Source: Anaerolineales bacterium (lineage in GTDB: Bacteria; Chloroflexota; Anaerolineae; Anaerolineales; E44-bin32). Taken from it: a DNA stretch of 64,000 nucleotides. Positions 1 to 64,000 of this stretch are shown here, piece after piece. The position numbers and the translations under genes were made by a program. Within the stretch, counting starts at the first letter, position 1. Each line of letters begins with the position of its first letter. The stretch lies in the NCBI GenBank assembly GCA_034430695.1, contig DAOUEE010000200.1, positions 19,834 through 83,833 of the forward strand, written 5' to 3'. The notes beneath the pieces are model-generated. The model worked only from the letters and a program-made list of their open reading frames with translations, had not been told where the DNA came from and did not search any database.

Positions 1-120
1 CTGCAGCCGACACCCGAATCCGATATCGTCTACACTGACGATCGTGCGCCGATCGAATTTCTCACCAATTCCATGGCGCTGCGTTTCATTCTGGGTGGCG
101 AAGTCGACATCCTGCGTTAG
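1..120 (+). CDS. 3' end (39 codons) of a gene starting upstream of the window; possibly a spermidine-synthase-like / fused MFS family C-terminus
   Basis: Frame 1 is open from base 1 to TAG at 118-120. The tail ...YTDDRAPIEFLTN... resembles the C-terminal TDDxAPVE of spermidine-synthase-like proteins. Too short to be sure. Confidence 0.35.
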   Translation: MQPTPESDIVYTDDRAPIEFLTNSMALRFILGGEVDILR

Positions 121-135
121 AAGGAGGCGAGTATC

Positions 136-834
136 TTGTCATCGAGGGCGCGTTTTTGGAAACAAGCGGTTGAAAGCTTGTTCGTGATTCTACTGCCGAT
201 CAGTCTCATCCTGTCGAGTGTTTATGTCGTACTTTACAGTGCCGGAATCTGGGTTCCGATTGAGTACCGCATGCCTGGTTTTCCAAAGGATAGCTATGGC
301 TTCGGCTTGCAGGACCGGCTGTACTGGTCGTCCGTGGACATCCATTTCTTACTCAGCAACGAGGATATTTCCTACTTCGATTCCTATTCCCTGGCTGATG
401 GATCGCCGATGCACAACGAACGCGAGTTGAAACACATGCAAGATGTCCAGGTCCTGTTGAACGTGATGAAACGCGTCCTGTTGGCTGCCTGGATTCTTGC
501 AGTTCTGATGCTCGTGCTCTTGTGGCGAATGGGTCACAGTCAAGAAATTCCGCGTGCTATATTTCGAGGGATCCGGGCAACATTGATTTTTATCGCTGTG
601 TTGATCCTGGGCATCGTCGTCTCCTTCGGCGTGCTCTTCGTCAGTTTCCATCGCATCTTTTTCGAAGGGGACACCTGGCTGTTCGCCTACTCGGATACGT
701 TCATTCGCTTGTATCCAGAGCGGTTCTGGCGAGATTGTTTCATCCTCTTGGGCCTGGTCACCATTCTGGAGGCGTTGACCGTTTATGGGATCGGCAGACT
801 GCTTGCGAAGAAAATTCCAGCAGAGGCGGGATAA
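136..834 (+). CDS. TIGR01906/DUF1461 (Lit-like) integral membrane protein
   Basis: TTG start 8 nt after AAGGAGG (121-127). One N-terminal TM, an extracytoplasmic segment, then three TMs. FHRIFFEGDTWLF...LYPERFW resembles the family signature. Confidence 0.6.
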   Translation: MSSRARFWKQAVESLFVILLPISLILSSVYVVLYSAGIWVPIEYRMPGFPKDSYGFGLQDRLYWSSVDIHFLLSNEDISYFDSYSLADGSPMHNERELKHMQDVQVLLNVMKRVLLAAWILAVLMLVLLWRMGHSQEIPRAIFRGIRATLIFIAVLILGIVVSFGVLFVSFHRIFFEGDTWLFAYSDTFIRLYPERFWRDCFILLGLVTILEALTVYGIGRLLAKKIPAEAG

Positions 835-954
835 CGGATTTTGTTGTTTTTCAAGAAATCTGCGAGGTAGACGAACAAATGACAAAGATCGACGTTGGCG
901 TCGATCTTTGTCATTACGTTAGGAGTTGATATAGGGTAACGCCGTGAAGATCTT

Positions 955-2166
955 CTAAGCCCCGAATTTATCCAGCCGGTTCGCGTGTGCCATCATCAAC
1001 GGCATGAGCGTTGTGGCAGGGATCGTCCCCAAACCGCCGCGCCCACATGCTCGCTCGCCGAAGGTTTTTTCCGCGTCCGCTCTTGCGGTTTCCGGAGCCC
1101 AGAGCAGGGCGGGAACCGGGTGCCAGGAATGTGAACGCAATCTTGCGGGTGTGGAATGATCGCCGGTAACGACGACGACGTCCGGATTCAAGTCCATCAA
1201 CTGCGGCAGCGCCGCGTCCACGCTCTCGATGATTTTAACCTTGCCTTCGAAGTTCCCGTCTTCGCCTTTGCTGTCGGTCTTCTTGATGTGAATGAAGAAG
1301 AAATCGTAATCGTTCCATCGTTGTGAAACAATCTGGAATTCCTGCTCGGGTGTTTCGCCCTCGAATTCGATGAGCTCCATTCCGACCAGTTTTGATACGC
1401 CGCGGTACATCGGGTATACAGCGATACAGCCGGCGCGTAGCCCGAAGATTTCGGGAAATTGCGGCAGGCCGGGGTCGGTCGAAAACCCGCGCAGGGTCAA
1501 TGCATTGGCTTTGGGCTGGGATTGCAGTTTCTCACGCGCAGCCGTGATCCATTGGTTGAAATACCCGGCACAAGCCTCGGATTCGCTGTCGAGCGCACGT
1601 GCGGGGAGGGGGGCGACGCCGGTTTGCTGCGGGTCGGTATCCTCGATGTTTGCCGAGAGGCCTTTTCCAGACATAACGGCTGCAAAGCGGTATTCGCGCA
1701 CAGGGCGAACGTCCACATCTACGCCTTCGATCTCGATCTCCTGCAGCTTGTTCACGATGGGAATCGCTTCGTCCGAGGGAATCCTTCCCGCCCGGCGGTC
1801 GATGATTTTCCCCTCGGCATCGACGGTGCAAAAATTCCCCCGAACGGCTACGTGCCCTTTCGATACCGTCATGCCGATACCCGTCGCTTCCAGCACGCCG
1901 CGGCCGACTTCGAACTCGACGGGATCATATCCGAAGAGCCCCAAATGCGCAGGACCTGATCCGGGTGTAATGCCTCGGCGAACGGGAATGGTTTGCCCCA
2001 ACGTTCCCGCCGCTGCCATCCGATCGAGGTTGGGCGTGTTCGCGGCTTCCAGTTCCGTAGGACCACCGGGCTCGATAGGCAGACCGCCGAGACCGTCCAT
2101 GACGAGCAGGACGATTTTGGTATCGTTCTTTTTATGCAGTGACCGCATGAGTTCAAAATCGTGCAT
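955..2166 (-). CDS. apgM: cofactor-independent phosphoglycerate mutase, archaeal type (ApgM)
   Basis: ORF 955..2187 carries KIVLLVMDGLGG and VVVTGDHSTP metalloenzyme motifs. Start moved to ATG 2166 because AAGGAGG lies 8 nt upstream of it. Confidence 0.85.
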   Translation of the reverse strand: MHDFELMRSLHKKNDTKIVLLVMDGLGGLPIEPGGPTELEAANTPNLDRMAAAGTLGQTIPVRRGITPGSGPAHLGLFGYDPVEFEVGRGVLEATGIGMTVSKGHVAVRGNFCTVDAEGKIIDRRAGRIPSDEAIPIVNKLQEIEIEGVDVDVRPVREYRFAAVMSGKGLSANIEDTDPQQTGVAPLPARALDSESEACAGYFNQWITAAREKLQSQPKANALTLRGFSTDPGLPQFPEIFGLRAGCIAVYPMYRGVSKLVGMELIEFEGETPEQEFQIVSQRWNDYDFFFIHIKKTDSKGEDGNFEGKVKIIESVDAALPQLMDLNPDVVVVTGDHSTPARLRSHSWHPVPALLWAPETARADAEKTFGERACGRGGLGTIPATTLMPLMMAHANRLDKFGA

Positions 2167-2190
2167 ATGCAAATCCTCCTTAGTCATAAG

Positions 2191-2222
2191 AAAACCCCCA
2201 CGCCTTTGCAGGCGGGGGGTTT
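2191..2222 (-). terminator. GC-rich hairpin with flanking A/T runs (bidirectional-looking) between the ABC ATPase gene and apgM
   Basis: Stem 2195-2204 / 2211-2219 (CCCCCACGCC/GGCGGGGGG, one mismatch). On the minus strand it is followed by TTTTCTTATG. Confidence 0.5.
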
Positions 2223-2242
2223 AAATTTATGTGTCGGATCTT

Positions 2243-3343
2243 CTACATGATCGCGTTTTGGTCGCCGTCGATGTTGAATAGATGCATGCTGTCCATGTCG
2301 AAGACGCACTCGACGGTGTCGCCGACCTTGAACGCCGTTCGGGGATCGATCCGTCCGATGAAGGAGTTTTCGCCGCTAACGAAGTGCATGAAGATCTCGT
2401 TGCCCATCAACTCGGTCACTTCCACTTTCGCTTCGACCGGGGAGGCGTATACGGGCGGAGAGAACGTCGGGTCGTGCACGTCGTCCGGGCGGATGCCGAA
2501 GATGACTTGCTTGCCGGCGTGAGGCATGTATCGATCCATCTTCGATGGCGGAACGTTGACGTGGAAGGTGTCCGCATCGATGACCAGCGATCCATCTGAC
2601 TTCTCCAGGGTTGCTTTGAAGAAGTTCATCGCCGGTGAACCGATGAATCCGGCCACGAAGACGTTCGACGGGCGATCGTAGAGTTCCTGCGGCGTGTCTA
2701 CCTGCTGGAGGACACCGCCTCGCATCACGGCGATGCGGTCGGCCATCGTCATGGCCTCGGTCTGATCGTGCGTCACGTAGATGAAGGTCGTCTTCAGGCG
2801 GTGATGCAGTTTGCTGATTTCGGCCCTCATTTGAACTCTCAATTTCGCATCCAGGTTCGAGAGGGGTTCGTCGAACAGGAAGACCTGCGGTTCGCGCACG
2901 ATGGCTCGGCCAACGGCAACGCGCTGGCGCTCACCACCGGACAACTGGCGAGGTTTCCGATCCAGGAGGTGTTCGATGCTGAGAATGTCAGCGGCTTCCT
3001 GAACGCGCCGTTTGATCTCTTCCTTGGGTGTTTTGCGCAGTTTGAGGCCGAAAGCCATGTTGTCGAATACGGACATGTGCGGGTACAACGCGTAGGACTG
3101 AAACACCATGGCGATGTCCCGGTCTTTTGGCTCGATGTCGTTGACGATGCGATCGCCGATGGCGATCGTTCCTTCGTCGATCTCCTCGAGACCTGCGAGC
3201 AGGCGGAGACCGGTGGTCTTGCCGCATCCTGACGGCCCGACCAGTACAAGGAACTCCCTGTCGATGATATTGAGGTTCATGTCGTTGACTGCAGTTACGT
3301 CTCCAAAATGCTTACTTACGTGTGTATAACTTACGGTGGCCAT
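2243..3343 (-). CDS. sugar ABC transporter ATP-binding protein (MalK/UgpC/MsiK type), with no permease or binding protein adjacent
   Basis: Walker A GPSGCGKTT, signature LSGGERQR, Walker B FLFDEPLS and a C-terminal MalK-like regulatory domain. Start MATVSYTHV at 3343 follows AAGGAGGAAG. The ORF-track N-terminal extension to 3907 is rejected. Confidence 0.9.
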   Translation of the reverse strand: MATVSYTHVSKHFGDVTAVNDMNLNIIDREFLVLVGPSGCGKTTGLRLLAGLEEIDEGTIAIGDRIVNDIEPKDRDIAMVFQSYALYPHMSVFDNMAFGLKLRKTPKEEIKRRVQEAADILSIEHLLDRKPRQLSGGERQRVAVGRAIVREPQVFLFDEPLSNLDAKLRVQMRAEISKLHHRLKTTFIYVTHDQTEAMTMADRIAVMRGGVLQQVDTPQELYDRPSNVFVAGFIGSPAMNFFKATLEKSDGSLVIDADTFHVNVPPSKMDRYMPHAGKQVIFGIRPDDVHDPTFSPPVYASPVEAKVEVTELMGNEIFMHFVSGENSFIGRIDPRTAFKVGDTVECVFDMDSMHLFNIDGDQNAIM

Positions 3344-3424
3344 GAGCCGTCTTCCTCCTTCTTTTGGGTATAGTGCCACCATTATACACGCAACCAGAGC
3401 AACATAAAAGATTTTAAGCCGCTC

Positions 3425-4831
3425 ATGTTGACGCTGTATATCCTCTCTGGTATAGTCGTCCTCGTGTACAGGACACCGGGTCAATCCAATCAGAACGGAA
3501 AAACACCGCATAGATTTCGTGGACTCGTCCGCTGGCTCCAGCCAGGATTGGGGGTCAAGCGTTGGTTCGTGATTCTGATCGTCGGCGTGGCCTTGATCGG
3601 ATTGGGCGTTGCGGTGATTCTGCTCGATATCTATCGAAACCATCCACAATCCCCCTGGCTCGCAATTTTGAGTCTTCGCGATCTGCCGCGCTGGCTGCGG
3701 GCGGTCGTGCTGGGAATCTCCGGTTTCCTGCTGACTTTCTTTGCCGTTGTGAGGCTCAATCGCGCTTTGCTTGCGCCGTATCTCCGCCCTGGAAAGCCTT
3801 TGGTGGAAGCCGTAGCCCGGTATCGGCGCCTGGGCCGCGGTCCGAAGATCGTCGCCATCGGTGGAGGTACCGGATTGTCCACGCTGCTGCGTGGCCTGAA
3901 AAAGCACACCGGCAATCTGACCGCCATCGTGACGGTCGCAGACGATGGGGGTTCCTCCGGAAGGCTGCGCCAGTCGCTGGGACTGCCTCCGCCGGGTGAC
4001 ATTCGCAACTGCCTCGCTGCGCTGTCTGACGATGAAGATTTACTGACGCAGCTGTTTCAATATCGCTTTCTCGAAGGAGAAGAATTAAACGGCCATTCCT
4101 TCGGAAATCTCTTCATCGCCGCTCTGGCAGGTGTGACCGGCAGTTTCGATCAAGGTATCCTGGAGACGGGGCGCGTACTGGCGATCCACGGCCAGGTACT
4201 GCCTTCCACGTTGGAAGACGTCGCTTTATCCGCAGATAAAGCTCCTGCACTTGCCGACAGAGCGGTACGAGTGGAAGGCGAGAGTCGCATTCCCGATATA
4301 CCAGGCAGGATAGAAAGGGTGCAGCTCGAACCCAACGATCCACCCGCTTATCCCGGTGCGATCCAGGCGATCCTGGCTGCGGACATGATCGTCGTTGGCC
4401 CGGGGAGCTTGTATACCTCCGTTCTGCCCAACTTGCTGGTTCCGGACATCGTCCAGGCCATACAGGCTTCAAGCGCTTTTAAAACGTACGTTTGCAACGT
4501 GGCGACACAGAAGGGGGAAACGGAGGGTTATAATTGTCAGCAGCATCTGGAAGCCATCGAAAATCACGTCGGATTGGGGTTGGTGGATTTGGTTGTAGCC
4601 AACGATGGTCATCTGGATGCCAAGCCGGATGGAACCGAAATGGTCGAGCCCGTGTTCGATGGGAACACGCTGGTCCAACTCTACACTGCAGATTTGGTCG
4701 ACGTAGATCGGCCCTGGCGGCATGATGCGCGGAAGTTGGCTGAAGCGCTGATCGCGCTGCTCGAAGAACGAACGGGTCCGTTGGATCTGCAGTCGATGGA
4801 TGAACAAGATACCAATCCGGATCTGAACTGA
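3425..4831 (+). CDS. yvcK: gluconeogenesis factor YvcK family (CofD-like, UPF0052) with an N-terminal membrane anchor
   Basis: KIVAIGGGTGLSTLLRGLK...VTVADDGGSSGRLR is typical of YvcK/CofD-like proteins. It is preceded by about 130 aa with 2-3 hydrophobic helices. No SD before ATG 3425, so the start is uncertain. Confidence 0.85.
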   Translation: MLTLYILSGIVVLVYRTPGQSNQNGKTPHRFRGLVRWLQPGLGVKRWFVILIVGVALIGLGVAVILLDIYRNHPQSPWLAILSLRDLPRWLRAVVLGISGFLLTFFAVVRLNRALLAPYLRPGKPLVEAVARYRRLGRGPKIVAIGGGTGLSTLLRGLKKHTGNLTAIVTVADDGGSSGRLRQSLGLPPPGDIRNCLAALSDDEDLLTQLFQYRFLEGEELNGHSFGNLFIAALAGVTGSFDQGILETGRVLAIHGQVLPSTLEDVALSADKAPALADRAVRVEGESRIPDIPGRIERVQLEPNDPPAYPGAIQAILAADMIVVGPGSLYTSVLPNLLVPDIVQAIQASSAFKTYVCNVATQKGETEGYNCQQHLEAIENHVGLGLVDLVVANDGHLDAKPDGTEMVEPVFDGNTLVQLYTADLVDVDRPWRHDARKLAEALIALLEERTGPLDLQSMDEQDTNPDLN

Positions 4832-5866
<1,035 letters not shown>

Positions 5867-5922
5867 ATCCAGGTAGCGCGGCGCGCCTGGTAATCCGGGT
5901 GCGCCGCGTTGAGGTTAATCTC

Positions 5923-7098
5923 ATGTTTGATAAGAAAACGATTCGCGACATCGACCCAAAGAACAAGCGGGTATTGGTGAGGGTCGATTTTAACGTTCCA
6001 CTTGCGGATGGGGCCGTGGCCGATGATACCCGCATCCGAGCCGCATTGCCGACGATCCGCTATCTGCTCGAGCACGACGCCGCAGTCATCCTGTGTTCGC
6101 ATCTCGGCCGACCCAAAGGCAAAATCGTACCGGAACTGACGCTGCGGCCCGTAGCCGAACACCTCTCTTCCCTGCTCGATATGCCGGTCGAATTCGTGGA
6201 GGACTGCGTTGGACCCAAAGCACAGGCTGCGGTGGAGAAACTTGAGCCGGGAGAAGTCCTGCTGCTCGAGAACACGCGCTTCAATCCGGAAGAACGGGCG
6301 AACGATGACGCATTTTCCGCAGCTCTGGCTTCGCTCGCCGACCTGTACGTCGATGACGCTTTCGGATCTGCGCATCGGGCTCACGCATCGACGGAAGGCG
6401 TCGCACACCATCTCCCTGCGGTCGCTGGGTTTTTGATGGAAAAGGAATTGGAATACCTGGGGAAGGCGTTGGAGAATCCCGCTCATCCTTTCGTGGCGAT
6501 TCTGGGCGGCGCCAAGATTTCCGATAAGATCACCGTCGTGGAGCGCTTGCTTGAAAAGGCCGATCGCTTGCTCATCGGTGGCGGCATGGCCAATACCTTC
6601 CTTGCCGCGCAAGGAAAATCCATGGGCAATTCCCTCGTCGAAGAGGATTCCATCGAAACGGCGAAAGACTTGCTGGCGCGTTCCGCGGATCGGCTGCTGC
6701 TCCCCGTCGATTTGGTCGTTGGAGATCGATTCGCGGAGGACGCGCAAAGCAAGACGGTCTCGGTGGACGACGTTCCGGCGGGTTGGGGTGCGTACGATAT
6801 TGGCCCCAAGACGGTGGAGTCGTTCAGCCAGGTCATCAACGAGGCGAGGCTCGTGGTTTGGAACGGACCGATGGGCGTGTTCGAATTCGAGCCCTTCGCC
6901 AAGGGAACGTGGGCGATCGCCAAAGCTGTAGCGGATTGTGAAGGAACGACGATTGTAGGCGGCGGGGAATCCACGGCTGCGGTGCGGCAAGCCGGCTTGA
7001 CGGACCGCATCAGCCACGTCTCGACGGGCGGCGGCGCCTCGCTCGAATTTCTCGAAGGCAAAGAACTGCCTGGCGTGGTAGTACTCGAGGATAAATAA
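5923..7098 (+). CDS. pgk: phosphoglycerate kinase
   Basis: RVDFNVPL N-terminus and a full-length PGK-like sequence. Start taken at ATG 5923 (GAGG 9 nt upstream) rather than GTG 5899. Confidence 0.95.
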
Positions 7099-7236
7099 GC
7101 GTAATTTCGGGTTCTCCTGTTTGGAGACTTTCGCATCCGAAAAAATCGAGAGATCGATTCGAACGTCATATCCTCGCGCGCGGGTAGATTCTGCTTGGCT
7201 GGCTCGATCAGGTACCAACAGCCGTGCAGATTTTTG

Positions 7237-7265
7237 TTGTCCCTTTGAAACCTCTCGTCTATAAT
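7237..7265 (+). promoter_or_regulatory. sigma70-like promoter for the kinase(-tpiA) unit
   Basis: TTGTCC (7237-7242), 17 nt, then TATAAT (7260-7265). It lies 27 nt upstream of ATG 7292. Confidence 0.45.
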
Positions 7266-7291
7266 GTGCGCGGCCTGAGGTTGGAGTTGCT

Positions 7292-8986
7292 ATGAGTTTT
7301 GAAAAAGGTGAAAACGTAGGCGCCTACCGCATCATCGAGCAGCTGGGACAGGGAGGTATGGCGACGGTTTACAAAGCCTACCATCCCGCCCTCGATCGTT
7401 ATGTGGCCATCAAAGCGCTTCATCCGGCGATCATGGAAGACCCCAATTTTCAGGCTCGTTTCGAACGAGAAGCCAAAGTCGTCGCCAAGTTGGAGCACCC
7501 GAACATCGTTCCGATCTACGATTTCTCCGAGCATGCAGGCCAGCCCTACCTGGTGATGAAGTTCATCGAAGGGGAAACACTCAAAGCGCGTCTTGCAAAA
7601 GGTCCGCTCAAGAAGGAAGAAGCGCTGCGCATCGTCCAGGCCGTTGGGGGTGCACTGACGTACGCGCACGAACACGGCTACCTGCATCGGGACGTCAAAC
7701 CTTCCAACATTTTGATCGCTCCGGGAGGCGAAATCTACCTTGCGGATTTCGGACTGGCGCGCATCGCAGAAGCAGGCGCTTCGACGCTCTCGGGGGACAT
7801 GCTCATGGGCACGCCGCAGTACATTTCCCCCGAACAGGCGCAAGGAGTGAAGGATCTCGACGAGGGGACGGACATCTATTCCTTCGGAGTCGTGCTCTAC
7901 GAACTGGTCGTCGGCCGCGTTCCCTTTTCTTCGGACACCCCCTTCTCGATCATTCACGACCACATCTACACGCCGCTCCCCTTGCCGCGCCAGATCAATC
8001 CGACGGTGCCGGAGGCCGTCGAGCTGGTGCTGTTGAAGGCACTGGCGAAAGACCGAGAAGATCGTTATGCCAGCGTCGAGGATATGATCGAGGCCTTCTG
8101 TGCTGCCGTTACGGGCGGCGATATCGGGGTGCTCGAATCGTTGTCGAACCCTCGCACAAAGAAGCAGCTTCCTTCGGAATCGCTTGCGAAAGCCGCAACG
8201 TTGGCCGACATGGCGAATTTGGATGACGCGCCGCAGCCCGAGACCGTGGATGAAAAGCCGGGGCTGAAGGACTCGCTGCGAAAACGCAGCCGGTGGTTCT
8301 GGGTCGTCGCCGGATTGGTGATGACCTGTTGTATCCTGTTTGTTTTTATCGGCAGCATCAAGCAACTTTCTTCCCTGGGAAAGCCAACCGAGACGGAGCC
8401 GCCGGAAGATCGACCCGTGGAGGAAGTTCAACCCGAAGACTTTTCAAACGAAAATGCGGACGAAGTGCTTCATCGGGCGGAAACGTTGCTCGCGGAAGGC
8501 GATGACCGCGGGGCATACGATGCTTTCATTAAAGCTGGCGACTTTTTCATGGAAGCCGGTGATTTCCCGATGGCCATGGAAACCTACTTGCGGGCGCGTG
8601 AGCTCTCGCAAAATCCGATGCGTCCCGAAGTACTCCTGGCAAACAAGCTATTCCAAGCCCTTTTCTTCGGAGCACCTGAGGAACCGATGTGGCCGTTGAT
8701 CGAGGGCCTTTATGATAATTACCCGGATCGAGACGTGATCCAGGTGGCCGCTGCGCGGATGCGTTTGTATGCAGATTCCCCGGAGGCGGCTATGGCTGAG
8801 CTGACTCCCGTGTTAGACCGCAATCCGGACAACGCCGTCGCGAATGTGGTTCTCGTCGAGATCCACATCCACCTTGGCGAGATGGATGTGGCCCGGGATC
8901 TCCTTACCCGGCTTTTGGAGAACAACCGCACGCCGGTATGGCTGCAAGAGCATATGCAATTTTTGAAACGTCAAATCCCTGAATAA
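7292..8986 (+). CDS. Hanks-type Ser/Thr protein kinase with one TM helix and a C-terminal TPR-like helical domain
   Basis: GQGGMATVYKA, VAIK, HRDVKPSNIL and DFGLAR motifs. TM helix WFWVVAGLVMTCCILFVFIGSI. Helical repeat tail. Confidence 0.9.
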   Translation: MSFEKGENVGAYRIIEQLGQGGMATVYKAYHPALDRYVAIKALHPAIMEDPNFQARFEREAKVVAKLEHPNIVPIYDFSEHAGQPYLVMKFIEGETLKARLAKGPLKKEEALRIVQAVGGALTYAHEHGYLHRDVKPSNILIAPGGEIYLADFGLARIAEAGASTLSGDMLMGTPQYISPEQAQGVKDLDEGTDIYSFGVVLYELVVGRVPFSSDTPFSIIHDHIYTPLPLPRQINPTVPEAVELVLLKALAKDREDRYASVEDMIEAFCAAVTGGDIGVLESLSNPRTKKQLPSESLAKAATLADMANLDDAPQPETVDEKPGLKDSLRKRSRWFWVVAGLVMTCCILFVFIGSIKQLSSLGKPTETEPPEDRPVEEVQPEDFSNENADEVLHRAETLLAEGDDRGAYDAFIKAGDFFMEAGDFPMAMETYLRARELSQNPMRPEVLLANKLFQALFFGAPEEPMWPLIEGLYDNYPDRDVIQVAAARMRLYADSPEAAMAELTPVLDRNPDNAVANVVLVEIHIHLGEMDVARDLLTRLLENNRTPVWLQEHMQFLKRQIPE

Positions 8987-9008
8987 TATCAATTCATTGG
9001 AGGAGAAA

Positions 9009-9770
9009 GTGGATCGAGTGCCATGTATTGCAGGTAACTGGAAGATGAACAAAAACATCACGGAAGCACTGCAGCTCGTGGAGGAGATGCTTCCTCGCTT
9101 GTCCGAACTCAGCGGTGTTGAACGCGTCGTATGCCCGCCCTTCATCGCCTTGCCCGCCGTGGCGGAGCGCTTGAAGGACGAGGATGTGTTCGTAGGCTCA
9201 CAAAACGTTCACTGGAAAGAGGCGGGGGCGTTTACCGGCGAAATTTCTCCCACCATGCTGCAGGACCTGTGTACGTTTGCGATCATCGGACATTCGGAGC
9301 GCAGAGCGTATTTTGGGGAAACGGACGAGACGGTAAATTTACGCGTCAGGGCAGCTTTGAACTATGGATTGCGTCCGATCGTTTGTGTCGGAGAAACGCT
9401 GGAACAACGCGAAGCAGGACAGACGATAGACGTGGTCAGCACGCAGGTCTCCCAAGGCTTTGCGGACATATCCAAAGAGGATTTCCGCCGCGTCATAGTG
9501 GCCTACGAGCCCATCTGGGCGATCGGAACCGGCAAGGCGGCGACGCCGGAGGATGCCAATGAGACCATCGTCGCGTCGATTCGTCCGGTGTTGACAAGCA
9601 TGTTTGGCGAAGATATCGCACAGGCCACGCGCATCCAATACGGCGGCAGCGTCAAGCCGGGAAATGCCGCGGAATTCTTCCAGCAGCCGGATATCGATGG
9701 CGCTCTGGTCGGTGGTGCCAGTCTGCGTGCCGACGATTTCATCGCAATCGTCAAAGCCGCTCGAGGCTAA
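9009..9770 (+). CDS. tpiA: triose-phosphate isomerase
   Basis: AGNWKMN, IGHSERR and AYEPIWAIGTG motifs. GTG 9009 preferred because GGAGGAG ends 4 nt upstream. The ORF track starts at TTG 8997. Confidence 0.93.
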   Translation: MDRVPCIAGNWKMNKNITEALQLVEEMLPRLSELSGVERVVCPPFIALPAVAERLKDEDVFVGSQNVHWKEAGAFTGEISPTMLQDLCTFAIIGHSERRAYFGETDETVNLRVRAALNYGLRPIVCVGETLEQREAGQTIDVVSTQVSQGFADISKEDFRRVIVAYEPIWAIGTGKAATPEDANETIVASIRPVLTSMFGEDIAQATRIQYGGSVKPGNAAEFFQQPDIDGALVGGASLRADDFIAIVKAARG

Positions 9771-9819
9771 CTCGAGTACGATCTGTTGCGAAAAGATGAC
9801 AGATATAACAGGACACCCG

Positions 9820-9853
9820 CCTCGGCGGGTGTCCTTCTTGATTCGTGAGAAAG
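9820..9853. terminator. strong hairpin between convergent tpiA and upp
   Basis: AGGACACCCGCC / GGCGGGTGTCCT, a perfect 11-12 bp stem (9820-9845), followed by TCTTGATT. Confidence 0.6.
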
Positions 9854-9868
9854 GATCGTCGATTTCTC

Positions 9869-10501
9869 TCAACCGGTGCCGAATTGGCGATCCCCTGCGT
9901 CTCCCAGGCCGGGGAGGATGTAGCCGTGCTCGTTCAGCCTTTCGTCCACGGCGGCAAGATGGATGGGGACTTCAGGGTGATGCCTGTGGAGTTCTTCGAT
10001 GCCCTCCGGTGCAGCGATGAGGCCGACGAATTTGATTTTCTTCACTCCCCAATCCTTGAGGATGTCGATCGTGGCGACGGCCGATCCGCCTGTCGCCAGC
10101 ATCGGATCGAGGATCAAGCACATCGAGACGGTGGGCTCGATGGGGAGTTTGTTGTAGTATTCGACGGGTTGGAGGGTCTTCTCGTCGCGGTAAAGACCGA
10201 TGTGCCATACTTCTGCGGAGGGCATCAGTCCCCACACCCCCTCTACCATCCCCAAACCGGCGCGCAGGATGGGTACCAATCCGACTCTCTCGGCCAGCTC
10301 GACACCGTCGGTCTCCGCCAGCGGGGTTTGAATGCGGACCGGATTGACCAGTAGATCTCGGGTCGCTTCGTAGGTCAGCAGCGTGGAGAGTTCCCGGATG
10401 AGTTCCCGGAATTTCTTGGGAACCACATCCTGCCTGCGCAGTTTACTCAGTTTGTGCGCTACAAGTGGGTGTGTCGAGGCGAAAACGTTCGTTTGCTCCA
10501 T
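9869..10501 (-). CDS. upp: uracil phosphoribosyltransferase
   Basis: Full-length Upp-like sequence with the PRPP-binding motif [13 protein letters not shown]. Confidence 0.93.
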
Positions 10502-10572
10502 ACCGATCTCCAGGAAATCCGCGGAACGTCAATCGATGCCCTCCGATTTCAGAGCCCTCTCGGAATAATGTT

Positions 10573-11547
10573 TCATGAATTGCGGGTGATGATGTGATCT
10601 GCGAGTTCGTATAAAGCCCTTCGTTCCTGGTTTGCAGGCATGTTCTTCAAGATGGCCAGTCCCGCTTCGACGAATGCTCGAGCCTGATCGAGCGCCTGCT
10701 CGATCGCATCTGAGGAACGAATCGCGGAGGTGATTTCGGCAAGCGCGTCTTCGTCAAATTTCTGCTCGGCAATTTGATTGCGCAATTCTCCGCCATTGGA
10801 GATCGACGAGAGGTAACAAAGGACCGGGAGAGTGAGCAGGCCCTGTCGTAAATCGTTGGCGGCAGGTTTTCCAAGACTTTCCTGATCGGCGGTGAAATCC
10901 AATACATCATCCACGATCTGAAACGCCATGCCGATGTTGCATCCGAACGATTTCATCGCAGAAAGCGTAGCTTCATCGACATCGCCCAAGATCGCGGCGC
11001 CTTCTGTGGAGACCTCGAACAGCGAAGCGGTTTTTGCGTAAATGCGTTCGAGGTAATCCGGGATACCGTCGTCGTTGCTGCTGCTGGCGTACATCTGCGA
11101 AATTTCCCCGTTGACGATCGTCATCAACGTGCGCGCGAAGATTTTCATCAATGCCTGTCGACCGATTTCTGCCGCCAGGTACGCGGCGCGGGCGAAGATG
11201 TAATCTCCTGTCAATACCGTCGCGCCGGATCCCAGTGTGGCGTTGATGGTCGGAATCCCTCTGCGCAAGGAAGCGCCGTCGATCAGGTCGTCGTGGACGA
11301 GAGTCGCCGTATGCAGCATCTCTACCGAAGCGGCGAGTGTGATTGCATGTTCACGATCGGCGCCCAGCATGCCCGCTGAAAGCAGGACCAAGGCGGGCCG
11401 GATGCGTTTCCCTCCGGATGAGAGAATGTGTTCGAGCGCGGCGATCAAATTCGGGTTGTGTTCACCCGGGCTGACGCGCATCTTCTGCTCCACTTCGAAA
11501 AGTTCGGAGCGAATGAGATCAAAGAAGGTTACGGTCGTCGTTTCCAT
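10573..11547 (-). CDS. long-chain polyprenyl diphosphate synthase (hepta/octaprenyl type)
   Basis: Both Asp-rich motifs are present (LVHDDLIDG and FQIVDDVLDF). Start taken at [11 protein letters not shown], which overlaps the tatD 3' end. Confidence 0.85.
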   Translation of the reverse strand: METTTVTFFDLIRSELFEVEQKMRVSPGEHNPNLIAALEHILSSGGKRIRPALVLLSAGMLGADREHAITLAASVEMLHTATLVHDDLIDGASLRRGIPTINATLGSGATVLTGDYIFARAAYLAAEIGRQALMKIFARTLMTIVNGEISQMYASSSNDDGIPDYLERIYAKTASLFEVSTEGAAILGDVDEATLSAMKSFGCNIGMAFQIVDDVLDFTADQESLGKPAANDLRQGLLTLPVLCYLSSISNGGELRNQIAEQKFDEDALAEITSAIRSSDAIEQALDQARAFVEAGLAILKNMPANQERRALYELADHIITRNS

Positions 11548-12349
11548 GATTCCAATCGAAGAGAGTCGCAGCATTTCGCCAAGTTGCATCCGATGCCTGA
11601 CTCTCGTTTATCCCCATGATACCTGCAAATTTCTCGGCGACAAACCTCACGTAGGCAGGTTCGTTGCGTTTACCGCGAAAGGGATGCGGGGTGAGATAGG
11701 GGGAATCCGTCTCCAGCAATAACCTCGTGATCGGTATCTGTGACACGACTTCACGTAAACGATCTGCATTGCGAAAGGTCACCGGGCCCGCCACGCCGAA
11801 ATAGAATCCTGCTTCTGCGGCGAGTTGGGCGGTTTCGATGTCCGCTGAATACGCATGCAGCACGCCAGCCCGTTCTCGAAGGACTTCAGGTAAATCTCGA
11901 GACCAGTGAAGTAAATTTTCGATGACATCCTGTGTTGCTTCACGATTATGAATCACGACGGGTAGTCCAATCTCGGCGGCGAGTGCCAATTGATCCCGGA
12001 AGGCGAGTTTTTGCTGCTCCGGTGTGGAAAGGTTGCGGTAGTAATCCAGCCCGATTTCACCGATAGCAACGACACCTGCAGAACGAGCGAGCTCGCCGAT
12101 CTGCGCTGCAGCGTTGGAATCCCACGTACGAGCGTCGTGTGGGTGAATTCCAACGGCAGCGTATATGTTAGTGTGGCTCTGTGATAATTCTACCGCCAGT
12201 CTGCTGGTAGGGAGATCGATTCCCGGAACGAGAATGCGCTCTACGCCCGCTTTCCTGGCCCGTTCGATAACTTCGTTTCGATCCTGGTCGAATTGGGACA
12301 GCACGAGATGGCAGTGCGTGTCGGCGAGTCTCCTTTTCGATGCATTCAT
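11519..12349 (-). CDS. tatD: TatD family metal-dependent hydrolase/DNase
   Basis: DTHCHL N-terminus and a TatD-like length and pattern (GEIGLDY, ETDSPYL). Confidence 0.85.
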
Positions 12350-13773
12350 TCAATGCCCGCGATGCGAAGCCCGTCCTGGAGAATGGGCTCTACCCGGTCG
12401 GATTGCGTCGTTTCACAATATACCCGGATGATCGGTTCGGTTCCGGAGAACCGGATGAGCAACCAGCCACCATCTTCCAATTCGTACTTGTATCCGTCGA
12501 GCGTGTTGATATTGGTTACTTTTAGCCCTGCTATCTTTTCAGGGGACGCTTGCTGTACACGCTTTTTTATCGATTCGTGTTCGTCGGCCGCCAGGCGGGT
12601 GTCGATGCGCTCGTAGTAATGAGGTCCGACTTTTTTGAACAACAAGTCGATGAGTTCCGTAGGTTTACATTTGAGACGAACCATCATGTCGAGAAGATAC
12701 AAGCCGGCGAGGATGCCGTCGCGTTCGGGGACGTGACCGCGGAAGGCATATCCGCCGGATTCCTCTCCGCCGATGAGCGCATCCACTTCGAGCATCTTGG
12801 GCGCCACATATTTGAAGCCCACACCCGTTTCGTACACGGGTACGTCGTAGATTTCGCCGAGTTTGTTCAGCATCGACGTTGTCGAAAGCGTCTTTACGAT
12901 CGGGCCTCGCTTTCCCAGAACTTCGAGCATGTGATAGGCCAATAAACCATAAACTCGCAGCTGGTCTACGAACTTCCCGTGTTCGTCGCCCATACCTACA
13001 CGATCCGCGTCGCCATCCGTGACCAGCAGGACATCGGCGTTGTGTTCTTTGGTCGCTGCAAGCCCGACATCGATGTTGGGCGGGATAGGTTCGGGCCGGA
13101 CCATTTCGGGAAAAATGGGATTTCGCTGATTGTGGATTTCGATGACTTTGGTCTTGTCGCCACTCAAGAGTTTAGTAAACCAGCCGCTTCCGTTTCCCCA
13201 CATTGAATCGACCAGCACGGTCAGACCGGCTTTACGGATCGGTTTCAAGTCGACCAGACTCTTGATTTGTTCGATGTAAGCGGGTGCCGGGTCGAAATAA
13301 GCAACCTTTTCCTGTTCGAGCGCATCTTCGATTGGTATGCGGGGAATGTCGTCTTCACTTGCCGGGATTTTTGCCTCGATCTGCTTCAGGCCCTGAGGGT
13401 CGATCGCACCGCCATGTCGATCGCGCACTTTAAATCCGTTGTCGCTGGGAGGGTTGTGGGAGGCGGTAATGTTGATCGCGCCGATAGCATGATTGTGGAC
13501 TGCGGCATAGGAGATCGTGGGCGTTGGAGAAGCACCGTCCGTCAGCAAGACCTGGAAGCCATTGGCGGCTAATACTTCTGCAGCCGCAGCCGCGAAGTTT
13601 TCCGAACCGAAGCGTTGATCGTAGCCTACGACGACTTTCTCTCCTGCGCCCTCAATCTCGAGCAGATACTGTGCAAAACCCTGTGTGCAGCGCCGTACGC
13701 CCGAAAAAGTATAGTTTTCAGCGATACGGCCGCGCCAGCCGTCCGTGCCAAATCGAATCGAGTTAGCTGTCAT
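12346..13773 (-). CDS. alpha-D-phosphohexomutase (phosphoglucomutase/phosphomannomutase)
   Basis: Active-site [13 protein letters not shown], metal loop TDGDADR and GEESGG. Its stop overlaps the tatD start by 4 nt. Confidence 0.85.
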
Positions 13774-13989
13774 CCTGCCTCCTGAGAAACCACGATCGAA
13801 ACGGCATTACACAAAGCGAGCCAGGCGATGAGCAACCTGGCCGTTGAGATCTGAAACAGGGCTGTGCCCAGAACGAATTCCAACGCCTCTCGGATCGACT
13901 GGGTTGGCGGCGTTCGTGTAATCGACAATAAACCAACCCCGGTTAGTAAAAAAATTATACCGTGAAAAAAGTACGCTTACTAGAGAAGC

Positions 13990-14018
13990 TTGAAATTCTT
14001 ATCCGTGCATGATAAACT
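13990..14018 (+). promoter_or_regulatory. sigma70-like promoter of the rpsF-ssb-rpsR operon
   Basis: TTGAAA (13990-13995), 17 nt, then TAAACT (14013-14018), with an extended -10 TG at 14010-14011. This leaves a roughly 90-nt leader. Confidence 0.5.
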
Positions 14019-14116
14019 ACCGTCTGTTGCCGCGTTGTCAGTCGAACGCGCTTTCCGCTCCCATTCTGAACCGCTCGGTTTAGGATCGGGGGCAATCCCG
14101 AGGAAAGGAAAACCCG

Positions 14117-14407
14117 ATGCGCAGCTATGAGTTAGCGTATATTGCACACCCTGAGTTGGACGAAACTGAACTGAAGGCCCTCGAAGAGAGAGTAACCGGT
14201 TGGATCGATGCCGCCGGGGGAAAAACCGTTAAAGTAGATCGTTGGGGCAAACGTCGATTGGCCTATGAGATCGGAAAGCACAGCGACGGTCATTATTTTA
14301 TTATCGAAGTCGAGATGCCGCCGGAAGCCGGTGCAGTCATAGAACGCGATCTCCGTCTCAGCGAACAAATCCTGCGGTTTATGATCACGCTCCAAGATCG
14401 TGGATAA
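14117..14407 (+). CDS. rpsF: 30S ribosomal protein S6
   Basis: MRSYELAYIAHPELDE... is a typical S6 sequence and length. Confidence 0.93.
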   Translation: MRSYELAYIAHPELDETELKALEERVTGWIDAAGGKTVKVDRWGKRRLAYEIGKHSDGHYFIIEVEMPPEAGAVIERDLRLSEQILRFMITLQDRG

Positions 14408-14452
14408 TACGAGAGACATCAGGTAAGGGGAGACAAGCGAAAGGAGCCTGAG

Positions 14453-14848
14453 ATGAGTCGTGGGTTGAATAAAGTAATGATCATCGGTCACTTGGGACGC
14501 GATCCCGAAATGCGTTATACACCGTCGGGACGTCCGGTGACGACGTTCAGTGTAGCGACGACGCGTTCATGGACTTCTGCCGATGGCGAAAGACACGAGG
14601 AAACGGAATGGTTCAACGTCGTCGCCTGGGGTTCATTGGCGGAGATATGCAATCAATACTTGCACAAAGGGCAGCAAGTTTACGTGGAAGGGCGTTTGCA
14701 AACCCGCCGTTGGGAAGACAACGAGGGAAACAAGCATTTCACAACGGAATTGGTGGCCAAGGAGATGATCATACTCGGCGACCGCCGGGATATATCGAAC
14801 GACGCACCAATTTCCAGCGAAGCGATGGAAGAGGATTTTCCCTTCTAG
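14453..14848 (+). CDS. ssb: single-stranded DNA-binding protein
   Basis: LNKVMIIGHLGRDPEMRYT OB-fold N-terminus and an acidic C-terminal tip EEDFPF. Confidence 0.93.
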   Translation: MSRGLNKVMIIGHLGRDPEMRYTPSGRPVTTFSVATTRSWTSADGERHEETEWFNVVAWGSLAEICNQYLHKGQQVYVEGRLQTRRWEDNEGNKHFTTELVAKEMIILGDRRDISNDAPISSEAMEEDFPF

Positions 14849-14905
14849 TAAATCGGCATAATTCCATCACGATGAAGGATACCCTAAAGCATAGGAGTAA
14901 GGACA

Positions 14906-15226
14906 TTGTCTGAAGACGAAGAACTGATAGAAGACGAAGAAGAGGACGAAGACGAAGACGGTCAATCACATCGACGCTCGCGCTCTCCCCGCAGGGGCCG
15001 ACGTTTCACACGCCGGCCGAGAGTGTGCCAATTTTGCGCGGATAAGACCAAGGAACTCGATTACAAACATATCGATCTGCTCAAACGCTACGTAACCGAA
15101 CAGGGCAAGATCCGCTCTCGACGCGAGACGGGCGCGTGCGCCAAACATCAGCGTATGGTTGCAAAAGCCGTCAAACGCGCGAGGCACATGGCTCTGATCC
15201 CCTTCGCAGCGGAGCGATATCGATAA
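14906..15226 (+). CDS. rpsR: 30S ribosomal protein S18 with an acidic/basic N-terminal extension
   Basis: S18 core [46 protein letters not shown] start 8 nt after AGGAG. The first roughly 30 aa are [10 protein letters not shown] followed by an R-rich stretch. Confidence 0.9.
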
Positions 15227-15304
15227 TTGCGGAGTATATCCTCCCTGACTTTGTAGGCGGCGAAGTCGATAGCTTCCCTTCGATCTGATTGGTGGAGACG
15301 TTTC

Positions 15305-16447
15305 ATGACCAGGCAAAAACAACACGTGCGACCGACGAAAAAGCATTTGGCCCGGGCAGAACGCGAGAGAATCATGAGGAATCGGATCATTGCCGGTACG
15401 GTCCTCACGGCGATTCTCGTTTTCGGCCTCGTCGGCTATGCTTTCTACCATCAATTGGTCGTCGTGCCCAACGAACCGGTCGCCGTTGTTGACGGCGAAA
15501 AGATTACTACGAGAGATTTCCAAAGTCGTGTGCTCTTCGAACTACAGTCCGGCAGTACTCCCCAGGAAATTGCCGCCAATGTATTAGACACCATGATCAA
15601 TGGGGTGCTCGTTCGTCACGAAGCCAAAGTAATGGGCATTGAAATCCCACAAACGGAACTCGATCAGACGATCGAAGAGGCTTTTGGATACTACCGCGAA
15701 GGTACACCGACGAGCGCACCGTCGCCGACCATCGATCCGACCCAATTCGCCCAGAGGACATTAACGGCAGCCGCGACGGCGGAAGCCGCGGGTCTTGATG
15801 CCACCCCGACGACTGAAATCAGCGCTACACCGCAGCCAACACCGACCGAGTACACCCTAGAAGGATTCGAAGAAGTCTATTCTACGTTCCTTTCCAGTGT
15901 GGGTGATCAGACCGGCCTATCTGAGGTGCAATTCCGCCGCCTTGTCGAAACCAATTTACTGCGAGAAAGAATCAGGGAGGTTATCGGGCAAGATGTTCCC
16001 CTGAATGGGGAGAAAACGCAGCTGCGTCACATCCTAACTGACTCCCAGGAAACCGCTCAGGAGGTTCGTTCGAAATTGGACGAAGGTGAAGCGTGGGGAG
16101 ACCTCGTCCTGGAGTATTCCCAGGACGCCACGACGAAGGATTCCGGCGGCGACTTGGGTTGGTTGACGAAAGAAATCATCATTTCAGGTTTCGGTGCGTC
16201 CGCCCAACCGCTGGTCACGGAACCTGTCGGCACGATCTTTGGTCCCATTCAAACCTACCAGGGTTGGGATGTGTTCGAAATCATGGGACGTGAAGTGCAG
16301 CCGTATACGGATTACGAATATCAACTGGCGAAAAACGCAGCATTCGATCAATGGCTGCTTGAAGTACGCGGAAACGCAGAGATCGACGTCGCCGAGAATT
16401 GGGCTGATCGTATTCCCGAGGTTGATGTCTCTCAAACTGGGTACTGA
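15305..16447 (+). CDS. membrane-anchored parvulin-type peptidyl-prolyl isomerase (SurA/PrsA-like)
   Basis: N-terminal TM helix IIAGTVLTAILVFGLVGYAFY. PPIC-type domain GGDLGWLTK...GWDVFEI. Confidence 0.8.
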   Translation: MTRQKQHVRPTKKHLARAERERIMRNRIIAGTVLTAILVFGLVGYAFYHQLVVVPNEPVAVVDGEKITTRDFQSRVLFELQSGSTPQEIAANVLDTMINGVLVRHEAKVMGIEIPQTELDQTIEEAFGYYREGTPTSAPSPTIDPTQFAQRTLTAAATAEAAGLDATPTTEISATPQPTPTEYTLEGFEEVYSTFLSSVGDQTGLSEVQFRRLVETNLLRERIREVIGQDVPLNGEKTQLRHILTDSQETAQEVRSKLDEGEAWGDLVLEYSQDATTKDSGGDLGWLTKEIIISGFGASAQPLVTEPVGTIFGPIQTYQGWDVFEIMGREVQPYTDYEYQLAKNAAFDQWLLEVRGNAEIDVAENWADRIPEVDVSQTGY

Positions 16448-16699
16448 ACAAGAATTTCTCATCTGATCGGATCAATATTTACCTGGACGTTATCGAAGAA
16501 GCCGAAGAAAAAAACCTTACCATCTGGATTACGTATCACCTTTCGATGAGTTGTCGCAAGGTGATACAATCCGTTTAAAATGGGCTTGACGCGGGAATTC
16601 AGCCCGTCAAAGGCTGCCGAAGTAAATCGAAAAGGTTGTTTGCTGCGTTGATTGGTATTGGATCGAACGCCGCAATTTGAGGTCAGCGCTGGATTAAAC

Positions 16700-18865
16700 A
16701 TGGAGTTTGAAGGCCTTCTCAAGCTTTTACCGGATGATTCGAGCCCCGCAGATCGGGAGCTCATCGAACGCGCCTACAAATTCACCAAGAAAGCCCATCG
16801 AGGCCAAAAGCGCGCCTCCGGAGAAGCCTACGTACAACATTGTCTCGCCGTTGCCGCTATCCTGGCTGAGTTGGGGGCACCGACTCTGGCGATCGTCGCC
16901 GGATTGCTCCACGACACCGTGGAGGACACGAAAGTCAGTTTGAAAGATATCACTCGCGATTTCGGCGACGAAGTGGCACTCATGGTGGACAGTGTGACCA
17001 AGTTGACCCAGCTGCCACGCGTCAGTCGACGCGCCGGAAGCGGTAAAGAACCTCGAGCCACGAAAAGCGAATTGGCCAAAGAAACCCTGCGGAAGACCTT
17101 TCTGGCCATGGGTGACGACGTTCGCGTCGTCGTGATCAAGCTTGCCGATCGCCTGCACAATATGCGCACGCTGTCCCATCTTCCACCAGAGAAACAGAAA
17201 CGAATCGCCGAGGAGACCCTGGAGATTTTTGCCCCGCTGGCCAACCGGTTGGGAATCTGGCAGATGAAGTGGGAATTGGAGGATCTGGCCTTTCGCTACG
17301 TCCATCCGGAAAAATACAAGGAGATCGCCGAGAACGTCGCCAAACGGCGGGTCGATCGCGAGCAGGATTTGGAGCAGATATCGAAGCAGTTGAAGACGGT
17401 CCTGGCGGAAGCGGGCGTACAGGCAGAAGTCTACGGACGCCCGAAGCATCTCTATTCCATCTACCGCAAGATGGACCGTAAAGAGGTGCCGTTCGAAATG
17501 GTCTACGACGTCCGCGGGGTGCGTGTGATCGTGGAGAACGAGTCGCTCTGCTACCTGGCGTTGGGAGTCATCCACAATCGCTGGAAACCCATACCGGGTA
17601 CGTTCGACGATTACATCGCCACGCCGAAGGATAACTTCTACCAGTCCTTGCATACAGCCGTGGTTTACAACGATGGCGGCACCCTCGAAGCCCAAATCCG
17701 CACACCGTCGATGCACGAAAAGGCTGAATATGGCATTGCGGCGCATTGGCGCTACAAGGAAGGTCGACCGAGAGACGATACCTTCGAACAGCGGATTATC
17801 TGGCTGCGCAAATTGATGGAATGGCGCCAGGACGTCGACGACGCCGGCGACTTCGTGGATGCGATGAAATCGGACGTCTTCAACGATCGCGTGTATGTTT
17901 TTACGCCCAAGGGCGACGTGATCGACTTGCCGGCAGGATCGACCCCCATTGATTTTGCCTACCACATTCACACGGACATCGGCCATCGCTGCCGTGGTGC
18001 AAAAGTGGGGGGTAAGCTGGTTCCTCTGAATTACAAGATCCGGACCGGAGATTCCGTCGAAATTCTAACGGCGAAGCGAGGCGGACCCAGTCGGGATTGG
18101 CTCAATCCGAGCCTGGAAATGGTCCGCAGCCAGCGGGCCCGCAGCAAGATTCGGCAGTGGTTCCGCCGGCGTGATCGTGAATTAAACATCTCGCACGGCC
18201 GTCTGCTGCTGGAACGTGAATTGAAACGCCTGGGTGTAGAAAGCGTCTCTTACGAAAGAATTGCCCGGGATTTAGGATACCCGAACGCGGAGGAAATGCA
18301 GGTTGCCATCGGTTGCGGTGATCTGCACCTGAATAAAATCATCGCCAAGGTCGTCGAGGAAGAGGAAGACGAATTCGGTTTTGCGGAAATTCTGGAGCCC
18401 GTTCCGGCGAAAGATGTCACGACCGAAGACGTAAGCATACTCGGGTTGTCGGGGGGCTTGCTTTCCCGAATGGCGATGTGTTGCAAGCCGGCGCCGGGAG
18501 ATCCGATCGTGGGATACATCACGCGCGGACGCGGCGCAACGATCCACCGGCAGGATTGTCCTAACGTGTTGCGGATTAAGGATCGCGAACGACTGGTGCA
18601 GGTCTCGTGGGGTAGACTACGGCAAACCTACCCTGTTTCGGTACGGCTGCGAGCCTACGACCGCGATGGATTGATGCGCGACGTGTCGACGCTCGTGGCA
18701 AATGAAGGCATCAACATGTCGTCGGTCCACGTATCGACGAAGAACAGTCTGGCGATGTTCGATTTGGTGATGGATGTAACCGATATCGAGCAGTTAAGCC
18801 GCGTGCTCAACCGCCTGGAGGCGCTTCCCAATGTTCTCGAAGCACGACGGCTTCGTCCCGGGTGA
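16700..18865 (+). CDS. relA: bifunctional (p)ppGpp synthetase/hydrolase, RelA/SpoT family
   Basis: HD hydrolase motif (LLHDTVEDT), synthetase domain (YQSLHTAV), and TGS and ACT-like C-terminal regions. Start taken at ATG 16700 (MEFEGLL). Confidence 0.93.
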   Translation: MEFEGLLKLLPDDSSPADRELIERAYKFTKKAHRGQKRASGEAYVQHCLAVAAILAELGAPTLAIVAGLLHDTVEDTKVSLKDITRDFGDEVALMVDSVTKLTQLPRVSRRAGSGKEPRATKSELAKETLRKTFLAMGDDVRVVVIKLADRLHNMRTLSHLPPEKQKRIAEETLEIFAPLANRLGIWQMKWELEDLAFRYVHPEKYKEIAENVAKRRVDREQDLEQISKQLKTVLAEAGVQAEVYGRPKHLYSIYRKMDRKEVPFEMVYDVRGVRVIVENESLCYLALGVIHNRWKPIPGTFDDYIATPKDNFYQSLHTAVVYNDGGTLEAQIRTPSMHEKAEYGIAAHWRYKEGRPRDDTFEQRIIWLRKLMEWRQDVDDAGDFVDAMKSDVFNDRVYVFTPKGDVIDLPAGSTPIDFAYHIHTDIGHRCRGAKVGGKLVPLNYKIRTGDSVEILTAKRGGPSRDWLNPSLEMVRSQRARSKIRQWFRRRDRELNISHGRLLLERELKRLGVESVSYERIARDLGYPNAEEMQVAIGCGDLHLNKIIAKVVEEEEDEFGFAEILEPVPAKDVTTEDVSILGLSGGLLSRMAMCCKPAPGDPIVGYITRGRGATIHRQDCPNVLRIKDRERLVQVSWGRLRQTYPVSVRLRAYDRDGLMRDVSTLVANEGINMSSVHVSTKNSLAMFDLVMDVTDIEQLSRVLNRLEALPNVLEARRLRPG

Positions 18866-19094
18866 GCGTGAGCGATTCTCGGACCGAGAATTCTCGTATC
18901 GTACGCGATTTTTCAATACTGACAGCCGAAGGGGTTTCGTGTATATTATTTTCGTTGATTAATGAGTCATAAAGGGCTGAATCGAATGGATTGTGACGCC
19001 CGCTTTTGAGTCGTAAAATTTTCTGGAGGATGGCACAGATCTGGGCCAGTGTTATTCAACGACTGGTTTTGGGATTTGGGTTTCGGATGAAGGT

Positions 19095-19541
19095 GTGGAG
19101 AAGCGTGTGACCGCCGATCGAGTGAATTTATTGGGTTTGATTTCCGCCATAGCTGGTTTCATCGATTCATTCTACCTGGGTTGGTTGAAGATAACCGGCA
19201 ACACGGCGGCCTGTTCGCAATTCGGTGATTGCGATGCGGTAAACAGCAGTCCATATGCTATGATTGGAGGTATCCCGATCGCCTTCATCGGTGCGCTTGG
19301 ATACGCCCTGATCGTTCTGATGATTGTCATCGGAATGCGACGTCCGGTGTGGGCGGAAAACGTGAACCTGGCACTGTTCGGTGTCACTTTGATCGGCATG
19401 ATTTACTCTGCGTATCTGACGTATCTCGAAGTGGCCGTTATTCATGCGATCTGTCCGTTTTGTGTTCTTTCTGCGGTCCTCATGTCTTTCTTATTCGTCC
19501 TGAGTGCCTTGCGAATAAGAGAGATTTTCGTGAGTGAATAG
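19095..19541 (+). CDS. vitamin K epoxide reductase (VKOR) family membrane protein
   Basis: Four TM helices, loop cysteines ACSQFGDC and redox CPFC in the last helix. The GTG start is uncertain. Confidence 0.8.
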   Translation: MEKRVTADRVNLLGLISAIAGFIDSFYLGWLKITGNTAACSQFGDCDAVNSSPYAMIGGIPIAFIGALGYALIVLMIVIGMRRPVWAENVNLALFGVTLIGMIYSAYLTYLEVAVIHAICPFCVLSAVLMSFLFVLSALRIREIFVSE

Positions 19542-19557
19542 ACGGAGTTCAAAGCAT

Positions 19558-19839
19558 ATGCCTCGCATTCGTTGTCGCTACATCGACTGTTACTTCCTTG
19601 AATCGGGTTACTGCACGGCTGAGATTATCCGGCTTGATCCCGATGAAGGATGCTTGACCTATTCCCACATCGACGATGTCACGCTTTCGGAACCTGAGGA
19701 TTGGGAGCTGGATGAAATCGAAGACCTCGACGACATCGATGAAATCGATGAAATCGATGAGGTGTGGGAGGATAATGGCGATGATGATGAAGAAGATGAT
19801 GATGGTGTTGAGGATTGGATTGAAGATGATGTTTTATGA
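19558..19839 (+). CDS. small protein with a DUF1540-like Cys motif N-terminus and a poly-acidic C-terminal tail
   Basis: MPRIRCRYIDCYFLESGYCTAEIIRLD fits the C-x4-C-x7-C-x-A-x2-I pattern. About 55 aa of D/E-rich tail. ATG 19558 lies 9 nt after GGAG. Confidence 0.5.
   Translation: MPRIRCRYIDCYFLESGYCTAEIIRLDPDEGCLTYSHIDDVTLSEPEDWELDEIEDLDDIDEIDEIDEVWEDNGDDDEEDDDGVEDWIEDDVL
19732..19758 (+). repeat. in-frame 9-nt tandem repeat (three copies, the first imperfect)
   Basis: gacatcgat gaaatcgat gaaatcgat, encoding DIDEIDEID within the acidic tail. Confidence 0.7.
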
Positions 19840-19916
19840 GGGATGCCTTAACTGAGTGACGTTCTGATGATCGAGCATTGAATTTTCAAGCCGAAAGAGT
19901 CCAGCGGGAAAATGAC

Positions 19917-19946
19917 AATCGGGCGACAGGTACGCCCGATTTTTGT
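19917..19946 (+). terminator. intrinsic terminator after the acidic-protein gene
   Basis: ATCGGGCG / CGCCCGAT, an 8-bp stem with a 7-nt loop, followed by TTTTTGTT. Confidence 0.6.
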
Positions 19947-19992
19947 TGACTAAAACCAATAAGAACGAAGGATGGGTGTGGACGGGTCGTCC

Positions 19993-20724
19993 TCAGGATT
20001 CTGTCGATGCGGTCCGGACACGGTGTTCCAGCGTTCGCTGGAGAATGTCCTCCAGTTCGTCGCGTTTTGCCTGCTTTCTGCTTGATGGCTCGCTTGGAGC
20101 AGCCTTGGTGCTTTGATCCGATTGTTCCAGCGCCTGGCGCAACGCCAACTCCATCGCCGTGGGTGTTTCCGCTTCGGGTTCATCGGTTTCATCGACGTAA
20201 TTCTCGATGGAATCCTTCATGCTGAAGCGGATCTGCCGCTTCTTTCGATCAACATCGATGATGTTGACTTCGACTTCGTCGCCCAGGGAGACGATTTCCG
20301 AAGGGTCTTTTACGTACTCGTTGCTCATTTCGCTGATATGAACCAGTCCCGGACGCTCCGCCCCTACATCAACGAACACCCCGAAATTTTCGATGCGTAC
20401 GACTTTTCCTTGGAGGCGTTTGCCGGGCTTGAGGTCCTTCCATTTCAACAGAATGGGTTTCAACATACTCAATTCGAGCCGCCCCGATTCCGGGTCTACT
20501 CGATGAACCCAAACCTCGACTTCCTGTCCTTCCTGGACGACGTCTTCCACTCGGTTTACCGGGCTTTCCTTCAACTGTGAAATGTGGATCAAGCCTTCGC
20601 ATTCTGCGCCAACGTCGACAAATGCGCCTGCCAGGTCCGTCTTCGTCACACGCCCTTCGAGTTTCATGGCGGGTTTGAGATCTTCCAGATGGAGTTGTGT
20701 TCCCGTGTCTTCTTTGCTACTCAC
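19993..20724 (-). CDS. S1 RNA-binding domain protein (two S1 domains)
   Basis: Two copies of the G.V....GAFVDVG....GL(I/V)HISE/Q pattern. GTG start after GGAAGGTG. Confidence 0.8.
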   Translation of the reverse strand: MSSKEDTGTQLHLEDLKPAMKLEGRVTKTDLAGAFVDVGAECEGLIHISQLKESPVNRVEDVVQEGQEVEVWVHRVDPESGRLELSMLKPILLKWKDLKPGKRLQGKVVRIENFGVFVDVGAERPGLVHISEMSNEYVKDPSEIVSLGDEVEVNIIDVDRKKRQIRFSMKDSIENYVDETDEPEAETPTAMELALRQALEQSDQSTKAAPSEPSSRKQAKRDELEDILQRTLEHRVRTASTES

Positions 20725-20909
20725 TTCTACACCTTCCTACAGAAATCTTCATGAGATCCCCCTTTTTGAGCGTGTCGATTATACCACGGTCCGGCGTTAT
20801 CTCTCTGCATCGATCCTTTTCGTCTTGATGGTTTTTCGTTGGAAAATCCTTCCAGAATCGATGGAATGATATCTGAGGAACCCGGACTTGGATCGGCAAA
20901 GGAAAAGGC

Positions 20910-22610
20910 TTAAGGTTCGTCCGTGATCGTTATTTGCGTGCCAAGGTTGCGGCGTGCGATGAGATGCCAGTTTTCGATGCTGTTGAACCGGTCACTGGGA
21001 TCGAACAGCGGTCCGATACTCACGCCTTGTATTTGAACGTCGATGGCATAGTTGTAGACATCGTAATAAAGCAGCAGGGAAGGGGCTTGATCCTGGAATC
21101 GATATTGAAAGCTGCGGTACAACTCTGCGCGGCGAGAGAAATCCGGCGTGATGCGCGCCTGTTCGAGCCAGATGCTGATGTTACGGTCGCTGAAACCGCT
21201 GTAATTCTGGCCGGTCTCGACCTGTGAATCGTGCCAGAAAGGATAGGGATCGGGATCGGGGTAGCGCATCAGGTTGATGTGGGTAAGCGCCGCTTCATAT
21301 TCACGCGGTTCGAGGTAAGAGGAGATCATGGTCTCAGAGTCGACCCCGCGAAGTTCGACGCGAATTCCAATCGCCTCCCAACTTTCTTTGATCGTCTCGG
21401 CGATAACACTATCCAGGGGATTCTCTTCATACAGCAGGGTCAGGCTCAAAGGCTCTTCTTCTTTACTGCGTTGATACTCGGGTGAGCCCGGGGATGCGCC
21501 TGCGGGTAATACCCAGCCCAACGACTCCAGGATGTTCGCGGCGCGTTGTGGATCGAATTGAACCGGCTGGAGGTTTTCCGCAAAGGACCACGTGCCCGGA
21601 AGTACAGGGCCGATGGGAATCAATCCCTGCCCGGAAAGCGCTTTGTCGATGATCCACTGCCGGTTGATGGCGAACTGCAATGCCTGCCGGAATTGCTTGT
21701 TGGCGAGGAACTCCTTTCCGGGGTTCTGCGTGTTCAGAAAGATGATGCCCAGATTGGGCAGTCTTGCCGTGTGCAGGTTGAGTTCCGGAGAGGCGAGAAT
21801 CTGTGGGAGGATGTCCTCGTCGACGTTGGCGATTCCCTGAACTTCTCCATCGAGGAACGCGGTGAGAGATGCCGTGGAATCGATATAGGTGCGGAATTCG
21901 ACGCGTTCGAGGTAGGGGCGTTGAGAGAAATACTCATCGAATGCCACGAGACTGACGCCGGTGATCTGCTCGTCTTGAACCAGGAAGCGATCGAAGCGAA
22001 ACGGCCCCGTTCCAATCGGCTGAAGGTTGAAAGGGTGGTCGATTAAGTCTGTCGCGGATACGCCGCGAAGCAGATGGTCGGGCAGGAGACCGACGCTCAG
22101 ATAATCCAGGAACGGCGCAAAGGGTTCGGGAAGTTGGAATTGCACCCGGCGATCGTCGAGGCGGATGATGTTGACCTGCTTCCAAAGGTCGTGTAAATCT
22201 TGTGGCCCCGGGTAGTCTTCGTCTTGGAATTTGGAAAATGTATAAATCACGTCGTCGGCCGTAACGGGCTCGCCGTCGTGCCACACGGCATTCTCGCGAA
22301 TCGTGATTGTGTAGAGCGTCGCATCCGCCGTTACCGTCCATTGGGCGAGGTCCGGTACGGGGATCCCGCGATCGTCGAAACGGATCAAGCCGCTGAAGAT
22401 AAGCCGATCGATGTCGCGGTCGACTTGATTGTAGACATCCAGGATCGGGTTGAGGCGCTGTATTTGACCGACGAGCGCTTCGATATACACGCCGCCAACA
22501 GCGGGTTGGGAGGAAATGATTTCGGTGTCTGGCGATTGTCCGACGAGCAATCCTATCACGAGGATTAAACCGCCGACCGCGATCAATAGTTGCCAGCGTA
22601 CATTTCGCAT
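20910..22610 (-). CDS. ABC transporter substrate-binding protein, family 5 (peptide/nickel type), with no transporter partners adjacent
   Basis: N-terminal signal/anchor helix and an OppA/DppA-like length and pattern (GTGPF.F, W.DG.P.TA.DV). Confidence 0.85.
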   Translation of the reverse strand: MRNVRWQLLIAVGGLILVIGLLVGQSPDTEIISSQPAVGGVYIEALVGQIQRLNPILDVYNQVDRDIDRLIFSGLIRFDDRGIPVPDLAQWTVTADATLYTITIRENAVWHDGEPVTADDVIYTFSKFQDEDYPGPQDLHDLWKQVNIIRLDDRRVQFQLPEPFAPFLDYLSVGLLPDHLLRGVSATDLIDHPFNLQPIGTGPFRFDRFLVQDEQITGVSLVAFDEYFSQRPYLERVEFRTYIDSTASLTAFLDGEVQGIANVDEDILPQILASPELNLHTARLPNLGIIFLNTQNPGKEFLANKQFRQALQFAINRQWIIDKALSGQGLIPIGPVLPGTWSFAENLQPVQFDPQRAANILESLGWVLPAGASPGSPEYQRSKEEEPLSLTLLYEENPLDSVIAETIKESWEAIGIRVELRGVDSETMISSYLEPREYEAALTHINLMRYPDPDPYPFWHDSQVETGQNYSGFSDRNISIWLEQARITPDFSRRAELYRSFQYRFQDQAPSLLLYYDVYNYAIDVQIQGVSIGPLFDPSDRFNSIENWHLIARRNLGTQITITDEP

Positions 22611-22653
22611 GCTTGACTTAAACCTTGTTGGCTGTCCGGGTTTGGCGGAGTTG

Positions 22654-22887
22654 TTAGCCCACCAGGATTACGGTAATGATTGCAAGCAGGAAGAAGACGA
22701 CGCTCATACCGATGGTGACGTTGAACAACAAGCGTTCAACGCCTCGGCGAGCATAGAAACTGGAACCCCCACTCATATCGGCTCCACCGCCAAGGCCGCC
22801 GAGACCCGCTCCTCGGCTTTGAAGAATGATGACGATGATTAAAGCGATGGACACGACGACCATTGCGAGATTGAGAAACGTCTCCAC
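22654..22887 (-). CDS. secG: preprotein translocase subunit SecG
   Basis: 77 aa with two TM helices separated by a Gly-rich loop (QSRGAGLGGLGGG). Confidence 0.85.
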   Translation of the reverse strand: METFLNLAMVVVSIALIIVIILQSRGAGLGGLGGGADMSGGSSFYARRGVERLLFNVTIGMSVVFFLLAIITVILVG

Positions 22888-22956
22888 GCGCGATACCTCC
22901 TTGGAAGAATAGCGGCCGGATTATAGCAGATGGCTATCGGGTCGACAAGGTGTCAG

Positions 22957-24049
22957 TTAATTCGATTGCCCGATCGACGCTTTCAGATAGGTGTCGATGA
23001 AACCATCGAGATCGCCATCGAGCACAGCCGACGGATTGCCGACCTCGTAGTCGGTGCGATGGTCTTTTACCATTTGATAGGGATGCAGTATGTAGGAACG
23101 AATCTGGCTTCCCCATTCTGCCTTGACGTAATCGCCGCGTATCTCAGCGATTTCTTCTTCTTGCTGCCGTTGTTTCAGATCCATGAGTCTTGCACGCAGC
23201 ACCCGCATGGCGTTCTCCTTGTTCTGCACCTGCGAGCGTTCGTTTTGGCAGGTCACCACGATGCCGGTGGGGAGATGCGTGATTCGAATTGCGGTTTCAT
23301 TCTTCTGTACGTTTTGTCCACCCGCGCCGGCGGAACGATAGGTGTCGATGCGCAGATCGTTCGGATCGATTACGATATCGTCCTCGGCTTCGACTTGCGG
23401 GAGCACCTCCACCAGGGCAAAGGACGTATGTCTGCGGTGCGAGGAATCAAAGGGCGAGATACGCACGAGGCGGTGGACTCCCTTCTCGGAACGCAGGTAG
23501 CCGTAAGCATATTCGCCGTCGATCGTCAGCGTGGCGCTCTTGATTCCCGCTTCCTCTCCATCACTCTGGTCGATGATATCGACGTCGAAGCCGTGGCGTT
23601 CCGACCAGCGCAGGTACATGCGCAGGAGCATTTGCGCCCAATCTTGAGAATCCGTTCCTCCGGCTCCGGCGTGGATGGCGAGAATGGCGCTGTCTCGATC
23701 GTAGGGTCCGGACAACTGTGCCTGCGTCTCTTTGCGTTCGAGTTCCTGCAGCAGTTCGTCGCGTTCCTGTTCGATGTCCGCACGTAGATCTTCATCCCCC
23801 AGCGAGGCGAGCTCGAGGGCGTCCCTGGCGCGCTGTTGGAACGCCTGCCAGTCGTCCACGTAGTCGCGGAGCTGCGCGGTCTTCTTCATGATCTTTTGCG
23901 CGTGTTCCGGGTTGTCCCAGAGCGAGGGGTCTTCAGCAGCCCGCTCGAGTTTCGCTAATTCTTCTTCGCGTGCTGCGAAGTCAAAGACGCACCATTAATT
24001 CTTGAATTCGCTGCTGAATGTCTTCGAGTTCTGATTTCAAATCATCCAT
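22957..24049 (-). CDS. prfB: peptide chain release factor 2, requiring a programmed +1 frameshift
   Basis: ORF0 MDDLKSELEDIQQRIQELMVRL ends at CTT TGA C (23986-23980). The +1 frame continues DFAAREEELAKLERAAEDPSLWDNPEHAQKIMKK... into ORF 22957..23889. SPF (RISPFDS) and GGQ (AGAGGQNVQK) motifs are present. Confidence 0.93.
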
Positions 24050-24139
24050 CGGTCAAGTATCCTCTTCTGGCATTATGCCATGTCTGTCCAGAGTCGAACA
24101 GTGCTCGAATTGTGTGAAGCGCACCCGGATACGACGTTC

Positions 24140-25045
24140 TCATTCGGGCAGTATGCTGTCGATGAATGCGTCGCAGTCGAAACGTTCGAGCGCTTGCACA
24201 TACTCTCCGGTACCCACGTATTGGATCGGCAGTCCGATTTTACTCGAAACGGCAAAGGCGACGCCGCCTTTGGCGGAATTATCCAATTTCGCCAGGATCA
24301 ACGCCGTCAAGTCGACCGCAGCGGAAAACGCCTTCGCCTGCGATAATCCGTTCTGACCCGTCGTGGCGTCGAGTACGAGCAGCGTCTCGTGAGGTCCTCG
24401 CGGGACCACTTTTCCGGCGACGCGCTGGATCTTCTTCAACTCCTGCATCAGGTTGTGCTCCGTGTGCATCCTGCCCGAAGTGTCGACGATGACCACGTCC
24501 ACACCACGCGAACTCGCGGCGCTGCAGGCGTCGAAAACGACGGCGCCGGGATCGCTGCCGGGCTGCCCACAGATGACGTCGACGTTCAAGCGCCGTCCCC
24601 ACACCTGGAGCTGCTCGCTCGCAGCGGCCCGGTAGGTGTCGGCGGCGGCGAGCAGGACGGAACGACCGCGCGCCAGCCAGCGGTGTGCGATCTTCGCCGC
24701 GCAGGTCGTTTTCCCTGACCCGTTTACGCCCACGAGCATGATGACGTGAGGGTTTCCCAGAAGGTCTTCGCTGGGAACCGGTTTCAGTTGTGCCCGTAAT
24801 GCGCTTCGAAGACGGTCTTCGACCTGAGCGCCTTTCGTCAGACCCTCTTTGCGGCTCGCTTTTTTCAGGTCGTCCAGCAGCATCGTTGTCGTTTCGACGC
24901 CCACGTCCGCACGCAGGAGCATCTCCTCCAGCAGCTCCCAGAACGCGTCGTCCAGTTCGCTCGTCCCGAACAACGCCGCCAGACGGCCCAGGGCGGTCTG
25001 ACGGGTCTTCTGCAGGGTTTGGCGCCAGGTCTTGGTTTCTTCCAT
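24140..25045 (-). CDS. ftsY: signal recognition particle receptor FtsY
   Basis: NG domain with GVNGSGKTT, DTSGR and AKLD motifs. Short form without a long acidic N-domain. Confidence 0.93.
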   Translation of the reverse strand: MEETKTWRQTLQKTRQTALGRLAALFGTSELDDAFWELLEEMLLRADVGVETTTMLLDDLKKASRKEGLTKGAQVEDRLRSALRAQLKPVPSEDLLGNPHVIMLVGVNGSGKTTCAAKIAHRWLARGRSVLLAAADTYRAAASEQLQVWGRRLNVDVICGQPGSDPGAVVFDACSAASSRGVDVVIVDTSGRMHTEHNLMQELKKIQRVAGKVVPRGPHETLLVLDATTGQNGLSQAKAFSAAVDLTALILAKLDNSAKGGVAFAVSSKIGLPIQYVGTGEYVQALERFDCDAFIDSILPE

Positions 25046-25232
25046 CCGCTCATTATACCAACGACGCCTGAGCGGGTTGGAGGGGCGTTTTTCCGGTTGG
25101 GGATTTCGCGAGGATATTTTCGGACGTCCTGGACGCCGTATCTCTTCGCATAGCCATATACGTCGCTCGGTATTCTAGGATGAAAAATGCCCGTGATCCG
25201 GGATGAACCTCTCGCTCACGGGCATCTTAAGG

Positions 25233-25303
25233 CTGGGGGTCGAGGATTCGAACCTCGGCTGACGGATTCAGAGTCCGCTGTCCTACCACTAGACGAACCC
25301 CCA
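25233..25303 (-). tRNA. tRNA-Gln (anticodon CUG)
   Basis: The cloverleaf folds by hand. Acceptor TGGGGGT/ACCCCCA, D-stem GTCT/GGAC, anticodon stem GCGGA/TCCGT with loop CTCTGAA, T-arm CGAGG-TTCGAAT-CCTCG, discriminator G. CCA is not encoded. Confidence 0.9.
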
Positions 25304-25384
25304 AAGCAAATGGCATTTTACCATAGGCGTTTTGGCTGGTCTACGCATGCTCGAGATTAACGCGCAGGAGCAGGGCGGTAAAGA

Positions 25385-26860
25385 TTATGCTATTGACTCC
25401 AGCAGGGCCACAGCCTTCCGGATGCGCTTGATCACCTTCTCTTTGCCGATGATGGCCATACTCTCGATGAGCGGTGGGCTCACTTTTTGCCCTGTGACGG
25501 CGATGCGCAGAATGCCGAACAACTGCCCGACCTTCAAACCCAACGAATCCGCCAGGGCGCGCAGCTTTTCTTCCAGCCGTTCGACTTCGAACGACGTTAT
25601 CGCCTCGATCGTCTCGAGTGCCGCCTGCGCCGCTTCCGCCGATTGGGCGGCGTCCATCTTTTTACCGACCAGCTCCTGCGCTTCGACCTCCACGTTTTCG
25701 TGAAAGAAGAATCCCGCCATGGGGATCGCTTCGTCCAGCGTGCGGATTCGCTCCTGGATGATCGCGGCGATCGCCTGAAGACGGTCTTCGTCGACCTCGT
25801 ACCCTTCCGCTTCGAAGTAGGGACGAATTCGTTCGCTCAGCTCTGCGGTGGGCAGAGCGCGGATGTGCAGGCCGTTGAAATGGTCGAGTTTACCGTAATT
25901 CACGGCGGCCGGGCTGGGGTTGAGTTTCTCCAGGCTGAATTTCTCGATTAAATCCTGCATGCTGAAATATTCCGTGTGATCGTCGTACGACCAGCCCATG
26001 AGCGCGATCCAGTTGACCAGCGCTTCCGGGAGGTACCCCTCGTCGCGCAGTTCGGAGACGTAGATCCCCTTCACGCCGGCCTGGCGCTTGCTCATCTTTC
26101 CCTTTCCGCTGGGATTGAGGAAAACGGAAAGGTGCACCCAAACCGGCTGTTCCCATCCGAAGGCTTGATAGACCATCACGTGCAGGGGAAACGTGGGCAG
26201 CCACTCCGATCCGCGGAAGACGTGGGTGATGCCCATCAAGTGGTCGTCGACCATCGCCGCCAGGTGATAGACCGGCAGGCCGTCCGATTTGAGCAGGATG
26301 TAATCATCCAGGCTGGCGTTTTCGACGCTGATTTCGCCGCGCAGGAAATCGACCGCCGTGGTCGTTCCTTCCAGCGGCGTCTTGAAGCGCACGACGTGCG
26401 ATTCGCCTGTTTCGACTCTGGACTCGGCTTCTTCAAGACTCAATTGGCGGCAGAGACGGTCGTAACGCGGAGGCTCCTTACGGGACTGCTGTTCCTGGCG
26501 GACTTGCGCCAGGCGTTTCGGGGAGCAGAAGCAGTAGTAGGCATGCCCGCTGCGGATGAGTTCTTCGGCGTGAGTCTTATAGATGTCCGTCCGTTCGGAT
26601 TGGCGGTAGGGCGCATTGGGTCCACCCACGTCGGGCCCCTCGTCCCATCGAATCCCAAGCCAGTGGAGTGATTCCACCATTTCCTCTTCCGCTTGGGGAT
26701 CGAACCGTTTGCGGTCGGTGTCCTCGATGCGCAGGATGAACTGGCCTCGTTGCTGCCGGGCGAGCAGGTAGTTGTAGAGTGCCGTGCGGCCGCCGCCGAG
26801 GTGAAAGTGTCCCGTCGGCGAAGGCGCAAAACGGACACGAACGGGTTTTGAAGATGTCAT
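25385..26860 (-). CDS. gltX: glutamate--tRNA ligase
   Basis: HIGH-type motif PSPTGHFHLGG and KMSKR. Confidence 0.93.
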   Translation of the reverse strand: MTSSKPVRVRFAPSPTGHFHLGGGRTALYNYLLARQQRGQFILRIEDTDRKRFDPQAEEEMVESLHWLGIRWDEGPDVGGPNAPYRQSERTDIYKTHAEELIRSGHAYYCFCSPKRLAQVRQEQQSRKEPPRYDRLCRQLSLEEAESRVETGESHVVRFKTPLEGTTTAVDFLRGEISVENASLDDYILLKSDGLPVYHLAAMVDDHLMGITHVFRGSEWLPTFPLHVMVYQAFGWEQPVWVHLSVFLNPSGKGKMSKRQAGVKGIYVSELRDEGYLPEALVNWIALMGWSYDDHTEYFSMQDLIEKFSLEKLNPSPAAVNYGKLDHFNGLHIRALPTAELSERIRPYFEAEGYEVDEDRLQAIAAIIQERIRTLDEAIPMAGFFFHENVEVEAQELVGKKMDAAQSAEAAQAALETIEAITSFEVERLEEKLRALADSLGLKVGQLFGILRIAVTGQKVSPPLIESMAIIGKEKVIKRIRKAVALLESIA

Positions 26861-26885
26861 GTACCTTCCCTGATGAATGCTGAAA

Positions 26886-27986
26886 TTAGAGCTCGATTTT
26901 CTTGTGGCGCAGGATCACGCTCTCCACGAGCCCGATGCCCAGGAGGCTCGTCAGCAGTGAGGATCCACCGTAGCTGAAGAACGGCAGTGGGAGGCCGGAT
27001 ACGGGGAAAATATTCAAATTCACACCGATGTTGAAAGCGCCCTGGAAGAATAGAAGGATCGCTATGCCGTAACAGATCAAGGCGCCGAACGTGTCGCGGG
27101 CCATGTGCGCCGCGCGCAGGCAGCGAAAGATGATGAACATGAACAGCAGCAGGAAGACCACCGCGCCGACGAAGCCGAATTCCTCCGACATGGCGGAAAA
27201 GATGAAATCCGTATGCCGGACCTTCAAGAAACGCAGTTGAACCTGGGTACCGTTGCCGTACCCTTTGCCGGAAAAGCCGCCGGAACCGATGGCGATGCGG
27301 GCCTGATTCACGTTGTAGGTCGCGCCGTAATTCGCTTCCGGATCGGGGAAGAGAAACGTGACTACGCGAGCTTGCTGGTAGGGCTGGAGCATGGGCCAGG
27401 CGAGAATCGGCAGGAGCAAAACGATCGTAACCAGTATGGCGATGTGCCGGTACCGCATCCCGCCGGCCCAGATCAACGCTGCCCAAATAACGCCGAGGAC
27501 GATGGCGGTGCTCAAATCCGGTTGAATGAACACGAGCAGTGCAGGCAATCCGACCAGAGCCAGGCTGCGCACGATCGTGCCGACTTGATCGAGTTTGTCT
27601 TGGTTGCGGGCGATGAAGCTGGCCAGCACCAGGATCATGAAAATCTTGGCCAATTCGGAGGGCTGCACGGTTGTCGTGCCGACTCGGAACCAGCGAGCGG
27701 ATCCGAATCCGACGACGCCGGCCGCAGCGATCAACCCAAGCAGCGCGATCGTGAGGATGTATATCGGGCGGGCGAGCGTCGACCAGAAACGGTAATCGAT
27801 CGCCGCGGTCAAAAGGACCACGACGAAACCGACGGTAGCGAAAAGCGTCTGGCGCGAGGGGCTGTCTGCCAATTCCTGATTTCGGGCGATCGCCGAACTG
27901 ATCATGGCGATACCGGCGATCGTGAGCACCGCGACCGCGGCAAGAAGCCAAACATCAAAATGTCGCCAAATACGGGTTTGACGCAT
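26886..27986 (-). CDS. rodA: SEDS-family peptidoglycan polymerase RodA (FtsW/RodA/SpoVE family)
   Basis: About 10 TM helices and a SEDS-like pattern. Called RodA from its context beside mrdA/mreBCD. Confidence 0.85.
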   Translation of the reverse strand: MRQTRIWRHFDVWLLAAVAVLTIAGIAMISSAIARNQELADSPSRQTLFATVGFVVVLLTAAIDYRFWSTLARPIYILTIALLGLIAAAGVVGFGSARWFRVGTTTVQPSELAKIFMILVLASFIARNQDKLDQVGTIVRSLALVGLPALLVFIQPDLSTAIVLGVIWAALIWAGGMRYRHIAILVTIVLLLPILAWPMLQPYQQARVVTFLFPDPEANYGATYNVNQARIAIGSGGFSGKGYGNGTQVQLRFLKVRHTDFIFSAMSEEFGFVGAVVFLLLFMFIIFRCLRAAHMARDTFGALICYGIAILLFFQGAFNIGVNLNIFPVSGLPLPFFSYGGSSLLTSLLGIGLVESVILRHKKIEL

Positions 27987-27989
27987 ACC

Positions 27990-28262
27990 TTATCTTGACC
28001 TTCCGCGTCGAGAAGGAGCAGGGGTTAAGGGGATGTCTGCGACGAGGCGTTGCTGTTCCCGGTCGCGCGTGAGGGTTACGCGGACCAAATGTTTATCAAT
28101 CTCGACGTGTCTGGATATCACATCGATGAGTTCGTCCTTGAGTGCTTCCAATCGATTCGGCGAGAGTCCCGCTCTGTCGTGCACGAGAACGAGTTTGAGG
28201 CGTTCCTTGGCAGTCTGCGCACTGCTGCGTCGTCCGAATCGCAATTGGTTTCTGAGGCTCAT
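27990..28262 (-). CDS. minE: cell division topological specificity factor MinE
   Basis: 90 aa with a TAKERLKLVLVHDR-type MinE motif. Overlaps the minD stop by 4 nt. Confidence 0.85.
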   Translation of the reverse strand: MSLRNQLRFGRRSSAQTAKERLKLVLVHDRAGLSPNRLEALKDELIDVISRHVEIDKHLVRVTLTRDREQQRLVADIPLTPAPSRRGRSR

Positions 28263-29065
28263 CCTTCGCCTCCCGATTTAACGAGGCGGGATAAGCGTCC
28301 AAAGAAACCATCCTGCTCCTCCAACGCCTCGAATGGAACGTTCTCACCGTTCAAGCGCCGTGCGATGTTGCGAAATGCTCCGCCGGCTTTGCTGCGCGGA
28401 TCCAGCACCACCGCCAGACCCTTGTTGGCGGCGACGATGACCGACTCGTCGTCCGGTACGACTCCCACCAATTCGATGGCCAGGACGTCGAGAACGTCAT
28501 CCGTGCCCAACATATCGCCGCGCTTGATCATCTCAGGCTTGACCCGATTGATGATCAGCCTGCCCGGCCCTTTGTCTTCCGCCTCGACCAGGCCAATAAT
28601 GCGGTCGGCGTCACGCACGGCGGAAACCTCAGGGTTGGTGATGATCACCACGATGTCCGCCGGGGCGATGGCGTTTCGAAAACCGCGTTCGATACCGGCC
28701 GGTGAGTCGATCAATATCCAGTCGTAATCCGCGCGCAGTTCATCCGTCAGGCGGATCATGTCCTGGGGTGAAACCGCAGTTTTATCCCGGGTTTGAGCGG
28801 CGGGTATGAGATAGAACTCCTCGAGGCGTTTATCCCGGATCATCGCCTGGCGGAGCTTGCAGCGGCCCTCGACGACGTCAACCAGGTCGTAGACGATGCG
28901 GTTTTCGAGTCCCATGACGACATCCAGATTTCGCAGTCCAATGTCGGCATCGATGCAAACTACGCTCAATCCCATTTCGGCCAAGGCAGCGCCGATGTTT
29001 GCGGTGGCGGTCGTTTTACCAACGCCGCCTTTTCCGGAAGTGATTGTTGCTATCTTACCGCTCAT
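28259..29065 (-). CDS. minD: septum site-determining ATPase MinD
   Basis: Deviant Walker A SGKGGVGKTT and a C-terminal amphipathic helix. Confidence 0.95.
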   Translation of the reverse strand: MSGKIATITSGKGGVGKTTATANIGAALAEMGLSVVCIDADIGLRNLDVVMGLENRIVYDLVDVVEGRCKLRQAMIRDKRLEEFYLIPAAQTRDKTAVSPQDMIRLTDELRADYDWILIDSPAGIERGFRNAIAPADIVVIITNPEVSAVRDADRIIGLVEAEDKGPGRLIINRVKPEMIKRGDMLGTDDVLDVLAIELVGVVPDDESVIVAANKGLAVVLDPRSKAGGAFRNIARRLNGENVPFEALEEQDGFFGRLSRLVKSGGEG

Positions 29066-29098
29066 ACACCAACTCCGTGTTCAATTTGCCGAAAATGG

Positions 29099-29776
29099 TC
29101 ATCTCGCTTGCCAGGGCTCGGCGACCAATTGTCCTTCTCGAATACAGGCGATCTCCGGCATTGTTTTCGACCTACGGCCGGGGGAGACGGCGATCTGTCC
29201 CGCGATACGCAGTTGTGTCGGTGAAAGATCGAGCGCACAAACCGTGGCGCTTTCGTCTCCGCTGGCGCCGGCATGAACCGTGCCACGCAGCCGTCCCCAT
29301 ACGATCACGTGCCCGCCGGCGACGATCTCCGCACCTGGATTGACGTCGCCCAGTACGACGACGTGGCCGGCGTAGCGGATATTATGCCCGGAACGCAGCG
29401 TTCGTTCTACGAGCACCGCTTCTTCGCCTTGCAATCGTGATTCGAGTGGAAGTTCGTCATCCCTCTCGGTGTGTGATGGCTTGGATAACTCCAATTCCAG
29501 GCCAAGATCGGCGGCAGCGCCCCGGGTCGCAGCGGAAGTCGTTAGAATCGCCCAGAGGGTAATTTCCTCCTCCGCAAGCACGTCGCGCAAACGACCGAGT
29601 TCTGCAGCACTCAGTTCCCGGTCTTCAATTTGAAGGGCAAGACGAGCACCGCGAAAGAAATCCGCTTGTTCTTGAACGGTCTCGAGCAAATTCGGCAGCA
29701 CCTCTACCCAATCACCCTCAGGAACGGTGATCAGAAGACCATCCCGGACCCCTTTAATCGCCAGCGGTGTGTTCAT
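29099..29776 (-). CDS. minC: septum site-determining protein MinC
   Basis: C-terminal beta-helix pattern (GDVNPGAEIVAGGHVIVWGRLRGTVHAG). Position upstream of minDE. Confidence 0.8.
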   Translation of the reverse strand: MNTPLAIKGVRDGLLITVPEGDWVEVLPNLLETVQEQADFFRGARLALQIEDRELSAAELGRLRDVLAEEEITLWAILTTSAATRGAAADLGLELELSKPSHTERDDELPLESRLQGEEAVLVERTLRSGHNIRYAGHVVVLGDVNPGAEIVAGGHVIVWGRLRGTVHAGASGDESATVCALDLSPTQLRIAGQIAVSPGRRSKTMPEIACIREGQLVAEPWQAR

Positions 29777-29871
29777 AGCCCGTTCGATTGGCGATTATAG
29801 CACGCGTTCGGAACGAATGCGACAGGCGGAACGCTGTGGACGCGCACCAGGTGGGCAAACCTCGGCAAATG

Positions 29872-32025
29872 CTATTCGACCAGGGCGACGTCGATCGCTT
29901 TGAGTGAAAAATAGGCGTCCATGACCTGCTTGACGATCGGGCCTGCGGTGATGGCGCCTTCGCCGCCGTTGTAAACGAAGGCAACCACTGCGATCTCGGG
30001 ATTCTCGAAAGGAGCGTATGCGGTGTACCAGGAATGGGTCGGCCAGGCGCCTGGTTTACATAATCCCATGTTGTAGGCAACGGTGTCGCAAAATTCTCCC
30101 GTACCGGTTTTCCCGGCAGAAGAGATATTCTCCAGGTCGGCATAGCCGTGTGCGGTACCTTCCGTGACCACCATGCGCATACCTTGCTGCGCCAGCTCAA
30201 GCACTTGTGGATCGACGATGATATCCGGGGATAGCATTCCCTGATCTCGCCGTTCATCGATGATGAATTGGCGTAGTTCGGGTGGAAGTGTAGGACAGTC
30301 GGCGCCGATCTCGTCCAGGGGCGTGATGAAGTCGTCACCGATGTCCCAGAGTACACAAGGATCGTAATGGGAAATCACGTTGCCCTCACCATCGAGCACC
30401 TCCTTGATCACGTGGGGCCACATGACTTTACCCCCGTTGGCGATCGTGACGATCGAAGTGAGAACCTGCAGGGGAGTCGCAGCGACGAAACCCTGTCCAA
30501 CGACGGTGTTGTAGGTATCGCCCGTCGACCAACCTTCACCAAGATTGATGCGTTTCCAGTCTTCGTTGGGAATCAAGCCACCGACTTCTCCGGGCAGATC
30601 GATACCCAGGGGAGCGCCGTAGCCAAGTGCGGGTGCGTAGCGATTGATCCCCGAGACGCCAAGCCCCTCTTCGACCTCGCCCGGGAATCCACCGCCGATT
30701 TTGTAAAAATAAACGTTGCAGGAGAAGGCAATCCCGTGGACGAAATCCACGAGACCGTGGCCGTCTTCCTTCCAACAGACGAAATCTTTCGCCTTCCCCG
30801 GGTCGTTGGGAAAGTAGCGGTTGGTGATGGTGATCTTCCCGGGGTCGTTGAGCTGTTGCTCGGGGGTTATCACGCCTTCATTGAGCGCGCCAACGGCGGT
30901 GACCATCTTGAACGATGATCCCGGCGGAAATACATCGGCGATGGCGTGATTCACGAGCGGTTTTCCACGATCGTCCTGTACCAGTTGGAAGTAGTAGTCT
31001 TCCGGGATGTAGCGGGCGAACCGATTGTTCTCGTAGGTGGGTAGCGAAACCATGGCGAGGATATCGCCCGTACGCGGATCCATGGCGATGACGACGCCGA
31101 TGGGTGTTCGCTCTTCGCCCGCGTAGCGGTTGATGAATTCCATCCGGTTTCTGAGAGCTGCATCGGCGGAAGCCTGCAGACGCGTGTCGATGGTCAGCCG
31201 GAGATTGTTGCCGGGAATCGGTTGGGTGACTTCTCCGACCTCCCGCAATTGTCGTCCGGCGACATCGATTTCGACCTGCTTGACGCCGTTTTGGCCGGCC
31301 AGGATTTCTTGATACATGCCGAAGTAAACGCCTTGAAAGTCGCCCTGGTCGATCACCGATCCGAAACCGAATTCGAGGCCGGCGTAGCCGATCTTGTCAC
31401 GACCGGCGACGAAACCCTTTTCGGTGTAATAAGGCTCGAAGATCGCCGGAATCGGACCCAGGTAGCCGATCAACGCCGAGGTCAATGCGCCGGTGGTGTA
31501 ATCCCGCACGGGGGAAATCTCGATTCCCACGCCAGGCAGGTCGATCGATTCTTCACGCAATATCCGCGCGGCCGTCTCGTCGATGTCGCAGGCGATGGGC
31601 CAGGCATCGTAGGGGCTGTTGGTGAGTCCCTCCTCGACGAACTGTCGAATTCCACGGCCGGGAACGCATCGTGCCGCCGGAGGTCCTTCCTGGTCGATCG
31701 GCACTCCTGTGATTTCGGATAATCGTAGGTAGATGGCTTCGACTTCCGCGTTGCTGTCAGGGAGCAGAGCGGGCGTGATGACCACGTTGAACGACGGAAT
31801 ATTCCGTACCAGTTGGAAACCATTGCGATCGTAGATGATGCCTCGTGCGGCAGGGGAGTTCACGGTTTCAAAGCGGTTATCGTCCGCTTGTGCCCGGTAC
31901 GTTTCGCCTTCGACGATTTGCAGGGTAAACAAACGGACGAAGAAGAAAGCGAATGTGATCAGGATGATGAGGTATGAAAGGCGAATCCTGGATCTGGGAA
32001 TATGGGAATCATTACCGATGGACAT
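29872..32025 (-). CDS. mrdA: penicillin-binding protein 2 (elongation-specific transpeptidase)
   Basis: N-terminal TM helix and SSFK, SCN and KTGT transpeptidase motifs. Confidence 0.9.
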   Translation of the reverse strand: MSIGNDSHIPRSRIRLSYLIILITFAFFFVRLFTLQIVEGETYRAQADDNRFETVNSPAARGIIYDRNGFQLVRNIPSFNVVITPALLPDSNAEVEAIYLRLSEITGVPIDQEGPPAARCVPGRGIRQFVEEGLTNSPYDAWPIACDIDETAARILREESIDLPGVGIEISPVRDYTTGALTSALIGYLGPIPAIFEPYYTEKGFVAGRDKIGYAGLEFGFGSVIDQGDFQGVYFGMYQEILAGQNGVKQVEIDVAGRQLREVGEVTQPIPGNNLRLTIDTRLQASADAALRNRMEFINRYAGEERTPIGVVIAMDPRTGDILAMVSLPTYENNRFARYIPEDYYFQLVQDDRGKPLVNHAIADVFPPGSSFKMVTAVGALNEGVITPEQQLNDPGKITITNRYFPNDPGKAKDFVCWKEDGHGLVDFVHGIAFSCNVYFYKIGGGFPGEVEEGLGVSGINRYAPALGYGAPLGIDLPGEVGGLIPNEDWKRINLGEGWSTGDTYNTVVGQGFVAATPLQVLTSIVTIANGGKVMWPHVIKEVLDGEGNVISHYDPCVLWDIGDDFITPLDEIGADCPTLPPELRQFIIDERRDQGMLSPDIIVDPQVLELAQQGMRMVVTEGTAHGYADLENISSAGKTGTGEFCDTVAYNMGLCKPGAWPTHSWYTAYAPFENPEIAVVAFVYNGGEGAITAGPIVKQVMDAYFSLKAIDVALVE

Positions 32026-32037
32026 GCTTCAACCGCC

Positions 32038-32538
32038 TTAGAGCTCGACCTCTTGTGGGTAAAGACGATAATGCAAGGCCGAAGCAAGTTGAGATGCCGG
32101 AAGCGCGATGAGGACGTTTAAGAATGTACTGGGCAGGATGATACGACGGAATACGTACGCAAACGAAACGTCTTGTACGAGGATCATGACCGCGAACGTA
32201 GACAGAATGTGATAGGTCAGCGATGCTACCAACATGACTCCCAACGGCATCAAAAAATGTGCCTCCCAAAAACGTCCTTCCAAGAAGGATACCAGAAACG
32301 TGACGATGAGGAGGATAAGTGCGTTCATTCCAAAGGGCAACCCGGAAAGCAAGTCGAGTGCAAAGCCGCCGATCACAGCCCACACCATAGCCTGCTCGCT
32401 CCGTCGTGTGAGACTCCATGCGATAACGGCTACAAGCACCAGGTCAGCCCGGCCATCCAGCAACTGGAAATACCCCATCAGCACCGATTGGAGAATAGCG
32501 AGTAAACTCAACAAGGGGACACCAACTATGTAGGACAT
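32038..32538 (-). CDS. mreD: rod shape-determining protein MreD
   Basis: Small polytopic membrane protein immediately downstream of mreC. Confidence 0.75.
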   Translation of the reverse strand: MSYIVGVPLLSLLAILQSVLMGYFQLLDGRADLVLVAVIAWSLTRRSEQAMVWAVIGGFALDLLSGLPFGMNALILLIVTFLVSFLEGRFWEAHFLMPLGVMLVASLTYHILSTFAVMILVQDVSFAYVFRRIILPSTFLNVLIALPASQLASALHYRLYPQEVEL

Positions 32539-32548
32539 CGGCGGTCTC

Positions 32549-33382
32549 TCACGGTGCGGTCAGTTCGAGGGGGATGGGTTGGAAGTTTGTGATGACCAAT
32601 ACGATGTGCAGCGAGTCGAAATCGACGCTCGGCTGCACGCCCGCTTGTTGGAATAGTTCGTAGTCACGGCGCCTGACGTTTATGATCTGGCCGACAGGGA
32701 TGTCGGCGGGGTAATTGTTGCCCAATCCGGAGGTGAGCACCAACTCTCCGACGGTGACTTCAGTGTTCTGATCGATCAAATCCACCGACAGCTCTCCGTT
32801 GAATTCCGCCACCAATACACCATCCGTCCTTGCAAGCTGCAGCGTGACGTTGACCGCAGCTTCAGGGTCCGTGATCAATTGGACGCGCGATGCCGTGGGG
32901 AATACCTCGGCGATGCGTCCCACCAAGCCTCGTTCCGTAACCACCGGCATTCCCTGGCTCAGGTTCGAATCCGAGCCGCGGTCGATCCAGATCGAACGGA
33001 TGAAAGGGCTGGGATCGCGGCCGATCACGTTCGCAGCGATCGAGCGGCTCTCCGGTTGAGAACGGGCATAGTTCAGCAGTGAGGCGAGGATTTCGGCTTC
33101 TGCTGCCTGTTCACGCAGGCCGATGATTTCCTGTTCCAACCGAGCAACCTCGCTCTGCAGCCGGGAAACCTCCGCCTGCAGGGAGGCGACGTCGCGCGGC
33201 GCGGTCAGCGTGTCGTGAATGGCGGATACGCGCAGAGCGATCCACGCTTGCACTGCATTGATTGGGCGCGACAAGAAATCCCGCACGGGGGTGAAATAAC
33301 CACCAATGCTGAGGAACATGATTCCGATCGTAATCAGTGCCAACGTTCCGGCGACGAGTAAACGAGAATTTGATCGATTCAT
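32549..33382 (-). CDS. mreC: rod shape-determining protein MreC
   Basis: N-terminal TM helix, a coiled coil (LQAEVSRLQSEVARLEQE) and beta-barrel domains. Confidence 0.85.
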   Translation of the reverse strand: MNRSNSRLLVAGTLALITIGIMFLSIGGYFTPVRDFLSRPINAVQAWIALRVSAIHDTLTAPRDVASLQAEVSRLQSEVARLEQEIIGLREQAAEAEILASLLNYARSQPESRSIAANVIGRDPSPFIRSIWIDRGSDSNLSQGMPVVTERGLVGRIAEVFPTASRVQLITDPEAAVNVTLQLARTDGVLVAEFNGELSVDLIDQNTEVTVGELVLTSGLGNNYPADIPVGQIINVRRRDYELFQQAGVQPSVDFDSLHIVLVITNFQPIPLELTAP

Positions 33383-33421
33383 CAGACTTTTCTACGGAAT
33401 ATCGAGCCTCGACTGAGAAGG

Positions 33422-34486
33422 TTACGCCTTCTGCTGTCGACGGTCAAGACCGACGAGGAACTGACCCATGTGATCGAGGTCTTCTAACACCAGGCCGGCA
33501 CCTCGGGCTACACATGTCATTGGGTCTTCTGCATTCCAAACGCGCATGCGCAGTTCGGTCGAGAGGCGTTCGGTCAGGTTTTGAAGTTGTGAAGTTCCAC
33601 CGGCTAGACAGATACCATCTTCCATCAGGTCGGAAATCAACTCGGGCGGGATTTCGTCCAGGGCATCCCGCATGGTTTCAACGATGATGTTCACGGATCC
33701 GGACAGCGCTTCGCGGATCTCGACGGACGATATTTCGACGGCTTCAGGAAGGCCGCGCACCAGGTTGCGTCCGCGGACGCTCATCGTTTTTTCTTCTTTG
33801 AGGGGGTAGGCAGAGCCGATGTTGATTTTCAATTGCTCGGCCATACGCTCTCCGATGAGCAGGTTGTATTTGTTGCGGATGTAGTTCACGATGTCCTGAT
33901 CCATCTCATCACCGGCAACCCGCAAGGAACGTGAGACGATGATTCCGCCCATAGTAAAGACGGCGAGTTCGGTCGTGCCGCCTCCGATGTCGACGATCAT
34001 CGATCCACGCACCTCACCGATCGGAAGCCGAGCACCGAGGGCTGCGGCAGTCGGTTCTTCGATCAGCAACGTCTCTCGCGCGCCGGCAGCCATAGCAGCG
34101 TCGTAAACGGCGCGCTTTTCGACTTCCGTGGCACCGCTGGGAATGCCGACGACTACCCTGGGTCTAGGCACGGGAGAGATGCTTTGTTCGTGGGCTTTGG
34201 CGATGAAATATTCCAGCATCCGCTCGGTGATCTCGAATTCCGAAATTACGCCGTCCCGCAACGGACGAATCACGACCACGTTGGCCGGTGTTCGCCCAAC
34301 CATTTGCTTGGCTTCTGCGCCGATCGCCAGGGGGCGCTTGGTTTTCTTCTCGATGGCGACCCAGGAAGGCTCGTTGATGACGATGCCTTTGCCGCGCACA
34401 TTAACGAGCGTGTTCGCTGTCCCAAGGTCGATTCCGATGTCGAGAGAAAAGAGTCCAAGCAGCCAGTTCAGGGGGTTTAATGCCAC
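33422..34486 (-). CDS. mreB: rod shape-determining actin homologue MreB
   Basis: DIGIDLGTANTLV and a full actin-like fold. Start set to GTG 34486, 9 nt after GGAGG. The ORF-track N-terminal extension is rejected. Confidence 0.93.
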   Translation of the reverse strand: MALNPLNWLLGLFSLDIGIDLGTANTLVNVRGKGIVINEPSWVAIEKKTKRPLAIGAEAKQMVGRTPANVVVIRPLRDGVISEFEITERMLEYFIAKAHEQSISPVPRPRVVVGIPSGATEVEKRAVYDAAMAAGARETLLIEEPTAAALGARLPIGEVRGSMIVDIGGGTTELAVFTMGGIIVSRSLRVAGDEMDQDIVNYIRNKYNLLIGERMAEQLKINIGSAYPLKEEKTMSVRGRNLVRGLPEAVEISSVEIREALSGSVNIIVETMRDALDEIPPELISDLMEDGICLAGGTSQLQNLTERLSTELRMRVWNAEDPMTCVARGAGLVLEDLDHMGQFLVGLDRRQQKA

Positions 34487-34617
34487 AATTCGAGTACCTC
34501 CGTGCGGCCAGTTCCAGATTATAGCACAGACAAGTTTAACCTTTTGCCACATCGCTGTCTATAGTTATGTAAAACGATATCCATACGCTAGTGCTACGAT
34601 GCTATAATCGCCTGGAT

Positions 34618-36099
34618 ATGGACGTCTGCCGGCAAATCGCTCTTTTCATCGGTCAGGAAGAGCTGCTCAACGACAACCAGCCGTTCGTGGCTGCAGTCTC
34701 TGGCGGGGCGGACAGCCTATGCCTGCTGCATTGCCTGCACCGTCTGAATTATCGTCCCATCGTGGCTCATCTCGATCACCAACTGCGGGAGGAAGGCGAT
34801 TCGGAGGCTCAATTTGTCCGCCAGACTGCGGCGCAGCTCGGATTGGAATGCGTGACCGAGAAAGCCGACGTGGCCGCTTTCGCCGAACGCGGGGCATCGC
34901 TCGAGGAAGCCGCCCGGATCCTGCGCTATCGCTTCTTGGTTCGAGTCGCCCGGAGCCACAGCGTGAACGTCATCGCCACGGGGCATACTGCTGACGATCA
35001 GGCAGAGACGGTCTTGATGCATTTCCTGCGCGGCGCCGGACCTTCGGGTCTGCGCGGCATGCTTCCCCGGACGGCCCTAAGCAATTGGGTCGGTATTACA
35101 GACGATGGGGGTGATCTGTCGCTGGTACGGCCGCTTCTCTGCTTGACACACCGACAGACGCTGGACTACTGTGAATCCCAGGGTTTGTCGCCAATTCTGG
35201 ATGCTTCGAATCTCGATCCCGCATTTTATCGAAATCGGTTGCGGCATCATCTCCTGCCGATCCTGGAAAACTACAATCCGGAGATCCGCAACGTGTTGAA
35301 CCGTACTGCCCAGGTGATGGCGGCGGAAGCCGCCTGGCTTGCGGATGCGGTCCAGGGACATTGGGCGTCGATTGTAAGTCCACAAGGGGTTAATGCGCTT
35401 GCGTTGCGTACGGCAGCTTTTCTGAATCTGCCGCTTGCGCTGCAGCGAGCGGTCATGCGTGAGATGATCTTCAGGCTGAAACCCAAGTCGCGCGACGTGG
35501 GCTTCGAAATCGTAGAGCGCGCCTGCCGTTTCGTGCAAGCGAAAGAAAGGGGCAAGCGGATTTATCTGGCCGGAAATCTGGTTTTGACGCGCTTTGCGGA
35601 TACGTTCCTCCTCTTCGATGGTGACACGCAGATGGCGTTTTCTGAGTATCCACAAACCATTTCCGCATCGCATAAAGAGCTTCCCATTCCCGGGAAAGTG
35701 GAACTCGCCAGTGGATGGACGCTGGACGCGATGAACATGTCCCTGACCCAAGAACTGCGGGGAACGATTTATAGCGACGAAGCCGGAAGAACGGCGGCGA
35801 TGGACGCCTCGAAAGTCGACGCGCCGCTCGTTATTCGCAGGCGAATACCCGGCGACCGCATCCGACCGCTCGGCATGAGAGGATCGCTGAAGGTAGCAGA
35901 CCTCTTTGTCAACTGCCGCATCCCACGCATGGTGCGAGACCGGTGGCCTCTGGTCACCGGAGCGGAAAAAGTGCTCTGGGTCGCGGGATTGCGAATGTCG
36001 GATGACGTACGACTCACAAAGCAGACGGAAGAAGTCATCATGCTTCGATTGCTCGATCCCTTTCAGGATGGGGGCAATTCCTTCGCTGCTGAAAGGTAA
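34618..36099 (+). CDS. tilS: tRNA(Ile) lysidine-34 synthetase TilS
   Basis: PP-loop VAAVSGGADS and a TilS C-terminal domain. ATG 34618 lies 10 nt after TATAAT (34603-34608), so the mRNA may be leaderless. GTG 34591 is an alternative start. Confidence 0.88.
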   Translation: MDVCRQIALFIGQEELLNDNQPFVAAVSGGADSLCLLHCLHRLNYRPIVAHLDHQLREEGDSEAQFVRQTAAQLGLECVTEKADVAAFAERGASLEEAARILRYRFLVRVARSHSVNVIATGHTADDQAETVLMHFLRGAGPSGLRGMLPRTALSNWVGITDDGGDLSLVRPLLCLTHRQTLDYCESQGLSPILDASNLDPAFYRNRLRHHLLPILENYNPEIRNVLNRTAQVMAAEAAWLADAVQGHWASIVSPQGVNALALRTAAFLNLPLALQRAVMREMIFRLKPKSRDVGFEIVERACRFVQAKERGKRIYLAGNLVLTRFADTFLLFDGDTQMAFSEYPQTISASHKELPIPGKVELASGWTLDAMNMSLTQELRGTIYSDEAGRTAAMDASKVDAPLVIRRRIPGDRIRPLGMRGSLKVADLFVNCRIPRMVRDRWPLVTGAEKVLWVAGLRMSDDVRLTKQTEEVIMLRLLDPFQDGGNSFAAER

Positions 36100-36103
36100 A
36101 ATC

Positions 36104-36132
36104 TTGACTGGGATTCTGGGCACAACTATAAT
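36104..36132 (+). promoter_or_regulatory. near-consensus sigma70 promoter
   Basis: TTGACT (36104-36109), exactly 17 nt, then TATAAT (36127-36132). It begins 5 nt after the tilS stop codon. Confidence 0.6.
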
Positions 36133-36138
36133 CTCGCC

Positions 36139-36460
36139 AAATTGGAAGAGCAGTATTTGGGTTTCGAGTGATTCCCGAGACCACGAAGAGGAGGTTCTCC
36201 GTCACGAGGCGGGGCCGACCCGGAAGAACCCGGGGAAAATCGAAGCTACAGCGGATGCCTCTGAAACCCGCTGCAGACTCAATTACTTCCTTCCGAGAAA
36301 ACGATGGTCTACAACTGAACGGCGAAAGATGGGACGGACTCTCCGTCGTGGCCAGGTAATTAACGGCCGTCAACGGCGATGCCGGGAGTACCTGGAAGAT
36401 CATGGAAGGGCGATATAAAGATCCAACCCCAAGGCACGCCATGCGTGCCTTATTATTTGA
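36139..36460 (+). ncRNA. candidate structured RNA or long glnA leader (family not recognised)
   Basis: Bounded by the consensus promoter and an intrinsic terminator. No SD-preceded ORF. At least five local helices: 36160-68/36174-82, 36219-23/36230-34, 36249-54/36268-73, 36333-38/36342-47 and 36352-58/36389-95. Confidence 0.4.
36431..36460 (+). terminator. intrinsic terminator
   Basis: AAGGCACGC-cat-GCGTGCCTT, a perfect 9-bp stem, followed by ATTATTTG. It lies 108 nt upstream of the glnA ATG. Confidence 0.7.
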
Positions 36461-36567
36461 CTTTCCTTTCTTGTCGGTGAAAGGAGAAACTTCGCACGGC
36501 GACCGGTGTGAACTCATACTTGTCCCGACCGCGATTGAGTTCTAAAGCAATCTTAAGGAGGAAGAAA

Positions 36568-37899
36568 ATGGTGAAAGAAGTATTGAAAAAGGTGAAGGAG
36601 GACAACGTCAAATACGTATGTCTGCAGTTCACCGACGTGACCGGGGCGGTCAAGAGTGTGGATATTCCTGCTTCCCGCGTCGAGAAGGCGCTGAAGGAGG
36701 GGGTTTGGTTCGACGGCTCGTCGGTGCACGGCTTTGCACGCATCCAGGAGAGCGACATGCGCCTTGTGCCCGATGCGGATACGTACGCAGTGCTGCCATG
36801 GTCACAACCCGAACGGCGGAGAGCCCGCCTTTTCTGTGACATCTATCAGCCGGACGGATCGTTATTCCCCGGCGATCCTCGGGGGGTCCTTAAAGGGATG
36901 CTGCAGCGGATTGAGGACCGGGGTTGGAAAGCCAACATGGGACCGGAGCCTGAATTCTTCCTGCTGCGCCGTAACGGCCAGGAGAGCATCCATCCCGTGC
37001 CCCACGATGTCGGTGGCTACTTCGACTTCTCTGCCAGCGATGAAGCCCAACGCGTTCGCACCGAGTTGATGCTTGGATTGTCGAGCATGGGACTGGAAGT
37101 TGAGATGGGCCACCACGAGGTCGCTCTCGGACAGCATGAGATCGATTTTCGATTCGCCGACGCATTACATGCCGCGGACAACGTCGTTACATTGAAATAT
37201 ACGATCCGCGCGCTTGCAGCGAAGTACGGCCTGATCGCCACCTTCATGCCCAAACCGATCTTCGGCATCAACGGTTCCGGGATGCACACCCATCAGTCGA
37301 TATTTTCTACGAAGGGAGAGAATCTTTTCTTCGACGAAAATGATGAATACATGCTTTCCCCCATCGCCTACGGATACATCGCGGGACAGATCAAGCACGC
37401 ACGAGCATTGGCCGGAATCGTTGCGCCCACGGTGAATTCCTATAAACGCATCGTGCCCGGCTATGAAGCGCCGGTTTATGTTTGCTGGGCGCAGATAAAC
37501 CGCTCGGCGATGATCCGCATTCCAAAATATTCGGGTCAGGCCAGCTCGATACGCGCCGAGCTGCGTTTCCCGGATCCGACGTGCAATCCGTATCTCGCTT
37601 TCGCCTGCATGCTGGCTGCCGGGTTGGATGGTATCGAACGAAAACTCGAATGCCCTGAGCCGGTCAACAACGTGAACATCTACGAAATGTCGCCGGAAGA
37701 GTTGGCTGCCAGGAACGTCGGCCAATTGCCCGGTTCCCTGGGGGAAGCGCTGGATGAGCTGGATAAAGATGAGGTATTGAAAGATACTCTCGGAGAAGAA
37801 GCCTACGAGGCGTTCGTGCGCGCAAAGCGCGCAGAGTGGGATGAATTCCGCATCAAAGTCATGGATTGGGAAGTCGAATACTATTTGGAGACGGCGTAG
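36568..37899 (+). CDS. glnA: type I glutamine synthetase
   Basis: Full-length GSI-like sequence (VCLQFTDVTG..., GSGMHTHQS, NSYKRIVPGYEAP). ATG 36568 lies 6 nt after AAGGAGG. Confidence 0.95.
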   Translation: MVKEVLKKVKEDNVKYVCLQFTDVTGAVKSVDIPASRVEKALKEGVWFDGSSVHGFARIQESDMRLVPDADTYAVLPWSQPERRRARLFCDIYQPDGSLFPGDPRGVLKGMLQRIEDRGWKANMGPEPEFFLLRRNGQESIHPVPHDVGGYFDFSASDEAQRVRTELMLGLSSMGLEVEMGHHEVALGQHEIDFRFADALHAADNVVTLKYTIRALAAKYGLIATFMPKPIFGINGSGMHTHQSIFSTKGENLFFDENDEYMLSPIAYGYIAGQIKHARALAGIVAPTVNSYKRIVPGYEAPVYVCWAQINRSAMIRIPKYSGQASSIRAELRFPDPTCNPYLAFACMLAAGLDGIERKLECPEPVNNVNIYEMSPEELAARNVGQLPGSLGEALDELDKDEVLKDTLGEEAYEAFVRAKRAEWDEFRIKVMDWEVEYYLETA

Positions 37900-37943
37900 T
37901 TATTCGGGCATCTTTCGTTGATGCGAGACGAGGTTGAGGGCTA

Positions 37944-38633
37944 CTAGAACCGCAGGGGATTGAAATTCGTCCCACGATCGAAGAAGTCTTCACCCTCGGC
38001 TCGTTTGAGTGCGTTGACGATCAAGTAGGTCAACGGAGTCGCCAAAGCTTCGTAGCTGCTCTTGAAAAGCCATTGGCTTACGATCATGCCGATCAATACG
38101 GAAGACGGGAGGGCGTAGAAAGCGATGCTGATGAAGATCGCCGAGTCGATGCCCTCTCCCACGAGGGTCGAAGCGATCGTTCGAATCCAGAGGAAGCGGC
38201 CCTCTGTGGTCAACTTGAGCCGTGCAAGGACGAGGGAGTTGAGAAATTCACCGGCAAGGTAGGCCAGAAAAGAAGCAAGCAGCAGCCGTGGGGTAAAGCC
38301 CAGGATCGCCCGATAGGCGTGGGATGCTTCCTGGGCGTCGGGGTAGGCGCCGGCCGTCCAAATCGGATCGGCAGGGAGTAGGCCTCCAATCCATATCGCA
38401 ATCACAGCCAGAAGGTTGCACCCAAATCCGATCCATATCGCCTGCCGGGCTCGGGCGTAGCCGTACACTTCGGTAAGAACGTCGCCGAAGATATAGGCGA
38501 CGGGAAAGAGGATCACCGCAGCGGGCAGGGTCAGGTTGAGGACGGTGAACAGCTTCACGGCGATGATGTTCGAGATGATCAAGGTCGTGACGAAAACCGC
38601 AAGTACGGTCGGATACCAACGATAAGCACGCAT
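37944..38633 (-). CDS. yhhQ: queuosine precursor transporter (YhhQ/DUF165 family)
   Basis: Polytopic membrane protein with PAAVILFPVAYIFGDVLTEVYGY. Start set to ATG 38633, 1 nt after the queF stop. The ORF-track upstream extension is rejected. Confidence 0.85.
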   Translation of the reverse strand: MRAYRWYPTVLAVFVTTLIISNIIAVKLFTVLNLTLPAAVILFPVAYIFGDVLTEVYGYARARQAIWIGFGCNLLAVIAIWIGGLLPADPIWTAGAYPDAQEASHAYRAILGFTPRLLLASFLAYLAGEFLNSLVLARLKLTTEGRFLWIRTIASTLVGEGIDSAIFISIAFYALPSSVLIGMIVSQWLFKSSYEALATPLTYLIVNALKRAEGEDFFDRGTNFNPLRF

Positions 38634-38634
38634 T

Positions 38635-39045
38635 TTAGCCCAATTCCCCCCGCGTCCCGTGTTCGCAATCCACGGTGATGGCGATACCGCCGCGGATGTT
38701 GAATTCGCCGACCACACGACACCAATGAGGATCCAGAGCTTCGACGAGATCGTCCAGAATCGTGTTGGCCACGTGCTCGTGAAAGATCCCTTCATCCCGG
38801 TAGGACCACAGGTATAGCTTGAAAGACTTGGATTCGAGAATTTTGTCATTGGGGACGTATTCGACGTGAATCACGGCGAAGTCGGGTTGACCCGTCGCTG
38901 GGCATAAACAGGTGAACTCTTCCGATTCCAGCCGTACCAAGTAGCGGCGGTTGGGATGACGATTGGGGAACGTCTCCAGACGTCTGCTCGGTTTTGAACC
39001 TTTCCCGAGCAGCGTGAGTCCCTCCAGATCTTTAGCGTCCGTCAT
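38635..39045 (-). CDS. queF: NADPH-dependent 7-cyano-7-deazaguanine (preQ0) reductase, unimodular type
   Basis: EFTCLCPATGQPDFA catalytic Cys motif and the SFKLYLWSYR QueF motif. Confidence 0.93.
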   Translation of the reverse strand: MTDAKDLEGLTLLGKGSKPSRRLETFPNRHPNRRYLVRLESEEFTCLCPATGQPDFAVIHVEYVPNDKILESKSFKLYLWSYRDEGIFHEHVANTILDDLVEALDPHWCRVVGEFNIRGGIAITVDCEHGTRGELG

Positions 39046-40001
39046 GTGTGCCTCCCTTCAATGGTTCGGGGCTGTCGGCTGCGTATTTGCTCCCACATGC
39101 GGCAGTAGGTGCATGTGTCCGGCGCCGTTGTCGGCTGCCCGCAGGATTGGCAAGTCCGAAGTTCACGGGAATCATCGGAATCACCATCGGCGAGGAAACC
39201 GGATTCTTTCGCTTGCAAGAAGGAGAGCAAGAAGGACAGTTTCGCACCCGGCCGTCTGTTTTCCATGGTATTGAGCAGTTCCTTGTAATAGAGTGATGTC
39301 GCCCCCGTCGCGTGAGGACATTCTTCGTAGATGTATTCGATTCCCCGCAGGAGTGCATAAGCAGCCGTCTCCCGTTCGTAAAATCGGAAGAACGGTTTGG
39401 CTTTACGCACCAATCCGGATTTGGCTTCGAGAAGCGGACTTTGCCGGGTGAGGTATCCGGTCGCCCAATTTATTGTGTTGCCGAACAGTACTGCAGCTTC
39501 GTCGTCCAGATTGTGGCCCGTAACGAGCACGTCATAATTCTGCTCGCGGGCGACACGATTGAGGACATGTCGTTTGGTGAGACCACACACGGAACACGGC
39601 CTGCCTTGTCCCCGCAAGGTCCGGCGGGAAGCTTCCGGGATCGTGAAACCCTCCAACGAGTCGATAGCAACGACCTGCAGATGCAGCTTGTTGGCTTCCG
39701 CAAAATCCTCTGCAATCCGCTGGGATTTTGAGGAATAATGCGCTCCATCGTCGATGCCCAGGTTGATGTAAAGACCATCGGCATGGTATCCCAGGCGGGC
39801 GAGAACGTCCCAGAGGCTCAAGGAGTCCTTTCCGCCGGAGACGGCGACAAGGATTCGATCATCATTTGTAAACATCCCATATTTTTCGATGAAACGTTGC
39901 GTTTGCTGCGGAATCCAATCGAGGAAATGCTGTTCGCACAAGCCCAGCTTGTGTTGTCGCATGTTGATTACGGCTTTCTTGCCGCATTTTCGACAATTCA
40001 T
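39042..40001 (-). CDS. ttuA: TtuA/NcsA-family tRNA 2-thiolation PP-loop ATPase
   Basis: N-terminal Zn finger CRKC...CEQH, PP-loop SGGKDS, Fe-S cysteines CSVC and ECPH, and C-terminal Zn finger CQSC...CTYC. ATGA overlap with the queF start. Confidence 0.85.
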   Translation of the reverse strand: MNCRKCGKKAVINMRQHKLGLCEQHFLDWIPQQTQRFIEKYGMFTNDDRILVAVSGGKDSLSLWDVLARLGYHADGLYINLGIDDGAHYSSKSQRIAEDFAEANKLHLQVVAIDSLEGFTIPEASRRTLRGQGRPCSVCGLTKRHVLNRVAREQNYDVLVTGHNLDDEAAVLFGNTINWATGYLTRQSPLLEAKSGLVRKAKPFFRFYERETAAYALLRGIEYIYEECPHATGATSLYYKELLNTMENRRPGAKLSFLLSFLQAKESGFLADGDSDDSRELRTCQSCGQPTTAPDTCTYCRMWEQIRSRQPRTIEGRHT

Positions 40002-40025
40002 GGCTGTCTATCGATCCAATGGGAA

Positions 40026-40232
40026 CTATTCGCGATTGGAACCGCCCGAAATCACCGCGATCAGGCGGATTTCCTCACCCTCTGTGAGAATCTCGTCGTC
40101 CGTGATGAGTTCCCCATTTCTGGTTATGAGAACCGTCTCGGGCAGCACGTTGATTTTCTTCAGTGCGTCTCGAGCTGTCATGCCTGCCCGTACTTCGTAT
40201 ACAGCGTCGCGCAATTTGATGGATACCGGCAT
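40026..40232 (-). CDS. ThiS/MoaD/TtuB-like ubiquitin-fold sulfur carrier with residues after the GG motif
   Basis: 68 aa beta-grasp-like protein ending ...IRLIAVISGGSNRE. Located directly upstream of ttuA. Confidence 0.7.
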   Translation of the reverse strand: MPVSIKLRDAVYEVRAGMTARDALKKINVLPETVLITRNGELITDDEILTEGEEIRLIAVISGGSNRE

Positions 40233-40253
40233 GTTGAACCCGATACCTCCTGG

Positions 40254-40282
40254 ATTGTACCCAGCCGTCCGGGGCCAGTCAA
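40254..40282 (-). promoter_or_regulatory. near-consensus sigma70 promoter of the thiS-like/ttuA/queF/yhhQ operon
   Basis: Minus strand TTGACT (40282-40277), 17 nt, then TACAAT (40259-40254). The predicted 5' UTR is only about 15 nt. Confidence 0.55.
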
Positions 40283-40334
40283 TGAACGTCGAATTCGGTG
40301 GCGGAAAGGACGCGTTGGACCGAGTTGGGACAGC

Positions 40335-41243
40335 TTATACTTTGGCCGCCGATCGTTGTTCTTCTGTATACATGGCGTTAAAAGCGGCGATGGCGATCGC
40401 CAGCATATCATCATCTGGCTCGGCCGTCGTCATGTTCTGCAGCCATAGATTTGGGGCCATGAGGATTTTCGCCAGGGTATGATTGCGCAATCTTCCCGTG
40501 AAACGGATGTACTCATAGGCCAGCGAAGCGAGTAAGGGGAGCAGCACCAGACGGCTTATAATTCGGGTGTGCATCGGCAAGGGGCCGATGGCGCTGAAAA
40601 GCAGTATCGAAAATACAAACACGGTGAGCAGGAAGGCCGTTCCACAGCGGGGATGTTGGCGTGAGTAAGGCCGAACGCCTTCTACATTCAATTCGGCGCC
40701 ATCTTCGAATGCGTTGATCGTTTTATGTTCTGCGCCATGATACATGTACACGCGTCGAATGTCCGCAACGCGGCGTATGGCTACGAGGTACGCAAACAGC
40801 AATCCGAGGCGCACGAAACCCTCGAGCAGATTGGATTGCCAGGCGTTCCAGGCAAGGAATCGTTCCGCCAGATAAGCAATTCCGATCGGCAGGAGCATGA
40901 ATACAGCTACGGCGAAGAGCAGCGAGGGAATAAGCGTGAGGGCGAGCATCCTTCCTTCGATCTTCTCATTTTCCGGCGCTTGAATGTTCGCTGAAAATAC
41001 GAGCGCCCGAATGCCGAGAGCGAGCGCGTCCCAGAGCGTGATCAAACCGCGGACGAACGGCATTTGTGCAATCCTGCTTTGATAAATCCTGCCGAGTTCT
41101 TCAGTTTCGACGACGATGGATTGGTCCGGCGCACGCACGGCCATGGCACAGCTATGCGTTCCCCGCATCATCACACCTTCGATCAACGCCTGGCCGCCGT
41201 ACGAGGGTAATTTTTCTTCCATGTTGTTTTTCATCTCCCGCAT
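40335..41243 (-). CDS. DUF1385 domain-containing membrane protein
   Basis: YGGQALIEGVMMRG N-terminus and HGAEHK motif with several TM helices. The start may be ATG 41222. Confidence 0.8.
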   Translation of the reverse strand: MREMKNNMEEKLPSYGGQALIEGVMMRGTHSCAMAVRAPDQSIVVETEELGRIYQSRIAQMPFVRGLITLWDALALGIRALVFSANIQAPENEKIEGRMLALTLIPSLLFAVAVFMLLPIGIAYLAERFLAWNAWQSNLLEGFVRLGLLFAYLVAIRRVADIRRVYMYHGAEHKTINAFEDGAELNVEGVRPYSRQHPRCGTAFLLTVFVFSILLFSAIGPLPMHTRIISRLVLLPLLASLAYEYIRFTGRLRNHTLAKILMAPNLWLQNMTTAEPDDDMLAIAIAAFNAMYTEEQRSAAKV

Positions 41244-41246
41244 ACT

Positions 41247-42617
41247 CTATTCTTCTGCCGTCTCGAATAACAAATGAATGTAGGTTTCGATGCCGCGATA
41301 AAACGTTGGGATGTGCTGCTTTTCGTTGGGGGCGTGCAGGTTGTCATCGGGTAAACCGAATCCCATGATGAGGCTCTCCAATCCCAGCTGCTCCTGGATG
41401 ATGCCCACGACCGGAACGGAACCGCCCTGACGTTGAAAGACGGGAGTTTTACCCCAGACTTCCTGGAAGGCTCTCGCTGCTGCACGGACGGAGGCCGAGT
41501 CGCGCTCGCTGATCGACGGGTGGCAGCTCGACAAGTCCTCCAATTCCCAGGTTACGGTCGGTGGTGCGTTCTCGGACAGGTAGGTTTCCACGATGGTTTT
41601 AATCTTCTGCGGATCTTGATCGGGCACCAGACGCATGGAGAATTTCGCCATGGCCTTCGCAGGAAGAACGGTTTTCGAGCCTTTGCCCGTAAATCCACTC
41701 AGCAGGCCGTTAACGTCCAACGTCGGCCGGGCAGTGGCTCGCTCCGCGGCGGTGTACCCTTCTTCGCCGAAAAGGACGGGAACGCCGGTCTGCTCGAGCC
41801 ACCAGGAATCCTGCTTGGCCACCATCTCCTGGCGGTCCTCGTCCGTAAGCGGACGGACGTCGTCGTAGAAGCCGGAAAGCGTGACCCTGCCGCTGGAGTC
41901 GCGCATGCCTGCGATCAACTGGCATAGAACGTTGGCGGGATTATCGATCGCGCCGCCAAACAAGCCGGAATGCAAATCGCTTTTTGCGCCTTGCAAGCGA
42001 AGTTCGAAGTAGGCCAGACCGCGCAAGGTATACGTCAGTGAGGGGGTGTCGGGATCCAATATCCCCGAATCGCAGTTCAAACAAAAGGTGCTGGACAACA
42101 GATCCTTGTGTTCGTGGATAAATCCGGCGAGGTGGGGCGAACCGACTTCCTCTTCGCCTTCGAGCATGAATTTGAGGTTCACGGGCAATCGGGAAGTGTT
42201 TTGGATGGCCTTTACCGCCGTGAGAAAGGCAATCATCTGTCCCTTCATGTCGGACGCACCGCGAGCGTACAGATTTTCCCCTCGCACTTGAGGGTCGAAG
42301 GGATCGCTTTTCCATTCCTCCAGGGGTTCCGGAGGTTGAACATCGTAATGTCCGTACACCAGGATCGTCGGTTTGTCTGATTCGGCCTCCATCCACTCGG
42401 CGTATACCACCGGATGACCACCGGTTTCGATTGTTTTCGCGACCTCGCATCCGAGCTCACGCAGTTCCTCGGCGATCCACCCGGCTGCTCGCTCGACGTC
42501 CGCTTTATTTTCCGGAAGCGTCGAAATCGAAGGTATGCGAAGTATGGTCTTGAAATCCTCCAACGCAGCGTCTTGATGTGAACGAGCCCATTCGATGGCA
42601 GATGATCTGGCGGACAT
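41247..42617 (-). CDS. M20 family dipeptidase / metallohydrolase
   Basis: GHYDVQP and ARGASDMKG motifs. ATG 42617 lies 7 nt after AAGGAG. Confidence 0.85.
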   Translation of the reverse strand: MSARSSAIEWARSHQDAALEDFKTILRIPSISTLPENKADVERAAGWIAEELRELGCEVAKTIETGGHPVVYAEWMEAESDKPTILVYGHYDVQPPEPLEEWKSDPFDPQVRGENLYARGASDMKGQMIAFLTAVKAIQNTSRLPVNLKFMLEGEEEVGSPHLAGFIHEHKDLLSSTFCLNCDSGILDPDTPSLTYTLRGLAYFELRLQGAKSDLHSGLFGGAIDNPANVLCQLIAGMRDSSGRVTLSGFYDDVRPLTDEDRQEMVAKQDSWWLEQTGVPVLFGEEGYTAAERATARPTLDVNGLLSGFTGKGSKTVLPAKAMAKFSMRLVPDQDPQKIKTIVETYLSENAPPTVTWELEDLSSCHPSISERDSASVRAAARAFQEVWGKTPVFQRQGGSVPVVGIIQEQLGLESLIMGFGLPDDNLHAPNEKQHIPTFYRGIETYIHLLFETAEE

Positions 42618-42942
42618 GTGTGAACTCCTTACCGTCGGGAAGACTTCAACGAAAATCACATTTCCCAACGCACCTGGGGAAAGGTAATGAATTACAAGTC
42701 AGTACGAAAGTTATGGAACGAATTATAATGGGTATCGGCGTTTCAACACATCACATCCATTCTACCACTTTCAAATACCAGCATACTTTTATTCCGTTCA
42801 TCCAAGAAACGTTGAGGAAGGCCGCTATCCGCATGTGGTAAATTTCAGAAGATGTGATAGGTTTAACGCCTGCCGACAGCTCGGGTTGGGGGTGGAAACT
42901 TTCGGGAATGCCCTATAATGGAGGATACACGGTATAACGGCC

Positions 42943-43305
42943 ATGGAATTACCCGTCGTTAATCCGTCTGAAGAAGCTCTCCCGCCCGAAGAAGTTCGTA
43001 TTCGGACGGTGTCATTCGCCGTTCAAGCGGATCGTCGTCGAGTAAGAATCTCGATGGAGTTGACACCATTTCAAAGTCCACCGGATGTAGCTGTGGTAAT
43101 CACGGATGATGATGGTGTTGAGTTGGTCAGCACGAATATTATCGGCGCGACGAACAGCAGATTGGCGTTTACGATGCATCTTCCCGAATTGGAGCCTTCC
43201 GGCCAGTGTCTCTTCCGTGCTGCCGTGGAGTATCAGGAGCAGGGGAAGGTAGACGAAGTAGTGAAGGCGTTTTCACCAGTCAATACTTCGTCGGAAGCAG
43301 ATTGA
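42943..43305 (+). CDS. hypothetical 120-aa protein, predicted beta-rich, co-transcribed with the STAND regulator
   Basis: ORF with no homology I recognise. Preceded by TATAAT 42914-42919. Its stop lies 8 nt before the regulator ATG, and the regulator SD (GAGGGGA) sits inside its 3' end. Confidence 0.55.
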   Translation: MELPVVNPSEEALPPEEVRIRTVSFAVQADRRRVRISMELTPFQSPPDVAVVITDDDGVELVSTNIIGATNSRLAFTMHLPELEPSGQCLFRAAVEYQEQGKVDEVVKAFSPVNTSSEAD

Positions 43306-43313
43306 GGGGACGG

Positions 43314-46300
43314 ATGGCGAAATTCAATTCCGTTCTACGGCACGCAATCACACCACTGAGTTTCGATGTCGAAACCAAGGTGCATCGAGAACACCTGGTC
43401 GATGAAATCCACGCGAACATTCCCCGAAAACTCATCATCGTTGCCGCCCCGGCAGGATATGGGAAAACGACGCTCCTGGCCGATTTTACGAAACACACAG
43501 AATTGCCGGTTTGTTGGGCGCGGCTGTCTGCGGTAGATCAAGACCTGTTCCATTTTGCCATGGTGCTTTCCAGCTCGCTGCAACGACGTTTCCGGCGTCT
43601 GCAGGGGATTTTTGATTTCGATTCGCTTTCCGATTACTCGCCTGAAGCCCTTGCACGCATGTTTGCCGAGGTGATCGATGCCAAAATTAACGAGACTTTC
43701 GTCATCGCTCTGGACGACGTGCACTGGATCAACAAATCCAAGCCGATCTTGAATTTCCTGGACCAGTTCTTGGAGGAACAACCCGAACAGGCCACGCTCA
43801 TCGCTACGGGGCGAGAAGTTCTGGAGGTTTCTCTGGCAAAGTTCATGGCGGAGGGGAACTTGGTCGGCTTCGGTCCGCAAGATCTGGCCTTGTCGAGAGA
43901 AGAAATTATTCAACTTGCACGCGTTCATTCCAACCTGGAAATCGGTGTGGATGCCGCGGAGCGATTGCAGCATGATACTCGTGGCTGGATCACGGGTGTG
44001 ATCCTCTCGGCGGAACTCTCGGGCCGGGGATTGAATGCGCTGAAGATGAGTTCACGGCCGATGGTTTACGAGTACCTCGCTTCGGTCGTACTGAATCGCC
44101 AACCGGATGATCTGCGCCGTTTCGTGTTGGACACCTCCGTGTTTCCGGTTATGACGGTGGAGGGCTGCAATTACTTGCTGCGGCGTGACGATAGTTCCAG
44201 TATGCTCGCCCGCATCGTCGACCGGGGATTGTTCGTCACGGCGACCGATGAAGGCCCCAGAACATACGAATACCACCCTCAATTCCGTGAATTTCTATTG
44301 GAAACTCTCCAGGGTGGAGATGCGCAGCGATACAAGGGCTTGCTGAACCGTGCGGCGAGATATCTGGCCGATCACGATTCGCCCGAGTATGCCGTCGAGC
44401 TTTTCTGCGATGCCGGGGAAGGAAAACGTGCTGTCGAGCTGGCCGAAGGACGGGCCCGTGAGATGTTTGTCAGCGGGCGTTGGCAAACACTCGAGTTGTG
44501 GGCGCGACGACTCGAAGAGATCGAATCTCCCGCGCCACGCGTGTTGCTTTACCTCGCGGCGAAATATACCCAGCAAGGAAGGCTGGAGGAAGCGGAGAAA
44601 AATCTCGATCAAGCGAAAACGATGCTGGATTTGGATTCGCCCAAAAATTTGCGAGCGTACTATGAAATTCTTCGCGGCCACGTGGCGCTTCGTCGCGGAT
44701 CCTATGAGGCTGTGATCGAGGTTATTGCTCGTGCGGAGGAAATTTTAAAACCGTCCGGCAAGCGCCTGCAAAAAGCAGAATGCTACCGACTGCGTGCGCT
44801 CGCATCTTCGTTGAAGGGAGATTTACTGACGGCCGAATCCTACTGTGCGAAGGCCGTTGCTTTATATCAAAAGACGGACGAAAAATTAGATTTGGCTTAT
44901 GGTTTGATCGATCAATCGACAATTCAGGTGGCTTTGGGAAAATCCTCGGAAGCGTACGCTACGACGAAGCAAGCCCATCAAATTCTGCTGCAAGGTGGAG
45001 CTCCCTTGCCGCTGGCGGTTTCATTCATGAATCTCGCACACGATGCGCATCAGCGCGGTGAGTATGAAGAGGCCATGGAGCTTTACAATGAAGGTCTCAA
45101 GTATACACGTCAAGCGGCCAGCCCTCCTCAAGAAGCCCTGATCCTCTTCGGGCAAGCGGATTTATTCAATGATCTTAACCTCGCCTTGCAGGCTGCAGAA
45201 CTGTACGGATTGGGTCTGGATATTGCCATTCGGTTGGATGATCTACAGCAAATACGTTACGGGTGCGTGCAGACGAGCGTCCTACACCGCAGGCGCGGGG
45301 GAGGCAGCCTGGCGCACGATTGGCTTCGGCGGGCGATCAAACTCGAAAAGACCAGTGATCTGACAACCGATATCTTGATTCAATTGGCGGCACTCGAATC
45401 GATGGCTAAACCCCAGCAGTCCATTATGAAGCTTAAATCCATCCTATTGAAGGAACACAATAGCGATGTCGGTATCACCACTTTAGGTCTCTACTTCCAA
45501 TCGCGGGCGGAGTTTGCGATCGGGGCTCGGGATGAAGCGCAAAATACTCTCGAACGTGCTCTCGGTTGGGCCAACACCAACGGAACCGAACAATTGCTCT
45601 CGGCTGAACTATCATTTGATGATTCCTTTCGAGAGTTTGCAAGGAATCGCCTCACTGGTCACCCTTCTCTTTCGATTGTTCTACGCAGAGTGGATACAAT
45701 GCGTGCAGTCGCGCAACATTACCGGGATATTGGCGAAGAAAAGGATCTTCGGGGCGTGCGACTCGTGTTCAAAGCGTTCGGGGAAGCCAATGTTCTCAAG
45801 AATGATTCCCAGATCACGGATCTGAAACCACTTGCACGAGAAGTGTTGTTCTATTTAATCGATCACCAGCACGTCGACCGGGATGTACTCCTGGAGACTT
45901 TCTGGCAACACCATCCTCCGGGCCGGCAGGTAGCGAATTTGCATACCGCTGTCTACAGCCTGCGTCGTGTACTGGGCCGTTCGACAATTCTACACGAGGG
46001 TTCGGTGTACTCGATCAATGTAGAAATCGCCATCGAATACGACGTGGCTCGATTTGAACGGGCTACATCGGTGGCTGAAAGCCTTCCGATTGGGGATCCT
46101 CGCCGCATGTTCGCTCTTACGGAAGCGATCAATTCATACACGGGATCGTTCTTATCCGAATTCGATTCAGATTGGGTGGTCGAACGGCGCCGGGATTTAG
46201 AACTTCAATATCTTGATTTGTTGGCCCAGCACGCCGAAGAGGCGTTGATCCGCGATCAGCCGTTAAGGGCTGTAAATACACTTCGTCAGGCTTTACAAAT

Positions 46301-46472
46301 CGATCCTCTTCGTGATGATACCAACTTCCACTTTTTAGAAGCGCTCGGGCGATTGGGCCGGCGAAGCGAGATCGTGGCTCACTATCAGAAGTATGTGAAC
46401 GGGCTCTCGACAGAATTGGGGTTGGATCCGCCGAAAACAGTCCGTGATCTTTACGCTCGTTTAATAAAGTGA
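43314..46472 (+). CDS. MalT-like STAND NTPase + TPR + C-terminal OmpR-type wHTH + BTAD (SARP-like) transcriptional regulator
   Basis: Walker A AAPAGYGKTTLL and Walker B FVIALDDVHW, with a MalT-like arm (TRGWITGV, YEYHPQFREFL). Long TPR-like middle. C-terminus (from about 45760) LAREVLFYLI...LLETFWQHHPPGRQVANLHTAVYSLRRVLG, then a BTAD helical domain ending LYARLIK. Start taken at ATG 43314. Confidence 0.85.
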   Translation: MAKFNSVLRHAITPLSFDVETKVHREHLVDEIHANIPRKLIIVAAPAGYGKTTLLADFTKHTELPVCWARLSAVDQDLFHFAMVLSSSLQRRFRRLQGIFDFDSLSDYSPEALARMFAEVIDAKINETFVIALDDVHWINKSKPILNFLDQFLEEQPEQATLIATGREVLEVSLAKFMAEGNLVGFGPQDLALSREEIIQLARVHSNLEIGVDAAERLQHDTRGWITGVILSAELSGRGLNALKMSSRPMVYEYLASVVLNRQPDDLRRFVLDTSVFPVMTVEGCNYLLRRDDSSSMLARIVDRGLFVTATDEGPRTYEYHPQFREFLLETLQGGDAQRYKGLLNRAARYLADHDSPEYAVELFCDAGEGKRAVELAEGRAREMFVSGRWQTLELWARRLEEIESPAPRVLLYLAAKYTQQGRLEEAEKNLDQAKTMLDLDSPKNLRAYYEILRGHVALRRGSYEAVIEVIARAEEILKPSGKRLQKAECYRLRALASSLKGDLLTAESYCAKAVALYQKTDEKLDLAYGLIDQSTIQVALGKSSEAYATTKQAHQILLQGGAPLPLAVSFMNLAHDAHQRGEYEEAMELYNEGLKYTRQAASPPQEALILFGQADLFNDLNLALQAAELYGLGLDIAIRLDDLQQIRYGCVQTSVLHRRRGGGSLAHDWLRRAIKLEKTSDLTTDILIQLAALESMAKPQQSIMKLKSILLKEHNSDVGITTLGLYFQSRAEFAIGARDEAQNTLERALGWANTNGTEQLLSAELSFDDSFREFARNRLTGHPSLSIVLRRVDTMRAVAQHYRDIGEEKDLRGVRLVFKAFGEANVLKNDSQITDLKPLAREVLFYLIDHQHVDRDVLLETFWQHHPPGRQVANLHTAVYSLRRVLGRSTILHEGSVYSINVEIAIEYDVARFERATSVAESLPIGDPRRMFALTEAINSYTGSFLSEFDSDWVVERRRDLELQYLDLLAQHAEEALIRDQPLRAVNTLRQALQIDPLRDDTNFHFLEALGRLGRRSEIVAHYQKYVNGLSTELGLDPPKTVRDLYARLIK

Positions 46473-46677
46473 ATCACACACTCTAAAATCGGACTTTCGG
46501 CATAATCTGGAGAACTCACTTCGATTGATGGCCATGCGTTTGGAATCGAACTGCGTTCTCCCCACGATTGCTGTACACTACACCTCATAACCATCTCCAC
46601 GCATCCATTCATCACCGCTCCAATACAACCCTGATACGGCCTGATAAGTGTGGACCATCCAACGTATGCCGATTGTC

Positions 46678-46710
46678 GTTGAGAATCTGTTGAGACCTTT
46701 ATTGTAGAGT
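46678..46710 (+). promoter_or_regulatory. candidate SARP-box promoter: two exact heptamer direct repeats at 11-bp spacing plus a -10-like hexamer
   Basis: GTTGAGA (46678-46684), atct, GTTGAGA (46689-46695), 9 nt, then TAGAGT (46705-46710). It lies 28 nt upstream of the micropeptide SD. Confidence 0.4.
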
Positions 46711-46749
46711 AATTAACAGAGAGAGAACACATTCAATAAGGAGGTTGCC

Positions 46750-46800
46750 ATGCCGAATGTGCGCTGCGTTCGCGGTGGTGGTCTTATTGGCGGGGGCTAG
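46750..46800 (+). CDS. candidate 16-aa Gly-rich micropeptide or leader peptide (MPNVRCVRGGGLIGGG)
   Basis: Perfect AAGGAGG (46738-46744), 5 nt, ATG, then 16 codons ending in TAG. Followed by a palindrome and a terminator. Confidence 0.35.
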   Translation: MPNVRCVRGGGLIGGG

Positions 46801-46843
46801 ATCCTTAGCCGTTAATAATTGAATTAACACCAATAAAACGCCT

Positions 46844-46880
46844 GGCAGCGAGGCGACTTGACTTGCTGCCTTTTTATTTC
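46844..46880 (+). terminator. intrinsic terminator or attenuator after the micropeptide ORF
   Basis: GGCAGCGAG / CTTGCTGCC, a 9-bp stem (one G-U pair) with a 9-nt loop, followed by TTTTTATTTC. Confidence 0.55.
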
Positions 46881-46919
46881 TGGACGTTTTCAACTTTACT
46901 AAACTCAGGAGGTTTTAAG

Positions 46920-47210
46920 ATGAGTATGCAGAGTCTGAATCAACTTGTGGCGCGTTCGATTATCGATCCCGGGATCGTGCAGGCTTTCAGTTCCGGAAAC
47001 AGGTCTGCAATCCTCAGCGAAATGGAGTTTTCGCCCGAGCTTCGGTCGGATCTCAACTGCATTGAAGCGAGTTCGTTTGTGGAATTCGCGATCAAAGCCT
47101 ACCGTGTGGTAAAAGCTTCGGAAGTAAAGCCGCTGCAAATCGAACTTCCCTCTCCGATTGCGGGTTTGGTGCCGGATCAAGATTGTGCTGAGGGTGAACA
47201 AGCTGCATGA
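46920..47210 (+). CDS. 96-aa helical protein with faint LigA / NHLP-leader-like resemblance
   Basis: AGGAGG (46907-46912), 7 nt, then ATG. SLNQLVARSIIDPGIVQAFSSGN...FSPELRSDLNCIEASSFVEFA resembles LigA-subunit/NHLP-clan small proteins. This is from memory, not a search. Confidence 0.55.
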   Translation: MSMQSLNQLVARSIIDPGIVQAFSSGNRSAILSEMEFSPELRSDLNCIEASSFVEFAIKAYRVVKASEVKPLQIELPSPIAGLVPDQDCAEGEQAA

Positions 47211-47707
47211 TCACATGCACGAAGAAGGAGCGGGAGTGGTTCTTGCAGAACATCGCACAGGGACTTGTGGATTATCTCGGTGTGATGGAGCCTCCTGTGC
47301 CGATCGAGAAACTGCTTAGAAATCCCCCGGCGATATACGATGCGGACTTCGGCGTCGTAGAAATGAATTCCGAGCTGTGGGATGCGACGTTCGCGCGGCT
47401 GCCCGATCAGAGTGGTAAAATTTTCGTCCACTCGGATCTCGGACCAGAAGCGCGTCGATATGCATTGGCGCGTGAAACGCTGAGCGCCTTGATCACGAGC
47501 AAGCACGGTCAAAATCTGGGTCTTTTCGAATTGGTCGAATCGCACTTGAGAGAATCTGCGGAATTTTTTGCCCGAATACTTCTAGCCCCTCCGCGCTTAC
47601 TGCGCTGCTTTTGTTCAGGGGATGGAGCGGTAACGAGGATCGTGAAAGAATTTAAGCTCCCGATGCACGCGGCATCGAAACTTTGTGAAGATATGAGCAC
47701 TGCGTAA
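47207..47707 (+). CDS. ImmA/IrrE (M78, COG2856)-like protein lacking the HExxH zinc site
   Basis: ATGA overlap with the upstream gene. IFVHSDLGPEARRYALARETLSAL...ESAEFFARILLAPPRLL parallels the family pattern I.in..l....RRFTLAHELGHal...E.EAN.FAa.LLmP..ll. H-E-x-x-H is replaced by R-E-T-L-S. Confidence 0.6.
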   Translation: MITCTKKEREWFLQNIAQGLVDYLGVMEPPVPIEKLLRNPPAIYDADFGVVEMNSELWDATFARLPDQSGKIFVHSDLGPEARRYALARETLSALITSKHGQNLGLFELVESHLRESAEFFARILLAPPRLLRCFCSGDGAVTRIVKEFKLPMHAASKLCEDMSTA

Positions 47708-47736
47708 TGCAACAGGAGTTGTTTGTTTGACGGATG

Positions 47737-47768
47737 AGCCGGCCTCGGGGCCGGTTCTTTTTCTTTCC
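47737..47768 (+). terminator. intrinsic terminator ending the small-gene cassette
   Basis: AGCCGGCC-tcgg-GGCCGGTT stem followed by TTCTTTTTCTTT. Confidence 0.65.
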
Positions 47769-47887
47769 AACGGATTAGCGACGACCACACCCTCATAACT
47801 TACTCCCCTTTCATTTGGCACCTACCTTGCACGAAATGGCGTGAAAGCAGAAGGCAGGTATAATCGCGTGCTTGAGGATGAGGACCG

Positions 47888-49810
47888 TTGACGGAAAAGC
47901 AGGCATCTCTGACAGACACATCACCCGGGGCACGAAGGACATCTAGGAAGCCCTGGATTTTTCGATCCTTTCTTTTTATCTCGCTGCTCGCAGTTGTTGG
48001 GATCGGATGGATAAGTATTGGGGTTCAGAATCGATTGCGCGACTCGGATCTGGATCCGACATTGATCTCGCTGGCCACTTCGTTGGCATATACCGCCACA
48101 CCAAGTCCATCGCCCACGGTTTCTCCTGCCTTGCCAACCAACACTCCAGCACCCACAAGAATTACCTCGTGGGGAACGATCATTTTTTCGGCAAGAGGGA
48201 ATGGGTACACACACTTGTGGGCCTATGTGCCCGGGGATTCGAACTCGGTCCAACTGACGGGAGGCCCGTGGGACGATCGCGATCCCGCGGTGAGTCCCGA
48301 TGGGTTTTCGGTTGCCTTCACCTCGAGGCGGAATGGATACTGGGATTTATATATCCTCGATCTGCAGTCGGGCGACATCCGGCGGCTTTCCAATACCCCT
48401 GGCTACGAAGGCAATCCGACGTGGTCTCCGGACGGGCACTGGTTGGCGTTCGAGGCCTACTACAATGACAATTTCGACATCTGGATCGTTCCTGTCGATC
48501 TGGGACAAGATCCGATCCAGCTCACGATTCATCCGGGTGCGGATCTTAGTCCGAGTTGGGATCCCCAAGGCCGCAGGATAGCTTTTGTCTCCGATCGAGA
48601 CGACTCCCCCGACATCTTTCTGGCAAATCTCGATGAACCGGATGATCGTTTTCTCAACATCACCAACACCAAATCGACCGTCGAGAGCATGCCGGTTTTC
48701 AGTGATGACGGTTCGTCATTGGCCTACAGCGAATCCTCCTCGGGTATCGATGTCGTCAAGGTGTTCGATTTGAATGACATCAACCACCCGCCATACGAAG
48801 TCGGGCAGGGCCGGCACGCTGCCTGGTCTCCAGATGGCCGTTACATGGTCACTATATTGCGTACGGCGCTGTACCGGCGATTTCAAGTTTTCGCTCTGGA
48901 TCACGTTGAGGCAGCGGATTTGCCGGTTTTACCGTGGATCGATGTCGACGACGTTACCTGGACGGCGGCCGGAATGCCGGGAGAGATTTCCGCTGTCGAT
49001 CGCTTGCCGCCCACCGATGCGCCGCTGTTGAATGATGCGGCTAACGAATCACAGGATGCGAATGAATTGATGGATCTCGTCGATCTACCCGGGGTTCGCG
49101 CCCCGCATCCTTCTTTGTCAGACGCCGTCGACCAGGATTTTCTTGCGCTCAAAAAACACAGTATTTCGATCCTGGGATGGGATTTTTTGGAGAGTCTCGA
49201 TAATGCCTTTGTTGGATTGAACGATCCGTTGCCGCCCGGATTTGCCTACAACGATTGGCTTTACACCGGCCGGGCGTTCGCTTTCAACAGCGCGGCGATA
49301 CAGGCTGGATGGGTGGAATTCGTACGCGAGGATTTTGGCGGTCAAACCTACTGGCGGGTGTACGTCCTCGCGGCTCTCCAGGACGGTACTTTGGGCGAAC
49401 CCTTGCGTGAACTGCCGTGGGATTTCGACACACGGATTAACGGCGATCCGAAGACGTACGACCAGGGCGGATCCCTGCGAGAGTCCATTCCCTCGGGCTA
49501 CTACATCGATTTTACGCAGCTGGCCTCCGATTATGGTTTTGAACGACTTCCTGCGCTTTCCAACTGGCGGACGTTTTACCACGGAACGCGTCTCAACGAA
49601 TTCGTCAAACGAGAAGGCCTGAGTTGGACGGAAGCGATGCTGGAATTGTATCCCGCCTCAGCTCTGGTGACTCCTACACCGTTCCAAACTCCGACGAACA
49701 CGCCAACCCGAACGCCGAGGCCGACGGCGACTTCTTGGTGGTGGAAATGGCGGACTCCCTCGGCGACGCCAACGCAGCAGCCGATTTTCACCCCAACTGT
49801 GACACCATGA
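47888..49810 (+). CDS. membrane-anchored TolB-like beta-propeller (PD40 repeats) protein with an uncharacterised C-terminal domain and a Pro/Thr-rich tail
   Basis: N-terminal TM helix. Repeated D..P.(W/V)SPDG...(A/V)F.S pattern (PAVSPDGFSVAFTS, PTWSPDGHWLAFEA, PSWDPQGRRIAFVS, AAWSPDGRYMV). TTG start is uncertain. Confidence 0.8.
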   Translation: MTEKQASLTDTSPGARRTSRKPWIFRSFLFISLLAVVGIGWISIGVQNRLRDSDLDPTLISLATSLAYTATPSPSPTVSPALPTNTPAPTRITSWGTIIFSARGNGYTHLWAYVPGDSNSVQLTGGPWDDRDPAVSPDGFSVAFTSRRNGYWDLYILDLQSGDIRRLSNTPGYEGNPTWSPDGHWLAFEAYYNDNFDIWIVPVDLGQDPIQLTIHPGADLSPSWDPQGRRIAFVSDRDDSPDIFLANLDEPDDRFLNITNTKSTVESMPVFSDDGSSLAYSESSSGIDVVKVFDLNDINHPPYEVGQGRHAAWSPDGRYMVTILRTALYRRFQVFALDHVEAADLPVLPWIDVDDVTWTAAGMPGEISAVDRLPPTDAPLLNDAANESQDANELMDLVDLPGVRAPHPSLSDAVDQDFLALKKHSISILGWDFLESLDNAFVGLNDPLPPGFAYNDWLYTGRAFAFNSAAIQAGWVEFVREDFGGQTYWRVYVLAALQDGTLGEPLRELPWDFDTRINGDPKTYDQGGSLRESIPSGYYIDFTQLASDYGFERLPALSNWRTFYHGTRLNEFVKREGLSWTEAMLELYPASALVTPTPFQTPTNTPTRTPRPTATSWWWKWRTPSATPTQQPIFTPTVTP

Positions 49811-50895
49811 AACGCTCCGGTTTCCTCCTGCTCGCGATCGCGTTGACGTCACTCATGCTCTTCGCCTGTGGAGAGGGGAAAAGCGGTCGTATGCCCCAAC
49901 CAACCGTGACAGATGGTGTCCAATTAGCGCCGTCTGCAACGACGACTCTATCGGCCGGTAAGGATGTGTCGAATCCCATGCTGGGCGACCCGGCCAAAAC
50001 TCCGCTGCCCGTCGCATTTCCTACCGTCGAGCCGAGTGAAGAACTGGATTGGAGACCACCACCGTACCCCGCGCCTTGGGCTCTGCGTCCAGAAGACCAT
50101 TACTACTTCTGGCGACCCATTCCTTCGGGGCAGGTAAATTGGCCCCATCCCTTCTATCGTTATGGAAGCTCATATTTTGGTGAGTCGGACATCCATACCG
50201 GTGTGGATTTAGGCGCCGATCGCGGGGCGCCCGTGCTGGCCGCCGGTCCGGGTGAGGTGGTGTGGGCTGGCTACGGATTGTATCGGGGCATCGAAGATCC
50301 CACCGATCCGTATGGTCTCGCAGTGGCCATTCGACACGATTTTGGCTATCAGGGGCAGGCACTTTATACGATTTATGCTCATATGCAAGAGGTCTTCGTT
50401 TGGGACGGCCAGCACGTGGAGGCCGGCGAGCAGCTTGGTACGGTGGGAACCACGGGTCACTCCGATGGCCCTCACCTGCACTTCGAAGTGCGGTTGGGGG
50501 AAAATCGCTTCTTCAGTACGAGGAATCCAGAATTGTGGATGGTGCCGCCGGAGGGGTGGGCCGTGTTGGCTGGGCGAATTACGGACACGTACGGCAATCT
50601 TCTGCCCGAATTTCCGTTGAAAATCCGATCGCTGGAGACCGGGAAGAAATGGGAAGTCTGGACTTACGTTCTCACGACGATTCACCCCGATGATTACTAC
50701 AACGAGAACTTCGTGATCAGTGATTTGCCGGCGGGGCCGTACGAGATCACGATCGATTTCGTGGGTTTTCAATACGTCGCATATTTGACCCTCTACGCGG
50801 GAGAAACCAATTTCATCCTCTTTCGCGGCCGCAACGGTTTTGTCGTTCATCCTACGCCGACGCCCGTCGATCTGTCCAGTCCTCCCGATCTATGA
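49807..50895 (+). CDS. M23 family metalloendopeptidase lipoprotein
   Basis: Lipobox LMLFAC. HTGVDLGA...GHSDGPHLHFEV LytM-type motifs. ATGA overlap with the upstream gene. The ORF-track start at 49624 is rejected. Confidence 0.88.
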   Translation: MKRSGFLLLAIALTSLMLFACGEGKSGRMPQPTVTDGVQLAPSATTTLSAGKDVSNPMLGDPAKTPLPVAFPTVEPSEELDWRPPPYPAPWALRPEDHYYFWRPIPSGQVNWPHPFYRYGSSYFGESDIHTGVDLGADRGAPVLAAGPGEVVWAGYGLYRGIEDPTDPYGLAVAIRHDFGYQGQALYTIYAHMQEVFVWDGQHVEAGEQLGTVGTTGHSDGPHLHFEVRLGENRFFSTRNPELWMVPPEGWAVLAGRITDTYGNLLPEFPLKIRSLETGKKWEVWTYVLTTIHPDDYYNENFVISDLPAGPYEITIDFVGFQYVAYLTLYAGETNFILFRGRNGFVVHPTPTPVDLSSPPDL

Positions 50896-50917
50896 GATAC
50901 ACTGAAGCGAGGAGGGG

Positions 50918-52480
50918 ATGATGCGAATGACGGACGTATTTGGGCGTACGCTGCGTCGAGCACCGGCGGGACACGATCCTTCGACGTCGTACGCTGTACG
51001 CGCTGCCCTCGTTCGTTTCATCGATGATCGACTTCTATTCCTTCCACTTGGGTTGCGTGTAGCCAATAATATTACCGAGGCGCTGCTTCAGGGCAACGAG
51101 ACGGTCAATCATGTAGACGGGCCGGGTGACTTTCCTATCGAAGCATGGAGGCGCTTACTCGACGACGAAATCCAATCCTATCGCCAATTACCGCTGTGTC
51201 TGTTCTCTCGCCGATTGGAACGTTTTTCCGATCATCCTAGAGGGCTTGCCAGCCCGGAGTGGGTACGTGGATTGAAGTGGCATTATGCTGCGTCTACGGA
51301 AGCTTCGTTATCCGAATTGTGTGAACGCTGGCTGCAGCAGAACGAAAAACGACTGGACTCTCTTGGCCTTCCTCTCCAACGGCTGGAGTGGGGCGAACGC
51401 AGCTGCGGTTGGGCATACCTGTGTGATTTCGGCCCGGATACTCTGCTGGCTTGTTCCTCGTGCTCCTACATGGCCTCTCACGCGACCGCACACTTCAAAC
51501 GCAGCGAGTTTGTCCCGGAAGATCTGCAATCCCTGGAAATGATTTCGACCCCGGATGCAGACACGATCGAGAGCCTGGCGGCGTTGCTCGACGTTCCTGC
51601 CACAAAAACGTTGAAGGCCGTGTTTCTGCGCAGCGACGATGGAACGGTCGTCCTGGCGCTCATCCGCGGAGATCTGGAAATCAGTATCGAGAAACTCGAG
51701 GACGTGATTGGCCGAAGAGGACTGGTTCCCGCTTCCCGTGCGGAGATCGAGGGAATCGGCGCGGTACCGGGTTATGCAAGTCCGATCGGTTTACACGTTC
51801 GAGAACGACCGGAAACCGAAGGCGTCCTGGTAGTGGCGGATCTTTCGATCGAGCACGGTTTTAATTTCGCCAGCGGCGCCAACAAGCCGGGGTTTCACTT
51901 CAGCGGCGTGAACTATCCTCGCGATTTCGAGGTGACGACGACTGCGGACATTGCCATGCCCAAAGCGGGAGATCCCTGCCCGAAATGCGCGGCGCCACTC
52001 GAATCGCGTGCGGGGATTCGCATCGGCGGTTGGGAAGCGTTTGGAGACGCATTTCATTTTTCGGATGAGGGAGGAAACCTGAATCAGGGTTGGTTGGGTG
52101 CGGGAACCTTGTACCTCGAACCCATTCTCGCCGCTTTGATCGACGTCTATCATCGCGATGGAGTAGCGACCTGGCCGGGTCGATTGGCGCCCTACGATGT
52201 TTACCTCGTGGACCTCCGTTCCCCTCGAGAGACCAATGATGCACTCGAAGGGCTGCAAGCAAAGGGGTTGAGCGTGCTGCTCGATGATCGCGATGTATCT
52301 CCAGGCGTAAAGTTCACGGATGCCGATCTCATCGGATGTCTTTTGCGTATTACGGTCAGCAAGCGGAGCCTGGAAAGAGGGGGTGTAGAACTCGTCTGCC
52401 GCGCAGGCCAGACAGAGGCGATTTACTCCATTACGACGGTCGCAGCCGAGGCTGCAACACTGAAAGACAAATTTATGTAA
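50918..52480 (+). CDS. prolyl-tRNA synthetase-like protein: degenerate class II catalytic core with conserved INS/YbaK-type editing and anticodon-binding domains
   Basis: N-terminus MRMTDVFGRTLRRAP and YRQLPL match bacterial ProRS. The motif 1/2/3 regions are shortened or substituted. The editing domain (ATKTLKAV...IRGDLEI, GANKPGFHFSGVNYPRDF) and C-terminal LAPYDVYLV...LLDDRDVSPGVKFTDADLIG are well conserved. Confidence 0.75.
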   Translation: MMRMTDVFGRTLRRAPAGHDPSTSYAVRAALVRFIDDRLLFLPLGLRVANNITEALLQGNETVNHVDGPGDFPIEAWRRLLDDEIQSYRQLPLCLFSRRLERFSDHPRGLASPEWVRGLKWHYAASTEASLSELCERWLQQNEKRLDSLGLPLQRLEWGERSCGWAYLCDFGPDTLLACSSCSYMASHATAHFKRSEFVPEDLQSLEMISTPDADTIESLAALLDVPATKTLKAVFLRSDDGTVVLALIRGDLEISIEKLEDVIGRRGLVPASRAEIEGIGAVPGYASPIGLHVRERPETEGVLVVADLSIEHGFNFASGANKPGFHFSGVNYPRDFEVTTTADIAMPKAGDPCPKCAAPLESRAGIRIGGWEAFGDAFHFSDEGGNLNQGWLGAGTLYLEPILAALIDVYHRDGVATWPGRLAPYDVYLVDLRSPRETNDALEGLQAKGLSVLLDDRDVSPGVKFTDADLIGCLLRITVSKRSLERGGVELVCRAGQTEAIYSITTVAAEAATLKDKFM

Positions 52481-52550
52481 AGTAATCTTGACATCTTATG
52501 TTCGCTTGTGCTATGCTTCCGAGCGCTGTATTTTCCAGTTCGGAGGGTTA

Positions 52551-53384
52551 ATGATCCGCGAACGAGTCGCTGAGGACGTATATCTGTTCACGAGTGAAGT
52601 CTATGCAAAGGTCAACGCCGGGGCGATCGTCGGTGCGGATTGGTCGGTAATGATCGACACTCTCGCTTACCCCGATGAAACCTTGGAGATTCGCGACTTC
52701 CTCGAAAAACGCCTCCACAAACCGGTACGCTATCTGGTCAACACGCACTACCACGCAGACCATAGTCTGGGCAACTCCTGGTTTCCGGAGGCCGTCATCG
52801 TCGGACACCAACGCTGCCGGGAATTGCTGGATACGTTGGGCAGGACAGCGTTGGAAAATGCACAACAGCAGAGTAAGGAGTTGGAGGATGTCCGTATCGT
52901 TCTTCCTAACGCTGTGTTCGATCGAGGTGGAATCAGCATCCGCGTCGGGAAACGCACACTGCGGCTGGTCTTCTTGCCGGGACACAGCCCGGATGGGATC
53001 GGGGTCCTGATTGAGGAAGACCGTGTCCTCTTTTCCGGCGACGTGATGATGCCCATCCCCTACATCGTCGATGGGGATTACGAAACCATGATCGAAAGCC
53101 TCAATAAAATTCCCGGTATGAAATTGGAGAATTTAATCCAGGGACACGGCGAGGTGGTTTTACGCGGAGAGGTCCGATCGAAGATTGAAGGTAACATCGA
53201 TTATCTAGACCAACTGCGACGCCATGTGCGGAAGGCATCCCGGCGGCGGGATCCGGAAGAATATCTAAAGTCCATCGACGTCGAGTCTTGCGGTAAAAGT
53301 CGTATCCTGCTAAATGGTTTGGCTGAAGAACTGCATACCAGAAATTTACTCGCTTTGTATCACAAGTGGTACGGGAGAGATTAA
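52551..53384 (+). CDS. MBL-fold metallo-hydrolase
   Basis: NTHYHADHSLGN (HxHxDH). ATG 52551 lies 3 nt after GGAGGG plus tta. The ORF-track start at 52488 is rejected. Confidence 0.8.
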   Translation: MIRERVAEDVYLFTSEVYAKVNAGAIVGADWSVMIDTLAYPDETLEIRDFLEKRLHKPVRYLVNTHYHADHSLGNSWFPEAVIVGHQRCRELLDTLGRTALENAQQQSKELEDVRIVLPNAVFDRGGISIRVGKRTLRLVFLPGHSPDGIGVLIEEDRVLFSGDVMMPIPYIVDGDYETMIESLNKIPGMKLENLIQGHGEVVLRGEVRSKIEGNIDYLDQLRRHVRKASRRRDPEEYLKSIDVESCGKSRILLNGLAEELHTRNLLALYHKWYGRD

Positions 53385-53434
53385 TGGGGCCAGCCGTACT
53401 TCCCCGATCGGTGAATCTCAGCGGTGGAAATTGA

Positions 53435-53842
53435 GTGATCATGAAAGAATATATTCTCGTTTTCGACGGCGGCAGCAAGGGGAATCCTGGTTTTTGCTAC
53501 GGATCCTTCCGCATCCAGGAGAAGGGACGCAAACCGTTTCGTCCAGTGCGGATTAAGTTCGGCCGCGGAACGAACAACGAAGCGGAATACAAAGCTTTGA
53601 TCGCGGGTCTGCATGCACTGATCGATAAAGTTGAATCGGAGAACATCGACCCGGCTGCGTGTCTCGTTGAAGTTCGAGGCGACAGCCAGCTGGTCCTTAA
53701 TCAACTGAGCGGCACCTGGAAAGTAAAGAATTTACGCATGAGAACCTTGTGGGATCAGGCGCAAGAATTACTTTCTCGTTTCCGCGAGCAGCGCCTTCGC
53801 CACCAGTCACGCAATCGTACGGTCGAAATCCTGGGCCATTGA
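53435..53842 (+). CDS. RNase H-fold protein (RNase HI / RVT_3-like)
   Basis: FDGGSKGNPG, NNEAEYKAL and RGDSQLV carboxylate motifs. Confidence 0.8.
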   Translation: MIMKEYILVFDGGSKGNPGFCYGSFRIQEKGRKPFRPVRIKFGRGTNNEAEYKALIAGLHALIDKVESENIDPAACLVEVRGDSQLVLNQLSGTWKVKNLRMRTLWDQAQELLSRFREQRLRHQSRNRTVEILGH

Positions 53843-53867
53843 CCGCGCTTCTCGCTTATGGCATAAT
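53839..53867 (+). promoter_or_regulatory. sigma70-like promoter of the T-box leader
   Basis: TTGACC (53839-53844), 17 nt, then CATAAT (53862-53867). Overlaps the RNase H stop codon. Confidence 0.6.
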
Positions 53868-53892
53868 CGTTCGAAACATTAATAAAACAAAA

Positions 53893-54177
53893 AGCGATGA
53901 CGGAGACGAGTACATCCCTGTAGGATAGCAAGCGAGTCCGGGTTGGTGTGAGCCGGATATACCCGGTGGGTGGAAAATCCCTCCAGAGCTGTGACCTGAA
54001 AGCAGTTGACACGCTACTAAGGAAACCGGCTTCGCCAGCCGTTATCCACGGCGCGAACATAATCCTGATGTTTCAGGACGTGTTCGATCGAGTGCCTGCG
54101 TCGCTGCAGGAACCGGGGTGGTACCGCGGGAGAACCGTTGCCTCTCGTCCCTATATGAGGACGAGAGTTTTTGTTTT
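53893..54177 (+). promoter_or_regulatory. class I T-box riboswitch leader (probable Ile specifier AUC) with a terminator/antiterminator switch
   Basis: Stem I has K-turn AGCGATGA (53893-53900) paired to AGAGCT (53985-53990), ACGAGTA, AG bulge AGCGAG and distal loop GGTGTGA (53945-53951). The specifier loop is GAAAATCC (53973-53980). F-box CCGTTA is at 54039-54044 and the T-box sequence AACCGGGGTGGTACCGCG at 54111-54128. The terminator is CTCTCGTCC/GGACGAGAG followed by TTTTTGTTTT (54142-54177). Confidence 0.88.
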
Positions 54178-54277
54178 GGGAGTTCGCTATTCATCGCAGA
54201 CGGCCATTGGCGATGCCGGACTGCGGTCACACGGGCGGCCGGTAGATGCTTCACCAAATCGCCGGAAGGAGCGTTCA

Positions 54278-54989
54278 ATGACCGAACCTCTGTATCATCA
54301 GGATGCGTACTGTAAGACGTTCGAAGCCGAGGTCATCGCAGCTTCGGATGACGGAGTCGTTCTCGATCGATCCGCGTTTTATCCCGGTGGAGGTGGTCAA
54401 CCTTGCGACCACGGATTGCTTCGGGCCGGCGATGTCGTTTTTCCCGTCCGCAAAGTGAAGCGCAGGGACGGCCAAATCTGGCACCAGATCGATGGTGGAC
54501 CGCTGCAAGCCGGCGCAGCGGTTGCGGGCGAACTCGATTGGGAACGACGATATTCATTGATGCGCGTGCATACCGCCATGCACATCCTCTGTGGCGTCAT
54601 CTGGCGTGACTACGGGGCGGCGGTAACGGGCGGGAACATGGAGCCGTTCCGGGGCAGAATGGACTTCGAATTTGAATCGATGCGCAAGGAACTCGTCGAA
54701 GAAATCGAAGAGAAGATCAACCAGGAAGTTGCTGCCGCGCGGCCCGTAAAGACCGACATGCTACCCCGCAAGGAAGCGTTTCAAATCCCGGACCTCATCC
54801 GGACCAAGATCAACCTGCTGCCTCCAGCGATCCAGGTCGTTCGCATCGTGGAGATCGAGGGATTGGACTTACAGGCGGATGGCGGCACACACGTTGCCAA
54901 CACGAAAGAAGTCGGGGGAAATTCACATCGTGGATTACAAGAGTAAAGGTGCGATCAACAAGCGTTTGGTGGTTGAATTGGAAGCTTGA
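54278..54989 (+). pseudogene. alaX: alanyl-tRNA editing protein AlaX (AlaX-M size), with the reading frame broken by a 1-nt indel in a G5 run
   Basis: The annotated frame ends ...HVANTKEVGGNSHRGLQE* at 54946. Deleting one G from 54914-54918 gives ...HVANTKEVGEIHIVDYKSKGAINKRLVVELEA* with its stop at 54987-54989. That is the expected AlaX C-terminus and sits 8 nt before the ileS ATG. Confidence 0.8.
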
Positions 54990-54997
54990 GGTGAAAA

Positions 54998-57900
54998 ATG
55001 TTCAAAGCAGTACCTAGTCAAATCGATTTCGTCGCGCAGGAACACGAGATCCTCAAGTTCTGGGAACAGACGAACGCCTTTGAGAAGCTGATAGCCTTGC
55101 GCCAGGACGGACCGATATGGTCGTTCATCGATGGCCCGATCACGGCCAACAATCCGATGGGCGTCCACCATGGATGGGGCCGGACGTACAAAGATCTATT
55201 CCATCGCTATAAGAGTATGCAAGGGCACCATACACGCTACCAGAATGGCTTCGACTGTCAGGGATTGTGGGTCGAGGTCAACGTCGAGCGGGATAAGGGT
55301 TTCAAAACCAAGCACGATATCGAAGAGTTCGGCCTGGCGAAGTTCGTCGTACTTTGCAAACAGCGGGTGCTCAACTACGCTGCCGTGCAAACCGAGCAAA
55401 GTATCCGGCTGGGATACTGGATGGATTGGAACGACCCGCAGCGGCTGCACTGGCTGAGTGAAAAGCTGGGTGAAGATCCGGCCCAACGCATCGAATTCCC
55501 AGGTCCCAATGGCCCGGTGAAAAATAGCGTGGAATACATCGTCGGACATCTGGGAATGCCGGAATTGGGAGGATCCTACTTCACCTTTTCCGACGAGAAC
55601 AATTACACCATCTGGTCGGTGCTCAAATCGTGCGACGAACGCGGCTGGATCTATAAAGGAACGGATGTGATGCCCTGGTGCTGGCGCTGCGGCACCGGGC
55701 TGAGTCAGCATGAGATCGTGACCGAAGGATACCAGGAGAAGACCCATCCCAGCATCACGTTGCGATTTCCGCTCAAAGACCGGCCGGGTGAGAGCCTCTT
55801 GGTCTGGACGACGACACCCTGGACGCTGACGAGCAACGTGGCGGCGGCTGTCGGCCCGGAACTGACGTACGCGCGCGTGAAGCAAGGCGACGAGTACTTC
55901 TATCTCAGCCGCGGTACGCTGCACATGCTGAAAGGCGAATACGAGGTCGTAGGGGAACTTCCCGGTTCGGCAATGGAAGGCTGGGCGTATGAGGGTCCCT
56001 TCGACGAACTGCCGGCACAAATCGAGAAAAAATCTCCGGATGCGCACCGCGTGATCCTTTGGGATGAGGTCGGGGAGGAAGAAGGCACCGGCATCGTGCA
56101 CATCGCGCCGGGCTGCGGCGCCGAAGACTTCGCCCTGGGTAAGGAATACGAGTTACCGGTCATCGCGCCGCTGAATGAATCCGGGCACTTTGGGGATCAC
56201 TTCGGTTGGTTGAGCGGGATGCACGTCAATGGCATCTCGCAGCCGATCTTCGAGAATCTTGCCGAGAAGGGGCTGTCTTACCGTGTCGACGACTATACCC
56301 ACCGCTACCCGGTATGCTGGCGCTGCGGCGAGGATTTGGTGTTCCGTCTGGTGGATGAATGGTTCATCTCGATGGGCGTTCAGTTGGACAAGCCGTACGA
56401 AGAAGTAACCCAGGCGGAGAAGGACGACAACCTGCGCTACCAGATGATGGAAGTGGTGATCGACGAGACCAACTGGTATCCGTCCTTCGGATTCGAGCGC
56501 GAATTGGATTGGCTGCGCAACATGCACGATTGGATGATCTCGAAAAAGCGCTACTGGGGACTTGCCCTTCCGATTTGGGAGTGCAGCAAATGCGGTAATT
56601 ACGACATCATCGGCAGCAAGGAGGAACTACAAGAACGTGCCGTCGCCGGATGGGAAGAATTCGAAGGCCATTCGCCGCATCGGCCGTTCGTCGATGCCGT
56701 GAAAATCGAATGCAGCCAGTGCGGTGGCCAGGTCGAACGGATCCCGGATGTGGGCAATCCGTGGTTGGATGCGGGAATCGTTGGAATGAGTACGCTTTCG
56801 TACCATTCGAATCCCGAATATTGGCGTAAGTGGTTCCCCGCCGATTTGATCAGTGAGAGTTTTCCGGGACAGTTCCGTAACTGGTTTTACAGTCTCCTGG
56901 CCATGAGCACGATTCTCGAACGCAAGGCTCCGTTCCGCGATGTCTTCACCTATGCCACGCTGCTCGCAGAAGACGGCCGCGCCATGCATAAGTCCTGGGG
57001 TAACGCCATTGAATTCAACGAAGCCGCGGATAAAATGGGCGTCGATGTGATGCGCTGGCTCTACTGCAACCACAAGCCCGAGCGCGACCTCATTTTTGGC
57101 TATCACCGCGCGGACGAGGTCCGGCGGCAGTTCTTGATCCCACTGTGGAACGTGTATTCCTTCTTCGTCACTTACGCCAATATCGACGAATGGGTACCTG
57201 ATGGAAGCCGAAAGGTCTCCTACAGCCAGATCGATAACTGGATACTCTCCCGACTCAACGAGCTGATGAATCAGATCAAGAACGGCCTGGACAACTACGA
57301 GCCGGATGCTGCTACCGATGCTGTCAATCAATACCTCGACGATCTCAGCAATTGGTATTTACGCCGGAGCCGCAGGCGATTTTGGGCGAAAGCCGGCGCG
57401 AGCGAAGATTCCGATGAAGACAAACATGCCGCTTATTCCACGCTGTATGAGGTGCTGACAACGCTGGCCAAGATCCTGGCCCCGTTCGTGCCGTTCGTGA
57501 CGGAGGCGATGTACCAGAACCTCGTCCGTACGGTCGACCAGGAAGCCCCGGAAAGTGTGCATCACTGCGATTGGCCGCTGGCGAATCCAAAACTCATCGA
57601 TCAAAAATTGATGGCGGACATGGCGCTGGTGACGAAGCTGGTCTCTTTGGGCCACGCTGCGCGCAACAAAGCCAATCGTAAACTGCGTCAACCGCTGAGC
57701 CAGGCTGCGTTCTTCGTCGGAACGAAGGACGAAGCGGAGACGGTACGTCAATATGCGGATCTGATCCTCGAGGAATTGAACGTGAAGGAGATCCGCCTCC
57801 TGGACGCCGTTTCCGAAGCCGCTGCTTTGCGAATCAAACCGCTTCCGAAACAGTTGGGACAGAAATACGGCTCGCGTTTTCCGGCCATCCGAAAGGCGAT

Positions 57901-58366
57901 TCAATCCATGCGGCCAGAGGATTCGGAGGACTTCGCCGTAAAGCTCTTGAAAGAGGGTGGTACTTTCACGATCGATGTTGAGGGGGAGAAGATCGAGGTC
58001 CTGCCGGAAGAAGTTGAGGTTCAGATCGACGCCCACGAAGGTTTTGTCGCCGTTGCCGAAGGTGCGAAGGTCGTTGCGCTCAACACGGAATTGACGCCGG
58101 ATTTGATGCTCGAAGGTCTGGCGCGGGAATTCGTGCGGCGCATACAGGACCTGCGCAAACAAGCTGATCTGCGGGTGGACGAACGTATTCGCATCGAATA
58201 CAAAGCCAGCGAGCGGCTCGGCGAAGCGGTAAAACATCACCGCGACTACATCCTGGGTGAAACCCTTGGCGTCTCCCTCGAAGCTGTCGAAGCACCTTCT
58301 GGACTCGCTACCGCTTCGCACGATTTCGATGGAGAGACTCTCGTCGTGGCGCTGCAGGAAGCATAG
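54998..58366 (+). CDS. ileS: isoleucine--tRNA ligase (long, type 2-like)
   Basis: 1122 aa with GPITANNPMGVHHGWGRTYKD (HIGH region), a CP1 editing domain, Zn-type CWRC pairs, and AMHKSWGN at the KMSKS position. Confidence 0.95.
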   Translation: MFKAVPSQIDFVAQEHEILKFWEQTNAFEKLIALRQDGPIWSFIDGPITANNPMGVHHGWGRTYKDLFHRYKSMQGHHTRYQNGFDCQGLWVEVNVERDKGFKTKHDIEEFGLAKFVVLCKQRVLNYAAVQTEQSIRLGYWMDWNDPQRLHWLSEKLGEDPAQRIEFPGPNGPVKNSVEYIVGHLGMPELGGSYFTFSDENNYTIWSVLKSCDERGWIYKGTDVMPWCWRCGTGLSQHEIVTEGYQEKTHPSITLRFPLKDRPGESLLVWTTTPWTLTSNVAAAVGPELTYARVKQGDEYFYLSRGTLHMLKGEYEVVGELPGSAMEGWAYEGPFDELPAQIEKKSPDAHRVILWDEVGEEEGTGIVHIAPGCGAEDFALGKEYELPVIAPLNESGHFGDHFGWLSGMHVNGISQPIFENLAEKGLSYRVDDYTHRYPVCWRCGEDLVFRLVDEWFISMGVQLDKPYEEVTQAEKDDNLRYQMMEVVIDETNWYPSFGFERELDWLRNMHDWMISKKRYWGLALPIWECSKCGNYDIIGSKEELQERAVAGWEEFEGHSPHRPFVDAVKIECSQCGGQVERIPDVGNPWLDAGIVGMSTLSYHSNPEYWRKWFPADLISESFPGQFRNWFYSLLAMSTILERKAPFRDVFTYATLLAEDGRAMHKSWGNAIEFNEAADKMGVDVMRWLYCNHKPERDLIFGYHRADEVRRQFLIPLWNVYSFFVTYANIDEWVPDGSRKVSYSQIDNWILSRLNELMNQIKNGLDNYEPDAATDAVNQYLDDLSNWYLRRSRRRFWAKAGASEDSDEDKHAAYSTLYEVLTTLAKILAPFVPFVTEAMYQNLVRTVDQEAPESVHHCDWPLANPKLIDQKLMADMALVTKLVSLGHAARNKANRKLRQPLSQAAFFVGTKDEAETVRQYADLILEELNVKEIRLLDAVSEAAALRIKPLPKQLGQKYGSRFPAIRKAIQSMRPEDSEDFAVKLLKEGGTFTIDVEGEKIEVLPEEVEVQIDAHEGFVAVAEGAKVVALNTELTPDLMLEGLAREFVRRIQDLRKQADLRVDERIRIEYKASERLGEAVKHHRDYILGETLGVSLEAVEAPSGLATASHDFDGETLVVALQEA

Positions 58367-58528
58367 GCTCCTTGCAGCAAGACGACGATCCCAGATCAGG
58401 TTTTGGTGAGTGTACTTTTTCGAAGTCTCCAAGGGATTCTTGCCCTTGGAGACTTCGTATACATTACAGAAGCGCACTACGCAAGGTGCTGACGATTCGG
58501 TACAATTGCCTTGGGAGCAATTCCCCGT

Positions 58529-59095
58529 ATGGAGGTAGATTTGACGAAAGCACGAAAATACCTGACCTTGATCGGCATTGCGGGTCTCGTCGTAGCGCTC
58601 GATCAATGGACGAAGTACCTGGTCCGCACACAGCTGCAGGTTGGAGAGACCTGGATGCCCATCGACTGGCTGGCGCCGTACGTGCGTGTCGTGCATTGGA
58701 GCAACACGGGGGCAGCGTTTGGGATGATTCCCAGCGGAAGTATTTTTTTCACCATCGTCGCCATCCTGGTTTCGATCGCCATCATCATCTATTATCCAAG
58801 GATTCCAGCGAGGCAGGTCGCCGTGCGTTTCGCCTTGGCGCTGCAGCTGGGCGGTGCGCTGGGTAATCTCACCGACCGCCTCATATCAAATTTTACGGTC
58901 ACGGATTTCATCTCCGTCGGCACCTTTCCGGTGTTCAACGTCGCCGATTCGAGCGTGTCGATCGGATGCGCGATTCTCATCGCTGCGATGTGGATCGAGG
59001 AACGTAAAGAACGCGCTGGAAAGCCGGCCGTTCCTGCATCTACGGAGAATTCGAGTGAGGATCCGGTTTCCAACCTGGAGCAACCCGTTGAGTGA
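58529..59095 (+). CDS. lspA: lipoprotein signal peptidase II
   Basis: LDQWTK, NTGAAFG and FNVADS motifs with four TM helices. Start is ambiguous (TTG 58511, ATG 58529 or TTG 58541). Confidence 0.9.
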   Translation: MEVDLTKARKYLTLIGIAGLVVALDQWTKYLVRTQLQVGETWMPIDWLAPYVRVVHWSNTGAAFGMIPSGSIFFTIVAILVSIAIIIYYPRIPARQVAVRFALALQLGGALGNLTDRLISNFTVTDFISVGTFPVFNVADSSVSIGCAILIAAMWIEERKERAGKPAVPASTENSSEDPVSNLEQPVE

Positions 59096-60006
59096 GTGAA
59101 CGACGCATCCGCTGCCAGGCTCCATCCTCCGGGGGAAGACTAGACTTGTGTTTGGTCGACAACACGAGCGACCTATCCCGTACGCACATCCAACGCTTGA
59201 TACGTAACGGCTTGGTTACGATCGATGGAAGCGTTGTCCGTAAGCCGGGTCATCAGCTTGAAGGTGGTGAGTGGATTGAGGCGTGCGTTCCCGAACCTGC
59301 ACCATCCGGTCTCGTACCCGAATCCATTTCCCTCGACGTCGTTTTTGAAAATGAGCAGGTCCTGATCGTCAATAAGCCGGCAGGCATGGTCGCACATCCG
59401 TCGGCCGGACATACAGGCGGCACACTGGTCCACGCGGCATTGGCGCATGCACCGGATATCGAAGGTGTAGGTGGAGAGGTCCGGCCCGGCGTCGTGCATC
59501 GCCTGGATAAGGACACTTCGGGCTTAATCATCCTGGCGAAGAGCGACTTGGCGCATCGTTTCATCCAACAGCAATTCAAGAATCGCGAGGTCGAAAAGAC
59601 CTATCTCGCGCTGGTCGATGGCAGGCCCCCAACACCCGAAGGAAAGATCGAAGCGCCGATCGGACGTGATCCGCGCAATCGCAAGCGCATGGCCGTTCTT
59701 ACTCCAGGACGGGGCCGTCCCGCGGCTACGATATACCATACCGTCGAAACGTATCAGCAGTACACTTTGCTCGAAGTCCATCCCCTCACTGGAAGGACGC
59801 ATCAAATACGACTCCATCTGGATTTCATCGGTTGTCCGGTAGCGGGCGATAAACAGTATGGGAAGCGAAGCTCGCGCCATTTACTTTCACGCCAATTCCT
59901 GCATGCCTACAAACTGCGTTTTATTCTCCCGGGCGACGACCGACCCACGGAATTCACGGCGCCTTTGCCGGAAGATCTGCAGCACTTTTTGCAGCAAATC
60001 AAGTAA
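59092..60006 (+). CDS. rluD: RluA-family 23S rRNA pseudouridine synthase (RluD-like)
   Basis: N-terminal S4 domain and catalytic HRLDKDTSGL. GTG start overlaps the lspA stop. Confidence 0.9.
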   Translation: MSERRIRCQAPSSGGRLDLCLVDNTSDLSRTHIQRLIRNGLVTIDGSVVRKPGHQLEGGEWIEACVPEPAPSGLVPESISLDVVFENEQVLIVNKPAGMVAHPSAGHTGGTLVHAALAHAPDIEGVGGEVRPGVVHRLDKDTSGLIILAKSDLAHRFIQQQFKNREVEKTYLALVDGRPPTPEGKIEAPIGRDPRNRKRMAVLTPGRGRPAATIYHTVETYQQYTLLEVHPLTGRTHQIRLHLDFIGCPVAGDKQYGKRSSRHLLSRQFLHAYKLRFILPGDDRPTEFTAPLPEDLQHFLQQIK

Positions 60007-60027
60007 TCTGCGGAGGGTTTACCTTCA

Positions 60028-61068
60028 ATGGAACGAGTAGATTTTCGATCGGATACCGTGACGCTTCCCACGCCGGAAATGCGCGCGGCGATGGCTTCGG
60101 CCGAAGTGGGGGACGACGTATACGGCGAAGACCCCAGCATAAACCGGCTGCAAAACCTGGCTGCCGGACTTCTCGGCAAACAGGCTGCTCTGTTCGTGCC
60201 TTCCGGAACGATGGGGAACCTGGCTTCGATCCTGGCCCACTGCCAGCGCGGCGATGAAGTGATCCTCGGGGATCAATCCCATGTCTTCATCAATGAGGCG
60301 GGGGGAATAGCAGCATTCGGTGGAGTCCAGCCGCATACGCTCCCCAACGAAAGTGACGGAACGCTGGATTTGCATGCGATCGAATGCGCCATCCGCCAGG
60401 ATGACGTGCATTATCCCATCAGCCGCCTGATCGTCCTCGAGAACACCCATAATCGTTGCGGTGGCATCCCCTTGACGCTGGAATACAGCCGTGCGGTCGG
60501 CGAGTTGGCCAAGAAACATGGATTGAAATTCCACATCGATGGAGCACGGATATTCAACGCAGCTGTGAAACTGGGCATCTCCGCAGCCGATTTAGCTGCA
60601 CCAGCGGATTCCGTCACCTTCTGCCTCTCCAAGGGACTCTGTGCGCCAGTCGGCAGCGTGATCTGCGGCGACGAGGCGTTCATTACCCGTGCGCACCGTA
60701 TGCGCAAGGCGTTGGGCGGTGGGATGCGCCAGGCGGGTGTCCTGGCTGCGGCCGGAATCGTGGCCTTGAATTCGATGATCGAACGACTGTCCGACGATCA
60801 TCGCCGGGCGCGCGCCATCGCCGACGGCCTGCGGAATATCCCAGGACTCTCGCTGCGCTATGAACGCCCCGCTACGAACATGGTCTATATAGATTTCACG
60901 CCGCAAGCCAAAATGGATGCTTCCGCGGTTGTAGAAGCGATGCGAGAGCAGGGAATCATCCTGCGCGCCTCCGGCGACGGGTCGATCCGGCTGGTCGTTC
61001 ATTATTGGATCGATGACGAAGCGGTCGAACGTTTGTTATCCAATTTCGAACGGTTGTTGCGTGGTTGA
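60028..61068 (+). CDS. ltaE: low-specificity L-threonine aldolase
   Basis: DFRSDTVT N-terminus and a PLP-fold pattern (FCLSKGL with the Lys). Confidence 0.88.
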   Translation: MERVDFRSDTVTLPTPEMRAAMASAEVGDDVYGEDPSINRLQNLAAGLLGKQAALFVPSGTMGNLASILAHCQRGDEVILGDQSHVFINEAGGIAAFGGVQPHTLPNESDGTLDLHAIECAIRQDDVHYPISRLIVLENTHNRCGGIPLTLEYSRAVGELAKKHGLKFHIDGARIFNAAVKLGISAADLAAPADSVTFCLSKGLCAPVGSVICGDEAFITRAHRMRKALGGGMRQAGVLAAAGIVALNSMIERLSDDHRRARAIADGLRNIPGLSLRYERPATNMVYIDFTPQAKMDASAVVEAMREQGIILRASGDGSIRLVVHYWIDDEAVERLLSNFERLLRG

Positions 61069-61236
61069 ACTGAGGTCTTGTGGTATCATAGCGGCGGGAT
61101 GAAAGATCGTATGCACGCTGTTGTATTTCCATATATCTATCCTGGGGGCGGCCAGCGCCCCAGCGAACTCATATGAACACGCCCAGCGGATTTTAGGAGA
61201 TCTATCGGGTAAATTCCTTACTGAGAAGCGACCAAT

Positions 61237-61270
61237 GCGTGGGCTGTGTCAGCCCACGCCTGATTTTTTA
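61237..61270 (+). terminator. intrinsic terminator-like hairpin 20 nt upstream of the tyrS ATG
   Basis: GCGTGGGCT-gtgtc-AGCCCACGC, a 9-bp stem, followed by CTGATTTTTTA. Confidence 0.55.
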
Positions 61271-61290
61271 ATGTCGACGGAGCCATTGCG

Positions 61291-62526
61291 ATGGATGAAA
61301 TGACTTTCGAACAACAAGCCGATTTGCTGATGCAAGGAACTGAATACGGGGACGAAAATCTCAAACAATCGATGCGAGAGGAATTATTGAATCGCCTGAA
61401 ATTAGCAAAGAAGGAAGGACGAACGCTGCGCGTATACTGCGGCTTCGATCCACGCACGACCGATTTGCACCTCGGACATACGGTGCCGATGCGCAAACTG
61501 CGCCAATTCCAAGACCTGGGGCACGAAATCATCTTTTTAATCGGCCGTTTCACGTCATTGGTCGGCGATCCATCCGACAAGGACAAAGTGCGCGCGCAGT
61601 TATCCCCGGAACAGGCGCAGAAAAACGCCGAAACGTACGCCAACCAGGCGTTCCGCATCCTCGATCCGCAGCGGACCAAGGTCGAATACAACGACACCTG
61701 GTTGTCGAAGCTGACGTTCGGGGATCTGATTCATCTTGCCTCGAATTTCACCATCCAGCAGTTCCTTTCGCGAGAGGCTTTTCGAAAACGCTGGGATCAG
61801 GAAGATCCGATTTTCCTTCACGAGTTCTTCTATGCCTTGATGCAGGGATACGATGCCTATCATCTGAAGACCGACGTACAGGTTGGCGGGACCGATCAGC
61901 TCTTCAACATCGTCACCGCAGCCCGGAAGTTGATGGAAGCCAAGGGGGAGAAACCGAACATCGCCATCATTCTCGGCATCCTTCCCGGGACGGACGGTGT
62001 GGTTAAGATGAGCAAATCACTCGGAAATCACATCCCGCTCAACACCACGCCGGAAGACATGTATGGCAAAGTGATGAGTGTGCCCGATGCTGCGATGGGA
62101 GATTACTTCCGGCTGGTGACTCGCTGGACGCCACCGGAGATCGAAGCCATCGAAGCGGGCCTGAATTCCGGAAACTCCCACCCGCGAGACGTGAAGATGA
62201 AACTGGCGCGGGAGATCGTCGAGATTTATTACGGCGAAGATGCGGTCCAGCAGGCAGAGGAGATGTTTATAAAGGTATTTCAGGAGCAAGAAACGCCTTC
62301 CGACATGCCGGATTTCGCCGTCCAACCGGGATCGTCTCTGGTGGCAATCATGCGGGATGCAGGACTGGTGAAGAGCAACAGTGAAGCTCGCCGCCTGGTC
62401 AATCAAAAAGGCGTACGTCTGGGCGATGTCGTCGTCGAGGATGCCGATCAGGCCATGGAAATCAAGACGGCGATCGTGCTGCGGGTGGGGAAACGGCGGT
62501 TCGTGAGGCTGGTGCCTGAAGAATGA
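61291..62526 (+). CDS. tyrS: tyrosine--tRNA ligase
   Basis: HLGH, KMSKSLGN and a C-terminal S4-like domain. Confidence 0.95.
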   Translation: MDEMTFEQQADLLMQGTEYGDENLKQSMREELLNRLKLAKKEGRTLRVYCGFDPRTTDLHLGHTVPMRKLRQFQDLGHEIIFLIGRFTSLVGDPSDKDKVRAQLSPEQAQKNAETYANQAFRILDPQRTKVEYNDTWLSKLTFGDLIHLASNFTIQQFLSREAFRKRWDQEDPIFLHEFFYALMQGYDAYHLKTDVQVGGTDQLFNIVTAARKLMEAKGEKPNIAIILGILPGTDGVVKMSKSLGNHIPLNTTPEDMYGKVMSVPDAAMGDYFRLVTRWTPPEIEAIEAGLNSGNSHPRDVKMKLAREIVEIYYGEDAVQQAEEMFIKVFQEQETPSDMPDFAVQPGSSLVAIMRDAGLVKSNSEARRLVNQKGVRLGDVVVEDADQAMEIKTAIVLRVGKRRFVRLVPEE

Positions 62527-62563
62527 ATAACTGACATCCATATTTTGGAAAGACAGATTATAA

Positions 62564-62590
62564 GGGCTCTGAACCAGGGCCCTTTTTCTA
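62564..62590. terminator. hairpin between convergent tyrS and rtcB
   Basis: GGGCTCTG-aac-CAGGGCCC followed by TTTTTCT. Confidence 0.55.
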
Positions 62591-62615
62591 TTCGTCGACC
62601 GAAACCAGATTCAGC

Positions 62616-64000
62616 TCAGCCTTTAATCACAATGAGCGGCTTGAGACGGGCGACCTTTTTAGCGATTCCCGCCTCGGATACGACGTCGACGACGCTATCC
62701 ACGTCTTTGTAGGCTTGCGGCGCTTCTTCCGCCAGTCCCGGCATCGATCCGGCGCGGATGTGAATCCCTTGGTTTTCGAGCTTGGCCAGGAGCTGGTCGC
62801 CTCGCACGGTGCGTTTCGCCTGCCTGCGGCTCATCGTTCGTCCTGCGCCGTGACACGAAGAGCCGAATGCCAGATCCATGCTCGCCTTCGTACCTAACAA
62901 TACCCATGATCCCGTCCCCATACTACCGGGAACCATCACCGGCTGGCCCAACTCTCGATACTCATCGGGCAGCCCTTCAAAGCCGGGTCCGAACGCGCGT
63001 GTGGCACCCTTGCGGTGCACACAGACGGTTACTTCCTCCCCTTCGATGCTGTGAGTCTCGATCTTTCCCATGTTGTGGGCGATATCGTAGACCAGAGAGA
63101 GATCCCAATCGCCTACCTTGCCGGCCAGGGCTTCCTCGAAAGCCATGCGGGCGTGATGGGTCAGAACCTGACGGTTGGCGAAGGCGTAATTGGCTGCACA
63201 GGCCATGGCGGCGAAATAACGCTTCCCTTCCGGAGAATCCAACGGCGCGCAGACGAGTTCCCGGTCCGGCAGCCGGATGTTGTAGCGCTGGACGGCCTTC
63301 TGGAGTTCGCGAACGTAGTCCGAACAAATCTGATGGCCAAATCCGCGCGAACCACAGTGAATTTGAACGGCCAGGTAATCGGCCCGCAAACCCATCGCCT
63401 GGGCGGCTTCCGCATGGAAGATCTCCTCGACGATGTCGACTTCGATGAAGTGATTTCCGGCGCCCAACGTCCCCAACTGCGGCCGGCCGCGCTGTTTGGC
63501 GCGATCGCTCACGCAGCCAGGATCGGCATCCGCCAAACGTCCCCGTTCCTCCGTTCGCAGCACATCCTCGGGCGTGGCGAATCCGTTTCGTTCGGTCCAC
63601 TCCGAACCCTGGCGGAGTACGTTGTCGAGAGCCTTCGCCGTAAGTCTGACGCTGCCCTTCACGCCTACGCCGCTGGGGCAATGCGCATACAGCGCGCCGG
63701 CCAGATCGTCCAACCATGGCTCGGCTTCGTCTGCGGAAATTCCACTCGCCAGAACTCGAACGCCACAGTTGATGTCGTATCCGATTCCACCAGGGGAAAT
63801 GACGCCGTCGGGCAACTTCGTCGCCGCCACGCCGCCGATGGGAAAGCCGTATCCCTGGTGGACGTCCGGCATGACCACGACGTGGCTCACAAGGCCGGGA
63901 AGGGTCGCGGCATTGATGGCTTGCTCGATCGACCGATCCCCGAGGGTCGCTTCCAGGATCTTCTCGCTGGCGAAGATTCGCACCGGCACACGCATGTCCT
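62616..64000 (-). CDS. rtcB: RNA-splicing ligase RtcB (the N-terminus probably continues beyond the window edge)
   Basis: [21 protein letters not shown] and a C-terminal GAGR motif. The frame stays open upstream of the Met at 63995, and archaeal-type RtcB has about 20 more N-terminal residues. Confidence 0.9.

Follow-up and report, generated by a model that had tools for sequence, protein, structure and literature searches.

Proteases of the ImmA/IrrE type form a widespread stress-response switch, and act by cutting a repressor. ImmA itself is 169 aa long, and cleavage of the repressors ImmR and DdrO takes place 24-31 residues before the C-terminus (PMC12828697). In the case of Rir, encoded by a Streptococcus thermophilus phage, the protein binds the repressor Crh, the cleavage of which could not be demonstrated (PMC12828697), and the IrrE-like fold of PrpR, in which the HEXXH motif has not been conserved, is used for ligand sensing (PMC6765138). 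PrpR/RamB of M. tuberculosis associates an HTH, a DUF955/IrrE-like and a GAF-like domain, and binds CoA as well as a 4Fe-4S cluster. An overview of inactive metallopeptidase homologs published in 2024 (PMC11266112) nowhere mentions the M78 family, to which ImmA and IrrE belong. As regards SARP regulators, their classical site consists of heptamer repeats arranged in 11-bp units that overlap the -35 element (PMC10972967).

A variation on the known ImmA/IrrE protease-partner theme is provided by a gene pair of the window (the whole stretch of DNA that was analysed, 64,000 nucleotides from an Anaerolineales genome). ORF A (46920-47210, + strand) encodes 96 aa and is preceded by an AGGAGG Shine-Dalgarno sequence 8 nt upstream, and ORF B (47207-47707, + strand) encodes a 166-aa protein with the M78/ImmA-IrrE fold but without its zinc ligands. 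The junction reads GCT GCA TGA / ATG ATC, resulting in a 4-nt ATGA overlap, as an earlier note on this DNA had described for the upstream partner of ORF B; both ORFs lie where it had placed them. The pair is probably a binding-only regulatory module. That ORF B is a non-catalytic pseudo-peptidase, which binds ORF A and is expressed under the neighbouring regulator (REG), is a fuller reading to which we give an even chance.

Homologs of both ORFs are present in many MAGs of Anaerolineales, an abundant and poorly cultured group, and all the carriers found are uncultured MAGs. Among 80 species-level genomes, A adjoins B in all 74 loci having enough upstream DNA to be evaluated, and the overlap, GC[A/G]TGA, is kept in 81 of the 82 loci read, the sole exception (L085) looking degraded. 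The co-conservation of the two genes, on which the earlier reading depended, is thus observed, and both pairing and conservation go far beyond chance. More remote relatives have a comparable organization: A-like genes stand 5' of B-like genes in two distant Chloroflexota clades, and in P0178 and P0197 the N-terminal part is an A-like domain, fused to one that is B-like. Covariation between A and B, measured as mutual information over 74 pairs, gave a clade-driven signal without enrichment in the A tail.

No Pfam or NCBIfam match was obtained for ORF A or ORF B of the window, even at E<=10, and the M78 relationship of ORF B is detectable only at the family level, not from the window copy. PF06114 is matched by 56 of 60 members of the B family (best E 5.6e-10), and alignment of the family with canonical M78 proteins using hhalign gives a probability of 99% (E 4.4e-18) over 142 columns. 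A profile search of PDB sequences returned only spurious matches, to luciferase and RNF31, so that a fold search was needed: Foldseek retrieved M. tuberculosis PrpR (6CYY/6CZ6; TMq 0.58, probability 1.0) and models of phage 'IrrE protein' (TMq 0.44-0.65). These results bear out the assignment of ORF B to the M78/ImmA-IrrE homologs, and the family framework quoted for it, RRYALARETLSAL and ESAEFFARILLAPPRLL, is there.

The zinc site is another matter. In an alignment with six canonical M78 proteins, R89-E90-T-L-S93 (nt 47471-47485, + strand) aligns to H-E-x-x-H, R89 and S93 standing at the positions of the first and second His, and the third ligand, the Glu of the canonical ExxAxxFA helix, aligns with R115 (nt 47549-47551, + strand), a position which varies in the family (R/K/M/W/Q). 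Only the catalytic Glu is left, as E90. The loss therefore extends beyond what had been claimed, both His and the third-ligand Glu being gone, and no alternative alignment restores an HExxH. Over 87 copies (those of loci L001-L086 and of the window, a few contigs being duplicates), RExxS is seen 76 times, RExxC 7 times and RExxR 4 times; HExxH occurs in none of them, and is also missing from the nearer HExxH-less clades. Judged from its retention in all 87 copies, R-E-x-x-S/C/R is an old and selected state. Homologs of B are 52-81% identical to the window copy, and in a 60-sequence alignment, 43 of the 166 positions are invariant, with a mean column identity of 69%; R89, E90 and L92 do not vary and S93 hardly does, and the segments ALARExLSALITSKHG and WDATFAR show little or no variation, which indicates strong purifying selection.

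ORF A is predicted by AlphaFold2 to form a five-helix bundle over residues 1-68 (pLDDT >90), followed by a low-confidence, disordered and acidic tail, which ends in PLQIELPSPIAGLVPDQDCAEGEQAA as quoted in the earlier note, and carries an invariant LPSPxxGL motif (residues 76-83, nt 47145-47168, + strand) located 13-20 residues from the C-terminus. Across 83 homologs, the invariant residues are L6, N7, L9-I14, R62, P77, S78, P79, G82 and A96. The C-terminal Ala, and more generally the EQ[VA]A ending, may reflect a nucleotide constraint from the overlap and ribosome-binding site rather than protein function; a ClpX-type degron was considered for this Ala and set aside, as the last codons overlap the start codon of B and its likely ribosome-binding site. 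The tail is missing in the L088 clade, and thus cannot be a universal ligand.

What kind of protein is ORF A? It had been described as no obvious HTH protein, and this agrees with its pI of 4.4, its five-helix bundle and the lack of any significant HTH profile match: among 66 family members, a single one gave weak matches, to two DNA-binding domains (E 0.16-0.18), and no HTH profile was recurrent. The fold search of the PDB returned nothing below E 2.9, and no HTH fold. The likeness to LigA proposed at the same time does not hold, as PF07746 has no match in the family (66 members, E<=10), and the Foldseek PDB matches contain no LigAB chain. The proposed likeness to NHLP leaders has a mixed outcome: for A itself, only 2 of 66 members reach NF038399, at E 0.065, but it is weakly recovered through the fused A-like domains, which match NF038399 at E 4e-8 and 1e-7 (31.5 and 33.2 bits, for a curated cutoff of 40) and PF14407 Frankia_peptide at 24.8 bits (curated cutoff 48). 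The ORF A family in turn aligns with the fused N-termini collinearly from residue 1 (hhalign E 7.7e-6 and 4.9e-5, probability 84% and 68%). The resemblance to the NHLP clan thus appears weak, and visible mainly through the fused A-like/B-like relatives; no Gly-Gly cleavage motif, variable core or linked maturase/exporter of an NHLP precursor is found for A, whose neighbours are PD40, M23 and housekeeping genes. SBDS_domain_II was also matched, below its cutoff, by 14 of the 66 (best E 3.6e-4), which was taken as small-helical-bundle noise, and a broadened search for homologs of the A domain listed only unannotated 'hypothetical protein' entries.

The surroundings of the pair form a larger conserved cassette, missed in the earlier note, with a regulator, a repeat promoter, a micropeptide ORF and a terminator. 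The regulator, REG (43317..46472, + strand), is a large STAND-type protein composed of an AAA ATPase, a MalT-like TPR region, then a winged helix and a BTAD domain (Pfam AAA_22/AAA_16, TPR_MalT and BTAD, the latter at 8.9e-20). When its C-terminal 290 aa are considered separately, Trans_reg_C (1.2e-4; 22.5 bits, cutoff 26.2) is followed by BTAD (4.5e-21), that is, an OmpR-like winged helix directly before BTAD, as in the SARP-type layout. In each of the 49 loci that could be evaluated, A-B directly follows an ortholog of REG, and the complete REG-A-B module is also carried by the two distant Chloroflexota clades, L088 and L091. The absence of REG from L036, L051 and L081 is only apparent, as these are frameshifted long-read assemblies in which the ortholog adjoins. 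Downstream of ORF B, the leader-A-B transcription unit is closed by a predicted intrinsic terminator (47736..47767, + strand), with a 9-bp stem that includes 7 GC pairs and a T-run after it. Two further genes come next. One encodes a membrane-anchored PD40 beta-propeller protein (47888-49810, + strand; Pfam PD40), and is adjacent in 69 of the 74 loci; the other, for an M23 peptidase lipoprotein (49807-50895, + strand; Pfam Peptidase_M23), is nearby in 37 of 63; both are missing in the distant clades that keep REG-A-B, which places them outside the core module.

Between REG and ORF A, the leader contains two perfect heptamer direct repeats, GTTGAGA-ATCT-GTTGAGA (46678..46695, + strand), with an 11-bp period and a single match in the 64-kb window, forming a putative SARP-type regulator site to which REG may bind. 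A -10-like hexamer read from the sequence, TAGAGT (46705..46710, + strand), lies 9 nt past the second repeat and could act as a promoter element, so that heptamers in 11-bp units occupy the -35 position before a -10, as in SARP-type promoters. With a strict regex, GT[TA]nAGA-N4-GTTGAGA-N9-TAnnnT is found in about 40 of 66 leaders, TAnnnT recurring at equal spacing in relatives, and analogous repeats exist in L088 and L091, with periods of 12 and 11 bp respectively. Further downstream, an unannotated micro-ORF of 16 codons, MPNVRCVRGGGLIGGG (46750..46800, + strand), is preceded by a strong AGGAGG Shine-Dalgarno sequence. Such Shine-Dalgarno-led ORFs, of 7-36 codons (most 9-17), are present in 47 of 66 leaders, and went undetected by the criteria used in the other 19; their products are rich in Gly (27%), Arg (13%) and Cys, some containing CxxC, and Gly-rich counterparts exist in both L088 and L091. 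The codon-position entropy (0.73 / 0.84 / 1.29), together with the use of all four Pro codons and the alternation of Arg between CGN and AGR, indicates selection on the micropeptide.

A terminator-like hairpin (GGCAGCGAG / CTTGCTGCC) followed by TTTTTATTT (46844..46879, + strand) separates the micro-ORF from ORF A, and transcripts would either end there or read through. Its 5' arm, GGCAGCG[A/G]G, is found in 60 of 66 leaders, and the MFE fold pairs it in 59 of these 60 (median dG -17.3 kcal/mol); at least 5 T occur within the 10 nt after the hairpin in 46 of 60, and the inner stem varies with compensating changes. The leader matched no Rfam family. An antiterminator was also considered: the complement of the 5' arm within the micro-ORF beats shuffled sequences in just 9 of 60 leaders, leaving attenuation by alternative pairing without statistical support.

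These elements can be arranged into a model in which ORF B descended from ImmA/IrrE (M78) zinc proteases, of which it keeps the fold and, very strongly conserved, the former active-site region. As all three metal ligands are replaced, ORF B most likely acts on a peptide or protein by binding, with no cleavage. Catalysis would thus be lost, and ORF A would be its most probable ligand: binding between the two, as in the sequestration switch put forward in the earlier note, is suggested by the gene fusion in relatives, the overlap and the co-conservation. ORF A is organized like the ImmA/IrrE substrates, its N-terminal domain being folded and the flexible stretch at its C-terminal end carrying a conserved motif, and the two proteins would be made together via the ATGA stop-start overlap. 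The leader-A-B unit is probably switched on by the STAND/TPR/SARP-type REG, A-B being its terminal part. REG would bind the two 11-bp-spaced heptamers that stand in for a -35 element, and the transcript would encode the 16-aa Gly-rich micropeptide before reaching the conserved terminator hairpin, A and B being produced by read-through only. As for the output of A-B, feedback on REG is the simplest guess, since REG, A and B are the only invariant gene set.

Could ORF B nevertheless remain an enzyme? The retained Glu together with H100, E116/E119, D59 and S98-K99, or a differently coordinated metal, might hydrolyse A, the micropeptide or another substrate. The invariance of E90 and the conservation of further polar residues (H100, E119, D59, S98 and K99 invariant or nearly so; H100, K99, S117 and E119 at least 90% conserved) would also fit retained or new chemistry, and 43 invariant positions are unusually many for a pure scaffold. 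However, the three canonical ligands are now residues that do not normally bind zinc, one of them at the variable position 115, and the Glu itself is lost in sister HExxH-less clades (R-A in P0169, C-S in P0170) where the gene pairing persists, so that an enzymatic role seems quite improbable. That the pair serves as a toxin-antitoxin system or in phage defence/immunity, like modules of the COG2856-Xre type, is extremely improbable: in mobile elements, COG2856 proteins commonly have the product of a small gene just upstream as their partner (PMC7907104), but the partner is here no Xre HTH, PADLOC gives no match for A or B, and the pair has kept its chromosomal position beside proS and housekeeping genes across about 80 species, with a native GC content, close to the window average (0.52, for 0.555). 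With this conserved synteny and native GC, no PADLOC match and only weak PHROG 'metallo-protease' matches, the A-B pair consists of native core genes rather than of a mobile element, and a defence/TA or phage origin was rejected.

Two other explanations give a larger role to the small peptides. In a RiPP-like system, the precursor would be A or the Gly/Cys-rich micropeptide, B a leader-binding or processing part, and the SARP a cluster-situated regulator. The resemblance of A-like domains to the NHLP clan and Frankia_peptide, the tandem pair of A-like paralogs in L091, the composition of the micropeptides, Gly- and Cys-rich and some with CxxC, and the fact that biosynthetic clusters are typical SARP targets all point in this direction. 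Against it, no modifying enzyme or exporter is conserved beside the module, the tail of A is conserved instead of hypervariable, has no Gly-Gly motif and is missing in one clade, every profile score is under its curated cutoff, and the single locus per genome returned by the search, together with conserved synteny, suggests vertical inheritance; a RiPP-like function would then have a low probability. Alternatively, the groove of B could bind the micropeptide (or REG), with A as an adaptor, in an intracellular peptide-sensing loop for the TPR-containing REG, with a loose resemblance to Rgg/SHP or PlcR/PapR. In three deep clades, the micropeptide gene comes directly after the TPR regulator and its putative site, and the micropeptide is more universal than the A tail, but the peptide of most clades has no export signal, no transporter or oligopeptide permease is linked, and the micro-ORF escapes detection in the 19 leaders mentioned above, leaving this loop unlikely.

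With the pseudo-peptidase reading retained as the preferred one, a broader version of it may be considered, that of a single undescribed Chloroflexota-wide circuit made of REG, a repeat promoter with a translated Gly/Cys-rich micropeptide, the NHLP-like A and the zinc-less M78 B, in which the ex-protease groove would act as a receptor for an encoded peptide (the micropeptide or the A tail), feeding back on REG. Such a circuit is a tentative and rather unlikely proposal; if true, a protease-substrate pair would have been turned into a peptide-sensing switch, with the leader terminator as a second control point. Literature searches found no paper describing the REG/A/B module. A whole clade has given up its metal site, yet few small proteins of the lineage are as strongly conserved as ORF B, and the HTH partner has been swapped for an NHLP-like helical protein, making ORF B a natural, evolutionarily fixed test case for the reuse of a zincin groove in binding. 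Annotation misses part of the Anaerolineales regulatory repertoire, as shown by the micropeptide gene left unannotated in the leader, and by the strict linkage, outside Actinomycetota, to a STAND regulator of the SARP type.

How does the module compare with the systems already described? REG shares with AfsR, ActII-ORF4 and PimR the wHTH and BTAD domains, joined to ATPase/TPR as in large SARPs, and the putative REG-bound heptamers, two in 11-bp units directly 5' of the -10, recall SARP promoters. However, its domain order is reversed, ATPase-TPR first and wHTH-BTAD last, its host belongs to Chloroflexota and not Actinomycetota, and no biosynthetic cluster is nearby. Similarly, ORF A resembles the NHLP clan (NF038399 Os1348 family; PF14407; Haft et al. 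2010, PMC2887384) by its helical N-terminal domain of ~65 aa and similar sequence pattern, the A-like domains of the fused relatives matching the NF038399 profile full-length, but A itself is barely detectable, below the cutoff, and is without Gly-Gly, hypervariable core or linked maturation/export genes.

Other close counterparts of the pair are ImmA/ImmR of ICEBs1 in Bacillus subtilis and IrrE/DdrO of Deinococcus. ORF B is like these proteases in fold, family framework and size class (166 aa vs 169 aa for ImmA), and is likewise encoded beside a small partner whose N-terminal domain is folded and whose C-terminal segment is flexible. It differs in having none of the three zinc ligands, in a partner that is an acidic five-helix bundle without HTH, where an Xre-type HTH repressor such as ImmR or DdrO would be expected, in a vertically inherited, chromosomal location that is not part of a mobile element, and in a constant link to a STAND/SARP regulator. 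PrpR (6CYY/6CZ6), the best solved structural match, also has an IrrE-like domain without HEXXH; ORF B is in contrast a stand-alone protein with neither HTH nor GAF-like domain, shares only 17% sequence identity with it, and no CoA or Fe-S ligands were identified for it. Rir differs in keeping its HExxH, lost in ORF B, and in targeting an HTH repressor, Crh, ORF A not being a DNA binder; as a COG2856 anti-repressor that acts by binding, it provides a functional precedent for binding without cutting.

The two overlapping genes keep the same layout in almost all related loci. ORF A (46920-47210, +; 96 aa) is preceded by an AGGAGG Shine-Dalgarno sequence, and ORF B (47207-47707, +; 166 aa) starts within its stop codon, the junction reading GCT GCA TGA / ATG ATC in the window; a strong intrinsic terminator (47736-47757, +), followed by a T-run, lies 3' of ORF B. 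The ATGA overlap (47207-47210) and the peptide strings quoted in the earlier note were both recovered from the sequence and its translated ORFs. One scan, with one genome per species, gave 80 loci, essentially all in Anaerolineales/Anaerolineae MAGs: ORF A adjoins ORF B in all 74 loci having upstream sequence, and the two frames share exactly 4 nt (GC[A/G]TGA) in 81 of 82 loci read. The genes are thus co-conserved, the opposite of what the earlier note had named as evidence against its reading. A-like genes are again found upstream of B-like genes in two distant Chloroflexota clades, L088 (73 aa, no tail, 4-nt overlap) and L091 (two A-like genes in tandem, 67 and 68 aa).

Taken singly, the ORF A and ORF B proteins of the window match no Pfam or NCBIfam model, even at E<=10, and all assignments therefore rest on family-level evidence. 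The ORF B homolog search returned 62 proteins, nearly all from Anaerolineales MAGs, and PF06114 (Peptidase_M78) is matched by 56 of the 60 family members scanned singly (best E 5.6e-10). When 1.84 billion representatives were searched exhaustively with a profile, only 86 proteins came up at E<=1e-3, including, at the weak end, canonical M78 proteins with HExxH, and comparison with a profile built from six of the latter gave a probability of 99% (E 4.4e-18, 142 columns). The AlphaFold2 model (pLDDT 80.9, pTM 0.82) has Mycobacterium tuberculosis PrpR as its best PDB match (6CYY/6CZ6; TMq 0.58, probability 1.0), and its BFVD matches, at TMq 0.44-0.65 and a probability of at least 0.99, are phage 'IrrE protein' models. 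Both fold and sequence place ORF B, in which the earlier note had recognized the family framework, in the M78 superfamily.

The profile-profile alignment places R89 (invariant) and S93 (nearly invariant) at the two zinc-binding His, and R115 (variable) at the third-ligand Glu of ExxAxxFA, while the catalytic Glu is kept as E90. Across 60 sequences, 43 positions are invariant, R89, E90 and L92 among them, reflecting purifying selection, and the most conserved part, ALARExLSALITSKHG, covers the former active-site helix and the next turn. The motif reads RExxS in 76 of 87 copies, RExxC in 7 and RExxR in 4; the loss of the zinc site, already claimed from the window alone, is therefore ancient and maintained. 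Canonical zinc binding would thus be impossible. As the catalytic features and the Xre partner that define M78 systems are both missing, ORF B is to be filed as an M78-like pseudo-peptidase, and 'ImmA/IrrE family metallo-endopeptidase', given by NCBI to some relatives, is an unsuitable name. Another M78-like clade without HExxH (P0203, P0210, L093:1372-2379) has proteins of about 140 aa with R-L-L-A-R or a similar motif, which are either fusions with an RsmD-like 16S rRNA methyltransferase (Cons_hypoth95) or encoded immediately 3' of one.

ORF A has 83 homologs, every one unannotated, with complete or near-complete conservation of the N-terminal LNQLVARSI, R62, the tail L-P-S-P-x-x-G-L and a C-terminal Ala. 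The protein is acidic (pI 4.4, net charge -6.5), and AlphaFold2 predicts a five-helix bundle at residues 1-68 (pLDDT above 90) followed by a low-confidence tail, with no PDB structure matching below E 2.9. The LigA-like character proposed in the earlier note was not borne out, the LigA model matching none of 66 members scanned. Its other suggestion, an NHLP-leader-like protein, fares poorly when addressed directly, NF038399 (Os1348 family NHLP clan) weakly matching 2 of 66 members (E 0.065; SBDS_domain_II gives sub-threshold matches in 14 of 66), and gains some indirect support from P0178 and P0197, two B-like proteins that are only distantly related. Their N-terminal extensions match the full NF038399 profile (E 3.9e-8 and 1.4e-7; 31-33 bits, below the cutoff of 40), extensions of this type also match PF14407 Frankia_peptide (E 2.6e-5), and both align collinearly to the ORF A family from residue 1 (E 7.7e-6 and 4.9e-5). 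ORF A is still an orphan family, its affinity to the NHLP clan being weak. By the Rosetta-stone argument, the A-like/B-like fusion speaks for a link between the two proteins, whether physical or functional.

Beyond the coordinates given in the earlier note, the two genes turn out to sit within a more extensive conserved cassette. Directly upstream lies a regulator of about 1050 aa (43317-46472, +) with AAA/STAND, MalT-type TPR, Trans_reg_C (sub-cutoff) and BTAD domains, present at this position in 49/49 evaluable loci (those seemingly lacking it are frameshifted assemblies) and in both distant clades. In five relatives (L036, L048, L051, L054 and L081), a subclade without PD40/M23 neighbours, the regulator ortholog is preceded in tandem by a second, diverged STAND/BTAD paralog (about 780-3950; ~31-34% identity). 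The ~380 bp gap 3' of the regulator contains perfect heptamer direct repeats, GTTGAGA-ATCT-GTTGAGA (46678-46695, +), the sole GTTGAGA-N4-GTTGAGA site in the 64 kb window, and, 9 nt 3' of the second heptamer, the -10-like hexamer TAGAGT (46705-46710, +). This architecture is conserved in about 40 of 66 leaders under a strict pattern and, with variant repeats, in L088 and L091. Classical SARP sites consist of directly repeated heptamers spaced in 11-bp units where the -35 would lie (PMC10972967). The arrangement resembles a SARP-box promoter, directly 3' of a regulator ending in wHTH and BTAD.

About 40 nt 3' of this putative promoter, an unannotated micro-ORF of 16 codons with a strong SD (46750-46800, +) encodes MPNVRCVRGGGLIGGG. 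Of the 66 leaders, 47 contain an SD-led ORF, 7-36 codons long (most 9-17), whose product is rich in Gly, Arg, Pro and Cys (consensus near M-x-x-x-R-C-P-R-D-G-G-L-x-G-G), with CxxC in several relatives (e.g., MKARCPACGGGGG and MTARCPHCPGGSGGV). Third codon positions are the most variable (entropy 1.29; first and second positions 0.73 and 0.84), Pro is encoded by each of its four codons and Arg alternates between CGN and AGR, which argues for selection on the micropeptide. In L091 (3671-4637), the micro-ORF position, ahead of the tandem A-like genes, encodes a product of 70 aa that begins with a hydrophobic signal or anchor and contains two His/Met-rich HMAPHAGG[G/S]SGT repeats, reminiscent of metal-binding motifs. 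Between micro-ORF and ORF A lies a terminator-like hairpin with a T-run (46844-46879, +), whose 5' arm, GGCAGCGAG, hardly varies: 60 of 66 leaders have it, and it is paired in 59 of 60 MFE folds (median dG -17.3 kcal/mol). Five or more T occur within the next 10 nt in 46/60, and changes in the inner stem compensate each other among relatives. An Rfam search of the hairpin gave no family match, and an antiterminator pairing test was not significant.

A PD40 neighbour (69/74 loci) and an M23 peptidase (37/63) are both missing from the distant clades, and are thus not core to the module; in the window their genes seemingly share a 4-nt ATGA overlap (49807-49810), provided that M23 starts at the ATG before its lipoprotein-like signal (MKRSGFLLLAIALTSLMLFAC). 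A T-box leader (53888-54155, +; 93.1 bits, at gathering score) and a tRNA gene (25233-25303, -), as ordinary chromosomal features, fit a native location in the chromosome. The reading as a TA or defence module was rejected (no PADLOC match, native GC, conserved synteny).

How could such a module work? Presumably without a canonical catalytic zinc, ORF B would act by binding, its most probable ligand being ORF A, co-produced via the stop-start overlap. The regulator may activate the repeat promoter, the hairpin would end a share of transcripts, and A-B expression would depend on read-through. Only the trio of regulator, A and B is invariant, so that the output of an A-B complex would most simply be feedback on the regulator. 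The coupled pair observed in the earlier note is confirmed, and its interpretation is partly supported.

Other readings compete with this one. The conservation of E90, H100 and E119 could indicate that ORF B keeps residual catalysis or gained a new one, but there are sister clades that have lost this Glu and kept the gene pairing (more distant HExxH-less clades have R-E, Q-E, C-E, R-A or C-S at the motif positions). Alternatively, the NHLP-like domains, tandem A-like paralogs, SARP regulator and Gly/Cys-rich peptides recall a RiPP-like system, although no maturase or exporter is linked to the module, the ORF A tail shows conservation, not variability, and the genes appear to be vertically inherited. 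The ligand of ORF B might also be the micropeptide, not ORF A.

A literature search found no paper on the regulator-A-B module, and M78 does not occur in the text of a 2024 pseudopeptidase review (PMC11266112). A binding role for ORF B can be compared with known systems. ImmA (169 aa) and IrrE act on ImmR and DdrO, whose cleavage sites, F95-M96 (127 residues in all) and L106-R107 (130 residues), respectively, are in the C-terminal segment that follows a folded N-terminal domain; in DdrO, the N-terminal domain contributes to IrrE binding (PMC12828697); this layout is common to ORF A, whose conserved motif occupies residues 76-83 of 96. Non-proteolytic use also has precedents: for an ImmA/IrrE-type protein, Rir, which binds Crh with cleavage not demonstrable (PMC12828697), and for the IrrE-like fold, PrpR, which is without HEXXH and serves as a CoA/Fe-S sensor (PMC6765138).

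Follow-up and report, generated by a model that had tools for sequence, protein, structure and literature searches.

A full-length prolyl-tRNA synthetase homologue of Anaerolineales with a decayed aminoacylation site and a conserved editing domain, probably retained for trans-editing

In a 64-kb stretch of Anaerolineales DNA, which was analysed as a whole and is referred to as the window, we have characterized a gene encoding a full-length homologue of bacterial-type (P-type) prolyl-tRNA synthetases (ProRS), whose aminoacylation core has decayed and whose editing domain (INS) and anticodon-binding domain (ABD) are intact. From the comparison of its sequence with those of related proteins, we consider it likely that this P-type ProRS, unable to charge tRNA, has been kept by selection as a dedicated proofreader of Ala-tRNAPro, with charging carried out by an E-type enzyme.

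Results

Organization of the gene

The features that define the gene and the domains of its product are the following:

50910..50915, forward strand: Shine-Dalgarno sequence AGGAGG, read directly from the sequence
50918..52480, forward strand: open reading frame of the predicted ProRS-like editing protein, a P-type ProRS homologue that is most likely aminoacylation-dead (520 residues; stop codon included)
50918..51448, forward strand: N-terminal remnant of the class II core, residues 1-177 (alignments, conservation, dN/dS, structural model)
51116..51121, forward strand: deletion junction D67-G68, where 36-37 residues have been removed (MAFFT alignments, which place the boundary to within a few residues)
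51449..52012, forward strand: INS editing domain, residues 178-365 (PF04073 at 3.8e-21, invariant columns, residue mapping, dN/dS of 0.15)
52013..52174, forward strand: C-terminal core remnant, residues 366-419 (alignments, dN/dS of 0.10)
52175..52477, forward strand: class IIa ABD, residues 420-520 (PF03129 at 1.2e-08, invariant residues, dN/dS of 0.11)

The gene starts 22 nt after the stop codon (50893-50895) of an upstream gene encoding an M23 peptidase. The spacing of its strong Shine-Dalgarno sequence fits best with the second ATG at position 50921, which is probably the true start and yields a protein of 519 residues, as in most relatives. Since the gene carries this strong ribosome binding sequence and lies in a syntenic context that is retained in relatives of as little as 46% identity, it is likely to be expressed. 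It appears to be co-transcribed with the cell-wall M23 peptidase and not with translation genes. Neither a T-box nor another leader was found upstream of the ProRS-like, the E-type or the canonical P-type genes, and the sole T-box detected is the Ile T-box of alaX-ileS. The sequence-only reading had pointed to a nearby second editing gene, alaX, which indeed starts at position 54278, about 1.8 kb downstream, but the hinted link to it is weak because alaX-ileS constitutes a separate, T-box-controlled unit. A look-up of the exact protein returned no identical record, and tblastn searches of the 64-kb window with canonical P-type and T. thermophilus E-type ProRS as queries found no second ProRS and thus none of the E-type.

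Loss of the aminoacylation site

The only Pfam matches of the protein are to tRNA_edit (residues 211-331, E-value 3.8e-21) and HGTP_anticodon (residues 442-500), with no match to the class II core (tRNA-synt_2b, PF00587) at E≤1. Its scores against both NCBIfam equivalog models of ProRS are below the family cutoffs (217.7 vs 558 bits for NF006625 and 136.7 vs 306.7 for TIGR00409). The underlying changes were located in MAFFT alignments with the E. coli enzyme (ProS) and with canonical ProRS from Anaerolineae. The N-terminal core remnant retains the GRTLR (residues 9-13), LPLG (42-45) and SYRQLP (87-92) motifs, as had been read by eye for the start of the protein, SYRQLP and the Cys element; the TGRW...THEE segment and motif 2 are gone. 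The deletion corresponds to approximately residues 76-112 of E. coli ProS (QPADLW...GPTHEE) and includes the proline-binding THEE loop. A loss in this region had been recognized from the sequence, although its size amounts to 36-37 residues by alignment instead of the estimated 30. In motif 2 (E. coli numbering), E142 is deleted, R144 is replaced by Asp, R151 by Ser and E154 by W115, and the position of R140 happens to be Arg but is not conserved among close relatives. Positions that once belonged to the active site are taken by conserved tryptophans (W115, W121, W138 and W165). In the C-terminal remnant, the GHIFQLGTKYS (GHxFKLGT) loop is shortened beyond recognition and contains the conserved W372 instead, so that both proline-binding elements, this loop and the TGRW...THEE segment, are absent. 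Motif 3 is degenerate as proposed, in a register that differs by a few residues from the initial assignment (GWLGAGTLY): GCYGIGVTR aligns with GAGTLYLEP, which places P402 opposite to the invariant R450.

An alignment of the class II motifs and ligand-binding residues had been set beforehand as check for the decay of the core, and these features are absent in the described protein and across its family. On these grounds, the protein most likely no longer activates proline or charges tRNA. We know of no functional class II synthetase in which the arginines of motif 2 and motif 3, the THEE loop and the GH loop are missing. If the protein were nevertheless an active ProRS whose active site has diverged to an extreme degree, and perhaps the sole ProRS of its genome, this would agree with the label 'proline--tRNA ligase' attached to some family members. 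We regard such activity as highly improbable, as the invariant arginines of both motifs and the two loops are all missing, their replacements depend on the subclade and the positions lining the pocket are filled by Trp.

Conservation of the editing domain, the ABD and the scaffold

In contrast to the core, the INS domain passes the gathering cutoff of PF04073 with a wide margin (75.9 vs 25.5 bits). It contains the set of residues consisting of T211/P212, T216, I217, L220, K233, G285-P289 (GxxxP), D308, G320-A321-N322, H327 and R335-D336, of which K233, D308 and H327 are equivalent to K279, D350 and H369 of the E. coli enzyme. These INS residues are invariant in alignments of 26 and 92 sequences. 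The domain has a four-Cys site at its flanks (C179, C182, C354 and C357), which it shares with canonical Anaerolineae ProRS. The ABD has kept its signature LLDDRxxSPGVKFTDADLIG, with D456, R458, G463, D470 and G473 as invariant residues. Together, these parts make up the three-domain layout of a P-type ProRS, with a core that is interrupted by the INS between motif 2 and motif 3 and followed by a class IIa ABD at the C-terminus, and the protein aligns colinearly with P-type ProRS over its full length. Its best match in the PDB is ProRS from E. faecalis. An AlphaFold (AF2) model with a pLDDT of 93.9, which for the N-terminal core remnant is mostly above 90, superimposes on full-length E. faecalis ProRS (2J3L) with a TM-score of 0.83 (Foldseek), and as judged from this model the three-domain scaffold of ProRS is kept. 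The claim that INS, ABD and scaffold are intact, which had been made from the sequence, is thus borne out by invariant INS residues, the match of the model and, as described below, by conservation at canonical levels and purifying selection.

The residues I263, L266 and H369, which we take to be determinants of Ala specificity in the INS of E. coli ProRS, are conserved as I217, L220 and H327. Moreover, the INS of the family is as close to the INS of canonical ProRS as canonical enzymes are to one another. Both features argue against a trans-editor of tRNAPro that removes a group other than Ala, such as Cys, Ser, a proline analogue or another non-protein amino acid. Such a role would be in line with the diverse and relaxed specificities found in the INS superfamily (PMC11295145), but it appears unlikely to us.

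Selection on the gene and its family

With an overall dN/dS of 0.19, the gene is not a pseudogene. The values for INS (0.15), ABD (0.11) and C-terminal core remnant (0.10) are low, and the one for the N-terminal core remnant is higher (0.39). All domains are under purifying selection. The same distribution is found in the conservation within the family, which for the N-terminal core has dropped to 0.47-0.54 compared to 0.72 in canonical enzymes, for the ABD ranges from 0.61 to 0.64 compared to 0.62 and for the INS is on par with genuine synthetases. Relaxation is thus confined to the core.

The family was sampled by its best 139 full-length representatives of clusters at 50% identity. Among these best-scoring representatives, the equivalents of K279, D350 and H369 are kept in all 139, whereas all four key aminoacylation residues are kept in about five. 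Reading frame and length are preserved down to about 36% identity in more than 100 clusters, and substitutions at the lost catalytic sites vary among subclades. With its recurrence in well over 100 sequence clusters, this pattern goes far beyond what chance could produce. The relaxed core and the continuum from partial to full decay could be viewed as signs of a functionless relic, a slowly dying duplicate. We find this reading very unlikely in view of the preserved frame and length, the dN/dS values of 0.10-0.15 for INS, ABD and C-terminal core at a dS of 0.6, the invariant editing residues, the strong Shine-Dalgarno sequence and the conserved synteny.

A related question concerns the use that is made of the INS. 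The conserved ABD and scaffold would equally befit a binder of tRNAPro with a non-hydrolytic role, which sequesters or chaperones the tRNA, acts as a regulatory subunit resembling HisZ or offers a docking platform for another factor, such as a deacylase resembling YbaK or an E-type ProRS. There are precedents for such roles in HisZ (PMC5388404) and other regulatory paralogues of aminoacyl-tRNA synthetases (PMC9437257) and in YbaK, which acts in a complex with ProRS (PMC3973320). However, this explanation does not account for the invariance of the Lys, GxxxP, Asp, GAN, His and RD elements of INS in all of the 139 best-scoring representatives while the remainder of the protein drifts, and no proline-biosynthesis or regulatory genes are found near the gene. 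We thus assign it a low probability, and retain hydrolysis of Ala-tRNAPro as the preferred function.

Evidence for repeated decay of P-type ProRS

The sequence-only reading had raised the question of whether the protein belongs to a conserved paralogue clade. Conservation of the family holds, but its origin appears to be more complex. In a simple neighbour-joining tree calculated from 265 columns of INS and ABD, clade B joins the canonical enzymes (bootstrap 97) and not the main clade of decayed proteins (bootstrap 80). We had at first assumed a single origin of the decay, prompted by the shared deletion, and dropped this assumption for multiple decays after inspection of the tree, which indicates that P-type ProRS has decayed at least twice independently in this group, and suggests that there were several such events. 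Three proteins (L022, P0089 and P0103) represent intermediates of decay. Canonical P-type, clade B and singleton decayed genes each reside in a different neighbourhood, such that orthologues and paralogues are not separable by synteny. A scan of a genome collection with the family alignment, which used general patterns, contributed the intermediate L022 and a tandem pair of E-type and P-type genes (L023); the matches listed were canonical ProRS from all phyla, with clade A not among them. CP070708.1 is an example of a complete genome carrying a family member, and some members are annotated as 'proline--tRNA ligase' by pipelines.

The candidate charging enzyme

E-type (archaeal/eukaryote-type) ProRS, which lack the INS, are widespread and highly conserved in Anaerolineales, and on five contigs intact E-type and P-type genes are arranged in tandem, which together make a partner of this type plausible. 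Besides L023, these comprise four tandem pairs revealed by a metagenome scan around E-type genes, with the P-type copy intact in all and decayed in none. No E-type gene was found within 10 kb of the decayed genes that were examined, and among the matches listed, no decayed and E-type gene could be linked to the same genome by proximity of their GenBank accessions. Likewise, among the matches listed, there was no overlap in samples between P0005 and either P0234 or P0164. In two E-type searches, a protein from a complete chromosome of 3,405,363 bp that carries a family member was not among the 120 best matches listed, and no Chloroflexota E-type seed was found in a plasmid collection. An apparent E-type reading frame in L057 was discarded as spurious ORF in high-GC sequence. 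From the distribution of the E-type family, such an enzyme may be presumed to be encoded in the same genome as the decayed gene.

Discussion

Our analysis points to a protein in which the editing function of a P-type ProRS has outlived its synthetic function. In the mechanism that we propose, the ABD would dock tRNAPro via G35/G36, and the dead but folded class II core, which is probably dimeric, would serve as rigid scaffold that sets the distance and orientation of the INS. The INS site with its equivalents of K279, GxxxP, D350 and H369 would then hydrolyse Ala-tRNAPro. This mischarged substrate would come from a different enzyme, with the INS-less E-type ProRS of Anaerolineales as the most likely source. 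The deacylase activity, the Ala specificity and the dimerization of the protein are all inferred in this scheme. As possible route, a lineage would have acquired both E-type and P-type genes, which would render the synthetic site of the P-type enzyme redundant and lead to its repeated decay, with INS, ABD and scaffold being kept because the INS by itself does not discriminate among tRNAs. The motif 2 loop of P-type ProRS contacts the acceptor stem, and its loss might weaken the productive binding of tRNA, which would count against the proposal, as would the apparent co-transcription with the M23 peptidase gene and the lack of a T-box leader. In favour of its general outline, the INS lacks intrinsic tRNA recognition and relies on the ABD reading G35/G36 (PMC3973320, PMC11295145), and species with an INS-less ProRS employ a trans-editing factor (PMC3973320).

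With P-type ProRS such as E. coli ProS and the E. faecalis enzyme of known structure (2J3L), the protein shares the three-domain fold, homology over its full length, identical catalytic residues of INS and the ABD signature. These enzymes, however, contain the aminoacylation site, whose absence, together with scores below all family cutoffs, precludes a classification of the ProRS-like protein as proline--tRNA ligase. Its closest precedent is the crenarchaeal ThrRS-ed, as a likeness of functional class and not of homology. ThrRS-ed reportedly (in work by Korencic from 2004 and Shimizu from 2009) has kept an ABD and a catalytic domain that is defective, and the ProRS-like protein similarly combines these two elements with an editing domain. 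In the archaeal system, charging and editing are distributed over two genes, ThrRS-cat and ThrRS-ed, with the latter editing the product of the former in trans (PMC3592468). Unlike ThrRS-ed, the protein described here belongs to another synthetase family with an unrelated editing domain and is found in bacteria instead of archaea, its presumed partner is a non-orthologous E-type enzyme and not a truncated paralogue, and its decay was apparently recurrent.

The same reaction as predicted for our protein is catalysed by ProXp-ala, a member of the same superfamily (PF04073) that occupies the same niche in the presence of ProRS without INS (PMC3973320). ProXp-ala consists of a single domain without ABD, reads G72/A73 in the acceptor stem and ignores the anticodon (PMC3973320, PMC10164551), whereas the ProRS-like protein has about 520 residues, including ABD and core scaffold, and would be guided by the anticodon. 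Only single-domain proteins are described among the trans-editors of the INS superfamily in a review from 2024 (PMC11295145). In Bacillus thuringiensis, a P-type and an E-type enzyme (ProRS1/ProRS2) both act on P-type tRNAPro (PMC11229370). With both ProRS being active, this organism resembles the redundant state on the five Anaerolineales contigs, and differs from the case at hand, where the P-type copy is devoid of its synthetic site. Other proteins derived from aminoacyl-tRNA synthetases that were kept although their canonical function was lost or altered include HisZ, and ProRSx as only ProRS duplicate listed (PMC5388404, PMC9437257). The former is a regulatory subunit without editing role, the latter an active synthetase with changed tRNA, and neither is editing-only.

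If confirmed, the described protein would add a new architecture to trans-editing factors, whose free-standing INS members described so far all consist of a single domain. It would also provide a natural experiment on a poorly understood point, the positioning of tRNAPro by ABD and core such that its CCA end reaches the INS, and, as no synthetic site is left, permit the study of editing without competing aminoacylation. Through the many decays, both independent and partial, the evolution of a pseudo-enzyme can be followed in stages, which is rarely the case. In thousands of metagenome-assembled genomes of Chloroflexota, the label 'proline--tRNA ligase' given to some family members can conceal the identity of the essential ProRS gene and distort inferences on completeness or metabolism. 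For the group as a whole, we lean slightly towards the wider interpretation that Anaerolineae have repeatedly turned a full-length ProRS into an editing-only pseudo-synthetase. This protein would be a new multi-domain and anticodon-guided trans-editor of the INS superfamily that is paired with a horizontally acquired E-type ProRS, and thus a bacterial ProRS counterpart of ThrRS-cat/ThrRS-ed, with intermediates of decay that would record how an active site was dismantled while its scaffold was conserved.

Loss of the aminoacylation site in the ProRS-like protein

The ProRS-like gene is contained in an uninterrupted reading frame that follows the stop codon of an upstream M23-peptidase gene after 22 nt, in a region with a strong Shine-Dalgarno sequence.

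50910-50915: strong Shine-Dalgarno sequence AGGAGG of the ProRS-like gene, read from sequence
50918-52480, plus strand: ProRS-like open reading frame, 520 aa, read from sequence
51452-51463 and 51977-51988: four-cysteine site CxxC...CxxC (C179, C182, C354, C357) at the base of the editing domain (INS), in the two linkers between INS and core

The spacing to the Shine-Dalgarno sequence identifies the second ATG (50921) as best-fitting start, and the resulting 519 aa are also the length of most relatives. No record of the exact 520-aa protein (50918-52477) was found in a large assembly collection. Its nearest relative, P0001, is 98% identical and originates, like the other close relatives P0002 and P0005, from a single JGI metagenome series (samples 3300056879-3300057032).

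Pfam detects an aminoacyl-tRNA editing domain at residues 211-331 (E 3.8e-21) and a class IIa anticodon-binding domain (ABD) at residues 442-500. PF00587, the class II core, gives no match down to a threshold of E<=1. Bacterial-ProRS NCBIfam equivalog models score 217.7 bits (cutoff 558) and 136.7 bits (cutoff 306.7). The closest solved structures are full-length bacterial ProRS (E. faecalis 2J3L, 2.8e-40), with a colinear alignment from residue ~75 to ~500.

In an alignment with E. coli ProS, canonical Anaerolineae ProRS and relatives, the protein lacks the segment equivalent to E. coli residues ~76-112 (QPADLWQESGRW...GPTHEE). In motif 2, E142 (E. coli numbering) is deleted, R144, R151 and E154 are replaced by Asp, Ser and W115, respectively, and the position of the invariant R140 holds an arginine that is variable among close relatives. 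The GHIFQLGTKYS loop is unrecognisably shortened and motif 3 reads GAGTLYLEP, with P402 where the invariant R450 stands. Conversely, all INS residues known from E. coli work are kept, including T257/P258 (T211/P212 in the window protein), I263 (I217), L266 (L220), K279 (K233), the GxxxP loop (G285-P289), D350 (D308), GAN (G320-N322), H369 (H327) and R377-D378 (R335-D336), and the ABD signature LLDDRxxSPGVKFTDADLIG is intact. These losses and retentions confirm the sequence-only reading, which had described a gap in the catalytic segment, a lost motif 2 and a degenerate motif 3 next to intact editing and anticodon-binding domains, except that the gap comprises 36-37 instead of about 30 residues and that its register in motif 3 was a few residues off. 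A cryptically active synthetase is unlikely, given that every catalytic signature has been lost. Judged by its residues, the protein falls outside the proline--tRNA ligases on every defining synthetic-site feature, while being a bona fide INS-domain carrier.

The four cysteines are invariant or nearly so across the decayed family and are also found in canonical Anaerolineae ProRS, but not in E. coli ProS. They probably form a structural zinc site, predicted to hold the orientation of INS.

Selection and predicted fold

Codon-level comparisons were made with orthologues for which DNA could be fetched. Against P0002 (dS 0.6), dN/dS is 0.19 for the whole gene, 0.39 and 0.10 for the N- and C-terminal core remnants, 0.15 for INS and 0.11 for the ABD. 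Column conservation of the core is relaxed in decayed compared to canonical proteins (0.47-0.56 vs 0.72-0.75), whereas that of INS and ABD is equal (0.61-0.65 vs 0.62-0.64). In clade A, the subclade containing the window protein, conserved tryptophans (W115, W121, W138, W165 and W372) occupy former active-site positions, which suggests a filled pocket. A very confident AlphaFold2 model (92-sequence alignment, pLDDT 93.9, pTM 0.91) superposes on the entire three-domain E. faecalis ProRS (TM 0.83, rmsd 3.9 Å), as anticipated in the earlier proposal that the whole synthetase scaffold had been kept, and makes the protein a clear structural homologue of bacterial (P-type) ProRS. Together, substitution rates, column conservation and the confident model describe a maintained, folded protein with a synthetase scaffold.

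A family of decayed ProRS proteins

A homologue search retrieved ~75 clusters of 500-560 aa without PF00587, ranging from 98% to ~36% identity, whose named sources are Anaerolineae, Anaerolineales or Anaerolineaceae MAGs; canonical ProRS of 570-590 aa also matched, at <=38% identity. In all short forms the segment is deleted and motifs 2 and 3 are absent; the sequences replacing them differ among subclades A, B and C. A profile search covered 1.84 billion representatives of 50%-identity clusters, with no taxonomy attached. Among its best 150 matches, 139 are full-length, and K279, D350 and H369 are kept in all 139, while all four scored aminoacylation residues (HEE, R140, E142, R450) are kept in only ~5. 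The segment is deleted in 90 of the 139 and kept in length with scrambled sequence in 49. The search contains at least ~130 decayed clusters, a lower bound since decayed forms dominate the best 150 to the end. Decayed ProRS proteins are thus a family and not an isolated accident, which answers whether a conserved paralogue group exists. The invariance of the hydrolytic residues, combined with the selection data, argues both against a dying relic without function and against a tRNA-binding role that would not involve hydrolysis.

No curated model exists for this family, and its members go by inconsistent names. GenBank MAG records list some decayed clade B proteins as 'proline--tRNA ligase' (P0067, P0077 and cluster members; MFN3762043.1, MGQ9466986.1 and others), and other members as 'hypothetical protein', 'YbaK/EbsC family protein' or 'His/Gly/Thr/Pro-type tRNA ligase C-terminal domain-containing protein'. 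A partly degenerate full-length P-type ProRS on contig L009 (~10001-11704, MAG label Gemmatimonadota), with GTSHEG for xTHEE, IGSLHRFSP for GHxFKLGT and GSHGMGIGR in motif 3, hints at either comparable decay outside Chloroflexota or a mis-binned contig.

In a neighbour-joining tree (265 INS and ABD columns, 184 sequences, 100 bootstraps), the main decayed clade, comprising A and C (55 sequences), is recovered with a bootstrap of 80. Clade B groups with the canonical P0046/P0048 (bootstrap 97) and apart from the main clade in 100/100 replicates. The intermediates L022, with segment deletion and intact motif 2, P0103/P0089 and P0090/P0116 are each placed beside different canonical enzymes. In place of the single conserved paralogue clade raised earlier, the tree suggests multiple independent losses. 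Within the limits of this simple method, at least two decays of the synthetic site are indicated, and four to six are probable; each of them spared INS and ABD.

Gene neighbourhood

The gene order of clade A is stable down to 46% identity and comprises genes for an M78-like protein, a PD40 beta-propeller, an M23 peptidase, the ProRS-like protein, an MBL-fold hydrolase, an RNase H-like protein, AlaX, IleRS, LspA, an RluD-type pseudouridine synthase, a threonine-aldolase-like protein, TyrRS and RtcB. One member with conserved order resides on a complete 3.4-Mb chromosome (CP070708.1).

53888-54155, plus strand: T-box leader RF00230 (93.1 bits, gathering score 93), downstream of the RNase H-like gene and upstream of alaX
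53977-53979, plus strand: T-box specifier AUC (Ile)
54116-54128, plus strand: T-box sequence
54998-58366: ileS, followed by lspA
59092-60006: rluD-type pseudouridine synthase gene, followed by a threonine-aldolase-like gene
61291-62526: tyrS
62616-63995, minus strand: rtcB
25231-25303, minus strand: tRNA-Gln(CUG), the sole tRNA gene of the window

The proximity of alaX, 1.8 kb away, had been noted earlier. Its isoleucine-specific leader, also found in contig L087 (12962-13228), appears to control alaX-ileS as a separate isoleucine-sensing unit, and no leader RNA was found upstream of the ProRS-like gene; the proximity thus provides no evidence of co-regulation. Isoleucine sensing is an unusual pairing for an Ala-tRNA editing factor. 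The alaX gene (start ~54278) contains an extra G at 54914-54918, reading GGGGG where contig L107, which is 98% identical, reads GGGG. The extra G shifts the last ~24 codons of alaX and moves its end to 54946 (222 aa) from 54989 (236 aa, as in relatives); it is either a real frameshift or a sequencing error in the homopolymer. Downstream of alaX, many genes of 54998-63995 relate to translation and tRNA.

An archaeal/eukaryote-type ProRS in the lineage

As far as known, the arginines of motifs 2 and 3 and the amino-acid-binding loops are indispensable to a class II synthetase, so that the host would have to encode another ProRS. No second ProRS was found inside the 64-kb window. ProRS of the archaeal/eukaryote type (E-type) lack INS. 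A verified E-type sequence from T. thermophilus was run against all fetched loci and identified, on the Anaerolineales MAG contig L023, an intact E-type ProRS directly upstream of an intact P-type ProRS; the E-type protein has 479 aa and shares 56% identity with its Thermus counterpart. Searches with the L023 E-type sequence and with a second E-type seed each gave at least 120 clusters, at >=75-80% identity among the matches listed, whose named members are all Anaerolineales, Anaerolineae or Chloroflexota, defining a very conserved family. A metagenome scan added four further tandems with intact P-type copies. In these five Anaerolineales-type contigs (L023 8458-11800, L135, L139, L141 and L146), the E-type gene precedes the P-type gene with spacings from overlapping to ~100 nt, so that the lineage provides a direct observation of two redundant ProRS genes side by side. 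Among the 120 matches listed per search, GenBank accession proximity and shared samples revealed no pairing of E-type and decayed genes on one contig or genome, which is absence of evidence and not evidence of absence.

In the GHxFKLG loop, all tandem P-type copies with the loop on the contig carry Asn for the usual His (GNIFKLG or GNIFQLG; L146 ends before it), which might reflect early relaxed constraint. In Anaerolineales (L097, L098-L103, L109-L115), E-type proS has a conserved setting of its own, preceded by a LOG-family (lysine-decarboxylase-like) gene and followed by a DNA-alkylation-repair-like one. Scans of two E-type loci, L023 and L097, revealed no T-box leader.

A predicted proofreader with a synthetase scaffold

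Crenarchaeal ThrRS-ed is said, from work by Korencic in 2004 and Shimizu in 2009, to keep a defective catalytic domain together with its ABD. The split into ThrRS-cat and ThrRS-ed (PMC3592468) is the closest functional precedent for the ProRS-like protein. ProRSx is the only diverged ProRS duplicate given in a 2022 review (PMC9437257), and the INS-superfamily trans-editors of a 2024 review are all single-domain proteins (PMC11295145). In the literature searched, we came across neither a full-length ProRS described as dead for aminoacylation nor a paper on prolyl-tRNA synthetase together with Anaerolineae.

Species with an INS-less ProRS use a trans-editing factor (PMC3973320). As E-type ProRS are devoid of INS, the window protein would most economically be read as the Ala-tRNAPro proofreader of a presumed E-type partner; a different aminoacyl specificity is one rival reading. 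Das et al. showed that INS itself does not discriminate among tRNAs and relies on the ProRS ABD reading G35/G36. ProXp-ala recognises the acceptor stem, and YbaK depends on complex formation with ProRS (PMC3973320; see also the review PMC11295145). In the proposed Ala-tRNAPro proofreader, the ABD would supply recognition of tRNAPro and the rigid core would set the geometry between INS and ABD. Since INS brings no tRNA specificity of its own, an organism in need of it would have to keep ABD and rigid core, and not INS alone.
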